A stretch of DNA of 63,835 nt, counting the filler. It is 6 parts of 6 records of this genome, joined end to end, with 100 filler letters (N's around TTAATTAATTAA, not from the genome) between each part and the next. Parts side by side here need not be neighbours in the genome. Positions count along the whole stretch, not along the records: positions 1 to 26,907 come from DRR723986_5108; 5 more parts are not named here. One strand, given 5' to 3'. The number at the start of each line of letters is the position of its first letter. Positions within the stretch are counted from its first letter, which is position 1. The notes below the pieces were generated by a model, which was given only the letters and a program-made list of their open reading frames with translations, did no database searches and was not told the origin of the DNA. Position numbers and translations under genes: made by a program. This document shows positions 1 to 63,835 of this stretch, one piece after another.

Positions 1-474
1 GATGGAATAGTTGATGCCCTTGATCTTGAACGGCGTCGCCAGGCAGGCAGAGTTGGTGGAGCTCATGCCGCGGGTCACCATGAACGGGCCCATGCGCTTG
101 GGCGACCCTTTTTCCAGCACGATCTGGTGCGCCTGGAACAGGTTCTTGGTCGACGGACCACCGGAGCCCATGATCAGGCCGGTGCGCGGGTTGGAGATGT
201 CGGACTCTTCCAGACCGCTGTCGGCAATCGCCTGCTGCATGGAGATGTAGTTATAGGCGGCACCGTCGCCCATGAAGCGCAGCTGGCGCTTGTCGATGAG
301 CGAAGCGATATCGACATTCGGCATGCCGTGTACCTGGCTTCTGAAGCCGTGTTCCGCGTAATCCGGAGCGAAGCTGATGCCGGACTTGCCTTCTCGAAGG
401 CTGGACAGCACTTCTTCGGTGTTTGCTCCGATGGACGACACGATACCCATGCCGGTGACGACAACGCGTCTCAT
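1..474 (-). CDS. fabB: Beta-ketoacyl-ACP synthase I (5' part, runs off window start)
   Basis: Manual minus-strand translation from ATG 474: MRRVVVTGMGIVSSIGANTEEV...FKIKGINYSI. AGGAG RBS at 481-485. Downstream of fabA. Not in the ORF track because it is truncated. Confidence 0.93.
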   Translation of the reverse strand, partial: MRRVVVTGMGIVSSIGANTEEVLSSLREGKSGISFAPDYAEHGFRSQVHGMPNVDIASLIDKRQLRFMGDGAAYNYISMQQAIADSGLEESDISNPRTGLIMGSGGPSTKNLFQAHQIVLEKGSPKRMGPFMVTRGMSSTNSACLATPFKIKGINYSI

Positions 475-613
475 TGCGGTCTCCTATTGTCTTGACTGCA
501 CCACAGCTCTCAGGGGGTGTGTCGAGAGCCTGCAGGCACATACATAATATGCAAACCGGCGCCCCCAATGAAAAAGAAGCGCCGGTGCCATCAATTGATC
601 CTGCGAACGGGTG

Positions 614-1120
614 TCAGGTCTTTGCCAGGCCGACGCGCAAATCGGTCGCCTTGTAAATCTGTTCACCGTCCGCCTTCAACCAGCCGTCGGCAATGCCGAG
701 AACCAGGCGACCCTTCATGACCCGCTTGAAGTCGACACCGTATTCCACCAGCTTCACGTCCGGCGTAACCATGCCCTTGAACTTCACTTCACCGGTCGAC
801 AGGGCCATGCCCTTGCCTTCAAGGCCCAGCCAGCCAAGGAAGAAACCGGTCAGCTGCCACAGGGCGTCGAGACCAAGGCAGCCCGGCATTACCGGATTTC
901 CCTGGAAATGGCACGGGAAGAACCAGAGATCCGGCTTGATGTCGAACTCGGCGCGAGCGAACCCCTTGTCGAATTCACCGCCGGTTTCGGAAAGTTCCGT
1001 GATCCGGTCGAACATCAGCATCGGGGGAAGAGGCAGCTGGGCATTGCCCGGGCCAAACAGCTCGCCGCGGCCGCAGGCGAGAAGTGCTTCATAATCGTAG
1101 CTGGAGCGGCGATCGGTCAT
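614..1120 (-). CDS. fabA: 3-hydroxyacyl-ACP dehydratase/isomerase FabA
   Basis: [22 protein letters not shown] and [21 protein letters not shown] motifs. Start trimmed to ATG 1120. Confidence 0.96.
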
Positions 1121-1540
1121 TCGGGATCCGTGTTTTGTCTCCTGCCAGAGAAATTCCCAAGGCAGGTTTGGTTTGTTTTCGGTTCGTTTGAGGCGCCTTC
1201 CTAACACAGGGGAACCATGACCGAAAGATGTCACTTGCGCGAAGTTACTCGGTTTTTTCGGGCGTTTCGCCAAGTTTTGTGCGTATTCGACGTAATCTGC
1301 GCATCCGGCTCCGGGACACCGGCTTGCGGCTGTTTGGTCAGCGCTTGCACGAACCATCCGAACGCGCCGCAGTTGCGCCCTGATTTCCGCTCAGGTTGCC
1401 CTTTACGTTTAAAACTTGCATCTTGGGTACAAGAAATGGCAGATATAGGCCAATGTTAGTGAAAACGGCCCGGCGCAACGTTTGCGCGGCACATATTTGC
1501 GCCGTTTCAAGAAGCGACCCTGGACCTGGATCGGATCGGA

Positions 1541-1975
1541 ATGACAACACTTGTGGTGCATGAAACCGGCGACAAGAAGAATGTGACCGACATGCTGCGG
1601 TCTGCAGGCCTCCGGCCGACGCGCCAGCGTGTCTCGCTTGCAGAAATTCTGTACTCCCGGGGCGATCGCCACATCTCGGCCGAGCTGCTTCATGAAGAGG
1701 CGGTCGACGCCGATGTGCCGGTCTCTCTCGCAACTGTCTACAACACGCTGCACCAGTTCACCGAAGCCGGTCTGCTGCGCGAAGTCGCGATCGACGGCAA
1801 CAAGACCTACTTCGACACCAATGTGTCCGACCACCATCACTTCTTCATCGAAGGCGAAAACCGGGTGATCGACATTCCGGGCGAAGGTGTGGGCATCGGC
1901 GCTCTGCCGAAAGCACCCGAAGGCATGGAAATCGTTCGTGTCGACGTGGTCGTACGCGTTCGCGAGAAACGCTGA
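1541..1975 (+). CDS. irr: Fur-family iron response regulator Irr
   Basis: GLRPTRQR, SLATVYNTLHQF and the HHH motif (SDHHHFF). Divergent from fabA, a common alphaproteobacterial arrangement. Confidence 0.88.
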   Translation: MTTLVVHETGDKKNVTDMLRSAGLRPTRQRVSLAEILYSRGDRHISAELLHEEAVDADVPVSLATVYNTLHQFTEAGLLREVAIDGNKTYFDTNVSDHHHFFIEGENRVIDIPGEGVGIGALPKAPEGMEIVRVDVVVRVREKR

Positions 1976-2000
1976 CCGTCACGATTGATTGCGGCGGCCC

Positions 2001-2549
2001 TCAGGCCAGACCGCTTTCCACATAACGCAATTTCCATTCGTAATAGTCGGAGGTCGTCCCGATCTCCGCCAGATGCCGCTGGCCATCCGGCTCGAAGCCA
2101 AGTTTCTTCAGGAGGTTGGCGGAGCGGACGTTCTCCGGATGCGTGATCGCGCACAGCGTGCGCAGCTTCAGTTCCCGGGTAACGAAGTCCAGTACGCTCT
2201 GCCCGGCCTCGCGGCCGAACCCCTTTCCGCGGTGGTCTTCCAGAAAGGCAAAACCAAGGTCCGGGTACTTCAGTTCCTTGCGCACCACCAGACCGCACAC
2301 ACCAACCGGTGTCAGCGATGGTTTCAGATCCAGGATCCAAAGCCCGACTCCATGGGCGGCAAAGCGCGCCAGCGTCTTGTTCTTGATGTAGTTGGCCGCG
2401 TCTTCCTCGGTCTTGATACCGTGGTCGGCGATAAATCGGATGTAATCCGGCTCATTCATGAGCTGGTGGTAAAAAGCGGCATCATTGCTGGAAGGCAAGC
2501 GGAAGCGAAGCCTCTCGCTCACGGGAAATGGTCCAAGCGGGAAACTCAC
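2001..2549 (-). CDS. GNAT N-acetyltransferase (RimJ/RimL-like)
   Basis: DLGFAFLEDHRGKGFGREA and NVRSANLLKKLGF motifs. Overlaps the nth stop. Confidence 0.85.
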   Translation of the reverse strand: MSFPLGPFPVSERLRFRLPSSNDAAFYHQLMNEPDYIRFIADHGIKTEEDAANYIKNKTLARFAAHGVGLWILDLKPSLTPVGVCGLVVRKELKYPDLGFAFLEDHRGKGFGREAGQSVLDFVTRELKLRTLCAITHPENVRSANLLKKLGFEPDGQRHLAEIGTTSDYYEWKLRYVESGLA

Positions 2550-3361
2550 GCAACTGTTTCCTTTTCAATAAGGGCTTTGGTGCGCAGGGCAATATCCGGC
2601 ACCGCATCAAAAAGTTCTTTCTCCGTGCTCCGGCACAGATCGTAAATCACACAGCGCCGGCACTCCGGTTTGCGCGCCTTGCAGATGTACCGGCCATGCA
2701 GGATGAGCCAGTGGTGGGCATGGAGCGCAAATTCCACCGGCACGACTTTCTCCATCGCTTTTTCCACGTCGAGAGGCGTCTTGCCGGGGGCAATGCCTAT
2801 GCGGTTGCCCAGGCGAAACAGATGCGTGTCGACGGCAATGGTCGGGTGGCCGAAGAAGATGTTCAGAACCACATTCGCGGTCTTCCGGCCGACACCTGGC
2901 AGCGCTTCCAGCGCTTCGCGGTCTTCCGGAACCTCGCCGCCATGGTCGCGGATCAGCTGCTCGGACAACAGGATGACGTTCTTGGCCTTGTTTTTGTAAA
3001 GGCCGATCGTCTTTATTTCTTCCCGCACCCGGTCCTCCCCGAGCGCCACCATCTTTTCCGGTGTGTCGGCAATCTGGAACAGGTGTCTTGTTGCCCGGTT
3101 CACGCCAACGTCGGTTGCCTGGGCCGACAGCACCACAGCAACCAGAAGCGTGAAAGCATTGACATAATCCAGTTCGCCCTTCGGTTCCGGGTTGTCGGCA
3201 TGGAAGCGCTGGAAGATCGCAAAGGTTTCCGCCTTCGTATAGCGGGACCGTTTCAGCACCTTGCCGGGGTTGTCCACGGAGGGTGCTTTTCTCCGGGTCT
3301 GTTTGGATTTTGCGGGCCGGCGTGCTGCCGCAGTCTTGGAAGGGCTCTTTGCTTGCGTCAT
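2546..3361 (-). CDS. nth: Endonuclease III
   Basis: LVAVVLSAQATD, HhH LPGVGRKTANVV, VDTH and the Fe-S motif CKARKPECRRCVIYDLC. Start uncertain. Confidence 0.95.
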   Translation of the reverse strand: MTQAKSPSKTAAARRPAKSKQTRRKAPSVDNPGKVLKRSRYTKAETFAIFQRFHADNPEPKGELDYVNAFTLLVAVVLSAQATDVGVNRATRHLFQIADTPEKMVALGEDRVREEIKTIGLYKNKAKNVILLSEQLIRDHGGEVPEDREALEALPGVGRKTANVVLNIFFGHPTIAVDTHLFRLGNRIGIAPGKTPLDVEKAMEKVVPVEFALHAHHWLILHGRYICKARKPECRRCVIYDLCRSTEKELFDAVPDIALRTKALIEKETVA

Positions 3362-3383
3362 CTTCTCTCTATAATCATGCCTC

Positions 3384-3905
3384 ATGAGCGAGAACAATCC
3401 GAAACCCCTGCGGGATGGTGAATTGCCGGATCAGGACCGGCCGTTTTTCACTGCCGTCCTGACCCCTCACCGGTCTCTGGGGCCAAACGGATTCCTGGTT
3501 CTCATGTGCTTCTTCGGCGGTGTCAGTTTCATCGCCGGTATTCTGTTTCTGCGTATCGGCGCCTGGCCGGTTTTCGGGTTCTTCGGACTTGATATCGCGC
3601 TGCTCTGGTTTGCCTTTCGGATGAACTACCACTCCGCCCGAACTTTCGAGGAAGTGGTCGTCTCGCGGCACGAGATCGCGATCCGCAAGGTTGGCCCGGG
3701 CAAGAAATACCAGGAATACCGTTTCAATCCCTTCTGGGTCCGCCTGACGGTGGACCGGATCGAGGACGAAGGGGTCGTCAAGGTGACCCTCCTCAGTCGG
3801 GGTGAACAGGTCGATCTCGGCAATTTCCTGAATCCCGATGACAGAACGAGTTTTGCCGGTGCCATGGCCAATGCGTTGTCCGTCGCCAAGTCAGGCGGTG
3901 TCTAG
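3384..3905 (+). CDS. DUF2244 family membrane protein
   Basis: LTPHRSLGPNGF...GAWPVFGFFGLD...FNPFWVRL pattern. Divergent from nth. Confidence 0.85.
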   Translation: MSENNPKPLRDGELPDQDRPFFTAVLTPHRSLGPNGFLVLMCFFGGVSFIAGILFLRIGAWPVFGFFGLDIALLWFAFRMNYHSARTFEEVVVSRHEIAIRKVGPGKKYQEYRFNPFWVRLTVDRIEDEGVVKVTLLSRGEQVDLGNFLNPDDRTSFAGAMANALSVAKSGGV

Positions 3906-5089
3906 GCTCCTTCTTCAATGACTTTGGGCTGCACCTTGAGCGTTGCAAGCAGAACGGCCAGGGCCGCGGTTGCCGAAAGCGCTGCGGTGTAAAGCACGGT
4001 CTGAAAGCTGGCCGCACTGGCGATGAAACCCATCGAAATGCTGCCGATCATGCCACCGAGGAACAGGCTGTTCATGTAAACCGCCGTTGCCCGGCCCGGC
4101 CGGTCCGGTGCGAAGCTCTGCACGAAGCTGATCGCGACACCGGCAAACAGGCCATAATAAGTCCCTTCCAGTACCGCGATGGCCAGCACCTGCCAGAGTG
4201 CGGTCACCTGGGCAAACAGCACCATGCTGACCGCGGCAAGGCACGCTGCCAGCATCAGCACTTGGCGAACGCCGATGCGCTCGGCAAGGCGAACCGAGCC
4301 GAAGATGACAAAGACTTCCAGCAGGCATTTGACCGACAGTGCCAAGCCGGGTGTTGCGCCGGGCAGATGTGTTTCCTGCACGAAGAACAGCGGCATCGCC
4401 GAGACGAACAGCGAATTGGTGATGACAAAGCCAAGGCAGGTTAGCCCGGCAATCTGAAGACCCCAGTTGATCGGCGCCTTGCCGTTTGTCTTGGAACGCT
4501 CTCGTGCTGACCTGAAGTCCGCCGGAACGACAATGTACCAGAGCATCAGGTAGACAATGCCGATCGCAAAGGCGCACAGGAAGGCGGCGGCAAAGCCGAA
4601 GGCTGCAACCACCGAAAAGGAGACCGCCGGCCCGATCATCCATGCAAGTGAAACCATCATGCGCAGCCAGGAATTGACCCTGGCAACGTCCATGCCCTCC
4701 TGTTCGGCAAAAAGGCGGCCGAAGGTAAAGACGACACCCGCGCCCATGTTGGAAAGGCTCATCAGGGGGGCGATCAGAACGAGCAGCATCACCAGACTGC
4801 TGATCTGAGTCAGCAGCGCGGCGAGCGTGATATAGGCGACAACAGAGACGACCAGCAGGCTCTTGACCGGGAAACGGTTGTCCAGCCGTTCGCCTGCCCA
4901 TCGATTGACGGCCAGCGTCAGCGGCATCACCAGACCGGAGTAAAGACCCACCTGCCAGGGTTCGGCGCCCAGCCCTTCCACAATGAAAAAACTCATCAGC
5001 GGCACCAGCGCCGAAACGCCGAGGCTGTTGGTGAATTGAAGAAGCAGAATCAGCAATGCCTGTCGGGGCAGTTGCAGGAGGGACAACAT
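3902..5089 (-). CDS. MFS transporter (sugar efflux SetA-like)
   Basis: About 12 hydrophobic segments. SLAWMIGP and FVQSFAPDRPGRATAVYMN resemble the Set family. Confidence 0.8.
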   Translation of the reverse strand: MLSLLQLPRQALLILLLQFTNSLGVSALVPLMSFFIVEGLGAEPWQVGLYSGLVMPLTLAVNRWAGERLDNRFPVKSLLVVSVVAYITLAALLTQISSLVMLLVLIAPLMSLSNMGAGVVFTFGRLFAEQEGMDVARVNSWLRMMVSLAWMIGPAVSFSVVAAFGFAAAFLCAFAIGIVYLMLWYIVVPADFRSARERSKTNGKAPINWGLQIAGLTCLGFVITNSLFVSAMPLFFVQETHLPGATPGLALSVKCLLEVFVIFGSVRLAERIGVRQVLMLAACLAAVSMVLFAQVTALWQVLAIAVLEGTYYGLFAGVAISFVQSFAPDRPGRATAVYMNSLFLGGMIGSISMGFIASAASFQTVLYTAALSATAALAVLLATLKVQPKVIEEGA

Positions 5090-5273
5090 GACGATCGCCG
5101 GAAAAGTGAAATAAGCAAGAATTACAACCTAACTGGGTTGTATCGCCTCGTCACCGCTTTTTTTGCCGAACGCGCGTCTGCCGATTGCGCAGCCCGTTTC
5201 GGAAAGTTTCGAAAACCAGACATTCCCGAACGCTATCGTCACTCAAATCAGCGGCACAATTCGAACCTGACAA

Positions 5274-8000
5274 CTAGTCGTCCGGGGTCAATCGCAATGT
5301 CTTCAGCCGGTACAGCGCTTCCAGCGCTTCGCGCGGGGTCATGTCATCCGGATTGATTGCCTCGAGAGCGACCGAAACAGGATCGGGTTCCGCAAACCCT
5401 GCCGGAGCGCTGGACGCAGGCGCGGTCAGGCTGGCGAAAAGCGGCAGTTCGTCGATCAGGCTCTCAGCCGGCGAGCGGCGGTCCTGCTCTTCCAGCTGGC
5501 TGAGCACCTGCTTGGATCTTTCGACGACGGATACCGGCAGACCAGCCAGCTTGGCCACCTGAATGCCGTAGGATCGGTCGGCTGCACCGGGAACGATCTC
5601 GTGCAGGAAGATAACGTCGCCCTTCCATTCCTTCACCGAGACGGTGGCATTTGAAAGCCGGGCCAGCTTGGCGGAAAGGGCAGTCAGTTCGTGGTAGTGA
5701 GTCGCAAACAGGGCACGGGACCTGTTGACCTCATGAAGATGTTCGATCGTCGCCCAGGCAATCGACAGGCCGTCGAACGTCGCCGTTCCACGGCCGATTT
5801 CGTCCAGGATCACGAGTGAGCGGTCACCGGCCTGATTGAGGATTGCAGCGGTCTCGACCATCTCCACCATGAAGGTGGATCGGCCACGCGCAAGATCGTC
5901 TGCCGCGCCGACGCGGGAGAACAACCTGTCGACCACGCCGATATGGGCTGCTGCTGCCGGCACATATCCGCCCATCTGGGCCATCACGGCAATCAGTGCG
6001 TTCTGGCGCAGGAAAGTCGATTTACCGGCCATGTTCGGACCGGTAATCAGCCAGATATGGCCGATATCCTCGTCCGCTTCCGGACCGAGATTGGCATCAT
6101 TGGCAACAAAACTGTCGCCGCCGGACTTCTTCAGCGCCTTTTCGACCACTGGATGACGTCCACCCTTGATGTCGAAGGCGCGGCTGTCATCGACCACGGG
6201 CCGGACATAGCTTTCTTCCTGGGCAAGTTTCGCAAGCGCCGCCGAAACATCCAGAATGCTGAGGCCGTGGGCAGCGGCCTTGATTGCTTCCCCTGCGTCG
6301 ATGATCGACTTGGCAAGCCGGTCGAAGATTTCCAGCTCGATGGCAAGCGAGCGTTCGCCGGCACTGGCGATCTTCGATTCCAGATCCGCCAGCTCCGTGG
6401 TGGTGAAGCGCATGGCGCCGGCCATGGTCTGGCGGTGGATGAACCGACCGGGATCTGCGGTCAGCTTTTCCGTCTGCGCGGAAGGCGCCTCGATGAACCA
6501 GCCGAGCACATTGTTGTGCTTGATCTTCAGCGACCTCAGGCCGAGTTCTTCCGAATAGTCTGCCTGAAGCTTCGCGATGACCTTTCGGCTTTCGTCGCGC
6601 AGGGAGCGCAGTTCGTCCAGATCGGCGTTGTAACCGGTGGCGATGAAACCGCCGTCGCGTTTCAGAAGCGGCGGCTCTTCTTTCAGCGCCGTCGTCAATT
6701 CGCTGCCGAGATCGTGCGGAGCCTGTTCAAGACTGGCGCGCGCAGCAGCGATTTCCGCCGGAATCGTTCCCGCCGTCGCACTGGTCTGGTCGAGCACTGC
6801 CCGCGCGGCCTCAAGCCCCTGGGCAACCGACAGAATATCGCGCGGCCCGCCGCGGTTGAGCGCGATCCGCGACAGGGCCCGGGCCATGTCCGGGGCGCCT
6901 TTCAGCGTCTGGCGCAGGCCTTCGCGCATGATTTCGTTTTCAAGAAAGAAGGCAACGCCGTCGAGCCTGTGCTGGATCGCATCCACATTGACCAGCGGTC
7001 CGGCCAGGCGGCTGGCGAGCAGGCGTGAGCCGCCGCCTGTCACTGTCCGGTCGATCGTCGCCAGCAGCGAGCCCTGCTTTTCGCCGGAAAGCGTGCGGGA
7101 CAGCTCGAGATTGGCCCGGGTTGCCGGATCGATCAGCATGCGCCCGGCGCCGGCCTCGCGCACGGGCGGATCCAGCGGAGGGCGTTCGCCGAGCTGGGTC
7201 TTCTCGATGTAGGCAAGAATGCCGGCGGCGGCGGAAAGCTCCGCCCGGCTGAAGGTGCCGAAGCCGTCGAGGGTCTTCACACCAAAGTAATGCGCAAGCC
7301 GGTCCGTGGCGGTGGAACTGTCGAAAAAGGCACGCGGCACCGGTGACAGCGCACCACCGGCCTGTTCGGCAGTCAGGCGCAACTCGCTTTCCTGCAGCAG
7401 ATTGTCCGACAGGATGAGTTCGCGCGGGGAAACCTGGGCAAGGTCGGCGGCAAGGCGCTGATGATCGGTTTCCGACACCTGGAAGGAGCCGGTGGACATG
7501 TCGATCCAGGCAAGACCATAGACCGCGCTGCCGTCTAGCGAACCGCCCTTCAACCGGGTCAGCGCCATCAGGTAGTTGTTGGTACCGGCATCCAGCAGGC
7601 GCTCTTCCGTCAGCGTTCCGGGGGTGACGAGGCGCACGACATCGCGCCGGACCACGGATTTGGAGCCGCGTTTCTTGGCCTCGGCCGGATCTTCCGTCTG
7701 TTCGCAGACCGATACCCGGTGCCCCTTGGCAATCAGCTTGTTGAGATAGTCGTCGGCTGCATGCACCGGCACGCCGCACATCGGTATGTCGGCACCCTGG
7801 TGCTTGCCGCGCTTGGTCAGCGTGATGCCAAGCGCGGCGGAGGCAACTTCGGCGTCTTCGAAAAACAGTTCGTAGAAATCGCCCATCCGGTAGAACAGAA
7901 GGCTGTCCGGATTGGCAGCCTTGATCTCCAGGAACTGGGCCATCATTGGCGTGACCTTGCTGTCCGCCGGGGTGATTTCTTGCGCGCTCTGTCCACTCAT
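5274..8000 (-). CDS. mutS: DNA mismatch repair protein MutS
   Basis: [19 protein letters not shown], Walker [25 protein letters not shown]. Confidence 0.98.
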
Positions 8001-8134
8001 GCCTGATACCTAGCAAACTGAGCGGACCATTCCACCAAGGGCCTATTCCATCTTGGCTTGAGGCTTCATTTTCCAGGGGATAAGGTCGGGCTCCCGCCCC
8101 GTAAAGAGAGCGCGCAAGAGGAAACGCCCAAACC

Positions 8135-10417
<2,283 letters not shown>

Positions 10418-10442
10418 GGTGGTTGATTATTCCGCTGAATTA

Positions 10443-10487
10443 GGGGCACCCCGATCCCGGGTCGCGCTTTGCTTGCCCGGGATGACG
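10443..10487 (-). repeat. CGTC-tagged palindromic repeat, copy A
   Basis: Minus strand reads CGTC-ATCCCGGG-CAAGCAAAGCGCGA-CCCGGGAT-CGGGGTGCCCC. Confidence 0.9.
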
Positions 10488-10506
10488 ACTGAAAGGTTTT
10501 TACCAG

Positions 10507-10568
10507 ACCTATCTTCGTCATCCCGGACGCAGCGCAGCGGAGATCCGGGATCGGGGAGCCACCCCAAA
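10507..10568 (+). repeat. CGTC-tagged palindromic repeat, copy B (left direct repeat of GIY-YIG gene)
   Basis: ACCTATCTT-CGTC-ATCCCGGA-CGCAGCGCAGCGGAGA-TCCGGGAT-CGGGGAGCCACCCCAAA. Confidence 0.92.
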
Positions 10569-10595
10569 CCTCTCGAAACCCGGAGTGACCATCGC

Positions 10596-10883
10596 TTGAC
10601 AGCCTGGGTCTACATCCTTGCCTCGCGACCGTTCGAAACTCTTTACACGGGCGTGACGACGGACTTGGCCCGCCGGGTTTACGAGCACCGCGAAGGTCTG
10701 ATTGTGGGTTTTTCCTACCGATACGGAACGAAATCCCTGGTCTGGTACGAACAGCACGAAGAGAGCGGGGCCGCGATTGCCCGCGAAAAACAGATCAAGC
10801 GTTGGCGCCGACAATGGAAATTCGATCTGATCGAGAAGATGAATCCGGGCTGGCAGGATCTCTATCTGGAGCTCAATCGGTAA
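10596..10883 (+). CDS. Stand-alone GIY-YIG nuclease family protein (95 aa)
   Basis: AWVYIL..LYTGVTTDLARRVYEH..LVWYE..AIAREKQIKRWRRQWK..LIEKMNPGWQDL. TTG start at 10596 with GGAG about 10 nt upstream. Confidence 0.9.
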   Translation: MTAWVYILASRPFETLYTGVTTDLARRVYEHREGLIVGFSYRYGTKSLVWYEQHEESGAAIAREKQIKRWRRQWKFDLIEKMNPGWQDLYLELNR

Positions 10884-10896
10884 TCATTGTCCGGAC

Positions 10897-10960
10897 ACCT
10901 ATCGTCGTCATCCCGGACGCAGCGCAACGCAGCGAAGATCCGGGATCGGGGAGCCCCAAA
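10897..10960 (+). repeat. CGTC-tagged palindromic repeat, copy C (right direct repeat of GIY-YIG gene)
   Basis: ACCTATCGT-CGTC-ATCCCGGA-CGCAGCGCAACGCAGCGAAGA-TCCGGGAT-CGGGGAGCCCCAAA; nearly identical to copy B. Confidence 0.92.
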
Positions 10961-11074
10961 GCGCTGCGGCAACACACATGGAAATCCAAAGTCCGGTGTC
11001 TCGTCGTACTCAAGCTGCAAGTCACTCGACAGGGGTGTAATTGCGCCTTTTCGCGTCGCGACAGCTAAACTTTT

Positions 11075-11111
11075 TTGACAAACCCTGCCCCAACGGCGAT
11101 ACCTCGAAACC
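11075..11111 (+). promoter_or_regulatory. Putative sigma70 promoter of trpF (possibly leaderless)
   Basis: TTGACA at 11075-11080, weak -10 (GATACC) 17 nt later, ATG 8 nt after that, no RBS. Confidence 0.45.
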
Positions 11112-11768
11112 ATGTCGGATATTAAAGTCAAAATCTGCGGTCTTTCGACCGAGGACACCATGGCGGCGGCGCTGGATGCCGGTGCCGATATGGTCGGGTT
11201 GATGTTCTTCCCGAAGAGCCCGCGTCATGTGTCGCTCAGCCAGGCCTGCCGGCTGGCCGATATGGCGCGCGGCCGGGCGGAGATCGTGGCGGTAACCGTC
11301 AACATGGATCTCGACGGCCTGTCGCGTATCAACGAGCTGGTGAAGCCCGATACATTCCAGTTTCATGGCGAGGAAGCTCCGGAAGCCCTGGCAGCGGCCA
11401 AGGTGATGCAGGGCACCAAGGTCATGAAGGCGATTTCGATTTCCGACCGTTCAGATCTGGAGCAGGCGCACTATTATGCTGTTGTGGCAGATCGTCTCCT
11501 GTTCGATGCCAAGCCGCCGAAAGGGTCCGAACTGCCTGGCGGTAACGGCGTTTCCTACGACTGGACGATCCTGAAAGACCTTGACCTGAAGAAGCCCTTC
11601 ATGCTTTCCGGAGGACTTGATCCGGAGAACGTCGCCGAGGCGATCCGTTTGAGCGGCGTCAGCGAGGTGGATGTTTCCTCCGGCGTCGAGCGGGAAAAGG
11701 GCGTCAAGGACAGTGGTCTCATTCGCGCATTCTTGGCGGCGGCCAAGGGCGTCAAGGTTCCGGGCTGA
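11112..11768 (+). CDS. trpF: Phosphoribosylanthranilate isomerase
   Basis: VKICGL, FFPKSPRHVS, QFHGEE, LSGGLDPENV, DVSSGVE. Confidence 0.96.
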   Translation: MSDIKVKICGLSTEDTMAAALDAGADMVGLMFFPKSPRHVSLSQACRLADMARGRAEIVAVTVNMDLDGLSRINELVKPDTFQFHGEEAPEALAAAKVMQGTKVMKAISISDRSDLEQAHYYAVVADRLLFDAKPPKGSELPGGNGVSYDWTILKDLDLKKPFMLSGGLDPENVAEAIRLSGVSEVDVSSGVEREKGVKDSGLIRAFLAAAKGVKVPG

Positions 11769-11791
11769 ACCCCGGGTGAAGGAGTAAACGC

Positions 11792-13006
11792 GTGAACGAT
11801 ATGGCTAACAGCATCCGGACCGGTCCGGACGATCGCGGGCATTTCGGTATTTTTGGCGGCCGCTATGTTGCCGAAACGCTGATGCCGCTGATCCTGGACC
11901 TGGAACAGCACTACAAGGACGCCAAGAACGATCCGGCTTTCAAGGCCGAGATCGAGACGCTGAACAAGCACTACACCGGCCGTCCGTCGCCGCTTTATTT
12001 TGCCGAGCGTTTGACGAAGGAACTCGGCGGTGCCAAGGTCTATTTCAAGCGTGATGAGCTGAACCACACCGGATCGCACAAGATCAACAATTGCGTCGGT
12101 CAGATCCTGCTCGCCAAGCGCATGGGCAAGACCCGCATCATCGCGGAAACCGGCGCCGGTCAGCACGGTGTCGCGACAGCGACAGTCTGTGCCCGCTTCG
12201 GCCTGCCCTGCGTTGTCTACATGGGCAAGACCGACGTGGAACGGCAGAAGCCGAACGTCTTCCGCATGAAACTTCTGGGCGCGGAAATCGTGCCGGTGAC
12301 CGCCGGTGCCGGCACCTTGAAGGACGCCATGAACGAGGCGCTGCGTGACTGGGTGACCAACGTCGAGGACACCTACTACCTGATCGGTACCGCCGCGGGC
12401 CCGCATCCCTATCCGGAAATGGTGCGCGACTTCCAGTCGGTGATCGGCAAGGAACTGCGCGAACAGATGATGGAAGCCGAAGGCCGGCTGCCGGATGCGC
12501 TGGTTGCCGCCGTCGGTGGTGGTTCCAATGCCATTGGCCTGTTCCATCCGTTCCTGGACGACAAGGACGTCAAGATTTACGGCGTCGAAGCTGGTGGTCG
12601 CGGCCTGCAGGGGGAAGAACACTGCGCTTCGCTCACTGCAGGCAAGCCGGGCGTTCTGCACGGCAACCGCACCTACCTGCTGCAGGACGACGACGGCCAG
12701 ATCCTGGAAGGTCACTCGATTTCCGCCGGTCTCGATTATCCGGGCATTGGACCGGAGCATTCCTGGCTGAAGGAAATCGGCCGTGTGGACTATGTACCGG
12801 TAATGGACGACGAGGCTCTGGACGCTTTCCAGATGCTGACGCGCGTTGAAGGCATCATCCCGGCGCTGGAACCGGCCCACGCGCTGGCCCATGTCGTGAA
12901 ACTGGCCCCGCAGATGGACAAGGACCAGATCATCGTCATGAACCTGTGCGGCCGAGGCGACAAGGACGTCTTTGCCGTTGGCCAGATGCTGGGCTTCGAT
13001 CTCTGA
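11792..13006 (+). CDS. trpB: Tryptophan synthase beta chain
   Basis: [42 protein letters not shown] start with AAGGAG RBS. Confidence 0.98.
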
Positions 13007-13031
13007 TAGCCCGCTTCGAACGGAACCCTGG

Positions 13032-13067
13032 AAAACCGCGTATCGAAAGGTGCGCGGTTTTTCTTTT
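13032..13067 (+). terminator. Intrinsic terminator after trpB
   Basis: AAAACCGCGTATC-GAAA-GGTGCGCGGTTTT followed by a T-tract. Confidence 0.8.
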
Positions 13068-13080
13068 GGCAGCTCCGGAG

Positions 13081-13174
13081 TGTCATCCCCTTCGCCAAGA
13101 GAAAGACCTGGTGCCTGCTGGTCATCAATGCGGGTTTTGGATAAGGCCGACGTTCCGCTTTGACCGCGATGACA
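13081..13174. repeat. Degenerate convergent pair of YGTC-tagged repeats
   Basis: Ends TGTCATC...GATGACA match the 5' tag of the repeat family. Internal stems are decayed. Confidence 0.45.
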
Positions 13175-13334
13175 ACGCGGCTTGCCACCGGCCCCTAACG
13201 CCGGTTAACCAGCCCCGCCAGTTTGGAAATGCTGCAATGCAAACTTGTGCGTTGTGAATCCGCCGGGAAAGACTAAATCAGCCGCGAATGAAACAGGGTC
13301 GGCGCTATTGCCGGCCGCTTGAGGAAACCCCGAA

Positions 13335-13505
13335 ATGGCTTTCGATCTTCTGACCGGCTTCGTCCGCGACTTTCGCGCTTCCCGCAAGGTTGCCGGCGAA
13401 ATCGCACGCATGAACCACCTGAACGACGCCCAGCTTGCCGATCTCGGCCTGGAACGCAGCGAAATCACCAGCCGCGCCTTCGCCCGTCATTTCAAACGGC
13501 GCTAA
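13335..13505 (+). CDS. DUF1127 (YjiS-like) small protein, 56 aa
   Basis: Manual translation: MAFDLLTGFVRDFRASRKVAGEIARMNHLNDAQLADLGLERSEITSRAFARHFKRR. Has the L.D..L.D.GL.R..I motif and a GAGGA RBS. Below the ORF-track cutoff. Confidence 0.85.
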   Translation: MAFDLLTGFVRDFRASRKVAGEIARMNHLNDAQLADLGLERSEITSRAFARHFKRR

Positions 13506-13517
13506 GGCTGCAGCCGG

Positions 13518-13769
13518 TCAGGCGCTGCGTTTGAAAGCAGCGCGCGGTGGCACGGCTATGGGTTTTGCCGTCAACATGGCTTCCAGCAACTGCTGGCGGC
13601 CCCGGGCGTCCAGACCGGTCGCCTGTTGTGCCAGCGCTGGGTCTGATTGCTCGGAAGAAACTTCGGCAACACCCTTGCGCTGGGCAAAACCCAGGTGAAA
13701 ATCCCTCATCCGGCGCCACAGCTTTTCAGTGAAAGGCTGAGGAGCGGGTTCGAACAGGGAATGGGCCAT
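13518..13769 (-). CDS. Small hypothetical protein (83 aa)
   Basis: ATG with AAGGAG RBS 6 nt upstream. Converges on the DUF1127 gene with a 12-nt gap. Confidence 0.6.
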   Translation of the reverse strand: MAHSLFEPAPQPFTEKLWRRMRDFHLGFAQRKGVAEVSSEQSDPALAQQATGLDARGRQQLLEAMLTAKPIAVPPRAAFKRSA

Positions 13770-13988
13770 TTTCAGCTCCTTATTTGTTTGGTGGCTCAGT
13801 GGTTTGTTTTACAATAGGTGCACGCAGTGCATTTTTCTAGGCGCAATTTGTGCACATTTCGCCTATCAGCCATGCATTTTTCGCGGGTCTGACCTGCGCT
13901 TCCAGAGCTTGCTGCACTGCAAAAAAGCCATAAGGTGCGGCCCGGTTGCGATTCCGGATCGCGGCATCAATCTTTTTTGGTTTTTGAG

Positions 13989-14171
13989 ATGAGCACCTTG
14001 CAGGCCCTCCATATCAGCGCGCCATCGGCAGCGCCCCTCGCCACCGTGTTTCGCGGTGCCGGAAACCCGTTCACGCGCTCCGGCCGGGCGAAGCCCATGG
14101 GCAGCGAACATGTCTACCGGGCGGATGCCGCCCTGCGCGCTATCGGCCTGATCGACTATCCAAGCCGCTGA
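13989..14171 (+). CDS. Small hypothetical protein (60 aa), possibly DUF1127-like
   Basis: MSTLQALHIS...HVYRADAALRAIGLIDYPSR. The C-terminal DAALRAIGL echoes the D..L.DIGL core. RBS is weak. Confidence 0.4.
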   Translation: MSTLQALHISAPSAAPLATVFRGAGNPFTRSGRAKPMGSEHVYRADAALRAIGLIDYPSR

Positions 14172-14221
14172 CCGGTCTGGGTTCGGAGCCTGTTTCAACG
14201 CTCCGAATCTGCATGAGACAA

Positions 14222-14250
14222 TTGACATTGCACGCACTGCCCCCGTACAT
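14222..14250 (+). promoter_or_regulatory. Putative sigma70 promoter of trpA-accD-folC
   Basis: TTGACA-N17-TACATC. Confidence 0.55.
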
Positions 14251-14307
14251 CGCTGAAACGGAAACGCCCCGGAGGGTCCCGGATGGCGCGAAAAAGGGTA
14301 GCAGTGA

Positions 14308-15141
14308 ATGACGGATACGCGTATCGACCGCCGTTTTAAAGCCTGTGCGGATGCCGGCCGGCCGGCCTTGGTCACCTTTATCACCGCAGGCGATCCGGAT
14401 CTGCAGACCTCGCAAGCCCTCCTGAACGCCCTTCCGGCAGCAGGTGCCGACGTTATCGAACTCGGCATGCCGTTTTCCGACCCGATGGCCGAAGGCATCC
14501 CGATTCAGCTTGGCAATCAGCGTGCGCTGGCTGCGGGGCACACCATGGACAAGACCCTGGACATGGTTCGTGAGTTTCGCAAGCAGGACCAGGATACGCC
14601 GATCATCCTGATGGGGTATTACAATCCGATCTACGTGCGGGACCCGAAGGTTTTCGTGCAAGTAGCCAAGGACGCTGGTGTCGACGGCTTCATCATTGTC
14701 GATATTCCGGCAGAAGCAGATGACGAACTCTGCATTCCGGCCCTGGAAGCAGGTCTCAATTTCATTCGCCTGGCAACACCCACCACTGACGACAAGCGTC
14801 TGCCTGCCGTTCTGGCCAACACCTCCGGTTTCGTTTATTACGTCTCCGTGACCGGCATCACCGGCGCTAATATCGCCGATACCGGTCGGGTGACCACCGC
14901 GGTCAAGCGGATCAAGGGCCACACGGACCTGCCGGTTGCCGTCGGTTTCGGCGTGAAGACCGCAGACCAGGCAGCGGAAATCGGCAAGGATGCCGACGGT
15001 GTCGTGGTCGGGTCGGTTCTGGTCAATGCCATCCGTGACAGCCTCGATGAGGCCGGCAAGGCGACTGACAAAACCGTTCAGACCGTCGTCGACCTGGTGT
15101 CCGACCTGGCCTCCGGATGCGCCCGGTCAAGAACAGCCTGA
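14308..15141 (+). CDS. trpA: Tryptophan synthase alpha chain
   Basis: [43 protein letters not shown]. Confidence 0.97.
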
Positions 15142-15233
15142 CTGGTCAGCCATCGGCTGGTCTGAATTGAAGGATTTCGGACGGACCCCATATCTCCGTC
15201 CAATGGTAACTCGAGTAGCGGGACGCGTTTGAC

Positions 15234-16190
15234 GTGAACTGGATCAATTCTATCGTACGCCCCAAGATCCGTGATCTTTGGAAAAAGCGCGAAGTTCCGG
15301 AAAACCTTTGGATCAAGTGTCCGGAAACCGGTGAAATGGTGTTTCACCGGGATCTGGAAGCCAATCTCTGGGTGATCCCGAATTCCGGTCATCACATGCG
15401 CATCCCGGCGCGCAAACGCGTTGAGGCTTTGTTTGACGGCGGCAAATACACCGAGGTCGATACCCCGGAAGTGCATGCCGATCCGCACAAGTTCCGCGAC
15501 AGCAAGCGCTACACCGACCGCCTGAAGGAAGCCCGCACCAAATCCGGCGAAGACGAAGCCGTGATCGTGGCCCAGGGCCAGGTCAACGGCATGCCGCTGA
15601 CCATTGCCGTGCAGAACTTCGATTTCATCGCCGGCTCGCTCGGCATGGCCGCGGGTGAAGCGATCCTTGCCGGCATGCTGAAAGCGGTCGAGGACAAGAC
15701 GCCTTTCGTCATGTTTGCCGCTTCCGGCGGTGCACGCATGCAGGAAGGCATTCTGTCGCTGATGCAGATGCCGCGCACCACGGTCGGTGTGCAGATGCTG
15801 CGCGAAGCGGGACTGCCCTATATCGTCGTACTGACCAACCCGACCACGGGCGGCGTCTCGGCCTCCTACGCCATGCTTGGCGACGTGCACATTGCCGAAC
15901 CGGGTGCCCAGATCGGCTTCGCAGGCCGCCGCGTGATCGAACAGACCGTGCGCGAAAAGTTGCCGGACGATTTCCAGACTGCCGAATATCTTCTCGACCA
16001 TGGCATGATCGACATGGTGGTGCCGCGCCAGAAGATGAAGGAAACACTGGCACGCATCTGCGGTATCCTGATGAAGCGGGAAGTCGAACTGCCGAAGCTT
16101 GAAGCGCCGAAGGAGCCGGCACCGGAAGCCGAAGCCAAGCCTGCCGAAACGGCTGCGGAGCCTGCCAAGGGCGCGGAAGCTGCCAGCTAG
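15234..16190 (+). CDS. accD: Acetyl-CoA carboxylase carboxyltransferase beta subunit
   Basis: [39 protein letters not shown]. Confidence 0.97.
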
Positions 16191-16327
16191 GTGGCTTCGT
16201 TACACGAATACGTCGCGAAAGCGGCCTGACACGACATTTCCGGGCTGTCCGCTTGTCTCGCGGGCGGCCTTCCCGTAAAGGCGTTAGTCAAACGCAACCG
16301 GGAAAAAGGGACCCTGCGGAGGGCGCC

Positions 16328-17644
16328 TTGGATCAAATCACGAAAATTCTGGACCGTTTGCTGGCGCTGCATCCGAAGGAGATAGATCTCTCGCTCGGTC
16401 GCATGTACCGCTTGCTGGAAGCGCTCGGGCATCCCGAACAGCGCCTGCCGCCAGTGATTCACGTCGCCGGTACCAACGGCAAGGGCTCGGTTACCGCCAC
16501 AATGCGGGCGATCCTGGAAGCTTCCGGAAAACGCTGCCACGTCTACACCTCGCCGCACCTGGTTTCCTTCAACGAGCGCATTCGGCTCGGCTCGGATGGC
16601 AAATTCGTCTCCGATCCGGTCCTCTATGAGGCCCTGCACCGCTGCGAAGAAGCCAATGGCGGTGAGGAAATCACCTTTTTCGAGATCACCACCGCTGCTG
16701 CCTTGCTCCTGTTCGCAGAAAATCCCGCAGATGTGCTGCTGCTTGAAGTCGGTCTCGGAGGCCGTCTTGACGCGACCAACGTGATCGACCGGCCGCTTGC
16801 CACGGTGATTACCCAGGTTTCGATGGACCACGAGAAGTTTCTGGGCGACGACCTGTCGGTGATCGCTGCCGAAAAGGCCGGAATCATAAAGCCGGGCGTG
16901 CCGGTCATCTGTGCTGCGCAGGAAGACAGCGCCATGGCAACGATTGCGCGTCAGGCAGCGCGCAACAAGGCGCCGATCGAAGTGTTCGGGCAGGATTTCG
17001 CAGCGCAGGAAGACCAGGGCCGCATGGCGTTTCAGGACGAGGACGAGTTGATCGACCTGCCTGTGCCCGTGCTTGGTGGCCGTCACCAGTTCTCCAATGC
17101 GGCTGTCGCCATTGCGGCATTGAAGGCGGCGGGCATGTTGCCGGATGGCGATACGATTGCCCACGGCCTGAAAACGGTCAACTGGCCCGGACGGCTGCAG
17201 CCGATCACCAGCGGACCGTTGCATGACCTGTGTCCGGAAGGGTCGGAAGTCTGGGTCGATGGTGGCCACAATCCCGGCGCGGGCATTTCGATCGCCCAGT
17301 TCATGGGCGAACAGGAAGAGCGCTCACCCCGGCCGCTCTACCTCGTGTCCGGCATGCTGACGACAAAGGATCCCGTCGGATTCTTCCGTCCGTTCCACGG
17401 ACTGGCACGCCATGTCGGCACGGTGCCGATCACCACGACACCCACCGCAAGGGAGCCGGAAGACCTGGCCGATCTTGCCCGCTGTGCGGGACTTGAAGCG
17501 ACGCCGTTTCAATCACTGGACGCAGCGCTGGCAGATGTGGCAGCTTGTGCGGCAAAAGATGGCGAGCCGCCCCGGATTCTGATTTGCGGGTCGCTCTATC
17601 TGGCTGGTGAAGTTCTGGCGCGCAGCGGTCTGGCGCCGGTCTGA
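16328..17644 (+). CDS. folC: Folylpolyglutamate synthase / dihydrofolate synthase
   Basis: HVAGTNGKGS, YTSPHL, EVGLGGRLDATN, DGGHNP, CGSLYLAG. TTG start inferred. Confidence 0.95.
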   Translation: MDQITKILDRLLALHPKEIDLSLGRMYRLLEALGHPEQRLPPVIHVAGTNGKGSVTATMRAILEASGKRCHVYTSPHLVSFNERIRLGSDGKFVSDPVLYEALHRCEEANGGEEITFFEITTAAALLLFAENPADVLLLEVGLGGRLDATNVIDRPLATVITQVSMDHEKFLGDDLSVIAAEKAGIIKPGVPVICAAQEDSAMATIARQAARNKAPIEVFGQDFAAQEDQGRMAFQDEDELIDLPVPVLGGRHQFSNAAVAIAALKAAGMLPDGDTIAHGLKTVNWPGRLQPITSGPLHDLCPEGSEVWVDGGHNPGAGISIAQFMGEQEERSPRPLYLVSGMLTTKDPVGFFRPFHGLARHVGTVPITTTPTAREPEDLADLARCAGLEATPFQSLDAALADVAACAAKDGEPPRILICGSLYLAGEVLARSGLAPV

Positions 17645-17677
17645 GGCGTCACCGGCCTCTGCCCGAGGAGGCCCTGA

Positions 17678-18940
17678 ATGTTCGGTTTTGAAACCTGTCG
17701 CCCAAAGCTCGCAGGCGCTTTCCTGGGCGCTCTGCTCTTGAGCGTGCCTGCAAACGCACTCACCGAACAATATGAAACGCCACCGGAGCAGGATCCGGCC
17801 ACACTTCTTGACGGCAAGGAACTCGGTCCCGGCTATGCGGTACTCTCGCCGGTGCGCGGCGACGGTTTCCTGCGGATTTATCAGGTTCAGACCGATCTCG
17901 GCGTCGAGCAGATCGAAGGCGACGGCATGCTCAAGCTGCGCCTGCACGAAATCCAGGTACTGATTGCCCTCGACAGTCTGAAAAACGACGCCAGTTTCGT
18001 CGACGGCCTCAAGCAGGCGGCCATGAAGCCGGTCGAGTTTGTCGAAAGCACGGTGACCGATCCTGTGGGAACCGCAAAGAACACCGTTTCGGGTGTCGGC
18101 CGCATGTTCGGCCGCCTCACCAAGGGCGTCGAGGCCGCAGTCAGCGGCAAGGGCGGCTCTCCGGCGGAACTTGCCAAGTCGATCACCGGCCAGGCCAAGG
18201 CCCGGCGCGAACTTGCGGTCGATGTGGGTGTCGATCCCTATACGTTCTACCGGCCGCTATCGGAAAAGCTCGACGAAACCGCCAGCGTGACCACGGCAGG
18301 CAACTGGACGGTAAGCGCAATTACCAGCCTCCTGCCCGGTGGTATCATCGTCAATGCCGCGCGGCAGGCAGACAATTTCCGCAATCTCATCGTCGACAGC
18401 ACGCCGACCGAGCTGCAGGAACGCACCTCCAGCGTTCTTCGCGCCGTGGGCGTGCCGGAGGTGACGAACGCCAAGCTCATGGGCAATCCGTTCTACACGG
18501 CTTCGGAAAAGGCCGCGATCGCCTATCAGATGCAGGCAATGCCCGGTGTGAAGGACCTTTACCTGATTGCCGAAAAGGCGGCTGATGCCGACAGCCGGGA
18601 TCTTGCCTATTTCCAGCTTCGTCGTGTCGTTCTCATGGAAACCTACAACAGCACGGTTTCGCCGCTGGGGGATATCAAGCTGGTGTCCGGCATTCCCGTC
18701 GCCCTGCGCCGTGACGGCATCGCCGCCATCGTCATGCCTTTCGATCATGTGGCCTGGACCCAGACCGTGGCGCAGACCTTCTCCGCCATGCACGAAGGCC
18801 TCGGCACCTTGCCCTTCCCGCCAACGGGCGTGGACTTCCTGATCACCGGCGACGTCACGCCCATGGCCGCCGAACGCATCGCCGCATTCGGCTGGGAAAT
18901 CACGGGCAACTATCCGATGCCGAAGGGGCCGGTGTTTTAG
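17678..18940 (+). CDS. Hypothetical exported protein (420 aa)
   Basis: Signal-peptide-like N-terminus (..LLLSVPANA|L), GAGGAGG RBS, host-like codon usage. Confidence 0.8.
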   Translation: MFGFETCRPKLAGAFLGALLLSVPANALTEQYETPPEQDPATLLDGKELGPGYAVLSPVRGDGFLRIYQVQTDLGVEQIEGDGMLKLRLHEIQVLIALDSLKNDASFVDGLKQAAMKPVEFVESTVTDPVGTAKNTVSGVGRMFGRLTKGVEAAVSGKGGSPAELAKSITGQAKARRELAVDVGVDPYTFYRPLSEKLDETASVTTAGNWTVSAITSLLPGGIIVNAARQADNFRNLIVDSTPTELQERTSSVLRAVGVPEVTNAKLMGNPFYTASEKAAIAYQMQAMPGVKDLYLIAEKAADADSRDLAYFQLRRVVLMETYNSTVSPLGDIKLVSGIPVALRRDGIAAIVMPFDHVAWTQTVAQTFSAMHEGLGTLPFPPTGVDFLITGDVTPMAAERIAAFGWEITGNYPMPKGPVF

Positions 18941-18950
18941 GGCATCCGGC

Positions 18951-19115
18951 TGTCATTCCGGACAAGTGAGGCAAGCCGAACGCAGATCCGGAATCCAGAT
19001 GCTTTTCGCGCCTAAGGCGCGGCCGCTTCTTCTTTCAAGCGGGTTTCGCTTCGCTCATGCTGATGTCTGGATTCCGGATCTGCGCGCATCGATGCTGCGC
19101 TTGTCCGGAATGACG
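18951..19115. repeat. Inverted doublet of YGTC-tagged palindromic repeats (REPIN/MITE-like, 165 bp)
   Basis: Left TGTC-ATTCCGGA-CAAG..GCAGA-TCCGGAAT-CCAGA (18951-18999). Right, on the minus strand, CGTC-ATTCCGGA-CAAG..GCAGA-TCCGGAAT-CCAGA (19066-19115). Confidence 0.9.
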
Positions 19116-19138
19116 GACAGTGGGTTCATTTTGCCCCC

Positions 19139-20056
19139 TCAAACACACTCCAGAACCGGCCCGGACAAGCCGCTTTCCCAGCCGAGGATGGCGCGTTTGC
19201 GGGTGAGGCCCCAGTGGTAGCCGCCGAGTTTGCCGCCTTTGGCGAGCACCCTGTGGCAGGGGACGACGAAGGAGAGCGGGTTGCGGCCGACTGCGGTGCC
19301 GACAGCGCGGGATGCCTTCGGGTTGCCGAGGCAGGCGGCGATGTCGGAATAGGTGGTAGCCTTGCCCATCGGGATCTTCAGCAGCGTTTGCCAGACCCTG
19401 ATTTCAAAATCGGTACCAATCATAACGATGTTGAGCGGTTGATCCTCTTGCCACTTTTTCGGATCGAAGACGCGCCGGGCAAATTGCGCCGTCGCATCCT
19501 GATCCTGGACGAAAACGGCTGCGGGCCAGCGCTCGCACATGTCTTCCAGGGCAGAGGTTTCCTCGCCCGGATCGGCAAATCCCAGACCGGCCAAACCCTT
19601 GTCGGTGGCCATCACCAGAACCTGGCCGAAAGGGGAAGGATGAAAGCCGTAGGCAATTGAAAGACCCGCGCCACGATTGCGGTAATCACCAGGCGTCATG
19701 GCTTCATGGGTGACGAAAAGGTCGTGCAGCCGGCCGGATCCGGACAGGCCCACTTCGTAGGTTGCGTCGAGAACACTGGCGGACTCGCGCAGCAGCGCCT
19801 TGGCGTGATCCAGCGTGATTGCCTGCAGGAACTGCTTCGGCGTCAGTCCGGCCCAGCGCGAAAACACACGTTGCAGCTGGATGGGCTGAAGACCGGCTTC
19901 CCTGGCCAGCTGGTCCAGCGTGGGCTGCTCGCGCCAGTCTTCGGTGATCCGCTTCAAGGTGCGGCGAACGACGTCGTAGTGCTGCGCAGCCTCCTCGCCG
20001 ATGGAGATCGGGGTCGGTTCGGAGGTCAGGCTGGTAAGGTCGAGCGCTTTGGTCAT
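19139..20056 (-). CDS. ada: Bifunctional AraC-HTH / methylated-DNA-protein-cysteine methyltransferase
   Basis: AraC HTH (LQRVFSRWAGLTPKQF) plus ASRAVGTAVGRNP..VPCHRV..LGGYHWG. Confidence 0.9.
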   Translation of the reverse strand: MTKALDLTSLTSEPTPISIGEEAAQHYDVVRRTLKRITEDWREQPTLDQLAREAGLQPIQLQRVFSRWAGLTPKQFLQAITLDHAKALLRESASVLDATYEVGLSGSGRLHDLFVTHEAMTPGDYRNRGAGLSIAYGFHPSPFGQVLVMATDKGLAGLGFADPGEETSALEDMCERWPAAVFVQDQDATAQFARRVFDPKKWQEDQPLNIVMIGTDFEIRVWQTLLKIPMGKATTYSDIAACLGNPKASRAVGTAVGRNPLSFVVPCHRVLAKGGKLGGYHWGLTRKRAILGWESGLSGPVLECV

Positions 20057-20217
20057 GGCGGTTTCTTCATGCTGAACTTGAAGTCTGCTCCGATCTTAGT
20101 CGGCGAACAACAGGGGATCGACCCGATTTGCGATCCGTCTCATGATCCTTGGCGCTTTGGTACCAGTTTCCGCTTCACTCGGCCGGAATGACTGAACAGA
20201 AACCGGGACTGGCGTTC

Positions 20218-20679
20218 CTACCCCAGAACATCCTTGAACTCGCTGGCCGAAACCGCCGGTCCCTTGCGGGTGGTCAGAAGCAGGCTCGTCTCCGTGCCGG
20301 TAATACCCTCGATCAGGCGAATGCGATTGAGTGCATCGTCAAAGGCAGCAAGATCGCGTGTGGCGACGTCCAGTACCAGATCCCACTTGCCGTTTGTGGA
20401 ATGGATCGCGCGAACCTCCGTCATGGCGCTGAGCGAGCGGATCACCGGTTCGGTGTTGTGGCCGTCTACGACCACCAGCGTCACAGCGCGGATCGGAAGA
20501 TCGCGCCAGTCGTCGCGCAGGACGGCGGTAAATCCCAGGATTTCTCCCGTGTCGACCAGCTTCTCCATGCGAGAGCGCACGGTGGCGCGCGAGACCTTCA
20601 GATCACCTGCCAATTCGGACACTGACCTTCGCCCGTCATGGCGCAGAAGCGAGATCAATCGAAGATCCAGATCGTCCAT
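20218..20679 (-). CDS. Lrp/AsnC transcriptional regulator
   Basis: MDDLDLRLISLLRHDGRRSVSELA..VSRATVRSR. Divergent from arginase. Confidence 0.9.
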   Translation of the reverse strand: MDDLDLRLISLLRHDGRRSVSELAGDLKVSRATVRSRMEKLVDTGEILGFTAVLRDDWRDLPIRAVTLVVVDGHNTEPVIRSLSAMTEVRAIHSTNGKWDLVLDVATRDLAAFDDALNRIRLIEGITGTETSLLLTTRKGPAVSASEFKDVLG

Positions 20680-20702
20680 TTTTCCATTCCGATAAATTGA
20701 GC

Positions 20703-20717
20703 TTATCAAAATGATAA
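20703..20717. promoter_or_regulatory. Palindromic operator candidate between lrp and arginase
   Basis: TTATCA-AAA-TGATAA perfect inverted repeat in an AT-rich intergenic region. Confidence 0.5.
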
Positions 20718-20809
20718 ATCTGGCTGCTCTTTTGATCAAGTGTCCGGATTTACTCCGCCGCGGCGTTTCAGCACACTTTTGACAGTTGAATTTTGGGGCG
20801 GAGCAGGAC

Positions 20810-21751
20810 GTGAACGTCGTTGAGAAACAGATTGTGCTGGTTGGAGCGCCGGTGGATGAAGGCGCCGGTCAGCGCGGCTGCCTCATGGGTCCGGATGCCT
20901 ATCGAACCGCCGGCCTGCAGGAGACGCTACAGGAACTCGGCCATTCGGTCGTCGACCACGGAAATCTGAGCCCGGCGGAGGTTGGCAGCCTCACCCCTCC
21001 CAACAGGATACTGCGGAATTACCGCGCCTATGTTGCCTGGACCCGGGCGCTCCACCAGAAGGCGGCGGAACTTGGCGAAGGCCCCGGTTTTCCGATCTAT
21101 CTTGGCGGCGATCACGCCATGGCGGCGGGCACCGTTTCGGGCCAGGCAAGGGCGGCAGCCGCACTCGGACGTCCGCTGTTCGTGCTTTGGCTCGATGCGC
21201 ATTCGGATTTTCACACGCTGGACAGCACCGCCAGCGGCAACCTTCACGGTACGCCGCTCGCGTTTCTGTGCGGCTTGCCCGGATTTGACGATCTGCTCGG
21301 CAGCCCGCTGGAACACACCCTGAAGCCGCAGAATGTTGAGATCCTCGGCGTTCGCTCGATCGATGATGCCGAGCGCAACCTGCTGGTCAGCCACGGCGTC
21401 GGTGTCAGCGACATGCGCCGGATCGACGAGGAAGGCATCGGCACTCTTCTGAAGCCGTTTCTGGAGCGCGTAAAGGTCGAAAACGGCCTTCTGCATGTCA
21501 GCCTGGATGTCGATTTTCTGGATCCGTCAATCGCCCCGGCCGTCGGCACCACCGTTCCGGGCGGCGCGACCTTCCGCGAAGCCCATCTGGTGATGGAGAT
21601 GCTGCATGACAGTGGTCTCGTCACCTCTCTCGACCTGGTCGAGCTCAATCCCTTCCTGGACGAACGCGGAAAAACCGCGCGTCTGATGGTCGAACTGACC
21701 GGCAGCCTGTTTGGTCGCCGGGTCTTCGACCGGCCGACAAGAAGCTTCTAG
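20810..21751 (+). CDS. rocF: Arginase
   Basis: GGDH, DAHSD, SGNLHGTP, SLDVDFLDP, ELNP. GTG start with GGAG RBS. Confidence 0.95.
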   Translation: MNVVEKQIVLVGAPVDEGAGQRGCLMGPDAYRTAGLQETLQELGHSVVDHGNLSPAEVGSLTPPNRILRNYRAYVAWTRALHQKAAELGEGPGFPIYLGGDHAMAAGTVSGQARAAAALGRPLFVLWLDAHSDFHTLDSTASGNLHGTPLAFLCGLPGFDDLLGSPLEHTLKPQNVEILGVRSIDDAERNLLVSHGVGVSDMRRIDEEGIGTLLKPFLERVKVENGLLHVSLDVDFLDPSIAPAVGTTVPGGATFREAHLVMEMLHDSGLVTSLDLVELNPFLDERGKTARLMVELTGSLFGRRVFDRPTRSF

Positions 21752-21762
21752 AGGACCGAACA

Positions 21763-22848
21763 ATGTCAAACAGCCCCATCAATCTCCTGCCGTCGGATCT
21801 GGCCTATGTGCCCTTCGTCAGTGTCGACAACATGATGCGCAATGTCCGCGCGATTGGTGTTGAAACCTTCATGCGCGGCATCGCCGAATATATCGAGCAG
21901 GATTTCCTGCGATGGGAAAGCTTCGACAAGAAACCGCGTATTCCGGCGCATGCGCCTCAGGGTGTCATCGAGCTGATGCCGACCAGTGACGGCAAGACCT
22001 TCGGCTTCAAGTATGTCAACGGTCATCCCGGCAACACCCGTGATGGTCTGCAGACTGTTACCGGCTTCGGTGTTCTGTCGAACCTGACGACCGGCTATCC
22101 GGTGCTGTTCACCGAGATGACCATCCTGACGGCCCTGCGCACGGCAGCCAACTCGGCGCTTGCCGCCAAATACCTGGCACCCAAGGGGTCCACCACGATG
22201 GCGATCATCGGCAATGGCGCTCAGTCCGACTTCCAGTGCCTGGCGTTCAAGGACATGCTCGGGATCACCGACATCCGCGCCTACGACATCGACAGCGCCG
22301 CCAGCTTGCGCCTTGCCCGCAACCTCGCCACTTCCGGACTGAACGTGACCATCTGCAAGACGCCGGAAGATGCGATCGAAGGCGCGCAGATCATCACCAC
22401 CGTAACCGCGGACAAGAAATCGGCGACAATCCTGACCGACAACATGGTCGGCACCGGCGTGCACATCAACGCGGTCGGCGGCGACTGCCCGGGCAAGACC
22501 GAGCTGCATCGCGATATCCTGTTGCGGTCAGATATCTTTGTCGAATTCCCGGATCAGACTCATATCGAGGGTGAATTCCAGCAGCTCGACCGCGATCATC
22601 CGGTTACCGAACTCTGGCAGGTCTACGCCGGCAAGGCCGAAGGCCGCACTTCGCAGGACCAGATTACGCTGTTCGACAGCGTCGGCTTTGCCATCGAGGA
22701 CTTTGCCGCCCTGCGCTACGTCCGCGATCTTCTGCCCAGAACCGGTCACTTCGAGAAGCTCGACCTGCTGGCTGATCCGGACGACCCACGTGACCTCTAC
22801 GGCATGGTTCTCCGGTCTGCGGCCAATGGAGACAACCAGGCAGCGTGA
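21763..22848 (+). CDS. ocd: Ornithine cyclodeaminase
   Basis: GVIELMP, FKYVNGHP, LTALRTAA, GGDCPGKTEL, FDSVGFAIED. In an operon with arginase. Confidence 0.93.
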   Translation: MSNSPINLLPSDLAYVPFVSVDNMMRNVRAIGVETFMRGIAEYIEQDFLRWESFDKKPRIPAHAPQGVIELMPTSDGKTFGFKYVNGHPGNTRDGLQTVTGFGVLSNLTTGYPVLFTEMTILTALRTAANSALAAKYLAPKGSTTMAIIGNGAQSDFQCLAFKDMLGITDIRAYDIDSAASLRLARNLATSGLNVTICKTPEDAIEGAQIITTVTADKKSATILTDNMVGTGVHINAVGGDCPGKTELHRDILLRSDIFVEFPDQTHIEGEFQQLDRDHPVTELWQVYAGKAEGRTSQDQITLFDSVGFAIEDFAALRYVRDLLPRTGHFEKLDLLADPDDPRDLYGMVLRSAANGDNQAA

Positions 22849-22877
22849 CCTCAGATCACGTGATTGTAGCAAACTGG

Positions 22878-22903
22878 ACCACCGCTTCGGCGGTGGTTTT
22901 TTT
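22878..22903 (+). terminator. Intrinsic terminator after ocd
   Basis: ACCACCGC-TTCG-GCGGTGGT followed by a T-tract. Confidence 0.88.
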
Positions 22904-22973
22904 CTTCTGGCCTTGGTCAACCGGCCGCTACCCCTGCTTTCCAGGGGAAAGAAACGGTTCCGGCAAGCACTTG

Positions 22974-23008
22974 TGTCATCCCGGGCAAGCATGGCGGAAC
23001 CCGGTTCG
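22974..23008 (+). repeat. Degenerate solo copy of the YGTC-tagged repeat
   Basis: TGTC-ATCCCGGG-CAAGCATGGCGGAA-CCCGGTTCG. Shares GTCATCCCGGGCAAGCA with copy A. Confidence 0.75.
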
Positions 23009-23130
23009 CGTGGTTCAGGAGAGGAAGTGGGACCAGACAAGGTTGATGCCAAAAACGCCTGACGTCAGTCACTTATTTTAAGGTTTTCGATGTTGAGTGA
23101 GCGTCATCCTACCTTTTCGGGGACTTTTTG

Positions 23131-23682
23131 ATGACATTCAGAATTTTGACCGGCCTCGGACTCGGCCTGCTTGCCGCTTCCGCTGTTCAGGCCAAGGAAC
23201 AGTATTTTTCCTACAAGGACTGGAATGTAGAGATTCAGTCGTTTGATACGGGCGAAGACTTTCGTATCAACTGCACCATGTGGACTGGCGGCGACGGACT
23301 GCCCACCGTAGGCTTCGCGACGTCCAACAGCGATGCATTGCCGCCGGACTTCTTCCCCGGTATCCAGCTAACGGAACGTGCCGTCCGCGGCCACGCGACG
23401 GTTCTTCAGAATGACCAGAAGGTCAATTTCGTCTTTGATGACGGCGACAGCGCGCAGGCAACGGTCCAAGCCTATTTCGATGAAGACGGTTTCGCCGTCG
23501 CCAAGACCAATTTCCCGATTGAGGACGCTCAGCGCGTCCTGCAGGCGATGCAACGGAACGGGCAGATCGATATCGTCGGACCGAGTGGCCTCATCTATAC
23601 CGCTTCCCTGAGCGGATTTACCGCGTCATATCGAAAAGTTGCCGAAGGATGCGGCTTTCCGGTTACCGGTGTTATCGACTAG
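23131..23682 (+). CDS. Hypothetical exported protein
   Basis: Signal peptide (..ASAVQA|K). The YKDWNV...SLSGFTASY..C pattern is reminiscent of IalB-like proteins. Confidence 0.75.
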   Translation: MTFRILTGLGLGLLAASAVQAKEQYFSYKDWNVEIQSFDTGEDFRINCTMWTGGDGLPTVGFATSNSDALPPDFFPGIQLTERAVRGHATVLQNDQKVNFVFDDGDSAQATVQAYFDEDGFAVAKTNFPIEDAQRVLQAMQRNGQIDIVGPSGLIYTASLSGFTASYRKVAEGCGFPVTGVID

Positions 23683-24417
23683 CGGCGGCAGGTTCAGCGC
23701 CTCTTCTATTTCGGCAACCACGGCATCGGCCGCCGCACCCGGATCTTCGGCCCGGCTGATCGGGCGGCCGACCACCAGGTAGTCACTACCAGCCTGAATC
23801 GCGTCCGCCGGGGTCATCACCCGGCGCTGGTCTCCGGCGTCGCTGCCGGCAGGGCGGATGCCGGGGGTGACGATCACAAGCTCGTCTCCAAGGATGGCCC
23901 GCATTTTTGTGGCTTCGGTGGCGGCGCAGACGATGCCGCCCATGCCAGCCACACGGGCGTCCTTCGCCCGCGCTTCCACCACATCGGCAATCGGGCCGCG
24001 ATACCCTGCATCGACCAGGTCCTGCTCGTCCATGGAGGTCAGCACCGTCACCCCAAGCAGGCACAGATCGGGATTACCCTCCTCCCGCAGGCCTTTCACG
24101 GCAGCACGCATGGTTTTCGGGTAGCCATGCAGGGTCATGAAGGTCATGCCCATCTTGGCGACGTTGCGTACGGCCTTTTCGATGGTGTTGTCGATATCGT
24201 GCAGCTTGACGTCCAGAAAGATCTTCTTGCCGTCACGCGCCAGGTCACGGGCGAATTCCAACCCGCCGGCAAACTGGAGTTCCATGCCGATCTTGTAGAC
24301 ACCGACCTTGCCTTCAGTCTGCTTTACCAGCTTCTCGGCCTCGGCAACCGTCGGCACGTCGACAGGCAACATCAGGCGGTCCAGAGCGGTTTTCGGGGAG
24401 AAAGGGCTGGTCGGCAT
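23626..24417 (-). CDS. pyrF: Orotidine-5'-phosphate decarboxylase
   Basis: FLDVKLHDIDNT, GVTVLTS, VTPGIRP, DQRRV, VVGRPI. Confidence 0.95.
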   Translation of the reverse strand: MPTSPFSPKTALDRLMLPVDVPTVAEAEKLVKQTEGKVGVYKIGMELQFAGGLEFARDLARDGKKIFLDVKLHDIDNTIEKAVRNVAKMGMTFMTLHGYPKTMRAAVKGLREEGNPDLCLLGVTVLTSMDEQDLVDAGYRGPIADVVEARAKDARVAGMGGIVCAATEATKMRAILGDELVIVTPGIRPAGSDAGDQRRVMTPADAIQAGSDYLVVGRPISRAEDPGAAADAVVAEIEEALNLPPLVDNTGNRKAASFGNFSI

Positions 24418-24492
24418 GGGCAGATCCTCGGATTTTGGGGCAGGTGCCAGTGCATAGCACCAAGGATCGCCCAGCGCCAGAACTACCCAGAA

Positions 24493-25341
24493 CTACGCCT
24501 TGCCTGTGCGCTCGAATTCCGCGAAGGCATCCTTGTAGTCGTCATGCCAGCGCGACAGCGGCGGCCGGTTTTCAATGATATCGCCGATGGCCCATTCTGC
24601 CCGGCGATTGTCCCTGGTGCTGTCGACGTCATTGTCCGGGCACAGGATGTAGAAATCGCCCGCTGACATCCGCTCGATGAAGTGATCGACGGTCTGCTCG
24701 CTGGTCCAGGCCGCGTCCGGCTTCTCCGGAAAGTGGCTTGCGGTCATGCCCGTGTAGGTGAACCCCGGCACGAACAGATGCACCGAAATGGGCGCACCGG
24801 CCTGCCGCAGTTCATGGGCAAGCTGTTCGCTGAGCACTTTCACGGCTGCCTTGGTGGTGTTGTAGCCGGGGTTTCCCGGAGGTGTCGTGATGCCCTGCTT
24901 CGATCCGGTGTTGACGATGACCGCCGGGCGGGCAGCCTCGATCAGGCGCGGCGTGAAGGCATGGACACCGCGCAGGACGCCGTAGAAATTGATGTCCATC
25001 AGGCGGACCCAGTTATCGAAGTCCTCCCAGGCAGAGGTCGGCAGGCTGATACCGGCGTTGTTCATCAGGACCGCGACGGGCCCGGTCTGAAACGCCTTCT
25101 CGGCCAGGGCTTCCACCTGCGCCATGTCACCGACATCGGTTGGAACCGCGAAAATATCGACACCGACCGTACCGGCGGCACGCACCTTTTCCGTTGCCTC
25201 TTCAAGGGCCGGACCGGGCAGATCGGCAAGAATGACGCCCAGTCCTGCCTGGGCGAAGCGGGTGGCAGCGGCCAGTCCGACGCCGCTGGCAGCACCGGTA
25301 ACGACGGCAATACCGCCTTCTGAAATGGCTTTTTTGTACAT
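24493..25341 (-). CDS. SDR family oxidoreductase
   Basis: TGAASGVG, NNAG, YNTTK. Confidence 0.9.
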   Translation of the reverse strand: MYKKAISEGGIAVVTGAASGVGLAAATRFAQAGLGVILADLPGPALEEATEKVRAAGTVGVDIFAVPTDVGDMAQVEALAEKAFQTGPVAVLMNNAGISLPTSAWEDFDNWVRLMDINFYGVLRGVHAFTPRLIEAARPAVIVNTGSKQGITTPPGNPGYNTTKAAVKVLSEQLAHELRQAGAPISVHLFVPGFTYTGMTASHFPEKPDAAWTSEQTVDHFIERMSAGDFYILCPDNDVDSTRDNRRAEWAIGDIIENRPPLSRWHDDYKDAFAEFERTGKA

Positions 25342-25519
25342 GATGGATTTCCCCCAAAATGGATTTCAGGAACGCGGCGACAGACGAATGCCGATTTGCC
25401 TGTCTGCAAGATAGTCCGGCCACAGAACCCTTTCACTATGAAACCGCTATTTTCTTAGACGGTTCAGGCTGCTACAACACCGCGGTTCTTCTTTCCCATT
25501 ACCCACGGGGCATCAGCAC

Positions 25520-26113
25520 ATGCGCACAGCGAGTGTATCGCGCGACACCAAGGAAACCCGCATCGCGGTCGAGATCAACCTGGACGGCACGGGCGCATAC
25601 GACGTCCAGACCGGCGTCGGGTTCTTCGACCATATGCTGGAGCAATTGTCGCGACATTCGCTGATCGACATCAAGGCCCGTGCCGATGGCGACACTCATA
25701 TCGACTTTCACCACACGGTCGAGGATACCGGCATTGCGCTGGGCCAGGCAATTTCCGAAGCGCTGGGCGACATGGCGGGCATCACCCGTTATGCCGATAC
25801 CCATCTTGCCATGGATGAAGCGCTGACCCGCTGCGCGCTGGATGTGTCCGGCCGTCCCTTCCTGGTCTGGGACGTCACCTTCGACCGGGACAAGATCGGT
25901 GAATTCGACACGGAGCTGTTCGAGGAGTTTTTCCGGGCATTCGCGATGAATTCCGGGATTACCCTTCATATTGCCAACCTTTATGGCTCCAATTGCCATC
26001 ACATCGCCGAAACCTGCTTCAAGGCGGTTGCGCGCTCCTTGCGCAAGGCGGTGGAGATCGATCCGCGGCAGGCAGACCGCATTCCGACCACCAAGGGCCA
26101 GCTCGGCAGCTAG
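25520..26113 (+). CDS. hisB: Imidazoleglycerol-phosphate dehydratase
   Basis: [33 protein letters not shown]. Confidence 0.97.
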
Positions 26114-26128
26114 GGCAGGAAACGGCGC

Positions 26129-26632
26129 ATGAGCACATATGTTGTGATGGCTCCGCCAGAATTCGAAGACGTGGCTGGCGATCCTCGCCAGACTGACAGG
26201 CTCGCCTTCGTTCCGGACGGCTTCTCGACACTTGCGTTCCTGTTTGCCGTCATCTGGCTGCTGGTCAACCGCATGTGGCTGGTGCTGCTTGGCTATCTCG
26301 CCGCGACGCTGGTGATCGAGTTGCTGGCGCTGTCCGTCAGTCAGGAAGCCATGGCCGTCGTTGCCCTCTTCACCTCCATCCTGTTCGGCCTCGAGGCCCA
26401 GGCGCTGCGCCGCTGGTCGCTGGAGCGCAAGGGTTGGCGCGTTGTCGGCATCGTCGACGCGCACAACAAGAGCGAAGCCGAACTCCGATTTCTCCACAAG
26501 GCGGCTGACCGAGTGTCGCCGCCCAGACATCAAATCGACCGGCAACAGCGCCCCGCCTCCCAACCGATCATCCCGAGGATCGGTAGCGAGCAGGTGGTGG
26601 GCCTGACTCTCGGTCCGGAGACCCGTCAATGA
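26129..26632 (+). CDS. DUF2628 family membrane protein
   Basis: FVPDGFS..AFLF..WLL..RMWL pattern. Lies between hisB and hisH. Confidence 0.75.
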
Positions 26633-26907
26633 CAATTGCGATTATCGACTACGGCTCGGGCAACCTGCGCTCGGCCGAAAAGGCGTTTGAGCGCGCGGCC
26701 CGCGCCCACGCCCACACGCCCGACGTTATCGTGACGTCCGACCCCGAAAGGGTACTGAAGGCCGACCGTGTCGTGCTGCCGGGTGTCGGCGCCTTTGCCG
26801 ACTGCAAGCGCGGCCTGTGGGCTGTCGAAGGCATGCCCGAGGCGCTGGAACAGGTCGTACGCAAGGACGGCAAGCCGTTCTTCGGCATCTGCGTCGGCAT
26901 GCAGCTG
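26629..26907 (+). CDS. hisH: Imidazole glycerol phosphate synthase HisH (truncated by contig end)
   Basis: [26 protein letters not shown]. Confidence 0.95.
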
Positions 26908-27007
26908 NNNNNNNNNNNNNNNNNNNNNNNNNNNNNNNNNNNNNNNNNNNNTTAATTAATTAANNNNNNNNNNNNNNNNNNNNNNNNNNNNNNNNNNNNN
27001 NNNNNNN
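26908..27007. other. Artificial contig linker
   Basis: 44 N + TTAATTAATTAA (stops in all six frames) + 44 N. Confidence 0.99.
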
Positions 27008-27008
27008 C

Positions 27009-27467
27009 CCGCAGGCGGCGCATTACACGCTGATGGGCACAGAGACCCTGTCCCTGCGAATGGAACGCCATGTGGAAAACGCTGTGAAGGTTGCCAAATG
27101 GCTCGAAGCGGACGACCGGATTGATGCTGTGACCTACGCCGGTCTGGAATCCTCGCCTTATTATGATCGCGTCGCCAAGGTCTGCCCCAAAGGCGCCGGT
27201 GCCTTGTTCACCATTGCGGTCAAGGGCGGCTATGACGCCTGCGTCAAGCTGGTGAATTCGCTTGAGATCTTCAGCCATGTGGCCAACCTCGGCGATACCC
27301 GTTCGCTGGTCATCCACTCGGCATCCACCACCCACCGCCAGCTGTCCCCGGAACAGCAAGAGGCGGCCGGCGCAGGTGCCAATGTGGTACGGATTTCAAT
27401 CGGTACGGAAAATGCCGATGATCTGATTGCCGATCTCGATCAGGCGCTGGCCCAAGCGACAGGCTGA
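27009..27467 (+). CDS. metY: O-acetylhomoserine aminocarboxypropyltransferase (3' part)
   Basis: ETLSLRMERH, FSHVANLGDTRSLVIHSASTTHRQL, RISIGTE. Confidence 0.85.
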   Translation, partial: PQAAHYTLMGTETLSLRMERHVENAVKVAKWLEADDRIDAVTYAGLESSPYYDRVAKVCPKGAGALFTIAVKGGYDACVKLVNSLEIFSHVANLGDTRSLVIHSASTTHRQLSPEQQEAAGAGANVVRISIGTENADDLIADLDQALAQATG

Positions 27468-27489
27468 CCGCCTGCCTCATGCGTGTTTT

Positions 27490-27519
27490 GGCCCCGTCTG
27501 CAAAGGCGGGGCCTTTCTT
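27490..27519 (+). terminator. Intrinsic terminator
   Basis: GGCCCCGTCT-GCAA-AGGCGGGGCC-TTTCTT. Confidence 0.8.
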
Positions 27520-27552
27520 ATGTGAAGGATTGTCAGCTCCGAGCCCATATCG

Positions 27553-27987
27553 TTAGAGGTTACCTGTTCCACATAGCCAAACTATGATCCAATCGTATTT
27601 ACGGACTGGACGTGATTTCGCATGGGCATCTTCGTAATACCCATCAGTCACTCGATAACCTTCTTGCAAATGATCGACATACAGTACTCGTGAGGTAGAT
27701 GGACCCAGGAAGCCTCTTACCTGTGCCATACGAATTCGACTTTCCGGCTTTTTTATATCTCTGCGATAACTGGTAATCCCGTCTTGGCTTGAAAGTTTCG
27801 CAGATGCCTCAAAACACACAACAAATTCTTCGTAGCTGCCCTTAAATTGTAGTGCCTTCGGAAATGGAACAACTGATAGAACTGTAGTTTGAAGCGCGCA
27901 TAGAAATATGAATGCGGATGCAATGAAGATACCAATCCACTTTGAAATTCTTTCTGCGGATTGTTGCCGTTTTTGCCAAGCTTCCAT
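27553..27987 (-). CDS. Hypothetical protein, AT-rich orphan
   Basis: 144-aa ORF with one N-terminal hydrophobic segment; visibly lower GC than its flanks. Confidence 0.55.
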   Translation of the reverse strand: MEAWQKRQQSAERISKWIGIFIASAFIFLCALQTTVLSVVPFPKALQFKGSYEEFVVCFEASAKLSSQDGITSYRRDIKKPESRIRMAQVRGFLGPSTSRVLYVDHLQEGYRVTDGYYEDAHAKSRPVRKYDWIIVWLCGTGNL

Positions 27988-28138
27988 GTTTTAGCTCTTC
28001 CAGAGTACTAGATCAGAATCCAATGAACTGCACCTCAAGGTGTTAATCACAGACGGCCATACCAAATGGCTTTCAGTTCGCACCTCAGATATTAAGCATG
28101 GACCACAGGCAGCCGCTCTACCGCGCAACATGCAATGT

Positions 28139-28840
28139 TTATGGCTGGCGGATTTCAAACACCAGCGTCACCCGCGCCTCTACGCCCACTTCTCCGCTGG
28201 CGATGGCGCTGTCCAAGCTGGCCCGGCCCGCCGACATTTCCATCATCCGCGGTCCGGTATTGTTGCTCGCCTCGCTGAGCCGCACCAACGGGCCTAGCGC
28301 GACACCGGCCGCCTCTGCCAGTTCTTCGGCCTTGGCCCGCGCATCCCCGACTGCAAGCTGCCGCGCCAGCGATTGCGCGGCGCTGGGGTCTTGAAGATCG
28401 AATCGCAAGCCATTGAATTCATTCGCTCCGATCTCGATCACCGCATCAAGAGTTGACCCAAGAACAGCCAAGTCTCGCACCCGCACCGTCACGGTATTGC
28501 CCGCCTCATAGCCTACCAGATCAGGCGGCGTGCCATCGTTGATGCCGCGCGAATTATAGACCGGACGTAGGTAAAATCCGCTGGTCTGCTGATCGGTGTC
28601 AGCAATGCCGACATTGGTCAAAGTGTTCAAAATCCCGGCCACATCATCCGTCACCAGTGCCATGGCCTCTTGCGCTGTGTCGCCGCGGTGGCGCACCCCC
28701 AAAGTGATGGCTGCCATATCGGGTGCCACGGCGACGCGCCCCTCACCCGTGACGATGATGCCGGCCTCTGTTGCCTCTTGCGCCCATGCCGCCGGCGCCG
28801 CCAACAGCCAGATCGCAGCCGCCCAATTGATCCATCTCAT
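28139..28840 (-). CDS. SIMPL (DUF541) domain protein
   Basis: Signal peptide, VTGEGRVAVAPDMA, AVGDARAKAEELAEAAGVALG. Confidence 0.9.
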   Translation of the reverse strand: MRWINWAAAIWLLAAPAAWAQEATEAGIIVTGEGRVAVAPDMAAITLGVRHRGDTAQEAMALVTDDVAGILNTLTNVGIADTDQQTSGFYLRPVYNSRGINDGTPPDLVGYEAGNTVTVRVRDLAVLGSTLDAVIEIGANEFNGLRFDLQDPSAAQSLARQLAVGDARAKAEELAEAAGVALGPLVRLSEASNNTGPRMMEMSAGRASLDSAIASGEVGVEARVTLVFEIRQP

Positions 28841-29010
28841 ACCATTTAACCTTTCATGCGCTATAATTGGGGATACAATGCCCCCGCGCCATCCATGGGG
28901 GCAAGCCTCGCCGCCGCCTTTCCCTTTCCTTAGGCAAAGACCCGCGCTATTCTTGAACCTCACCGGAGCTGTCTCGATCCGGGTCCGTGCAATATGTTAA
29001 AGATCGCCCA

Positions 29011-31455
29011 ATGAAGCCGAATTTTGCCCTATCCCTGTCATTCGAAGGAATCAGGCTCTTGCACCGTGCGGCGGGTGGCTGGCGCGTGGTGGGCGAAGTG
29101 CCGCTGGATGTCGCCGATCTGGGGGCGGATCTTGAGGGTTTGCGTCAAAAGGCGCTGACGCTCGATCCCGGCGGGGTCGAGACCAAGCTGATCTTGCCCA
29201 ATGACCAGATCAAATACCTGACCATCGACACCCCCGGCCTTGATCATGAGGCCCGCCGGGAGGCTGCGGCGCGGGCGTTGGACGGGGCCACCCCCTATGC
29301 GGTTTCCGATCTGGCGTTTGATATTTGCATGGACGGCGACCAGACCCATATTGCCGCCGTGGCGCGTGAGACGATGGCCGAGGCAGAAGGGTTTGCCACG
29401 CAATACCGGTTTCATCCGCTGTGCTATGTCGCGGTGCCGGACGACAACCCGTTTCTGGGCGAGCCGTTTTTTGGTCCCACCAGTGCATCTGATGATCTGT
29501 TAGAGCCGGGCGATACCGTAGAGCCGGACGGCATTGCCGTCGTGGTGATCGGGGATGTGGAATGGCCCGAAACTGACAATGCAGAGGGCGTCTCGCCAAA
29601 GGAAGAGACCGCTGAGGTCCACGATACCGGTTCACAGGCAGAACCTGAGACCGCGCCGGATGCGGACCGAGTTGCGGTTGAAAGCGCTGACGAAGACGCG
29701 CCTGAGGCGGCGCCGCAAGAGGATGATCCCTTGCCGGTGCTACCGCCGCTGAAGGGTGCCAAAGAGGCCCGCCCCGACGCAGCGCCCGTTGAGGACATCC
29801 CGCCCCCGCCCAAGCGGGAAGGCACCTCTGCCGGATTTGCCAGCCGCCGCGGCAATGGCGCGTCAAAAGCACCGGCTCTTGGGGCGGCAAGTCGCGCGGT
29901 GCCGCCGACACCCGTGCCTGCCGCCGATGCTTCGGTCACCGCGCCCGGCATCCCGATTGAACCCGACAGCAGCTCTTTTGCGGATCCTGATCCGGCACCC
30001 GCACCCGCCCCGGCCAAAAGCGGTTTTCTCAGCCGCCGTAAGGCCAAACCGGAGACCGCCGCCCCGGCCAAAGATACCCATGGCGGCGCAGCCGCATCAG
30101 AGACCGAGCGGCTGACCGTATTTGGCGCGCGCAAGACCGACGTGCGCGGCAAACCGCGGTTCCTTGGGTTGATCCTCACAGCCGTGTTGCTGATCTTTCT
30201 GGCCGGTGTTGCGGCTTGGGCTTCGGTATTTATGGACGAAGATTTCAGCCTGTCGCGCCTCTTTGGCGGTAAGGCGACCGTGGAACAGGCGCAGGATACT
30301 CCGCCAGCCTTGCCCGCCGAAGATCCAGTGGCGGATGCGGCCATTGAAACAGCGTCCCTTGATCCGGCATTGTCGGATGAGGATGGCGCGGTGCTGGATG
30401 CCCTGCGTGAGCCGGTGCAGCCTGCCCCGCCAGAGGTGATGACCGAGGCCGAGCTTGAGGCGAATTATGCCACATCCGGCATCTGGCCACGTGCCCCCAA
30501 TGTGCCGCCAGAACCTGCCAGCCTGATCGACATTGATGATTTCTACCTGACCAGCATCGACCCTGTGAGCACAGCAAACGATGCAGTCGCCCTGCCCCCC
30601 GCTGATAATTTTACAACCGATCTGGCCCTGGCAACCGTGTCATCGCCGGTGGCCGCTGGCACCCGCTTTGCGCTGGATGCACGCGGGCTGGTGCGGCCCA
30701 CGGTTCAGGGGGCCCTCAGCCCGGATGGCATTACCGTATTTTTGGGCAAGCCGCCGATCGTTCCGCCCGCCACGCCAACCCGTTTTCAATCTGCCCCGCA
30801 AGATTTGGGTGTGCGAGATGCGCTGGCCGCATTTAGGCCCAAGCTGCGCCCCGGTGATCTGGAAGAGCAAACCGAGCGCGCCCAGCTGGACGGCTTAACC
30901 CGCAGTGAATTGGCCGGATTGCGCCCGGTACTGCGCCCGCTGTCCGTGCAAGAGGCTGCCCGCGCCCAATTGGTCAGCCCTGCTGACACCAACGAGGCGG
31001 TTGCCGCCGCGCTTTCCACGCCCGAAGCCGCCGAAGACCCCTTTGACAGCGCCACCCGGCAGGCGGTCGCCGCCTCCATCCGGCCCGACACCCGTCCGCG
31101 CAATTTTGCGCGGATCGTCAAACGCGCCGAACGCAGCTCCGCCAGAGACGAGGTGCGCGTGGCCAGCGCCGCCGCTGTGGCGCCGCGCACGGTGAAACCC
31201 AAGATCCCGTCAAAGACCTCCGTTGCGAAACAGGCCACCGTGAAAAACGCGATCAACCTCAAGAAGGTCAACCTGATCGGCGTTTATGGCAAACCCTCCA
31301 GCCGCCGCGCTTTGGTCCGGCTCAGCAATGGCCGCTACAAAAAGGTTGTTGTGGGGGACCGGATTGATGGTGGCCGTGTCTCCGCCATTGGCGACAGCGA
31401 ATTGCGCTATACCAAACGCGGGCGCAACGTTGTCCTGAAGATGCCCAAAGGATAA
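29011..31455 (+). CDS. Large membrane-anchored protein with PilP-like C-terminal domain
   Basis: MKPNFALSLSFEGI N-domain, Pro/Ala/acidic linker, one TM (FLGLILTAVLLIFLAGVAAWA), C-terminal LIGVYG..RRALVRL..G....V.VGDRIDGGRV. Confidence 0.8.
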   Translation: MKPNFALSLSFEGIRLLHRAAGGWRVVGEVPLDVADLGADLEGLRQKALTLDPGGVETKLILPNDQIKYLTIDTPGLDHEARREAAARALDGATPYAVSDLAFDICMDGDQTHIAAVARETMAEAEGFATQYRFHPLCYVAVPDDNPFLGEPFFGPTSASDDLLEPGDTVEPDGIAVVVIGDVEWPETDNAEGVSPKEETAEVHDTGSQAEPETAPDADRVAVESADEDAPEAAPQEDDPLPVLPPLKGAKEARPDAAPVEDIPPPPKREGTSAGFASRRGNGASKAPALGAASRAVPPTPVPAADASVTAPGIPIEPDSSSFADPDPAPAPAPAKSGFLSRRKAKPETAAPAKDTHGGAAASETERLTVFGARKTDVRGKPRFLGLILTAVLLIFLAGVAAWASVFMDEDFSLSRLFGGKATVEQAQDTPPALPAEDPVADAAIETASLDPALSDEDGAVLDALREPVQPAPPEVMTEAELEANYATSGIWPRAPNVPPEPASLIDIDDFYLTSIDPVSTANDAVALPPADNFTTDLALATVSSPVAAGTRFALDARGLVRPTVQGALSPDGITVFLGKPPIVPPATPTRFQSAPQDLGVRDALAAFRPKLRPGDLEEQTERAQLDGLTRSELAGLRPVLRPLSVQEAARAQLVSPADTNEAVAAALSTPEAAEDPFDSATRQAVAASIRPDTRPRNFARIVKRAERSSARDEVRVASAAAVAPRTVKPKIPSKTSVAKQATVKNAINLKKVNLIGVYGKPSSRRALVRLSNGRYKKVVVGDRIDGGRVSAIGDSELRYTKRGRNVVLKMPKG

Positions 31456-31531
31456 CGCCGCACCCGGTGGATGCGGCGTTCCCAGTCAGGGGTTGATCCC
31501 CTGTTGTCCGAGGCAGAGAGGCCCCTCGGTT

Positions 31532-32626
31532 TTATGTTTCTGCAAGCTCGCCCGTGTCGATCTGCTCTTGTTCGATGCTTTCGAACAGGGCTTTGAAATT
31601 GCCCTCGCCAAAGCCGTCATCACCTTTACGTTCGATGAACTCAAAGAAGATCGGGCCAACCATGGTTTTTGAGAAGATCTGCAACAGGATGCGGGTCTCG
31701 CCGCCATCCACCACACCTTCGCCGTCGATCAGGATCCCGTGTTTCTTCATCCGGTCCAGCGGTTCTTCATGGCCAACAACGCGCTCCTTGCTCATCGCGT
31801 AATAGGCATCCGGCGGGCCGGGCATGAACTTGAGGCCGTTGTCCGCAATCGCATCGGTCGAATCGTAGATGTTGTTTGATCCCACCGCGATATGCTGAAT
31901 GCCTTCGCCGTTGTACTTTTTCAGATAGGCCACGATCTGGCCTTTTTCGTCGCGGTCCTCGTTGATCGGGATACGGATGCGCCCGCAAGGCGAGGTCAAG
32001 GCGCGGCTGGTCAGACCTGTGTATTTGCCCTGAATGTCGAAAAACCGGATTTCCTTGAAGTTGAACAGATCGCCGTAGAACTTGAACCAGACATCCATAT
32101 TGCCCTTGAACACATTGTGCGTCAGGTGATCGAGGTAATAGAACCCAACCCCCTCGGGCTTGGATTGCGCGATCCAGTCGTATTCCCAGTTGTAGGGTGA
32201 AGTGTCGTAATACTGATCTACAAAATACAGCAGCGAGCCACCGATGCCCATGATCGCAGGCACATCCAGCGCCTTGCCCGGCCCGGTGTATTCTTCGGCG
32301 CCATTGGCAACCGCATGGGCCAGCGCTTTCTTCGCATCGACAACCCGCCAGCCCATTGAGGGTGCACATGGACCGTGCTTTTCCACAAATTTGGCGGCAA
32401 AGCTGTCTGGGTCCGCGTTCAGGATGTAGGTCACATCACCCTGCTGCCACAGTTCGATCTTTTGGGTCTTGTGGTTGGCAACATGGGTATAGCCCATGCG
32501 GACAAACGAATCGCGCAGCTCTTGCGGGTCGGGGCTGGCGAATTCAACAAATTCGAAGCCATCGGTTCCGGCAGGGTTTTCGTCAGAAATCACGGATTTC
32601 GGGGCGTCGTGAGGGAAAGGGCCCAT
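31532..32626 (-). CDS. hppD: 4-hydroxyphenylpyruvate dioxygenase
   Basis: GFEFVEF, DHLTHNV, GEGIQHIA, LLQIFS, FFEFIERKG, GFGEGNFKALFESIE. Confidence 0.97.
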   Translation of the reverse strand: MGPFPHDAPKSVISDENPAGTDGFEFVEFASPDPQELRDSFVRMGYTHVANHKTQKIELWQQGDVTYILNADPDSFAAKFVEKHGPCAPSMGWRVVDAKKALAHAVANGAEEYTGPGKALDVPAIMGIGGSLLYFVDQYYDTSPYNWEYDWIAQSKPEGVGFYYLDHLTHNVFKGNMDVWFKFYGDLFNFKEIRFFDIQGKYTGLTSRALTSPCGRIRIPINEDRDEKGQIVAYLKKYNGEGIQHIAVGSNNIYDSTDAIADNGLKFMPGPPDAYYAMSKERVVGHEEPLDRMKKHGILIDGEGVVDGGETRILLQIFSKTMVGPIFFEFIERKGDDGFGEGNFKALFESIEQEQIDTGELAET

Positions 32627-32767
32627 TGTGTCACCTTTTCTTAACATGAGGGGTATTAAAGCAAAGATATGCGCGAAAGCTTGCCAATTCTGCGCATTGA
32701 TGCGCTTCTTTCTGGCAATTTTTACGTATTCACCGCATCATAACGGCAAACAGCGCGGAAAATCTGC

Positions 32768-33226
32768 ATGAATTTGGACGAAACCGACACAAGGCTGCTG
32801 GCCGCCCTGCAAAAGAACGCGCATCTGACCGCGCAGGAACTGGGCGAACAATTACACTTGTCCGCATCACAGGCCGGCAGGCGGCGGCAGCGGCTTGAGG
32901 CGGACGGATATATCCAAGGCTACACCGCGCGGCTTGATCCGGTGAAACTGGGCCTGAATGTGCAGGGGTTTGTGCAGGTGCATCTGGACACCCATGGCCC
33001 GCAAAATTCGGCGACATTTGGCCGATTGCTGGCCACCCGCCCCGAGATAGTGAGCGCCTGGACGATGACAGGGGATGCGGACTATCTCTTGCGGGTCTAT
33101 TGTGAAGATCTGCCCAGCCTGAACCGGCTGATCCATGAGGTGCTGTTGCCCCATCCGGCGGTCTCACGGGTGCACAGCCAGATCGTGATGGACCAACTTA
33201 AACGTGACGGGCCTTTGCCCACCTGA
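32768..33226 (+). CDS. Lrp/AsnC transcriptional regulator
   Basis: [38 protein letters not shown]. Divergent from hppD. Confidence 0.92.
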
Positions 33227-33245
33227 ACCTCCTGAAAGGATCACA

Positions 33246-33452
33246 ATGGAAGGTTTCCTGTTTCAAGCAAGCATCTATCTGGCGGCGGCGGTCATTGCGG
33301 TGCCCATCGCCTCGCGCTTGGGGCTTGGGTCTGTGCTTGGTTATCTGGCGGCGGGCATTCTGATTGGTCCGGTGCTGGGACTGGTGGGCGCAGAGACCAA
33401 GGATCTGCAACACTTCGCCGAGTTTGGCGTGGTGATGATGCTGTTTCTGATC
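33246..33452 (+). CDS. Monovalent cation:proton antiporter-2 (KefC-like), truncated
   Basis: [24 protein letters not shown]...[12 protein letters not shown]. Confidence 0.9.
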
Positions 33453-33552
33453 NNNNNNNNNNNNNNNNNNNNNNNNNNNNNNNNNNNNNNNNNNNNTTAA
33501 TTAATTAANNNNNNNNNNNNNNNNNNNNNNNNNNNNNNNNNNNNNNNNNNNN
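33453..33552. other. Artificial contig linker
   Basis: 44 N + TTAATTAATTAA + 44 N. Confidence 0.99.
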
Positions 33553-33553
33553 C

Positions 33554-33604
33554 ATGTGTATCGGTGGCGGCATGGGCGCTGCAGCGCTGTTTGAAGTGTT
33601 CTAA
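33554..33604 (+). CDS. Thiolase C-terminus (partial)
   Basis: MCIGGGMGAAALFEVF* is the thiolase active-site C-terminal motif. Confidence 0.85.
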   Translation: MCIGGGMGAAALFEVF

Positions 33605-33637
33605 GAAATTATAAAAAAGCCAAAACTGGCAGGAAGT

Positions 33638-33673
33638 AAAAACCGCTATGGTGAGAGCCATAGCGGTTTTTTT
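33638..33673. terminator. Bidirectional intrinsic terminator
   Basis: AAAAACCGCTATGG-TGAGAG-CCATAGCGGTTTTTTT between convergent genes. Confidence 0.9.
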
Positions 33674-33684
33674 ATACCGGCGAC

Positions 33685-34065
33685 TTATTCAAAATCCGGC
33701 AGGCTTGGCGTGACCACCGCTTGGTCAGCCGCTTGCCAGGCTTCGATACCGCCAGCAAGCGAGACCACCTGCTGATAGCCCATTTCCTTCATTGCTGCGG
33801 CTGCCAGCGCTGAGCGGCCACTACTTTTACAATAGAGCACCACTTTCTGCATGCGGTCAGCCAGGGCCTCCTCGCTGCTGAGTTTAAACTCCAGCACACC
33901 GCGTGGAATATTGATTGCGCCCTCAATATGCCCGGCGTGAAATTCATCTTCCTCACGCACGTCTATAAGGTAGTCAGCATCGGCTATCGCCTGCTTGGCC
34001 TCGTCGACATTAACTTCCTGAATGTGGCCTTTTGCCTCTTCAACCATATCGTGAACGGTTTTCAT
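33685..34065 (-). CDS. Rhodanese-like sulfurtransferase
   Basis: IDVRE..EF..GHI.GA, YCKSSGRS, LAGGIEAW. Confidence 0.92.
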   Translation of the reverse strand: MKTVHDMVEEAKGHIQEVNVDEAKQAIADADYLIDVREEDEFHAGHIEGAINIPRGVLEFKLSSEEALADRMQKVVLYCKSSGRSALAAAAMKEMGYQQVVSLAGGIEAWQAADQAVVTPSLPDFE

Positions 34066-34092
34066 GGTTTCTCCCTTACACGTGGCTGCGTT

Positions 34093-34746
34093 TTACAAAG
34101 ACTTGGTACAGAAGTAGAAGTCGGTGCAGTCATAGTCGTTGGACGCCATGCGGGCATTTACATCAGCGGCGGTTTTGGCGGGTGGAACAATCACCTTGTC
34201 GCCTTTTTTCCAGCCTTCGGGGGTGGCTACGCCGTGTTCTTCACTGGTTTGCAGTGCTTCCAATAGGCGCAAAAACTCGGGAATTGAGCGGCCGTTACTC
34301 ATTGGGTAGTACACCATTGCACGCAGCACGCCGTTGGGGTCGATGATAAAGGTCGCGCGTACCGCCGAGGTATCGCCCGCACCCGGGTGGATCATGCCGT
34401 AGGCTTTGGCAACGTCCATCTTCAGGTCTTCGATAATCGGGAAGGGAATTTCCACACCGAAGTTCTGCTGAATATTACGCATCCAGGCGATGTGGGAATG
34501 AATGCTGTCGATCGATAGACCGAGTAATTCACAGTTGAGAGCGGCAAAGTCGGGGGCCGCTTTGGCAAAGGCGATAAATTCCGTTGTGCATACCGGGGTA
34601 AAGTCGGCGGGGTGGGAAAACAGCACCAGCCATTTACCACGGTAATCGCTCAACTGCTTTTGGCCGTCGGTCGTCAGGGCATTAAAGTCGGGAGCAGGTT
34701 CGTTGATCCGTGGTAGTCCGGCCACGGGCTGTTGGGTGTCTTCCAT
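34093..34746 (-). CDS. Peroxiredoxin (Prx6 type)
   Basis: FSHPADFTPVCTTEF, VRATFIIDP, GRSIPE, ATPEGW. Confidence 0.93.
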   Translation of the reverse strand: MEDTQQPVAGLPRINEPAPDFNALTTDGQKQLSDYRGKWLVLFSHPADFTPVCTTEFIAFAKAAPDFAALNCELLGLSIDSIHSHIAWMRNIQQNFGVEIPFPIIEDLKMDVAKAYGMIHPGAGDTSAVRATFIIDPNGVLRAMVYYPMSNGRSIPEFLRLLEALQTSEEHGVATPEGWKKGDKVIVPPAKTAADVNARMASNDYDCTDFYFCTKSL

Positions 34747-34810
34747 CGCAATAGGCTCCGGTAGTGAAAAGTGAGTCTCTAACGTAGCGCCTTAGCGTAA
34801 TAACTTCAAG

Positions 34811-34836
34811 GAATATGGTTATTCTAATTTGGAATA
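34811..34836. promoter_or_regulatory. Palindromic operator candidate upstream of prx-rhodanese
   Basis: TATTC-N7-GAATA (34820-34836) overlapping GAAT-N6-ATTC. Confidence 0.4.
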
Positions 34837-34933
34837 TATGATTTTACATTTGCTGAGGTCGTGCCGGTGGGGGCGGCTAAATCAACGCTAAGGACAGTAT
34901 TTATGCAGGGGGAATACCAGCGAGCTGGCAGAG

Positions 34934-35710
34934 TCAGCGCTTGCTGAGCTGGGAGTCCAGGAGTTGTCGCGCGGTCTCGAGGGTCAGGCCTTCGCCAAAG
35001 TAGCGGCCTTGTACAACACGGGCACCCTGCGCGGCGGCGGCGTCCAGGCAGTGTCGGTTGCCAATACCGTCCACCACGCAACGCCATTGCTGGCTTGTGG
35101 CCGCGTCAACGAGTTTGCGTAAGTTGTCGGAGGCTTTGGTGCTGGTGGTCAGCCGTTGGCCGAGGCCCGGAGGTGTCACCACTTCGTGAATAACATCCCT
35201 GCTTACTTTGCTCAGGGTGTTTGGGTCTTGATAGAAATCCCGAATCGATATTTTAAAACCAAAGTCGATGAGTCGGCCAAGTGTTGGCAAGTGGTTGTAG
35301 AAGTCGTCGAACAAGGTGGGGGGCAATTGCAGAGTGATGTCCTGCGCTGAGGCGCCGCTGTCGTGAAATATCTGTGTCACAGCATTAAAAAAGCCCTCGC
35401 TGGCCAGCTCGCTGGGCCGCAGGGTGATGCTCAAGGGAAAGTGATGGCCCATACGCTGCAGCTCGGCATGGGCTTTGAGCGCGCGCAGCAAATAGTAGAG
35501 GAAAAAGCCAATACGCTTATTGTGGCGATCAAGAATGCCCAATATGGCTGACTTGGTTAAGGTTTCGTAGCCATCTTTTGCCCAAACCAGATTGGTGTCC
35601 ATGCCGGTGACCACGCCCTTACTGAGGTCAACCTGGGGAGAGAAGCGCAATTCGAACTCGTGCTTGTCTACCCCGTTAATAATGTCATCAATGCTGATGT
35701 CGGTGTTCAT
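34934..35710 (-). CDS. Stand-alone degenerate EAL-domain protein
   Basis: FELRFSPQVDL..G.VTGMDTNLVW and VQGRYFG framework; catalytic motifs substituted. Confidence 0.8.
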   Translation of the reverse strand: MNTDISIDDIINGVDKHEFELRFSPQVDLSKGVVTGMDTNLVWAKDGYETLTKSAILGILDRHNKRIGFFLYYLLRALKAHAELQRMGHHFPLSITLRPSELASEGFFNAVTQIFHDSGASAQDITLQLPPTLFDDFYNHLPTLGRLIDFGFKISIRDFYQDPNTLSKVSRDVIHEVVTPPGLGQRLTTSTKASDNLRKLVDAATSQQWRCVVDGIGNRHCLDAAAAQGARVVQGRYFGEGLTLETARQLLDSQLSKR

Positions 35711-36007
35711 CGGTGGCCGGGCTCTCCGTTTGCCAATGGAGCAAAACCGAGGCTGAACAGGCGCCACTACTGCTATGCCAATGCTAAGCCGAACGGGTTA
35801 ATACACATAAAGTATATATGGGTATTAGTATATTGCCTAACGCTTCCCGTTTGTTGAAAGGCCTAAGCTGCATTTTTTAACAAATTTCCTGCCGCAATAT
35901 GTCATGGCTTGCCGCTGGGGGCTGGGCGACACTGCTGTCACTGAAAATTGGCCGTCAGCGGTGGTGCTGTATGCGGCCAGCATAACGAGAGAGCAAAGAG
36001 GAAAATC

Positions 36008-36769
36008 ATGGAGTTTAACGGCGTTGCAGCAGTAGTGACCGGCGGGGCATCGGGTTTGGGCGAGGGGGCCGCACGTGCCCTGGCAGCAGAGGGATGTAAG
36101 GTCGCCATTTTTGACCTGCAGGAAGAGCGCGGTCGCCAGGTTGCCGATGAGCTTGGCGGTATTTTCGTGCGCTGCGATGTGTCGTCTTCAGAAAGTGCTG
36201 AGGCCGCTTTTGCCGCCGCGCGCGAGGCCCACGGCCCCTGCGGTATTGCCGTGAACTGTGCAGGCATTGCGCCGGGTTCACGCATTCTGGGTAAGAGCGG
36301 CCCCATGCCGCTGGAAAATTTCGACAAGGTGATTCAAGTAAATTTGGTCGGCAGCTTTAATGTTATGCGCTTGGCGGCGGCAGATATGGCCAGTCGCGAG
36401 CCCAATGCCGACGGTGAGCGCGGTGCAATCGTCAATACCGCCTCAGTGGCGGCGTTTGAAGGTCAGATCGGTCAGGTCGCCTATAGCGCCTCCAAAGGCG
36501 GAGTCGTGGCAATGACTCTGCAAGCCGCCCGTGAATTGGCACGCGAGGGCATTCGTGTAAACACCATCGCACCGGGCTTGTTTATGACGCCGATGATGGC
36601 GGGCTTCACCCAAGAGGTGCAAGACAGCCTCGCCGCCACACTGCCATTCCCCCAGCGCCTTGGGCAGCCAAAGGAATACGGCATGTTGGTTGAGCAGATC
36701 GTTAAAAACCCCATTCTCAACGGTGAAACCATTCGCCTGGACTGCGCGCTGCGCATGGCCCCGCGTTAA
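36008..36769 (+). CDS. SDR, 3-hydroxyacyl-CoA dehydrogenase type 2-like
   Basis: TGGASGLG, NCAGIA, NTASVAAFEGQIGQVAYSASKGG. Confidence 0.92.
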   Translation: MEFNGVAAVVTGGASGLGEGAARALAAEGCKVAIFDLQEERGRQVADELGGIFVRCDVSSSESAEAAFAAAREAHGPCGIAVNCAGIAPGSRILGKSGPMPLENFDKVIQVNLVGSFNVMRLAAADMASREPNADGERGAIVNTASVAAFEGQIGQVAYSASKGGVVAMTLQAARELAREGIRVNTIAPGLFMTPMMAGFTQEVQDSLAATLPFPQRLGQPKEYGMLVEQIVKNPILNGETIRLDCALRMAPR

Positions 36770-36783
36770 TTCGGAGAAGCGCA

Positions 36784-37935
36784 ATGACAAACGAGGTAAA
36801 TCGAGAAGAACTGGCGATGTTTGCCGACATGCTCGGCAAAGTACTGGAAGCCGAAGTGGCGCCCCATTACGAGCGCTGGGACGAAGCGGGCATTGTACCC
36901 CGCGAGCTCTGGAACACCCTGGGTGAAGCTGGCCTGCTATGCGTCGATGTAGAGGAAGGCTGCGGCGGTTGCGGCGTTCCCTTTGAATACTCAACACTGG
37001 TTGCCAGCGAAATTGCGCGCATGGGCTACGGTGCCCTGGCCACCAACGTAATGGTGCACTCAGATATTGTTGCACCGTATATCAGCCACCTTGCCAACGA
37101 GGAGCAGAAGCAATACTGGCTGCCGAAAATGGTCAGCGGAGAGGTGGTAGGCGCCATCGCCATGACGGAACCCGGGGCGGGTAGTGACCTGCAAGCCATG
37201 CGCACCACCGCCAAAAAAGACGGTGACGACTATATTCTCAATGGCTCCAAAACCTTTATCACCAACGGCCAGCACGCCGGCATGGTCATTGTGGCCGCGA
37301 AAACCGACCCCACGGCCGGTGCCCGAGGCATTAGCCTGTTCTTGGTTGATACCTCCTTGCCGGGCTTTGAACGCGGCCGAAACCTAAGCAAGATCGGCCA
37401 GCACTGTGGCGATACCTCAGAGCTGTTCTTTGAAGACTGCCGCGTACCCGCCTCGGCGCTGCTGGGGGAAGAGGGCAAGGGCTTTGCCTACCTGATGCAA
37501 GAGCTGCCGCGCGAGCGCCTGGTGATTGGCGTGATCGCCTGCGGGGCGGCGCGCGGTGTGCTGGATCTGACCATCGACTACGCCAAAGAGCGCGAGCTGT
37601 TTGGACAAACGCTCAGCCAACTGCAAAACACCCGTTTTCGCATTGCCGAAATGGAAAGTGATGCCCAGGTGAACGCGGCGTTTGTCGAGCAGTGCATACA
37701 GCGATACAAGCGTGGTGAACTGGATGCCGCCACCGCCTCTATGGCCAAATACAGCGCAACGGAAATGCAGTGCCGGGTTGCCGATGGTTGCTTGCAGTTG
37801 TTTGGTGGCTACGGTTACACAACGGAATACCCGGTATCCCGCGCCTTTACCGATGCCCGCGTACAGCGAATATACGGTGGTACGTCAGAGGTAATGAAAG
37901 AAGTGATCGCTCGCTCGCTGCTGGGTAGAGGCTAG
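36784..37935 (+). CDS. Acyl-CoA dehydrogenase
   Basis: AMTEPGAGSDL, NGSKTFITNG, QLFGGYGY, IYGGTSE. Confidence 0.95.
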   Translation: MTNEVNREELAMFADMLGKVLEAEVAPHYERWDEAGIVPRELWNTLGEAGLLCVDVEEGCGGCGVPFEYSTLVASEIARMGYGALATNVMVHSDIVAPYISHLANEEQKQYWLPKMVSGEVVGAIAMTEPGAGSDLQAMRTTAKKDGDDYILNGSKTFITNGQHAGMVIVAAKTDPTAGARGISLFLVDTSLPGFERGRNLSKIGQHCGDTSELFFEDCRVPASALLGEEGKGFAYLMQELPRERLVIGVIACGAARGVLDLTIDYAKERELFGQTLSQLQNTRFRIAEMESDAQVNAAFVEQCIQRYKRGELDAATASMAKYSATEMQCRVADGCLQLFGGYGYTTEYPVSRAFTDARVQRIYGGTSEVMKEVIARSLLGRG

Positions 37936-37976
37936 TGGCCCACCCACGCTAAACGCACACGAATAGGAAACCAATT

Positions 37977-39155
37977 ATGACAGATAACGTTGTTATTCTC
38001 GGTGCTGCGCGCACCGCTATGGGCGGCCTGATGGGAAGCTTGAGCAGTGTTGCCTCGCCGACGTTGGGCGCGGCGTGTATCGCCGAAGCCGTGTCGCGAG
38101 CAGGCCTGGACGCATCTGCTGTGGAAGAGGTGATTATGGGCTGCGTGTTGCCCGCTGGCCTGGGCCAGGCACCTGCCAGACAAGCCTCGCGGGCGGCCGG
38201 CCTGCCCGACGCCACGCCCTGTACCACTGTTAACAAAATGTGCGGCTCCGGCATGCAAGCCGTCATCGCCGCACACGACTCCATCAAAGCGGGCAGCAAC
38301 GGCATTATGGTTGCTGGCGGTATGGAAAACATGAGCCAGGCTCCCTACCTGTTACCCAAAGCGCGTGGCGGTATGCGTATGGGCCACGGCGAAGTGATCG
38401 ACTCCATGTTGTTCGACGGCCTGCAAGACGCCTACGAGGGCGGCTTAATGGGGGTGTTTGCTCAGCGTAGCGCTGACGACTACAACATCAGTCGCGAAAC
38501 CATGGACGACTTTGCCATCGCTTCGCTAAGCAAAGCCGTGGCGGCGATGGAAAGCGGCGCCTTCAACGATGAAATTGTGCCGGTCACCGTTTCCGGTCGC
38601 GGTGGCGACACGGTCGTCGATGCCGACGAACAACCGCCCAAAGCGAAGCCTGAAAAAATCCCCAGCCTGAAACCCGCCTTCGCGAAAGACGGCACCGTAA
38701 CGGCAGCAAATTCCAGCTCCATTAGCGATGGTGCCTCCGCCTTGGTGTTGGCATCGGAAAGCGCGGCGGCCCAAGCCGGTGCAACACCCATTGCGCGGAT
38801 CGTCGCCCACGCCAGTCATGCCCAATTCCCGGCAGAATTTACCCTGGCCCCCATCGGGGCGATCAATAAGGTGTTGGAAAAAGCCGGTTGGCGTCTCGAC
38901 GACGTTGACCTGTTTGAAATTAACGAAGCCTTTGCCGTGGTCACCCTGTTGGCTATTCAAGAGCTGGGTTTAGATGCCGACAAGGTCAACATACACGGCG
39001 GCGCCTGTGCACTGGGCCACCCCATCGGCTCCTCCGGCTCACGAATAATCGTTACCTTGATCAACGCGCTGAAACAGCGCGGCCTAAAGCGCGGCATCGC
39101 CTCATTGTGTATCGGTGGTGGCGAGGGCACGGCAGTCGCGATAGAACTGCTGTAA
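37977..39155 (+). CDS. Acetyl-CoA C-acyltransferase (thiolase)
   Basis: NKMCGSG, EINEAF, GHPIGSSG, LCIGGGEG. Confidence 0.96.
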   Translation: MTDNVVILGAARTAMGGLMGSLSSVASPTLGAACIAEAVSRAGLDASAVEEVIMGCVLPAGLGQAPARQASRAAGLPDATPCTTVNKMCGSGMQAVIAAHDSIKAGSNGIMVAGGMENMSQAPYLLPKARGGMRMGHGEVIDSMLFDGLQDAYEGGLMGVFAQRSADDYNISRETMDDFAIASLSKAVAAMESGAFNDEIVPVTVSGRGGDTVVDADEQPPKAKPEKIPSLKPAFAKDGTVTAANSSSISDGASALVLASESAAAQAGATPIARIVAHASHAQFPAEFTLAPIGAINKVLEKAGWRLDDVDLFEINEAFAVVTLLAIQELGLDADKVNIHGGACALGHPIGSSGSRIIVTLINALKQRGLKRGIASLCIGGGEGTAVAIELL

Positions 39156-39188
39156 CCGCAAATTCCTACAAGCGCAGTACACCTCCAC

Positions 39189-39214
39189 AAGGCCTCTTAT
39201 CATGAGGCCTTTTT
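39189..39214 (+). terminator. Intrinsic terminator
   Basis: AAGGCCTC-TTATCAT-GAGGCCTT-TTT. Confidence 0.8.
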
Positions 39215-39332
39215 ATTGCCTACAAAAAGCCGTGCGCTACGCCTTCCGCGCTGCGCCATAATCCCGTATATTTTACTCAGCGGGCAAGCTTGCTCGTTTT
39301 TCCAGCAAGGAATGCGCGTTAATCCTGAGCGA

Positions 39333-39432
39333 NNNNNNNNNNNNNNNNNNNNNNNNNNNNNNNNNNNNNNNNNNNNTTAATTAATTAANNNNNNNNNNNN
39401 NNNNNNNNNNNNNNNNNNNNNNNNNNNNNNNN
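39333..39432. other. Artificial contig linker
   Basis: 44 N + TTAATTAATTAA + 44 N. Confidence 0.99.
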
Positions 39433-39433
39433 C

Positions 39434-39604
39434 GAGACCTTCATCGACAATGTGTCCCGCCGCGTGTTCGACAATTACGCCGAGTTCGAGGCCCTCTATG
39501 GCGATGTGCCGGAGATGGAGGAGCTGACTTACCCGCGTGCGATGAGTGCGCGGCAGGTGCCGGAGCGGATCCGGGCGAAGCTGGCCGGGAAGGCGGTGGC
39601 CTGA
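39434..39604 (+). CDS. 3' end of an unidentified gene
   Basis: Open frame ETFIDNVSRRVFDNYAEFEALYGDVPEMEELTYPRAMSARQVPERIRAKLAGKAVA* with strong GC3 bias. Confidence 0.7.
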   Translation, partial: ETFIDNVSRRVFDNYAEFEALYGDVPEMEELTYPRAMSARQVPERIRAKLAGKAVA

Positions 39605-39953
39605 AAGGCGTGGTGGGATTGTAGGAAAGAACCCCAAGGACATTCCGCACCCCATCATGGAACGCCGCATGCTCAACGCCAAGGCCGCGCGCAGCCTTGC
39701 TCTGTCGGATGATGAATTCCCGTGGCTGGAACCCGCTGACCTAGAGGCACTGCCGATGCCGGTGATGTTGTTGTCAGGTGAGCAGACAGCGCCGGTGCAC
39801 GACGCGATCTTCAAGGCCGTTGCAGCCGTGATGCCACAGGTGCGGGCGCATAAGATTGTGGGTGCAGGCCATTCTGTCAGCCAGCAGCAGCCAGAGACCT
39901 TCAACCGATTGGTGCTGGATTTTCTGAAATCCTCGCTGGCCGAAGCAGCCTAG
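39605..39953 (+). pseudogene. Alpha/beta hydrolase C-terminal fragment
   Basis: LPMPVMLLSGE...GAGH....QPETFNRLVLDFL. The N-terminal nucleophile half is absent and there is no room for it after the upstream gene. Confidence 0.7.
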
Positions 39954-41233
39954 TCCTGAACTCTCGCCCCCGGCGCAATCGTCGGTGGAGCGGCGTTCAG
40001 GGTGTCGCGCGCAAATCCGGCGGCGGATTGGTATTTAGCCATGAAATCCCGACGCTCGGCCTCGGGGATTATATCATTGATGTCATCGAACGTTCCGCTA
40101 CAGCGGTCATTGACCATGTTGAGCAGACCAAACGGACCCGCGCCGCGATTGCGCAGGATCAGCGCCGAGACCGGCTCGCACAACGATTCATTATAAGCTG
40201 CTAGCGCCTTGGCCCCGACACCATGCGCCAAAAACTTTGCACCAAGGGTGCGTGCGTCAATTATCGCCTGGCTGGCCCCGTTCGATCCGGTGGGATACAT
40301 CGCATGTGCCGCGTCCCCCATCAAAGCCACGGGACCATCCGCCCATGTCGGGATCGGATCGCGGTCGATCATTGGATTTTCATAGACGACGTCCGCCCCC
40401 CGGATCAGGGCCGGCACATCCAGCCAGTCGTAGGTCCAGTCTTCGAAATGGTGGATGAAATCGTCGATTCCCACCTGTCGGAACCAGCCCATGGTCTCGT
40501 GTGCCGAGGGGTCGTCATAAGTTACCTCGGCGATCCAGTTGACCAGCGACAGCCCGGTCTTCGGATCGGGATGTGAGATGGGATAGATCACCATCCTGTG
40601 CGCATGGGTGCCCAGGCCGATGAAGGACGATCCGGTCCGAACCGGTTTGGCCCAGGAAGTGCCGCGCCACATCACCGCGCCACCCCAATGGATCGGCTTC
40701 TGATCGGGATGCATCTGAGCGCGAATGGCCGAGTGTATGCCATCGGCGCCAATGAGCAGCGCACCGGTCTCGCGCAGCTCTTGCCCGTCTTTTTCAAGGA
40801 CAAGTGTCACACTGCCATCATCGTTGATCTCGTAGGCTTTTGCCTTGTGGCCCAACCGAACCGCGTCCGATCCTGCCAGTTCCACAAACCGCCGATATAA
40901 GGCCATGTGAAATCCGCCGCGGTGCACGGCGTATTGCGGCCAGTTGTAGCCCGCCAGGGTGCCCCGGGTTTCGGAATAGATGTCCTGCCCCTTCAGACCG
41001 ACAAGGGCCCATTCCTTGGCAGGAAGGCCAAACTGGTCCATGTCCTCGGCGGTGAACCCCAGATCATAGAGTTCCCTGACCGCATTCGGTTGCAGGTTGA
41101 TTCCAACCCCCAGCGGTTTCAACTCGCGCACGCTTTCGAACACAAGGCAATCCACGCCGACTTGATACAGAGTCAAGGCCAGAGACAGACCGCCGATACC
41201 GCCACCCGCGATGAGAACTTTGGGATGGGTCAT
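39950..41233 (-). CDS. FAD-dependent monooxygenase
   Basis: IAGGGIGG, GADGIHS, LMGDAAHAMYPTGSNGASQAIID. Confidence 0.92.
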   Translation of the reverse strand: MTHPKVLIAGGGIGGLSLALTLYQVGVDCLVFESVRELKPLGVGINLQPNAVRELYDLGFTAEDMDQFGLPAKEWALVGLKGQDIYSETRGTLAGYNWPQYAVHRGGFHMALYRRFVELAGSDAVRLGHKAKAYEINDDGSVTLVLEKDGQELRETGALLIGADGIHSAIRAQMHPDQKPIHWGGAVMWRGTSWAKPVRTGSSFIGLGTHAHRMVIYPISHPDPKTGLSLVNWIAEVTYDDPSAHETMGWFRQVGIDDFIHHFEDWTYDWLDVPALIRGADVVYENPMIDRDPIPTWADGPVALMGDAAHAMYPTGSNGASQAIIDARTLGAKFLAHGVGAKALAAYNESLCEPVSALILRNRGAGPFGLLNMVNDRCSGTFDDINDIIPEAERRDFMAKYQSAAGFARDTLNAAPPTIAPGARVQD

Positions 41234-41254
41234 AGGGTTTCCTTGGGATAGAGA

Positions 41255-41692
41255 TCAGCCTCCCAATATCAGATTGGGCAGCCAGGTTGACAGGGCGGGC
41301 ACGAAAGTGACCAGCATCAACAGGCAAAGCATGATCAGGAAGAATGGCGCGGTGCCGCGCAGTGCTTCGCTCACCGGGCGCCCGGTGACGTTCGACATTA
41401 CGAAGAGGTTCAGCCCGCCCGGCAGCCAGCCGATCCAAGCGGTTGCGGCGTCGAACAGCACCTTGGCCAGCCCGCCACCGCGCATCAGTACAGCAGCAAG
41501 GATGAAGAACGGCACGGCGATCAGGATCGGTGAGTTCAAGTGATCCAGAACATGCTGCCCAAGCCCGGCGACCGAGCGCCCTTCGAGCAGAAGCAGGAAC
41601 GAGGCTACGCCCATTAGCACCAGATAGATTGGGACGCCAAGGGCGAGCAGGATGAGAACGGCAACGAGGCCGGGGATCAGAATTGCAGACAT
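41255..41692 (-). pseudogene. TRAP large permease (DctM) with large in-frame internal deletion
   Basis: N-terminal LIAVPFFILAA..GWLPGG joined directly to C-terminal LNLFV...VPALSTWLP; 145 aa versus the usual ~430. Confidence 0.85.
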
Positions 41693-41699
41693 GGTCAGT

Positions 41700-41962
41700 T
41701 CAATCTGATAGGCCGTGCGGATGCAGCTGGTGCTGACCGGTCAGGACCAGGCGCAGCCGTTCGAGGATGAACAGCAGATGCACGGTGAAGCTGGTGCTCA
41801 GCGAAAGGTAGAAGATCCAGAAAGGCAGGCGCAGTGAACTCTTGGTCCGTTCGTCCCAGCGCATTGCGTCCTCGACAACGATTGAACCCGAGTTGATGAA
41901 GAACGCTGCAACGGCGATGCCGAACAACAGGGCGAAGATCTCGGCGGCGAAGCTGGCTCGGG
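41700..41962 (-). pseudogene. TRAP small permease (DctQ) 3' remnant
   Basis: RASFAAEIFALLFG...WDERTKSSLRLPFWIFYLSL. No start; abuts truncated dctP out of frame. Confidence 0.75.
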
Positions 41963-42804
41963 TCGGCATCCTGCGCGATAGCCTGTGCACGCTGCCCGGC
42001 GACCATTTCGTTCCAAACCTCGGTGAACAAAGCCTGCTGGTCATCGTTCAGGCTGTTCCAGTAATCCTGGCTCACAATTGGGATGAGATAGCCGACGATG
42101 CCCTGATCCCAGAAGCCATACTGCACACCGACATCGGTCAGACGTTGCTGCACAACGCTTTCGATCGAGCCCATGGTGGCGTCAACCGTGCCCTGTTGCA
42201 GAGCCAGCGGCATGTCCGAGCCGGGCATCACGACCGGCACGCCACCCATTGCCGCAACCCGCGCAGCAGGCGCCGCGCCACCGGGGATCCGCACCTGCAG
42301 TCCGACATACTCATCGATATTCGTCAGCGGGTTCGAGGTCGACCAGTAGTAGACCCGACCGAGCAACGGCCAGTTGCCGGGAACAAAGACCCCCATCCGT
42401 TCGCTGAGCAGTGCGCTCAATCGTTGACCCAGAGCACCATCCAGCATCGCTGAGCGCTGATCCTCGTCCAGACCGCTCAGCATCGGTAGGGCAAGGACGT
42501 TGATTTTGGATTCGACGCGGCTCAGATAGGGCGATGGCACGGTGGCCATCGCGACATCACCACGCGCTACGGCGCGGCCAACGTCGCGTGCGTTGTAAAG
42601 CTGGCTGGAATCGAAGATCTCCGCCTGAAGAACCCCGCCCGACCGCTCTTCGAGAGCGTCAGCAAAGGCTTGCATCATCGTGGTCTGGACGTGCTGCGGA
42701 GGCGTCGCGGTCGAGATGACCAGGGTATCCTGCGCAAAGGCAGGGACCGCGAGGGCGGATAGTATTGCCGCCGCAACGGCGGATTTGCGAATGGAGGTAA
42801 TCAG
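41963..42804 (-). pseudogene. TRAP substrate-binding protein (DctP), C-terminally truncated, CTG in start position
   Basis: Frame extends upstream of the track ORF to CTG 42804 behind AGGGAAG, giving signal peptide ITSIRKSAVAAAILSALAVPAFA|QD. Contains GLQVRIPG and ALQQGTVD. Confidence 0.8.
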
Positions 42805-42926
42805 GGTGCTCTTCCCTGATGGCGGGAAATCCCGCCCACTTAGAAACGCTACACAGCCCAGCGATCATGGAACAATAAATTGCCCCCATTAGCGATAAGC
42901 AATCCCGATTGGTAAGCGGCGTTACC

Positions 42927-44000
42927 CTATTCGTTCGATCCCCGGATCGCTTCGATCACTGCATCCGTGACCTCCTGCGTCATGGCCTTGCCCCCGACAT
43001 CCGGCGTGGTGATCCCAGCGGCGCAGACCTCCTCGATGGCCTTCATTAGCCGCGCCGACGCCTCGGCCTCGCCCAGGTGTTCCAGCATCTGGCAGGCCGT
43101 CCAGAAAGTCGCTACGGGGTTGGCGATGCCTTTGCCGGTGATGTCGAATGCCGAACCGTGGATCGGTTCGAACATCGAAGGGAAGCGCCGCTGCGGGTCG
43201 ATATTCGCCGTGGGCGCTACGCCCAGAGACCCAGCCAATGCACCAGCCAGATCCGACAGGATGTCGGCATGCAGGTTGGTGGCGACAATGGTATCCAGAC
43301 TTTCGGGTTGCAACGTCATCCGCACGGTCATCGCGTCGACCAGCATCTTGTCCCAAGTCACATCGGGAAAATCTCTTGCCACTTCTGCGGCAATTTCGTC
43401 CCACATCACCATGCCATGGCGCTGCGCATTGGACTTGGTCACCACCGTGAGAAACTTGCGGGGCCGTGCCTGCGCGAGGCTGAATGCATAGCGCATGATC
43501 CGTTCCACTCCGACGCGGGTGAAGATCGCTACTTCAGTCGCCACTTCCTCGGGTAGGCCGCGATGCGCCCGCCCGCCATGACCGGCGTATTCGCCTTCAG
43601 AGTTTTCGCGCACGATCACCCAGTCGAGGTCTCCCGGCCCCTTGTCCTTCAACGGCGTTGAGATCCCCGGAAGAATGCGTGTCGGCCGCACATTGGCGTA
43701 TTGGTCAAAGCCTTGGCAGATCTGCAGGCGCAACCCCCAAAGAGTGATATGGTCCGGCACATCCGGCGCGCCAACTGCGCCGAAGAAGATCGCGTCCTTG
43801 CCCCTGACCCGATCCAGCCCGTCCTCAGGCATCATAACGCCATGCTGCTTGTAATAGTCCGATCCCCAGTCGAAATGCTCCACCTCCAAGGTAAAGCCGC
43901 CATCGCGCTGTTCCAGAGCCTCCAGTACCTGTAAGCTGGCGTCGATGACCTCGGGACCGATCCCGTCGGCGGGAATGGCGGCGATCATGTAGCTGCGCAT
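42927..44000 (-). CDS. Tartrate dehydrogenase / D-malate dehydrogenase (decarboxylating)
   Basis: PADGIGPEV, PDHITLWGLRL, FDQYANVRP, TKSNAQRHGM, FEPIHGSAFDI. Confidence 0.92.
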   Translation of the reverse strand: MRSYMIAAIPADGIGPEVIDASLQVLEALEQRDGGFTLEVEHFDWGSDYYKQHGVMMPEDGLDRVRGKDAIFFGAVGAPDVPDHITLWGLRLQICQGFDQYANVRPTRILPGISTPLKDKGPGDLDWVIVRENSEGEYAGHGGRAHRGLPEEVATEVAIFTRVGVERIMRYAFSLAQARPRKFLTVVTKSNAQRHGMVMWDEIAAEVARDFPDVTWDKMLVDAMTVRMTLQPESLDTIVATNLHADILSDLAGALAGSLGVAPTANIDPQRRFPSMFEPIHGSAFDITGKGIANPVATFWTACQMLEHLGEAEASARLMKAIEEVCAAGITTPDVGGKAMTQEVTDAVIEAIRGSNE

Positions 44001-44132
44001 GGATTTCTCCTGACAATGGCGTGGTTGCACATGGTCTAAAGAGGCGGTGAGATAAGCAACAAATAAATCCTCGGGTTAAGCGATAAGGAATTGCCATTCC
44101 TACTTGAACTGGAACCGGTGTACCTATTCCCA

Positions 44133-44612
44133 ATGACCGATGACGAAATCCTGACATCAATCGTCCCCCGCCCCCCGACCTTCCGCCTGTTGTGGACCGC
44201 CATCGTTGAAGTGGCCGACCGGCAGGATCTGGGCGAAGGCCCCTTGGGCCATCGGTTCATGGTTCCAATCCTTGGAGGACGGTTCTATGCGGGACCGGAC
44301 TTCGATGGCCTGTCCGGCACAGTTCAGCCCGGTGGCGCGGATCGCCAGTTGCTACGGGTCGACGGCATTAAGGAACTTGATGCGCTTTATGAGATGCAGA
44401 CCGACACTGGCGACATTCTGACCATCCGCAACAGAGTGATCGTAGACGAAATGCATCTGCCGGAACGCTACGCGATGTCGGTGATCTCGGTCACAGCGCC
44501 GAAGGGTGAAGTCGACTGGCTGAACCGCTGCATCGTTCTGGGCACCCTGCAAACAGTAAGACCCAAGAGGCAGGCGGTGGTCGTGCGAGCCTGGTTGGCA
44601 GACATGACTTGA
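44133..44612 (+). CDS. DUF3237 family protein
   Basis: GEGPLGHRFMVPILGGRF, PGGADRQLLRVDG..ELDALY, DWLNR. Confidence 0.8.
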   Translation: MTDDEILTSIVPRPPTFRLLWTAIVEVADRQDLGEGPLGHRFMVPILGGRFYAGPDFDGLSGTVQPGGADRQLLRVDGIKELDALYEMQTDTGDILTIRNRVIVDEMHLPERYAMSVISVTAPKGEVDWLNRCIVLGTLQTVRPKRQAVVVRAWLADMT

Positions 44613-44719
44613 CCTTGGAACAGCGGGTCAAATCTTGCTGCGTATCGCGTGAGTAGTCGCATGCCCAACTGCATCGCAGCGACAGGAATGAAGCCGACGC
44701 AGAAGAGTTTTCCGAGACG

Positions 44720-44886
44720 GGCGTTCGCAGCTCGATCAGCGGCGCGCCGACCTGCGCCTCTCGCTCGGCCACATGCCGTGCCACTGAGGAGTGCGATACA
44801 CCGAGTATCCGCCCAGCAGGCCGGATGCCGCCCGCGAGGTGGACGGCGGCGAAGGCGCGAAGCGCGTTGAGGGGAAGGTCTCACAT
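44720..44886 (-). pseudogene. LysR-type regulator remnant (HTH only, nonsense at codon 2)
   Basis: ATG-TGA-DLPLNALRAFAAVHLAGGIRPAGRILGVSHSSVARHVAEREAQVGAPLIE. No effector domain follows. Confidence 0.8.
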
Positions 44887-44994
44887 GGTGCCCATAATTG
44901 ACCAAAAACGCCATCATTGAGAACAGTTGCGCGTTCTAATTTTTACTAGCCTCTCACCCAAACGAAGGACATGTCCGAACCAACGGAGGATGAG

Positions 44995-46060
44995 ATGGGA
45001 ATGCTGCTTGAAGGATGCTGGAGCGACGAGGACCGTACCATCGTGGATGGAGCCTACCAGCGCCCGGCCTCGCCCTTCGGCGATCCGCTAGACGAAACCA
45101 CGATCCGGGCCATCGGCGCGGAGCCCGGGCGCTTCCATCTTGTCGCGTCACTCTCGTGCCCTTGGTCACACCTCTCGACACTCACGCGCGCACTCAAGGG
45201 GCTGGAGAAGCACATCCCCCTGCACGTCGCGGGCGGGCCGCGGACACAAGGCTATCGGGTCGGAACGACCGAGCGGCCTTGGCCGGTTCCGGGTTCGGAC
45301 AGGGCCATCGAGCACCTGCACGAACTCTACGCCCTCGCCACCCCGAACTACACGGGGCGTGTTACCGTGGCGTTAATCTGGGATTCCGAACGGCATAGTA
45401 TCGTGTCAAACGAGTCGATCCACATTCTGCGTGGGCTCGACGCCGTGCAGGCCGGGCATGGGCTGGACTCTACGCCCCGATAATCTGGCGGACGAGATCG
45501 ACGCACTGGCCGACCGCATTCAGCGAGAGCTGTCGAACGCCGTCTACCGCGCTGGCAAGGCGCGGCGGCAAGACGTCTACGACGAGGCGGTGGAAGAGGT
45601 TTTCGCGACTCTGGACATGCTCGACGCCCGGTTGGCGGAGACCCGCTACCTACATGGGGCCGCGCTGACCGAGACCGACCTTCGTTTGTGGCCGACGCTC
45701 GCGCGGTTCGACGCCGTCTATCATGGGCACTTCAAGTGCGCTCGCCGCCGCCTGGCTGACCACGTTCACCTCTGGGCCTATGCACGCGACGTCCTGAGCC
45801 TGACGGGCGTGGCAGCAACCTTCGATGAGCCGGCGATCCGCGCGGCCTACTACGGCGAGGACCGCGACCTTAACCCGTTCGGTATCGTCGCCACCGCCCC
45901 GGAACTGGATTGGCTGGCATCGCATGAGCGCGAGCGCCTTGGGTCGCTTTCCGTCACGATGCGGGACGGTCGGGTCGTGCCTTGGAATGGTGACGTCGGA
46001 ACGTCGGGTGCGGGGGAAGCGAACCCGCCGGGCCATCCCCGGAGGGCGGCATCGTCATGA
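44995..46060 (+). pseudogene. Glutathionyl-hydroquinone reductase (YqjG-like GST), frameshifted
   Basis: GRFHLVASLSCPWSH..YTGRVTV..IVSNES in one frame, LRPDNLADEID..LTETDLRLWPTLARFDAVYHGHFKC in the next. One extra G in GGG at 45460-45462. Confidence 0.85.
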
Positions 46061-46644
46061 GCGCGTCGATCGCGGCCGTGCTTTTCGCAGCGGCCATCAA
46101 GCCCGGCCCGAACAACCTCGTCGTCATGAACGCCGCGAGCCGAGGAAACGTGACCGCCGCTGCCGCCCCTATCGCGGGCATCGTCATCGGAACCATGGGC
46201 ATGGTGCTCTCCGTCCGGTTCGGGCTGGACGCGACATTGATGTATTGGCCGATGGCGACGGAGGTATTGCGCTATGTTGGGGCGGTGTTGCTGCTCTACC
46301 TCGCGGCGCGGACGGTGATCGGAGGATGGACAGCACCCGCCGACAGGGGGAGTCCATCCCCCGCCCGCAAAACTATCGTCCCCATGCTTCTGCTTCAGAT
46401 CGTTAATCCCAAGACCTGGGTCCTCGCTGCGACCGTGAGCGCCACTCATGTGGCAACCCGTGGCCCGCTCGCTGTCCTGGTCCTGCTGACAGCGATTGTC
46501 CCGTCTGCTTGCCTCGCCGTCTGGGCTATCGCTGGCCGCGCGCTCGCGCCGCTCTTGGCGCGCACCGTCCTGCGGCGGGCGTTCGTACTGGTGATGGCGG
46601 GCGTACTCGCGAGCTTCGCCATCGTACTGGCCATCTCGGGCTGA
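46057..46644 (+). CDS. LysE family translocator
   Basis: PGPNN, GAVLLLYLA, LQIVNPKTW. Confidence 0.88.
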   Translation: MSASIAAVLFAAAIKPGPNNLVVMNAASRGNVTAAAAPIAGIVIGTMGMVLSVRFGLDATLMYWPMATEVLRYVGAVLLLYLAARTVIGGWTAPADRGSPSPARKTIVPMLLLQIVNPKTWVLAATVSATHVATRGPLAVLVLLTAIVPSACLAVWAIAGRALAPLLARTVLRRAFVLVMAGVLASFAIVLAISG

Positions 46645-46713
46645 ATGGCGGTAAACGCAGCGGGCCAACGGAAGCTGACACTCGTGGGGCGCGCAGCATC
46701 AGGTACGGTGCCG

Positions 46714-47340
46714 TCAAACGCCATCCGCCTCATGGCTTTGCAGAATCGCCTTACATGCGCGGGACACATAGTAGTGATCATCTGGGCGCGTTTCGTCTGC
46801 ACGGCGCTTTGAATCGATGGTCAGAAACGCGTGGCCATGGACGTGGGTCCACAACAAGTAAGCTGTTTCCTGCACCGCCGTTGAGGCGATGGATTCCCCG
46901 ACGTGGTCGGCCGTTGCGCTTAGAACAACGCCAAAAGTTCTTTGCCCGACTTCAGAAAGCTCGGGGGACTTTTCGTGACCATCGGTCAGCCCGAACATCA
47001 GTCTGAAGACACCGGGTTGCGCCTTGGCAAACGCCACATAAGCCAGTCCGATGGCGACGATACCTTCGAGTGACGCTGGCGGGTGCTTCTCAACCGCTAC
47101 TTGCATCGCTTCGCGCAGACGCTCCATCCCGTCTGCGGCTACGGATCGCAGCAAATCGGGCCTGTCGGCAAAGTGCTTGTAAGGCGCGCCCGAGCTCACC
47201 CCGGCAGCCCGAGCGGCCTCGGCAATCGAGAAGCCATCCGCACCCTTGGTCTCGACCAGCTTGCGTACGGCGAGGATCAATTGCGCCCGCAGATCACCAT
47301 GGTGAAACGCCCGTTTCTTTTGTGTCGTATCTGCCTTCAT
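46714..47340 (-). CDS. TetR/AcrR family regulator (WHG-type C-terminus)
   Basis: FHHGDLR, AARAAGVSSGAPYKHF, WTHVHG. Confidence 0.92.
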   Translation of the reverse strand: MKADTTQKKRAFHHGDLRAQLILAVRKLVETKGADGFSIAEAARAAGVSSGAPYKHFADRPDLLRSVAADGMERLREAMQVAVEKHPPASLEGIVAIGLAYVAFAKAQPGVFRLMFGLTDGHEKSPELSEVGQRTFGVVLSATADHVGESIASTAVQETAYLLWTHVHGHAFLTIDSKRRADETRPDDHYYVSRACKAILQSHEADGV

Positions 47341-47352
47341 ACGGTTTTCCAA

Positions 47353-47394
47353 TTGACAAAGTAAGCATCACTCACTTAAGTAAGCGCTGCTTAC
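47353..47394. promoter_or_regulatory. TetR operator pair overlapping promoter
   Basis: TTGACA (47353-47358), imperfect GTAAGC-ATC-ACTCAC (47361-47375) and perfect GTAAGC-GCT-GCTTAC (47380-47394). Confidence 0.7.
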
Positions 47395-47415
47395 ATCTAA
47401 CAGAAGGCCGTCCCA

Positions 47416-48843
47416 ATGCCAAGCGATGCTGTTCTAACCCTGCCCTCAGATGAACAGCCTGACCACACCTTTGGCCTGAATAAATGGCCGGTTTTCGCAA
47501 TCGCCTGCGGTGGGACCTTTCTCGTGTCGCTCGACAGCACGATCGCCATCGCGGCGTTCCCGGCGCTGCGCGAAGCATTTCCGCTGGCAACCGCGTCGAC
47601 GCTGTCGTGGGTCTTGAATGCCTATACGATTGTATATGCCGCATTGCTGATCCCCTTCGGCCGGCTTGCCGACAAGATCGGCGCGCGGCGGGTGTTTCTA
47701 TGGGGTATTGCCGTTTTCGGTTTGGCCAGCCTCGCATGTGGGCTTGCACCTAACTCGGACAGTCTGGTCGCAGCCCGTGTGGTCCAGGCGGCGGGCGGGG
47801 CCATGCTCACGCCCGCGTCCCTGACCTTGATCCTTTCTGCTTTCCCTGCGGGCAAACGGGCGGCTGTCGTTGGCTTGTGGAGCGCGGTCGGCGCTTTGGC
47901 GGCAGCGCTTGGGCCGGGTGTCGGAGGATTGTTGATCGAGCTTGGCGGATGGCGTTTCGCCTTCCTTATTAACATTCCGCTCGCATTTGGTGTGATCCTT
48001 GCGGCACGCAAGCTGGCACCCGTTTCCGGAGGTGACAGCGACGCGCGCCCCGATATCCCGGGTGTGATCTTGGTCATCGCGGCACTTGGCGCGCTGACCT
48101 TCGGCATTGTTTCCGTCGAAACGTCCGGCTGGTTCGGCACGCCGGTCTTGACCGGGTTCGCGGCAGGAACGGCCGCGACACTTGGGTACCTCATCTGGGC
48201 GCGGGGTCGCCGCGATGCCACCATCGATCTCGCGCTGTTCCGCGACCGGGCCTTTGCCTTTGCGACGCTGGCAGCCCTGATCTTCGGCATCGCGTTCTCC
48301 ATGCTCTTTCTGGGCTATTTCCTTTTCCTGCTCGAAGTCTGGCAATTCGGCCAGGCGCTCACCGGCCTTGCGGTGATGCCGGGGCCCCTGATCGTGATTC
48401 CGGTGGCCATCCTCGGCGGTGCGCTGGCCGGGCGCATTGGTCACAGACCGTTGCTGTTGGTGGGAGCGACCGGGTTTACCGCCGCGCAACTGATCCTCTA
48501 TCTCACGGCGACCGAAACGGCCTCTTTCTGGGGATACTGGTTCCCGCTGCAGATCCTGGGCGGCGTCTCGGTTGGCCTGTTGTTGCCTCCGCTTTCAGGG
48601 GCTGCGGTCGCCCATCTCCCCGTCACCCGCTTTGGCGTCGGCGGTGCCGTGCACAATTCGATCCGTCAGTTCGGCGGTGTCGTCGGCACCGCCATCACCG
48701 TGGTCTTTGTCGGACACGCAACTGCGGATCTCGACGCCTTTCGCCAGCTTTTTGCGGTGCTTGCCGGGCTCGGTGTTCTGACCGGGCTTCTGTGCCTCCC
48801 TATCGATACCCGGCCCAAGCCGGATCAAAATCAGGAGATCTGA
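47416..48843 (+). CDS. MFS efflux transporter (DHA2)
   Basis: LVSLDSTI, WVLNAY, GRLADKIGARR, GPGVGGLL, WRFAFLINIP. Confidence 0.92.
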   Translation: MPSDAVLTLPSDEQPDHTFGLNKWPVFAIACGGTFLVSLDSTIAIAAFPALREAFPLATASTLSWVLNAYTIVYAALLIPFGRLADKIGARRVFLWGIAVFGLASLACGLAPNSDSLVAARVVQAAGGAMLTPASLTLILSAFPAGKRAAVVGLWSAVGALAAALGPGVGGLLIELGGWRFAFLINIPLAFGVILAARKLAPVSGGDSDARPDIPGVILVIAALGALTFGIVSVETSGWFGTPVLTGFAAGTAATLGYLIWARGRRDATIDLALFRDRAFAFATLAALIFGIAFSMLFLGYFLFLLEVWQFGQALTGLAVMPGPLIVIPVAILGGALAGRIGHRPLLLVGATGFTAAQLILYLTATETASFWGYWFPLQILGGVSVGLLLPPLSGAAVAHLPVTRFGVGGAVHNSIRQFGGVVGTAITVVFVGHATADLDAFRQLFAVLAGLGVLTGLLCLPIDTRPKPDQNQEI

Positions 48844-48844
48844 T

Positions 48845-49723
48845 ATGACTGACAGCTTTCTAACCCCTGACAAGTTCGTCCTGCTGACCGGCGCCACCAG
48901 CGGCATCGGACAAAGCGCTGCATATAAACTCGCCCCCAGTGGCGCGACGCTTACCCTTGTGGGCCGCGATCAAACCAAGCTGGACCGGACGGTCGCCGAG
49001 TTGCGCAAAACGAGCGGCAATGACCGTATCAGCAGCTTGTGCGCCGATCTGTCCTCGGTCGCGGAAACCGGCGCGCTGGCCGAAGCGTACAAATCGCGGC
49101 ATGACAAGCTGCATGTCTTGCTGAACAACGCCGGTGCAATCTTTACCAAACGGGCCGAAACATCCGAGGGGCTCGAGCGCACCATCGCGCTGAATCATAT
49201 GGCGTATTTCGAACTCACACGCGGGCTTGTCGATGTCATGCGCAGCTCGGCCCCGGCGCGTATTGTTAACGTCGCATCGCAACTTCACGAGACCGGGAAA
49301 ATGCACTTCGACGACCTTGGTCTCAGCCGCAACTTTGCGCCATTGAAAGCGTACTCCCAGTCAAAGCTTGCCAATGTCATGTTCACCTTCGAACTGGCAG
49401 AACGGCTTAGAGACGCAAACATCACGGTCAATGCCCTCCACCCCGGTGTGGTCGCGTCGAAATTTGGCCGCTCAAACCCGGGCATCGTCGGTCGGGTCAC
49501 CGCTGGTGTTCTCTGGGCCATGCAGAACGTCGCCGGTGTGAATCCCGACAAGGGTTCCGATACGCTGGTCTATCTCGCGACCGCCCCGGAGGTTGCCGGG
49601 GAGACAGGCCAATATTGGTACAGGCGCAAGGCTATCAAAGTCAGCAAAGACGCGTTGGATCGCAGCCAGTGGTCACGCCTCTGGTCCGAAAGCGAACGCA
49701 TGGCCGAAGGAGCAGTGGCATGA
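48845..49723 (+). CDS. SDR oxidoreductase (retinol dehydrogenase-like)
   Basis: TGATSGIG, NNAG, YSQSKLAN, LHPGVV. Confidence 0.92.
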   Translation: MTDSFLTPDKFVLLTGATSGIGQSAAYKLAPSGATLTLVGRDQTKLDRTVAELRKTSGNDRISSLCADLSSVAETGALAEAYKSRHDKLHVLLNNAGAIFTKRAETSEGLERTIALNHMAYFELTRGLVDVMRSSAPARIVNVASQLHETGKMHFDDLGLSRNFAPLKAYSQSKLANVMFTFELAERLRDANITVNALHPGVVASKFGRSNPGIVGRVTAGVLWAMQNVAGVNPDKGSDTLVYLATAPEVAGETGQYWYRRKAIKVSKDALDRSQWSRLWSESERMAEGAVA

Positions 49724-50517
49724 CAAAGACAAACCACGAAAGCATCATCGATACTGGACATGGTCCGATTGTGGTCATGCTGCACGGCGCACCGGACCAC
49801 AAGGAAGAATGGCGTGACCTGATCCGGCTACTGTCATCCGACCACCGCTGTATCGCGCTTGATCTGCCCGGTATGGGATATTTCGGGCCGGTGCCCGAGG
49901 GCTATGACTACAGCCCGCGCGCGCAGGCGGGATGGTTCGAGGCGTGGCGAAAGGAGACCTTGGGGGATCAGCCCTTCACACTGGTGTCGCATGACATCGG
50001 GTCGATCATGGCCGCGTCCTGGGCTGCGCTCTACCCGACTCCGTCGCAACGGGTGATCGTGTCGAACACGGTGCTGTCGGCAGACCATGAATGGGTCGGC
50101 ATCACAAAGCTCTGGGCCTCGCCGGTGATGGGTCCGCTCTTCATGGCAACGCTAGTCGGTCCAGCCTTCCGGTTCGCCTTTGGCAAGGACTTTCCGGGCG
50201 TGCGCGATGATCAGATCCGATCCATGTATGCGGGCCTGACCCGCAGCGCCCGGCGGTCGCTTCTGGAGTTCTATCGCAAACTGACCAGACCGGAGTTCTT
50301 CGACGGTGTTGAGAGCGATTTTGCACGGATCGCGGAACGTTGTGAACTGACAACCGTGTGGGGGCAGGACGACATCCTGATCGACCCTGCCGAAGCGGAT
50401 CGGATCGGCGGGCGGGTGATGCGGCTGGAGGGTTGCGGGCATTGGGTTCCGCTCGAACGGCCTGACGTGCTGGCCGCGCTTGTGCGGCAGGGTACGGGTC
50501 GGATGGTCGCCGAATGA
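49720..50517 (+). CDS. Alpha/beta hydrolase (epoxide hydrolase / dehalogenase-like)
   Basis: HGAP, DLPGMG, SHDIG (Asp nucleophile), CGHWVPLERP. Confidence 0.88.
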   Translation: MTKTNHESIIDTGHGPIVVMLHGAPDHKEEWRDLIRLLSSDHRCIALDLPGMGYFGPVPEGYDYSPRAQAGWFEAWRKETLGDQPFTLVSHDIGSIMAASWAALYPTPSQRVIVSNTVLSADHEWVGITKLWASPVMGPLFMATLVGPAFRFAFGKDFPGVRDDQIRSMYAGLTRSARRSLLEFYRKLTRPEFFDGVESDFARIAERCELTTVWGQDDILIDPAEADRIGGRVMRLEGCGHWVPLERPDVLAALVRQGTGRMVAE

Positions 50518-50758
50518 GCCAGGTTTAAGTCTCGATCACCGGGCTGGTTCTGACGTCCCCGCTGCACTGGGTCCGGTTTGCCCCGCATGCGGGCGCGCAC
50601 CTGCGCGCGATGCAGGTTTTCACCAAGATCGGCCACGGCAAAACCTACGGTTTCGAGACCGACACACGGCCCGGACGAAAGGACGTTCCAAGGCTTTAGG
50701 AAGAAAACGCGATGCCGGTATGACCTCACCGGAACAAATCCCCCATGCGCACCACACA

Positions 50759-51520
50759 TTACGCGTTCGCGCTCTCCGCAAGTCCTCGGAAGACATGCTC
50801 CGTCGCCGCATCCATCGGGAAGTACAGTTCAATCTTCAGTGACCCGAGTGCAACGTCTTCGGGGGTTCCAAATTGAGCAATGGTCGCAAAAAGCGAAAGT
50901 CTTTGTCCGCCCTGAGCGACAATCGTCGGAATGACCGGCGTTCGGGCGGGTTCGACCGGCTTCGGGGTCTTCTCCAGATGCGCAATAACCGATCCAAATT
51001 CCGGTATCCCGCCCTCCGCCGCGCTTTCCGTTCGCAACCGCAATGCGGCGTGATGGGCGACCTCCGGCCAATTCTCAACGACTGATGGAAGCGCTTCGGA
51101 CATCATGAGGTCCAGCATGCTATCGCCGACGCCCATGCCGAAGGGCGCGAACAGCGCCAGGGCGGCAGGATTGGCCATGCGTATGGTCCACAAACGATCT
51201 AGGGCGAGACCGGGCATGGGCATGTGGTTGGCCAAGGTCTTTTCAATCGCGGACCGAACCGGTCTCATCTCTTCGGCCGTCCAATCCGAAGACCGATACC
51301 GCGTGGCAAAACCGGCGGCGGTCAGCATCTCGTTGCGCGCGATCAATGGGACGTCCAGCGTCTCGCCAAGCCGCACGACCATATCCCGGCTTGGCCGTGC
51401 GCGGCCTGTTTCAAGGAATGACAAATGGCGGGAGGATATTCCCGCCTCGTTTGCCAGGTCGAGTTGAGAGAAACGTCGAAGGTTTCGCCAATGACGCAAC
51501 GTGTCGGAAAAAGTCTGCAT
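50759..51520 (-). CDS. XRE-family regulator with MmyB-like domain
   Basis: SQLDLANEAGISSRHLSFLETGRARPS, RNEMLTAAGF, LKIELYFPMD. Confidence 0.88.
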   Translation of the reverse strand: MQTFSDTLRHWRNLRRFSQLDLANEAGISSRHLSFLETGRARPSRDMVVRLGETLDVPLIARNEMLTAAGFATRYRSSDWTAEEMRPVRSAIEKTLANHMPMPGLALDRLWTIRMANPAALALFAPFGMGVGDSMLDLMMSEALPSVVENWPEVAHHAALRLRTESAAEGGIPEFGSVIAHLEKTPKPVEPARTPVIPTIVAQGGQRLSLFATIAQFGTPEDVALGSLKIELYFPMDAATEHVFRGLAESANA

Positions 51521-51555
51521 CTGGAAACGCTATACCCGGCAACCAGCGCTGTCAC

Positions 51556-51570
51556 TTACCTCCGAGGTAA
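51556..51570. promoter_or_regulatory. Palindromic operator candidate
   Basis: TTACCTC-C-GAGGTAA between the XRE gene and the divergent membrane protein gene. Confidence 0.65.
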
Positions 51571-51631
51571 TTGCTGCACTTCCGCATGTTGCTTAGCAAC
51601 TGTGCAAACGCGGCATGATAAGGAACAAAGC

Positions 51632-52060
51632 ATGGCAACGCAGGCAGCCCACAAGAGTTGGCTCAAGGTTTCTGCCATTATCATCGGCATCTTCGGGCCG
51701 GTGCTGACGCTCGGCACCATCCCTGCCACAAATGAACTAGCGCGACTTGGTCTCGATATTCTCGCATGGCCAGTGGACGGGTTCCCAAGCTACCAATCCG
51801 AAGAGATACGCTTTCTGTCTGCTCTGACCGGGGGCTTTCTGGTGGGATGGGCCGTCACGATTTGGCTGCTATCCGTGCACGTCCACGATCACGCGCCCGA
51901 AGGGGTTCGCAAGTCGGTGCTTTATGGTGTTCTTGCGTGGTTTTTCCTCGATAGTCTTGGATCGATCACCTCAGGCAACTGGCCGAACGCGCTTTGGAAC
52001 ATTCTGGTGCTATTGGCAGTCGTTGGGCCAATGTGGCGACCGGCACAACCTTACAGCTAG
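51632..52060 (+). CDS. Hypothetical membrane protein
   Basis: About four TM segments, AAGGA RBS, motif WFFLDSLGSITSG. Confidence 0.8.
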   Translation: MATQAAHKSWLKVSAIIIGIFGPVLTLGTIPATNELARLGLDILAWPVDGFPSYQSEEIRFLSALTGGFLVGWAVTIWLLSVHVHDHAPEGVRKSVLYGVLAWFFLDSLGSITSGNWPNALWNILVLLAVVGPMWRPAQPYS

Positions 52061-52144
52061 ATGGCTTTGCAAAGCTCACGCCCCGTGCATCGCGGACATG
52101 GTTGGCTTATCCGATGGGGGGTGCCAGCCGTTTCTATCCCAATC

Positions 52145-52177
52145 AAAAACACCGGCCAACTCGCGCTGGCCGGTGTT
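52145..52177 (-). terminator. Intrinsic terminator after ahcY
   Basis: AACACCGGCCA-N8-TGGCCGGTGTT with a T-tract on the minus strand. Confidence 0.75.
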
Positions 52178-52202
52178 CCAAAAATTCCCGCAATAACCGC
52201 CC

Positions 52203-52452
52203 TCAGTAGCGGTAATGTTCCGGCTTGAACGGGCCGTCCTGCGACACGCCGATATAGTCGGCCTGATCCTTGGCGAGCACGGTCAGCTTGGCGCCGACCT
52301 TGGCGAGATGCAGGCGGGCGACTTTCTCGTCCAGTTGCTTGGGCAGCACGTAGACCTTGTTCTGGTACTGGTCGCCCTTGGTCCACAGCTCGATCTGCGC
52401 CAGCGTCTGGTTGGTGAAGCTTGCCGACATCACGAAGGACGGGTGGCCGGTG
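52203..52452 (-). CDS. ahcY: Adenosylhomocysteinase (3' end)
   Basis: [21 protein letters not shown]...[14 protein letters not shown]...[10 protein letters not shown]. Confidence 0.97.
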
Positions 52453-52552
52453 NNNNNNNNNNNNNNNNNNNNNNNNNNNNNNNNNNNNNNNNNNNNTTAA
52501 TTAATTAANNNNNNNNNNNNNNNNNNNNNNNNNNNNNNNNNNNNNNNNNNNN
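52453..52552. other. Artificial contig linker
   Basis: 44 N + TTAATTAATTAA + 44 N. Confidence 0.99.
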
Positions 52553-53026
52553 CAGCGGTATTTGGGCCAAGAAGAAGCGCAAAGCGGGGCGCCCCGGTGG
52601 CGGGGTGGGACAGGGCGTGGCCCCGGGTTTACCTTTCATTACGTAAGGTCACTTTCGCTTCGGCCGAAAACCCCGTGCAGGCGCAGCGCAAACGGCCGGA
52701 ACCGGGGGTGAAACCGGCCGGTTTGCCCCTTCCAACCCGTTAGCCTCTCCTGCGATCCGGTAAAGAGGCCTTCGGCGTGGGACACCCGGGCCTTGGCCCC
52801 CTACCAGATCCGGGGCGCGTGCGCTTCGTTCACCACGACTCGCGCCCGCTAAAGAAGGTCTCAACTGCTACACTGTCCGCGCCACACCGCGTTTCCGGCA
52901 CGCGGCGTGTCGCAGGGCCGTCCGGCCGGGCTTCGGGACGGTGGGCGGGGCGGCGTCGAGCGCAGCGAGACCAGCGCCGTTCCCGGCCCGCTTGACCTCT
53001 CCGCCGCGGGCCCTCAGGGTCGCGCC

Positions 53027-53956
53027 ATGCATCCGGATCGCCCCCTCCTCGGCATCGCCTTGATGCTGGGTTTCTGCCTGCTGGCGCCCTTCGGGGATGC
53101 CTTGGCCAAGCTGCTCGGCCCAGAGATGGCGGTGGGGCAACTGGTGCTGCTGCGCTTCGCCTTTCAGGCCGGGCTGCTGGTGCCGCTGGTGCTGCTGACG
53201 GGCCGCGACTGGCGCATGACCCGCCGCGTCGCCCTGCTCGTCGCCGTGCGGAGCGTGCTGCACATCGCTGGGATCGGGCTCATCTTCACGGCGCTCCTCT
53301 ACCTGCCGCTCGCCGATGCCATCGCCATCGCCTATGTGATGCCCTTCATCACCCTGCTGCTCGGCCATTGGGTCTTTGGCGAAGAGGTCGGGCCGCGCCG
53401 CCTGATCGCCTGCGTCCTGGGCTTCGCCGGCACGCTGATGGTGGTGCAGCCCGCCTTTGCCGAGGTCGGCTGGCCGGCGCTTCTGCCGCTTGGCGTCGCG
53501 CTGGTCTTCGCGCTGTTCATGCTGACGACGCGGGCCATCGCGCCCACCACCGATGCCATCGCCCTGCAGGCGGTCTCGGCCCTGATGGCGCTGGCCCTGA
53601 TCGCGCCGGCGCTGCTGCTGTTCCCGGGGGCGCCGGGGCTGGGCTGGACGCCGCCCTCGCCGCGCGGCTGGGGGTTGATCGCCGCCATGGGCATCGCAGG
53701 CACCTTCGCGCATCTGCTGATGACGTGGTCGCTGCGCCATGCGCCCACGGCGACGCTGGCCCCGGTGCAATACCTCGAAATCCCCTTCGCGACGGCCATC
53801 GGCTTTCTGCTGTTCGAGGACCTGCCCGGACCGCTTGCCACGTTGGGGATCGCCGTCACCATGGCTTCGGGGCTCTATGTGATCCTGCGCGAGCATCGCC
53901 TGTCCCGCACCCGCCCCGCGCCGAAGCCGATCCATTCCGGCACGCCTCCGGCCTAG
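53027..53956 (+). CDS. DMT/EamA family transporter
   Basis: DALAKLL, LPLADA, GEEVGPRR, LAPVQYLEI; about 10 TM segments. Confidence 0.9.
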   Translation: MHPDRPLLGIALMLGFCLLAPFGDALAKLLGPEMAVGQLVLLRFAFQAGLLVPLVLLTGRDWRMTRRVALLVAVRSVLHIAGIGLIFTALLYLPLADAIAIAYVMPFITLLLGHWVFGEEVGPRRLIACVLGFAGTLMVVQPAFAEVGWPALLPLGVALVFALFMLTTRAIAPTTDAIALQAVSALMALALIAPALLLFPGAPGLGWTPPSPRGWGLIAAMGIAGTFAHLLMTWSLRHAPTATLAPVQYLEIPFATAIGFLLFEDLPGPLATLGIAVTMASGLYVILREHRLSRTRPAPKPIHSGTPPA

Positions 53957-54684
53957 GGGCGCGGGCGGTCGGCTTGGTCCTGCGGGGCGCCGTCCGTGTC
54001 GCGCGGTTCGGCCGTCTGCCAGCCCGGCGCCGCCTCGAGCCCTGCCAGCAGCGGGTCGAGGCAGCGGTCCGGCAGGATCAGCAGCATCTGCGGCGCGTCC
54101 ATCTCCAGCGTCACCAGGCCCGTCGCCTCGTTCGAGGTTCCGCCCCGCAGGGCCGGCGCGAACTCGAGCCCTCCGATGGGCCAGCGCAGCCCGCCGGAGC
54201 GCCCGGTGACCGGCCCCATGGGAAAGAGCGACACGCGCTCGCCCGCCTCGAGGGCCAGCGACAGCCGGGGCGGGCAGAGGCAGACCACGTCCTCCTCGCC
54301 CACCAGCACGCAACGCCGGTCGGCGCGGCGGGTCAGGACCGTCATCGCGGCAAGCTGGTGGTCGAGACGTTTGCCGAGGAAGCCGTAGCCCAGCACGAGG
54401 GGCGCCGCGATCGACCGCAGCCCCTTGTCGAAGTCGGTGCTGTCCTGCTCCGCGATCTCGTGCAGCACGCCCCGCGGCAGCCGCGCCCGCGCCTTGGCGC
54501 CCAGCGAATCCATGTCGCCGATCACCGCGTCTGGCATGCCGCCGGCGTCCAGCACCGTCTCGGCCCCGCCATCGGCGGCGACCACCACCCGTCCGGCCAT
54601 CGCGCGCTTCAGGGCGGGCAAGTGGCAGGCCCCGCCGCCGACAAGGACCACCGTCCCCGCGCTGTGTACAATCTTATGATTCAT
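53953..54684 (-). CDS. thiN: Thiamine diphosphokinase
   Basis: AADGGA, IGDMDS, EQDSTDFDK, GKRLDH, GLRWP, TSNEA. Confidence 0.92.
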   Translation of the reverse strand: MNHKIVHSAGTVVLVGGGACHLPALKRAMAGRVVVAADGGAETVLDAGGMPDAVIGDMDSLGAKARARLPRGVLHEIAEQDSTDFDKGLRSIAAPLVLGYGFLGKRLDHQLAAMTVLTRRADRRCVLVGEEDVVCLCPPRLSLALEAGERVSLFPMGPVTGRSGGLRWPIGGLEFAPALRGGTSNEATGLVTLEMDAPQMLLILPDRCLDPLLAGLEAAPGWQTAEPRDTDGAPQDQADRPRP

Positions 54685-54822
54685 GTCGAATTAATGGCGC
54701 TTTGGGAAACCGACCACAATCAGGTCACGAAATGATACGCTCTGCGGCACAGATTCGGTCAGCTTTCGTCCCGGTGATCGTAGTAAACACATTGTTGCAA
54801 AACGAATGAAAGTGAGCAGCAC

Positions 54823-57684
54823 ATGGTGAGTTCGAGCAAGATCCTGACGGTGTCCTACGGCACCTTCTCGTGCACCGCCGAAGGGTTCGACGACCCGCTC
54901 GCCGTGGTCAAGGACACCACGCAGTTCTTTCGCGGCGTCGTCGGCGAAGATCGGTTCTTCGGCGCGGAGCCCCCGCAATTCGACCCCGAGCTTGCGACGG
55001 AGTTGATGCGCGAGCAGCTTGGCGCCCGCCACGGCACCGGCACCGTTTCCTTAGGACGCCCCGGCGCCGCCTCGTCCGGCGCGCTGGCCGCCGCGCTTTC
55101 GGCCGGTCCCGCGCGGGCCCGCAGCGCCGCGCCGGCCCTGCCCGACGACGACACCATAGAGGCCACCGCCGTCCTGTCGGAGCGTCCGCTCGCCGAGACC
55201 CCGGTCGCGGCCGGGGCGGATGACGGGCTGACCGCAGCCCTCTTCGACCAGCCCCTGACCGAGGCCGTGGCGCAGCCCGACCCCGGGCTGGACGCCGCCC
55301 CCGCCGCAGGATTGTGCGCCGACCCCGAGGCGACCGCGCCCCTCGTGGACGCGGCGCCGGACGGCGGGTTGACGCCCGCGCACGACGTTACGTCACTGGC
55401 AAATCTGTCACAACCCGAGGCGCCGCTGTCCGCTGGTTCCACGGACGCCATTGCCCCCTCCGCCGACATGGGGGACACCCCGCAGACCGCGGTCGAGGCT
55501 GCCACCCCGATCGCGGTGCCCGAGGCAGCGGCCTTGGTGGAGGACGCGCCTGCTCCGCGTTCCTCCGAGCCGCAGGGAATCGCCGCCAAACTCGACCGCA
55601 TCCGCGCGGTCGTGGCGGGGAACGCCACGGCACCCGTGGCCGCTGCCGCCGCCGCAGCCGGTCCGCTCATGGCGGACTCGGTCGCGGCCTTCGCCCCCGA
55701 ACCGCAGGCCGCGCCCCTGGCCGATGACGCGTCGGACTGGACCGAGGCGGAACCGCAGGCCGATGCCGACGCGCAGGCCGCAAGCGTGGCACAGCCCACC
55801 GCTGACGCGCAGCCCGTTGCGGACGTGCAACCCTTCGCCGAGGTGCAGTCTTTCGACGAGGTGCGCGATGCCGAGGCGCAGGACGATACCGGAGAGGCCC
55901 GGGACTGGGACGAGGTCGACGACACCGCGCTGACTGCTCTGCTGGACGAATTCGACTCCGAGGCCATGGAGGCCGAGACCGAGATCGAGACGCCCGCGGC
56001 GGATGACGCCGACGACCGCCACTTCGCGGATTCCATCGCCAGCCTGATGGCCGGGGACCGGGCGGAGGAGGACAGCGCCGACGCGTCGACGCCCTTGGAC
56101 CAGCCGGCTGCGGTCGCGGCCTGGGACATGGACGGCGAGGACGATCGCCAGCCCTCCGAATCCTTCGACGATGCCGAGATCGCGGATGCTCCGGCCACCG
56201 CAGCCCTCTTCGACGGGGACGATCGGGACGAGGACTTCGGGGAGGATGACTCCGAGGACGAGGACGTCGCCGAAGCCCCGGTTCAGACCGCGCCGAAGCC
56301 CGCCCCGACCCCGATCCGCGCCCGCGTGGTCAAGGTCAAGCGCGCCGATTTCGAAAGGGCCGTGGCCTCCGGCGCTCTCGAAGAGGTCGAAGACGATCCG
56401 CAACCGGCGCAGGGCAGCAGCCTCTCGGACGAGGAAGAGGCGGAACTGGCCCGCGAACTCGCCGCCGTGAAGGCGGAGCTTTCCGCAGGGTTCGAGGATT
56501 GGGACGACGAGGAAGAGGACGTCCCGGCCTCCGCATCCGCCGCAGCCGACTACGATGACGAGGATGAGGACGAACCGCGCTCGACGCTCGAGGACCGCGA
56601 CGACGCCGAAGAGGCCTTCGCCTTCGACGACGACCTCGACGACGAGGATGAGGACGACAACGACCGCGCCCGGTCCGTAAAGGACGACGAGGACGAGGAG
56701 GACGATTTCGACGCCCGCCTAACCGCCGCCGCCGCCCGCGCCGCCGCCGTGCCGGATCAAGAGGCCGCACCGCTGCGCCTCGACAATCCCGTGAGCCGCC
56801 CGAATCGCGACTGGGGCATGGACATCGACGCCCTGGACGCCAAGGCCTCTGCCGCGCTCGGCAAAGGCACGCAGGCCGAGGACGAGGATCTCGAGACCGA
56901 GGTCGCCATCGACGAGGCGGTCCGCGACAGCGCCCGCAAGGCGGTCAAGATGGCCAGCCCCGCCCGCGCCATGCTGACGGAACGCGAGGTCGCGGATCAG
57001 GACACCTCGCGGCTGATCGACCAGACCAATTCGGAGATGGACGAGCCCGAAGGCAACCGCCGCCGCTCCGCCATCGCGCATCTGCGCGCGGCGGTCGCCG
57101 CGACCAAGGCCGACCGGCTGCTGGGGCGCAAGGCGCAACCCGCCGACGAAGAGGAGGCCTACCGCGAGGATCTGGCCAGCGTCGTCCGCCCGCGCCGCCC
57201 GCAGGCCCCTTCGGAGCGGACCGAGCGTCCGGCCCAGCCCGCGGCCCCGCTGAAGCTGGTGGCAGAGCAGCGCGTGGCCGAGACGCCCGCCCCCGCCGCG
57301 ACACCGCAGACGGTGCCGATCCGTCCGCGCCGGGTGCGCCGCGCGGCAGAGGCCCCCTCCCCGCGCGAGATGGCGCCGGTTCACGGGATCGAGGACGACG
57401 CCTCGGGGTTCGCGGCCTATGCCGAAAGCGTGGGCGCCGCCGACCTGCCCGACCTGCTGGAAGCCGCCGCCGCCTACATGTCCTACGTCGAGGGCCGCGA
57501 CCAGTTCTCCCGCCCGCAGCTGATGACCACGGTGCGTCAGGCCGAGGTCACGGAATCGAGCCGCGAGGACCGGCTGCGCAGCTTTGGCCAGCTTCTGCGC
57601 GAGGGCAAGATCCGCAAGACCACCGGCGGACGGTTCACGGCCTCCGAGCGCATCAGCTTCCGTCCCGACCGCGAAGCCGTCTGA
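54823..57684 (+). CDS. Large acidic low-complexity protein with structured termini (953 aa)
   Basis: N-terminal KILTVSYGTFSCT.EGFDD..FFGAEPP; C-terminal LLEAAAAY..VEG..FSRPQLM..LRSFGQLLREG; D/E/A/P-rich middle; strong GC3 bias. Confidence 0.85.
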   Translation: MVSSSKILTVSYGTFSCTAEGFDDPLAVVKDTTQFFRGVVGEDRFFGAEPPQFDPELATELMREQLGARHGTGTVSLGRPGAASSGALAAALSAGPARARSAAPALPDDDTIEATAVLSERPLAETPVAAGADDGLTAALFDQPLTEAVAQPDPGLDAAPAAGLCADPEATAPLVDAAPDGGLTPAHDVTSLANLSQPEAPLSAGSTDAIAPSADMGDTPQTAVEAATPIAVPEAAALVEDAPAPRSSEPQGIAAKLDRIRAVVAGNATAPVAAAAAAAGPLMADSVAAFAPEPQAAPLADDASDWTEAEPQADADAQAASVAQPTADAQPVADVQPFAEVQSFDEVRDAEAQDDTGEARDWDEVDDTALTALLDEFDSEAMEAETEIETPAADDADDRHFADSIASLMAGDRAEEDSADASTPLDQPAAVAAWDMDGEDDRQPSESFDDAEIADAPATAALFDGDDRDEDFGEDDSEDEDVAEAPVQTAPKPAPTPIRARVVKVKRADFERAVASGALEEVEDDPQPAQGSSLSDEEEAELARELAAVKAELSAGFEDWDDEEEDVPASASAAADYDDEDEDEPRSTLEDRDDAEEAFAFDDDLDDEDEDDNDRARSVKDDEDEEDDFDARLTAAAARAAAVPDQEAAPLRLDNPVSRPNRDWGMDIDALDAKASAALGKGTQAEDEDLETEVAIDEAVRDSARKAVKMASPARAMLTEREVADQDTSRLIDQTNSEMDEPEGNRRRSAIAHLRAAVAATKADRLLGRKAQPADEEEAYREDLASVVRPRRPQAPSERTERPAQPAAPLKLVAEQRVAETPAPAATPQTVPIRPRRVRRAAEAPSPREMAPVHGIEDDASGFAAYAESVGAADLPDLLEAAAAYMSYVEGRDQFSRPQLMTTVRQAEVTESSREDRLRSFGQLLREGKIRKTTGGRFTASERISFRPDREAV

Positions 57685-57752
57685 TCCGGGCGGCCCCCGC
57701 GCGGTCCCGGCCGGTGGGACCCGCACGCCCCGACAGCATAATGGCAGGACAT

Positions 57753-57794
57753 CCCGCCCGCCGCCCGCATCCGGGCCGGCGGGCGGGCGCTTTT
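57753..57794 (+). terminator. Intrinsic terminator
   Basis: CCCGCCCGCCG...CGGCGGGCGGG followed by CGCTTTT. Confidence 0.6.
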
Positions 57795-57936
57795 CGGCGC
57801 AGCCGGAACAGGGCCGCCCCCGGACCTGCCGCCCCGGCGCCCCACCGCCCATGCGACCGCCGGGGCAAACCCCGCTTGCACCCTGCGGCCCGATCCCATA
57901 CATCACCCCAAAACCGAGACCGATGCACTGGGCCCC

Positions 57937-58308
57937 ATGGAAAACGTCATCCTGATCATCCACCTTCTCCTTGCCCTCGGCCTGATCGGGGTCGTGTTGC
58001 TGCAACGATCCGAAGGCGGTGGCCTTGGCATGGGTGGCGGCGGCGGCGCGATGAGCGCCCGCAGCCAGGCCACGGCCCTCGGCAAGGTGACGTGGATCCT
58101 TGCCATCGCCTTCATCGTGACCTCGATCACGCTGACGATGCTGGCCGCGCGCAATGCCTCCGGCTCCTCGATCCTCGACCGTCTGGGCAATGGCCCGGCG
58201 GCAGAACAATCGGACGACAGCGGCGCACCGGCGCTCGACTTCGACCTTCCGCCGCCTGCCGCGGACGAAGGCGATGCCGACGCCCCCCTGACGCCCCGCG
58301 CCGACTGA
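57937..58308 (+). CDS. secG: Preprotein translocase subunit SecG
   Basis: LIGVVLLQRSEGGGLG, LGKVTWILA. Upstream of pyrG. Confidence 0.95.
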   Translation: MENVILIIHLLLALGLIGVVLLQRSEGGGLGMGGGGGAMSARSQATALGKVTWILAIAFIVTSITLTMLAARNASGSSILDRLGNGPAAEQSDDSGAPALDFDLPPPAADEGDADAPLTPRAD

Positions 58309-58500
58309 TCCACCAGACTTTGCCTGAACATAACCGACCGCAACAGCATCTTGCGGTCGGCTGGACAAACCGTTCCGAATCCGCTAAGCGTCAAATCCCG
58401 TGATGCTGCCGTCCCAAGGGGCGGCGGGATGGCAAGACATTGGCCCGATCTCCGACAGGACATGGGTCAGAACACAGTCAGAATTCACGGGGTCGCCCAC

Positions 58501-58639
58501 ATGGCACGCTTCATCTTCATCACCGGCGGTGTGGTTTCTTCGCTCGGCAAAGGCCTTGCCTCTGCGGCGCTTGGCGCGCTTCTGCAGGCGCGCGGCTACT
58601 CGGTCCGCCTGCGCAAGCTCGACCCCTATCTGAACGTCG
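58501..58639 (+). CDS. pyrG: CTP synthase (5' part)
   Basis: [18 protein letters not shown]...KLDPYLNV. Confidence 0.97.
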
Positions 58640-58739
58640 NNNNNNNNNNNNNNNNNNNNNNNNNNNNNNNNNNNNNNNNNNNNTTAATTAATTAANNNNN
58701 NNNNNNNNNNNNNNNNNNNNNNNNNNNNNNNNNNNNNNN
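58640..58739. other. Artificial contig linker
   Basis: 44 N + TTAATTAATTAA + 44 N. Confidence 0.99.
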
Positions 58740-58930
58740 TCCCCACTTACAAATTGCAAGATTGTCCGCACTCAATACAAGGCAAATACATTCAGCGTTA
58801 CAAATATTAACAAAACAGTGGAGCTTCTCGCCGACGACGTAAGGCGCAACGTTTGAGTAAGCAAAAATGTGCCGCATCCCGTAGCTTTTGAGTTCGGGCT
58901 GAGTATCTGCTCAATGAACCGCTTTGCCCA

Positions 58931-60574
58931 CTAACTTATTTGCAACCACAGAGTTTTGAGGTAGGCCGGCTCATGCCGTGTAATGCTGAAGTCGGGTGGC
59001 TGTGCCTGGTAGTGCTCCTGGACAACCTGGCGGCCCGTCTGTGCTACCGCGGCTTTAACGGCATCCAGGAACTGCATGGCGGGCCAGTTTAAAGCGTTGC
59101 TGCCCACCAGCAGAACGCCATTGTCGTTTAAGACTGTCAGTGCCTGTTTAACCAGACGGTCTATGTCTTTTGAGACGCGGAAGACACCGCGCTTTGAGCG
59201 CGAAAACGTGGGTGGGTCGAGCACAACAAGGTCAAATTTACGCTTGTGCCGGCCGAAAATCTTAAACCACTCAAAGACATCGCCATACAGAAACTCATGG
59301 TCAGCCGGATCCAGACCATTTAACTCAAAATTGCGTTTGCCCCAGTCCAGATATTTGCGCGAAAGATCCACCGAAACGGTGCTGCTACCGGCAAGAGCGG
59401 CACACACGGAAAAGGCGCATGTATACGCAAATGTGTTTAACACGGTCGGCTTTGTTTCAGCGCTGGACTCGAGGCTCTTCATCACCTGAAAACCGGGTTT
59501 AACATAATTGTTCAGCAGGCGTCGGCGATTGTCGCGTTGATCCAAAAACAAACCAACAGAATACCCCTCGTTAAAACGCAGCTCATAGTTAACACCGTTC
59601 TCGCGTACCGTGGTTAACTCAGAATCGACTGAACCGCGCCACAGTTTGGGAGAGTTGTCTTTTTGCGCCGTAGACCCGGGCTGTGTTTTTAATTGTTTAA
59701 TATAAATCGCGTGTTCTGGATACTGCTCTGCGAGTTTAGCGGCAGCTTTTTTTGTGCGGGCCTCGCTGGTTCCGGTCTGCACTAAAATTCGGTCCGCATG
59801 TACGTCAGCATAGATATCGGCATGGCCGTGTGATGCGCCATGCAGCAGACGCCAGGTTGTAGTAAGCTCAGGCTGCACAATCGTCTGCTGTAGCGCAGAT
59901 TGCTGCATTCCGGCGTCTTGCTCAAAAGGATGTGGTGCCACCAGATTGAGCGGACTGCCATCCGCCGGGTGTGTGACCTGGAGTTCCTCAGAATGCAGCA
60001 TCAGGCGCGGGGCGTTTGCATTGTTGCTGCCATACTCGGCATCTCCGCACACCGCAATGCCGGCATGTGCGGCGTGGATGCGCACCTGATGTGTGCGTCC
60101 CGTTTCCGGAAAGGCCAGGTATTCGTGCACGCCGGCTTCCGAGGTCACATGCTTAAAGTGTGTTCTGGCTGGGCGTTTTTCGTCCTTTGATCCCTGCACA
60201 CTCAGCTCCAGGTCTACGGAGAACGACTTTTTGGCGTGGCGCTGGAAGCTGCGCATGCGGTAGACCTTGCGAATCGTCCTGCCGCTGAACTGTTCCGTCA
60301 GCGATTGATTGGCGCGGCGTGTTTTGCTAAACAGCAGCACACCGGAAGTTTCCTTGTCCAGCCTGTGAATAATAGCGAGGTCGGCCCAGCGTGCCTGGCG
60401 ATTGCGCAGCCACTCGTAAATACCGTCGCCACCAAAATGTGCCGCACTGTGGGTGTTCCAGCCGGAGGGCTTGTTAACAGCCAGCAGGTCATCATCTTCG
60501 TGGATTATCAGTTGTGGGCCGTGATCATTTGTAAGATCAGGCAGGCTATCGGCAAGGCGTGTTGTTGTTTGCAT
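58931..60574 (-). CDS. RluA-family pseudouridine synthase fused to RlmI/RlmK-like SAM methyltransferase
   Basis: N-half VNKPSG, HRLDKETSG, TGRTHQVR, LMLHS; C-half GLFLDQRDNR, LNTFAYT, VDLSRKYLDWG, LDPPTFS. Confidence 0.92.
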   Translation of the reverse strand: MQTTTRLADSLPDLTNDHGPQLIIHEDDDLLAVNKPSGWNTHSAAHFGGDGIYEWLRNRQARWADLAIIHRLDKETSGVLLFSKTRRANQSLTEQFSGRTIRKVYRMRSFQRHAKKSFSVDLELSVQGSKDEKRPARTHFKHVTSEAGVHEYLAFPETGRTHQVRIHAAHAGIAVCGDAEYGSNNANAPRLMLHSEELQVTHPADGSPLNLVAPHPFEQDAGMQQSALQQTIVQPELTTTWRLLHGASHGHADIYADVHADRILVQTGTSEARTKKAAAKLAEQYPEHAIYIKQLKTQPGSTAQKDNSPKLWRGSVDSELTTVRENGVNYELRFNEGYSVGLFLDQRDNRRRLLNNYVKPGFQVMKSLESSAETKPTVLNTFAYTCAFSVCAALAGSSTVSVDLSRKYLDWGKRNFELNGLDPADHEFLYGDVFEWFKIFGRHKRKFDLVVLDPPTFSRSKRGVFRVSKDIDRLVKQALTVLNDNGVLLVGSNALNWPAMQFLDAVKAAVAQTGRQVVQEHYQAQPPDFSITRHEPAYLKTLWLQIS

Positions 60575-60763
60575 TTACGAAATTATGGAGAAAGACGGCG
60601 GCGTGCAACATGACCTTAACAATATCTACACTGGTTCAATCGGTATTGGTTTGATTGCTGCCCTGTGTCATTGTAGCTTTGCCGTTGATGTGCTTGGCTC
60701 GGCCGGCAGAGCGCACCCCTGGTGCGGGCCGCTACTCTAATTTTAAGACCTGGTATCGATGTT

Positions 60764-61777
60764 ATGAAGATAAATATCCTTGATCAATCGCCGGTAACGG
60801 CCAGCAGTTCACCGCGCGAGGCTATTCAGCAGACACTTGACCTGGCCGTGGCTGCGGACAAACTGGGTTACCATCGCTTTTGGGTGTCGGAACACCATAA
60901 CTCAATGAGTTTTGCTTCGGCAAGTCCAGAAATTATGATGACGCGGATTGCTTCGATGACGCAGAACATCCGCGTTGGCAGTGGTGGTGTTTTACTGGGG
61001 CATTACAGTCCACTCAAAGTGGCTGAACAGTTCCGTGTTTTGGAGTCGATGTTCCCCGGCCGTATTGATCTGGGCCTGGGGCGTGCCACGGGAGCCGACA
61101 AACGTGCAACGAGTGCTTTGCAGGATGGTCCGGTTACGCCGGACGGCGGTTTTGCCAAAGTTGCCGAACTGCGCCGCCTGCTGGATGCGGCCCCGAGTGT
61201 GGACGAAACATACAATAGCGTGCAGGCCTCACCTGCGATTGACGGAAAACCCGAGCTGTGGATTCTGGGGACCAGCCCCGGCAGTGCCAAATATGCCGGT
61301 GAGAATGGTCTGCCCTATGCCTTTGGTGCATTTATTAATCACGAACATGTGCTGGCGGCACTCGAAACCTATCACACGTCTTTCAGGCCGTCAGAGGTTT
61401 TGCAGAAGCCGCATGTGAACCTGGCGCTGTTTGCCGTGTGCTGTGATACGGAAGCGCGCGCCAAAGAAGTGATCAAGAGTTCTGAACTGTGGGTTGTGCG
61501 CAGCTTTATGCATGGCCGCAATGTTGTGTTCCCCAGTGTCAAAGAAGCCAAAGCGCACAGCTTTGCGCCGGCGGAAGAACTTATGCTGCAGTTTCGGCGC
61601 CAGGCCGCTTTTTATGGCTCGCCCGAAGCCGTGGTACCAAAACTGCAGCAGATGGCCAACAATCTGATGGTCAATGAAATGACGATTGTGACAATCACGG
61701 ACTCATTTGAGGACCGGATGCGTTCTTACGAAATCTTGGCCGACGCGCTGATAGCAGCTCCGGCCGTTGCCGGCTGA
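60764..61777 (+). CDS. Luciferase-like (LLM) flavin-dependent oxidoreductase
   Basis: ILDQSP, GYHRFWVSEHH, RVGSGGVLL.HYSPLKVAEQF, GRIDLGLGRA. Confidence 0.93.
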   Translation: MKINILDQSPVTASSSPREAIQQTLDLAVAADKLGYHRFWVSEHHNSMSFASASPEIMMTRIASMTQNIRVGSGGVLLGHYSPLKVAEQFRVLESMFPGRIDLGLGRATGADKRATSALQDGPVTPDGGFAKVAELRRLLDAAPSVDETYNSVQASPAIDGKPELWILGTSPGSAKYAGENGLPYAFGAFINHEHVLAALETYHTSFRPSEVLQKPHVNLALFAVCCDTEARAKEVIKSSELWVVRSFMHGRNVVFPSVKEAKAHSFAPAEELMLQFRRQAAFYGSPEAVVPKLQQMANNLMVNEMTIVTITDSFEDRMRSYEILADALIAAPAVAG

Positions 61778-61796
61778 CGTGCAGCTGGAAGCCTGA

Positions 61797-62255
61797 TCAG
61801 GTGCGAGATCTATCGACATTCTCTGCCAGATCCTGTAGGGCTTCAGCACTGTATTCCGCTGCAAACTCCGCAGAGGGTGGAATCAGCTTTATGACGTCAA
61901 TCAATACGCCGTTGGGATCGCTGGTGATAAAGTGCCGCTGACCCCAGGCCTCGTCTCTCAAAGACCGATGGATTGGCAGATTGGCGGCCTGCACGCGCGC
62001 ATGTACAGCGTCTACGTCCTGCAGTTCTATGTTAAGTATGAGGCCGCCACTGAATTCGCGGCGGAAGGCTTCAGGTACGCTGCTGTGATGCGGATCAAGG
62101 AGCGCCATCTGGAAGCTGTGATTATGTGTGCTGCGCATACTAATGTACCAGTCGTTTTCAAACGTGATTTCCATGCCGATGTGCGTCAGGTAGAAATCAC
62201 GTGACTCTTGTAAACGAGTAGTTCCAATCACTGGATACATGCAATCGAAATTCAT
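61797..62255 (-). CDS. VOC / glyoxalase family protein
   Basis: [37 protein letters not shown]. Confidence 0.9.
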
Positions 62256-62315
62256 GGTTCTGTCCTTTCAGTAGAAACCTCTCCAGATACGAGAGGTCGT
62301 CATTTTTGCAATTCG

Positions 62316-62365
62316 CATACAGAGTGTATGTATCTGTGGCAATATAACACATACATGCTGTATGT
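62316..62365. promoter_or_regulatory. Two TetR operator palindromes
   Basis: CATACA-GAG-TGTATG (62316-62330) and ACATACA-TGC-TGTATGT (62349-62365). Confidence 0.8.
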
Positions 62366-62386
62366 AAAACAGAAATACCACCTTCA

Positions 62387-62974
62387 ATGAAAAAAAGTGA
62401 ACAGACGGAAGCTACAACCAGGCGGCTAAGAGAAACCGGGCGCAACTTGTTTGCCGAGCGTGGATTTGCAGGCACGGCCGCCGAAGATATCGTGCGCGCG
62501 GCAGGCGTGACGCGTGGAGCGCTCTACCATCACTTTAACGGTAAGGCAGGATTGTTTGAGGCGATAACGGTTGACGCCATGCAGGAGATCCAGGAGCGCA
62601 TCCTGGCAGAAGTAAACCGGCATGAAGACATGTGGGTTGGTTTTGTGGCGGGCTGTATGGCCTTCCTGGAAGCTGCCAGCGAACCGGGTCTGCAGCGCAT
62701 CGTAATTATAGAAGCCCCTGCAGTCATCGGCTGGGAACGCTGGCGCAGCCTGGACGAATCAATGAGTGTGCAGTCACTGCGCGAAGGCATCAGCACATTA
62801 ATAGATGAAGGTCACATGATCAGCCACTCGGTTGGCGCCGTAACGAACCTGCTGACCGGGGCGATGAACGAGGCTGCGCTGTGGATTGCCAGCCAGGAAG
62901 ACCACGTGCAGGCGCAGATTCAAGCCAAAGATGCACTCCATTCAATTCTGGCAGGGCTGCGCGCCAACGATTAA
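62387..62974 (+). CDS. TetR/AcrR family regulator
   Basis: LFAERGFAGT..EDIVRAAGVTRGALYHHF.GK.GLF. Confidence 0.93.
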   Translation: MKKSEQTEATTRRLRETGRNLFAERGFAGTAAEDIVRAAGVTRGALYHHFNGKAGLFEAITVDAMQEIQERILAEVNRHEDMWVGFVAGCMAFLEAASEPGLQRIVIIEAPAVIGWERWRSLDESMSVQSLREGISTLIDEGHMISHSVGAVTNLLTGAMNEAALWIASQEDHVQAQIQAKDALHSILAGLRAND

Positions 62975-63142
62975 GACATTAAAAATGAAGTGCTTAAGTC
63001 GGGAAGAACCACATATATGACCGTAAAGGCCATCAGTAGAATGGCCCTTTTATCCAGATGATGTTCAGTGCTTATTGCATGTAAGACAGGCGCCGCCATG
63101 CGGACGGCGCACTCCAGAAGTTCCCGGATAAAGGAGAACATC

Positions 63143-63709
63143 ATGCTTATACTGAACAAAACCTTCATCATGCTTATCCTGGCTGGGATCAGCATTTCCA
63201 CCAGCAGTCAATTAAACGCTCAGCTCACAGATGAATCCGAAGCCCAGGCATCCGGAATCAAGGTCAGCCACCAACTGGGGCTGACAGCCTCAGCGCTTTC
63301 GGGCACAGGACTCAACTATCAATTGCAGGTTGGCATTGTTGGACTTGAGGCGACGGGTTATATCTTTCACACGGAAACCGATGATCGCACGGAAACCGAT
63401 TATTCCTACGGACTGGAACTGCAGCTGGCCCTGATGCGCGGTGAGATGTATCGTTTCTACGGCCTGGCCGGCATGCATCTGGTAGCTGAAGACTATAGCT
63501 GGAGACAGCCGCTGTTCAACGGCGAATTTGAAACTATGGAAGCTTACAGAGAAACCGTGACGAGCGGTCTGGGCCTGGGAATTGAGCTGGTCTTCTGGGA
63601 CCATTTATCGACAAACTTTGACTTTGGTCTGGCGTATTCGAACAGCCAGGGTGGTGCCGACAAAGAATTGGGGCCCGCCGCAGCAATCGGTATCGGCTTC
63701 CGCTTCTAG
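63143..63709 (+). CDS. Putative small outer-membrane beta-barrel protein
   Basis: AAGGAG RBS, signal peptide, alternating beta-strand pattern, C-terminal IGIGFRF. Confidence 0.7.
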   Translation: MLILNKTFIMLILAGISISTSSQLNAQLTDESEAQASGIKVSHQLGLTASALSGTGLNYQLQVGIVGLEATGYIFHTETDDRTETDYSYGLELQLALMRGEMYRFYGLAGMHLVAEDYSWRQPLFNGEFETMEAYRETVTSGLGLGIELVFWDHLSTNFDFGLAYSNSQGGADKELGPAAAIGIGFRF

Positions 63710-63835
63710 AATTGTTGAACTAGTTGAGGATAACTAACCAGCGCCCGGCCGCACGTTGGGCGTTTTGCATTTTGGGCCAAAGCCGCCAGCCGAGGAGTGT
63801 AAACCATCAGCTGTTAGCCCTAAGGGCTGTGAGCC

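Follow-up and report, generated by a model that had tools for sequence, protein, structure and literature searches.

A small GIY-YIG nuclease gene among CGTC-tagged hairpins: a probable Ssn-family member with long-loop repeats

What does a stand-alone GIY-YIG nuclease gene do in the midst of a cluster of palindromic repeats? The question is raised by a locus in the window, by which we mean the whole 63.8-kb stretch of DNA that was analysed. Here a gene for a protein of 95 aa lies between maeB and trpF and is surrounded by hairpins that carry a CGTC tag. A preliminary description of the locus proposed that the protein is the nuclease that recognises the tagged hairpins and also spreads them, gene and repeats together forming an autonomous element analogous to a REP/RAYT system. 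It knew of no enzyme for CGTC repeats. This was indeed the conclusion in 2013, when Di Nocera, De Gregorio and Rocco (BMC Genomics; PMC3733652) defined the CGTC-tagged REP superfamily and, in the part of their report available to us, described these REPs as lacking a dedicated enzyme. However, the statement has been outdated since March 2025, when Chenal et al. (Nat Commun; PMC11893778) described the Ssn nucleases together with their NTS/SRM hairpin repeats, as the accessible part of that paper sets out. In our literature search for GIY-YIG proteins and REP-type or CGTC repeats, theirs was the only report found to link both. The partnership of nuclease and repeat is therefore already known, and the window adds one more example of the family.

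The gene and its hairpins

The gene, which we refer to as ssn, is an open reading frame with a TTG start whose coordinates (Table 1) include the stop codon. Its product matches the Pfam family GIY-YIG (PF01541; E 1.3e-12, residues 3–75). The Pfam search detected no other family and no accessory DNA-binding domain, and the NCBIfam search returned no matching model. The motifs VY (residues 5–6), YTG (17–19), RR (26–27), EH (30–31) and REK (63–65) can all be read in the translation. The open reading frame, the Pfam match and the translation thus agree with the preliminary description of a 95-aa GIY-YIG gene with intact motifs, and the two neighbouring genes confirm its position between maeB and trpF. 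Further out, the upstream side has mutS and the downstream side a PLP-dependent gene with a PALP domain that reads as trpB. A search for sigma-70-like promoters at the locus found none. RNA-library contigs of public runs span ssn, although contigs alone are no evidence of expression; the public-run contigs reveal neither transcription nor excision.

The hairpins were searched for across the window with the pattern TCATCCCGG N8-38 CCGGGATCGGGG. There were exactly three matches, at 10449–10485 (−), 10518–10556 (+) and 10908–10951 (+), and the same pattern had no match in 100 dinucleotide-preserving shuffles. This agrees with the initial observation of three CGTC-tagged hairpins around the gene, a divergent pair upstream and a single copy downstream. 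In each flanking copy a CGTCAT head is followed by an 8-bp stem (ATCCCGGR / YCCGGGAT) that encloses a loop, and by a CGGGGWGCC tail. Upstream of ssn, hairpins A and B face each other as a head-to-head doublet, their heads about 28 nt apart. B and C are direct repeats, and their likeness reaches about 9 nt upstream of the tag (10507–10542 vs 10897–10932, 92%). Fold computation predicts that the 8-bp stem closes in A, B and C as single-stranded DNA; the z-scores of the three flanking copies against shuffles are −1.5, −1.8 and −2.7, so that fold energy alone is only modestly unusual. The extent of the repeat can be read from contigs of four public runs, which carry other repeat copies and part from the window at 10513–10518 and 10556–10561. 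These points of divergence delimit a repeat unit of about 10516/7–10560, from the tag to GAGCC, and the sequence upstream of it is not common to the copies. Such unshared sequence upstream of the tag is consistent with cutting in a variable flank.

Table 1. Positions of the genes and hairpins discussed in the text
Feature	Position	Strand	Description
maeB	8135-10417		malic enzyme with PTA_PTB domain; upstream neighbour of ssn
Hairpin A	10445..10487	-	CGTCATCCCGGG, 14-nt loop, CCCGGGATCGGGGTGCC; upstream of ssn
Hairpin B	10516..10560	+	CGTCATCCCGGA, 16-nt loop, TCCGGGATCGGGGAGCC; end 35 nt before start codon
ssn	10596..10883	+	single-domain GIY-YIG nuclease, 95 aa (open reading frame, Pfam, gapless alignment)
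Hairpin C	10906..10955	+	B-type, 21-nt loop; 22 nt past stop codon
trpF	11112-11768		PRA isomerase; downstream neighbour of ssn
Gene-less hairpin, other subtype	18951..19002	+	TGTCATTCCGGA, 24-nt loop, TCCGGAATCCAGA
Gene-less hairpin, partner of 18951 copy	19063..19115	-	CGTCATTCCGGA, 25-nt loop, TCCGGAATCCAGA; fold z-score -3.9
Decayed solo copy	22974..23004	+	TGTCATCCCGGGCAAGC...CCCGGTT; 3' arm damaged

Family members without a gene had also been suggested at 18951, 19115, 22974 and possibly 13081. The copies at 18951 and 19115 are real but of a different subtype, ATTCCGGA...TCCGGAATCCAGA, and form a tail-to-tail pair. The same subtype also flanks the second ssn paralogue of G001, the genome nearest to the window. 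The copy at 22974 is decayed, and the site at 13081, where only the start GTCATCCCC is present, is not counted because it has no 3' arm.

Relationship to the Ssn nucleases

According to the part of the 2025 paper available to us, SsnA of N. meningitidis, a protein of 94 aa, binds the NTS (CGTCATTCCCGCGMAVGCGGGAATCYRG, a dRS3 subset) in single-stranded form only, with cleavage a few nucleotides upstream of it (PMC11893778). In the same part, the substitutions Y6A, Y17A and E64A abolish cleavage, binding depends most on the C after the palindrome and cutting most on the three bases in front of it, and three further Ssn homologues bind and cut their own CGTC-tagged hairpins as single-stranded DNA (PMC11893778). 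In the window protein, Y6, Y17 and E64 stand at the same residue numbers as these catalytic residues. We aligned 11 sequences, namely the window protein, four proteins of the genus Neisseria, one from a gammaproteobacterial MAG and five paralogues from the window's own genus. The alignment has 95 columns, sequences are unaligned at the ends only, and Y6, Y17, R27, H31 and E64 are invariant.

The similarity to Neisseria proteins is strong. Among 61 genomes of that genus, sampled around the N. lactamica genome, a homologue of the window protein was found at E ≤ 0.01 in 21, and at E ≤ 1.9e-22 in 19 of these. The best whole-genome score was E 3.5e-36, and identities ranged from 48 to 63%. A tblastn comparison with 12 fetched Neisseria-genus loci gave E values from 2e-36 to 4e-29. 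Seven of the 12 loci contain the exact published NTS, ten have an NTS-like hairpin within 400 bp, and one holds 15 exact NTS copies in 3.3 kb. To small GIY-YIG genes of Neisseria-genus genomes with such NTS or NTS-like flanks, the window protein aligns without gaps at 53–63% identity. E values below 1e-10, the limit used in the paper, were obtained against Neisseria-genus homologues, not against the N. meningitidis protein itself. Outside that genus, the homologue from the gammaproteobacterial MAG (54% identical) lies 23 bp from an exact NTS. Only two of 120 loci chosen solely for an exact NTS contained a homologue, a proportion that tells little, since a single gene serving many repeats would lead one to expect it.

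A protein of 91 aa, the sole small GIY-YIG protein of N. lactamica NS19 and N. mucosa, two genomes reached by the exact-NTS scan in which the window protein has no match, was considered and then dropped, being UPF0213-like as judged from its sequence and having no NTS copy in its 3.2-kb locus in N. lactamica. A sequence search of the PDB with the window protein returned only the UPF0213 protein BH0048 (1zg2), a weak match (E 0.0044). In view of the Neisseria-genus homologies, the invariant residues and the weakness of this one UPF0213 match, the window protein is, by sequence comparison, very probably a member of the Ssn family and not of the YhbQ type.

The hairpins call for a closer comparison with the published SRM string, HGTCWYN(0-2)YYVSBRHN(0-5)WNVSBRGN(0-2)RNCYNB. 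None of the three hairpins A, B and C matches it, and in the whole window it has two matches, at 22974 and 24540. The string misses the flanking copies because their loops are 14–21 nt long where 0–5 are allowed, and because the tail continues from C to G and not to a pyrimidine. On the other hand, the positions found critical by mutagenesis (the GTC before the palindrome, the palindrome itself and the C after it) are present in the flanking copies. The string itself serves as a search aid. The accessible part of the paper gives SRM motifs as adjoining the gene in 71% of homologues across bacteria (PMC11893778); as the string misses long-loop repeats, this figure is probably an underestimate for long-loop lineages.

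Association, history and spread of genes and repeats

We next consider how closely genes and hairpins go together. Genome-wide counts refer to G001, which is the nearest genome (30% shared words), and to its genus, not to the window's own genome. G001 encodes an orthologue 95% identical to the window protein and four paralogues with identities of 60, 54, 52 and 45%. A strict hairpin pattern (GTCATYCCGG N6-45 CCGGRAT) found 59 hairpins in G001, all of them on the 6.15-Mb contig, vs 0 for the reversed pattern that served as control. Sorted by eye, they comprise about 19 B-like and 13 A-like hairpins, 14 of the ATTCCGGA type, 8 with a GGTTTG loop and 5 others. Four of the five ssn paralogues of G001 are flanked by tagged hairpins, each by its own subtype (ATCCCGG long-loop, ATTCCGGA, ATCCCCGCG and ACCCCGGG), and the fifth is without any.

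Across the genus, at least one homologue is present in 70 of 72 genomes, with 1–8 matches each, and the strict hairpin in 71 of 72, with 0–119 copies and every control at 0. A tagged hairpin lies within 300 bp of the gene in 29 of the 30 best homologue loci, and on both sides in 23. There are 4.4 hairpins per kb up to 300 bp from ssn, vs 0.31 per kb at 300–1500 bp. With 60 paralogue loci added, a tagged hairpin was found within 350 bp in 96 of 98 gene matches, which come from 94 loci. The enrichment of homologue flanks that the preliminary description had proposed to test for is clear. Seven hairpin types can be distinguished beside the ssn genes of the genus, and short-loop types flank other ssn paralogues. 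Single bases were compared in 65 hairpins that lie no more than 300 bp from one of 33 ssn genes. In 63 of these hairpins a C follows the 3' arm, a position that the detection left free. GTC is fixed by the detection pattern, and the base in front of it is C in 41, G in 11, T in 9 and A in 4.

Nuclease and hairpin type also follow each other in phylogeny. On a FastTree tree of 92 proteins, from which matches shorter than 80 aa were dropped, the dominant flanking hairpin type changes 16 times, vs 49–58 times in ten shuffles. This agreement may in part reflect common descent of whole loci; since related loci share their flanks by descent, the link between clade and hairpin fits cognate pairs without proving them. 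Two genomes, both draft assemblies, carry strict hairpins and no small GIY-YIG gene that could be found: G017 (94% complete, 300 contigs; 39 hairpins) and G079 (79% complete; 12 hairpins).

We consider it likely, with a probability of roughly 0.85, that the window gene encodes an Ssn-family nuclease and that the three hairpins are its recognition repeats, a long-loop SRM/NTS variant of the CGTC-tagged REP superfamily. The tagged hairpins very probably have their cognate enzyme in the small GIY-YIG protein, as had been proposed, because it belongs to a family for which this role has been shown biochemically (PMC11893778, in the part available) and because the association of gene and repeat in the genus is very strong. 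By analogy with SsnA, the protein would be a monomer-sized nuclease inactive on duplex DNA. It would act once the strand 5'-[C]GTCAT-stem-loop-stem-C turns single-stranded, for which replication forks, incoming transforming or conjugative DNA, and repair may offer occasions. The folded hairpin would be bound through the palindrome and the following C, and the hairpin strand nicked a few nucleotides 5' of the GTC tag. The predicted cuts would fall at about 10512–10514 (+) for B, 10902–10904 (+) for C and 10489–10491 (−) for A. Both binding and cleavage by the window protein are what we infer from its studied relatives. The sister-species genome G001 appears to carry several such nuclease/hairpin pairs side by side.

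Two other explanations leave the gene and the repeats unconnected. The hairpins might act mainly at the level of RNA or DNA structure, as terminators, mRNA stabilisers or nucleoid sites in permissive spacers, with the gene present incidentally. The 14-fold higher hairpin density near ssn, the presence of a hairpin at nearly all genes (96 of 98), and the different hairpin types of different paralogues make this very improbable, even though the 2013 report, in the part available, places REPs generally downstream of genes and regards them as possible RNA elements (PMC3733652), and even though the maeB–trpF spacer is variable in sister species, where it contains an ORF that reads as hydrolase-like or a different small ORF, or is empty. 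Moreover, the hairpins have no T-run, only two weak terminator-like sites were found vs 0.9 expected, an Rfam search gave only a chance-level miRNA match (E 0.17), and SsnA is described in the accessible text as not binding RNA (PMC11893778). We give even less credit to the idea that the protein has nothing to do with the repeats and is either a housekeeping protein of the UPF0213/YhbQ type or a free-standing homing endonuclease. It would suit the small size, the GIY-YIG domain and the fact that BH0048 (1zg2) is the only solved relative detected by sequence. Yet the E value of 0.0044 for BH0048 has to be set against values down to 3.5e-36 for Neisseria-genus homologues, a search with the window protein did not pick up the UPF0213-like 91-aa protein of N. 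lactamica, and the window protein lacks both the extra DNA-binding domain of homing enzymes and an NCBIfam match.

If the window gene is an Ssn nuclease with its recognition repeats, is it also a mobile gene? Of the 30 best loci, 18, from as many sister species, have the orthologue at the maeB–trpF site, and a second orthologue group, with 7 of the 30 loci, keeps another fixed context. In a sample of relatives comprising 25 genomes of the genus, ssn is present at maeB–trpF in 4, and the two genes are adjacent without ssn in 12; in the remaining 9, trpF is outside the fetched locus. Empty sites in sister strains, which the preliminary description had suggested looking for, are thus found in 12 syntenic genomes. 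Four of them have a short spacer without a hairpin (G020, G024, G006 and G025), G010 has a solo hairpin at the place of A, and G021 has a decayed hairpin. Elsewhere the site contains other ORFs, including one that reads as hydrolase-like and that occurs together with ssn in G019. In a tree built from the 518-nt end of maeB, with 40 rows of which 19 have ssn and 21 lack it, the presence of ssn changes at least 11 times, and at least five of the changes are forced by well-supported branches. Close pairs such as G016/G018 and G010/G073 differ in ssn at this site. Given the fixed site and the 76–95% protein identity, repeated loss of ssn is the simplest reading, and recombination between the flanking direct repeats could be its cause. 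As the G001 paralogues are only 45–60% identical to the orthologue, the gene has not copied itself recently. It has long been part of the chromosome, is inherited vertically and is often lost; it is no hopping element.

Copies of the gene's own repeat subtype were counted with the pattern GTCATCCCGG N10-24 CCGGGAYCGG. The gene clade was defined by at least 64% identity, leaving out one gene whose hairpins are of another type, and it includes three members with an internal stop. The median number of own-subtype repeats is 18 in the 27 genomes with the clade vs 1 in the 45 without, and zero copies are found in 1 of 27 vs 16 of 45. Across the 72 genomes, the number of strict hairpins correlates with Ssn copy number (Spearman 0.54, uncorrected for relatedness or genome size). 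However, 12 of the 45 clade-less genomes have at least 10 own-subtype repeats, and one of them, the complete one-contig genome G013, has 46. The repeats thus go with the gene, yet they can persist once it is gone. A search for a filled and an empty version of one hairpin site set G001 around 2570650 against the window, which has no counterpart of that stretch. Tandem gene-plus-repeat duplicates occur in five genomes (G013, G085, G074, G088 and G051).

With these results in hand, the idea of a RAYT-like replicator can be judged. It does not replace but adds to the preferred reading: the nuclease would multiply the hairpins, and gene plus repeats would be the autonomous mobile form. The repeat–gene–repeat layout does resemble an IS or RAYT locus, the correlation and the medians given above point the same way, as do the patchy presence of the gene at maeB–trpF and the tandem duplicates, and the authors of the Ssn paper raise the same idea of repeat spreading in the part of their discussion available (PMC11893778). 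Nevertheless, we regard the replicator as unlikely. Against it stand the two fixed contexts, the divergence of the G001 paralogues and the clade-less genomes rich in own-subtype repeats. GIY-YIG enzymes are hydrolases that are not known to form a covalent DNA intermediate or to perform HUH-like strand transfer. Any spreading would therefore go via host repair. The data weaken the autonomous-element half of the mobilisation idea, and its repeat-amplifier half may or may not hold. The proposal that the nuclease spreads its repeats as an autonomous gene-plus-repeat unit fares poorly against a site fixed in 18 species, paralogues at 45–60% identity and repeats that occur without the clade. In a still more speculative version, which we think rather doubtful, Ssn proteins are the propagating enzymes of CGTC REPs, and several nuclease/hairpin lineages in one genome each amplify or maintain their own subtype by nicking single strands that are then copied in repair. 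If so, doublet inversion and gene loss by recombination between flanking repeats would be side effects.

Comparison with known systems

Whether Ssn nucleases spread repeats is a question left by the 2025 paper, as far as its accessible part shows (PMC11893778), and the genus studied here offers natural material on specificity: up to 8 paralogues per genome, seven hairpin types, and close pairs that differ in the gene. Such material suits two subjects, the specificity of an Ssn protein for its own hairpin and the decay of repeats after gene loss. The peculiarities of the locus are the long loops, which lie outside the published string, and the several nuclease/hairpin pairs per genome. They are best seen by setting the system beside those already described.

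With the UPF0213/YhbQ proteins, represented by BH0048 (1zg2), the window protein shares a length of about 100 aa and the GIY-YIG core. In contrast, the similarity is marginal (E 0.0044), and the N. lactamica example of that group has a 3.2-kb locus without NTS.

The likeness to REP/RAYT systems is one of architecture. In both, one small gene stands among tagged hairpins and doublets of its own, hairpins in single-stranded DNA are what the enzyme recognises, and the gene is vertically inherited at a fixed site while the number of repeats varies. The folds are unrelated: GIY-YIG enzymes work by hydrolysis, whereas RAYTs are HUH enzymes of the IS200/IS605 kind with a covalent Y1 tyrosine. The tag is CGTC, not GTAG, and Ssn proteins are not known to transpose. 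The analogy first drawn for this locus therefore holds for the architecture but not for membership, as GIY-YIG is the only family matched by the protein and the hairpins are tagged with CGTC.

The hairpins resemble the CGTC-tagged REP superfamily more closely, having a CGTC/TGTC tag, an 8-bp stem that opens with A-T, a short unpaired tail, head-to-head dimers and mostly alphaproteobacterial hosts. They differ in their loops, which are 14, 16 and 21 nt long here vs 4–5 nt in the four described families, CGTC-1 to CGTC-4; the available part of the 2013 report notes other lengths in Bradyrhizobium CGTC-1 (PMC3733652).

The closest system is Ssn/SRM. The window gene encodes a single-domain GIY-YIG protein of 95 aa (SsnA has about 94) that keeps Y6, Y17 and E64; oriented hairpins with a [C]GTCAT head, an AT-opening stem and a C after the palindrome bracket the gene; and many repeat copies without a gene lie elsewhere in the genome. 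Whereas the biochemistry was done on SsnA and three homologues, the window member and the long-loop hairpins are known from sequence alone. Their loops of 14–21 nt and their CGGGG tail contrast with the NTS loops of about 4–5 nt, and the 59 strict copies of the sister genome with the hundreds found in pathogenic Neisseria. A further difference is that several paralogues, each with a separate hairpin subtype, share one genome.

The maeB–trpF spacer and the orientation of its hairpin doublet

The content of the maeB–trpF spacer varies among sister species (loci L009, from genome G019, L013, L018, L022 and L025). Several of them carry there a minus-strand ORF of ~258 aa, which, judged by its sequence, looks like an alpha/beta hydrolase. 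A different small ORF occupies the spacer of G017, and a small membrane-like ORF that of G023. Independently of ssn, the gene for the small GIY-YIG nuclease, this spacer is a hot spot where genes are gained and lost.

At 10445-10566 of the window, the head-to-head doublet formed by hairpins A and B appears inverted relative to ssn in contigs of two public sequencing runs, X3 (an isolate) and X12 (a metatranscriptome). When these contigs were compared with the window, they displayed joints between opposite strands, connecting 10445 to 10567 and 10443 to 10562. Contigs of runs X1 and X8 have the doublet in the same orientation as the window. Likewise, reverse-complementing the upstream doublet of G019 gives a 94.5% match to the G002 doublet across 73 nt (L009 compared with L018). 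The apparent inversion may reflect real flipping, with the inverted hairpins recombining, or may have arisen through misassembly of the repeats.

Tandem ssn genes and gene-less arrays

In five genomes, ssn paralogues occur as tandem pairs spaced by 540-730 bp, with hairpins in between (see table). These pairs represent gene-plus-repeat units that were duplicated locally. In G004 and the sister genome G001, A-like and B-like hairpins alternate with a period of ~195 bp and no gene between them, resembling clustered, BIME-like REP arrays.

Tandem ssn pairs and hairpin arrays (genome:contig:positions)
Feature	Location	Extent
Tandem ssn pair	G013:C1:4564422-4565278	
Tandem ssn pair	G085:C1:4044634-4045609	
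Tandem ssn pair	G074:C1:1361776-1362783	
Tandem ssn pair	G088:C5:1481140-1481947	
Tandem ssn pair	G051:C35:186533-187342	
Hairpin array	G004:C43:101620-102723	six periods
Hairpin array	G001:C1:1768661-1769086	~two and a half periods

Hairpin placement in the sister genome

One G001 locus, L206 (G001:C1:2569900-2571500), is crowded with tagged hairpins, which represent three or more types. We sought its counterpart in the window, where collinearity would be expected at ~58.7 kb, and found none. Since L206 is packed with hairpins and lacks a window counterpart, synteny between G001 and the window breaks at a repeat-rich island.

All 59 hairpins matching the strict pattern in G001 lie on its 6.15-Mb contig, C1, with none on C2 and C3 (together ~0.55 Mb), where ~5 would be expected. 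REPs have been reported to be restricted to core regions of the chromosome, and the single-contig placement of the G001 hairpins recalls this confinement.
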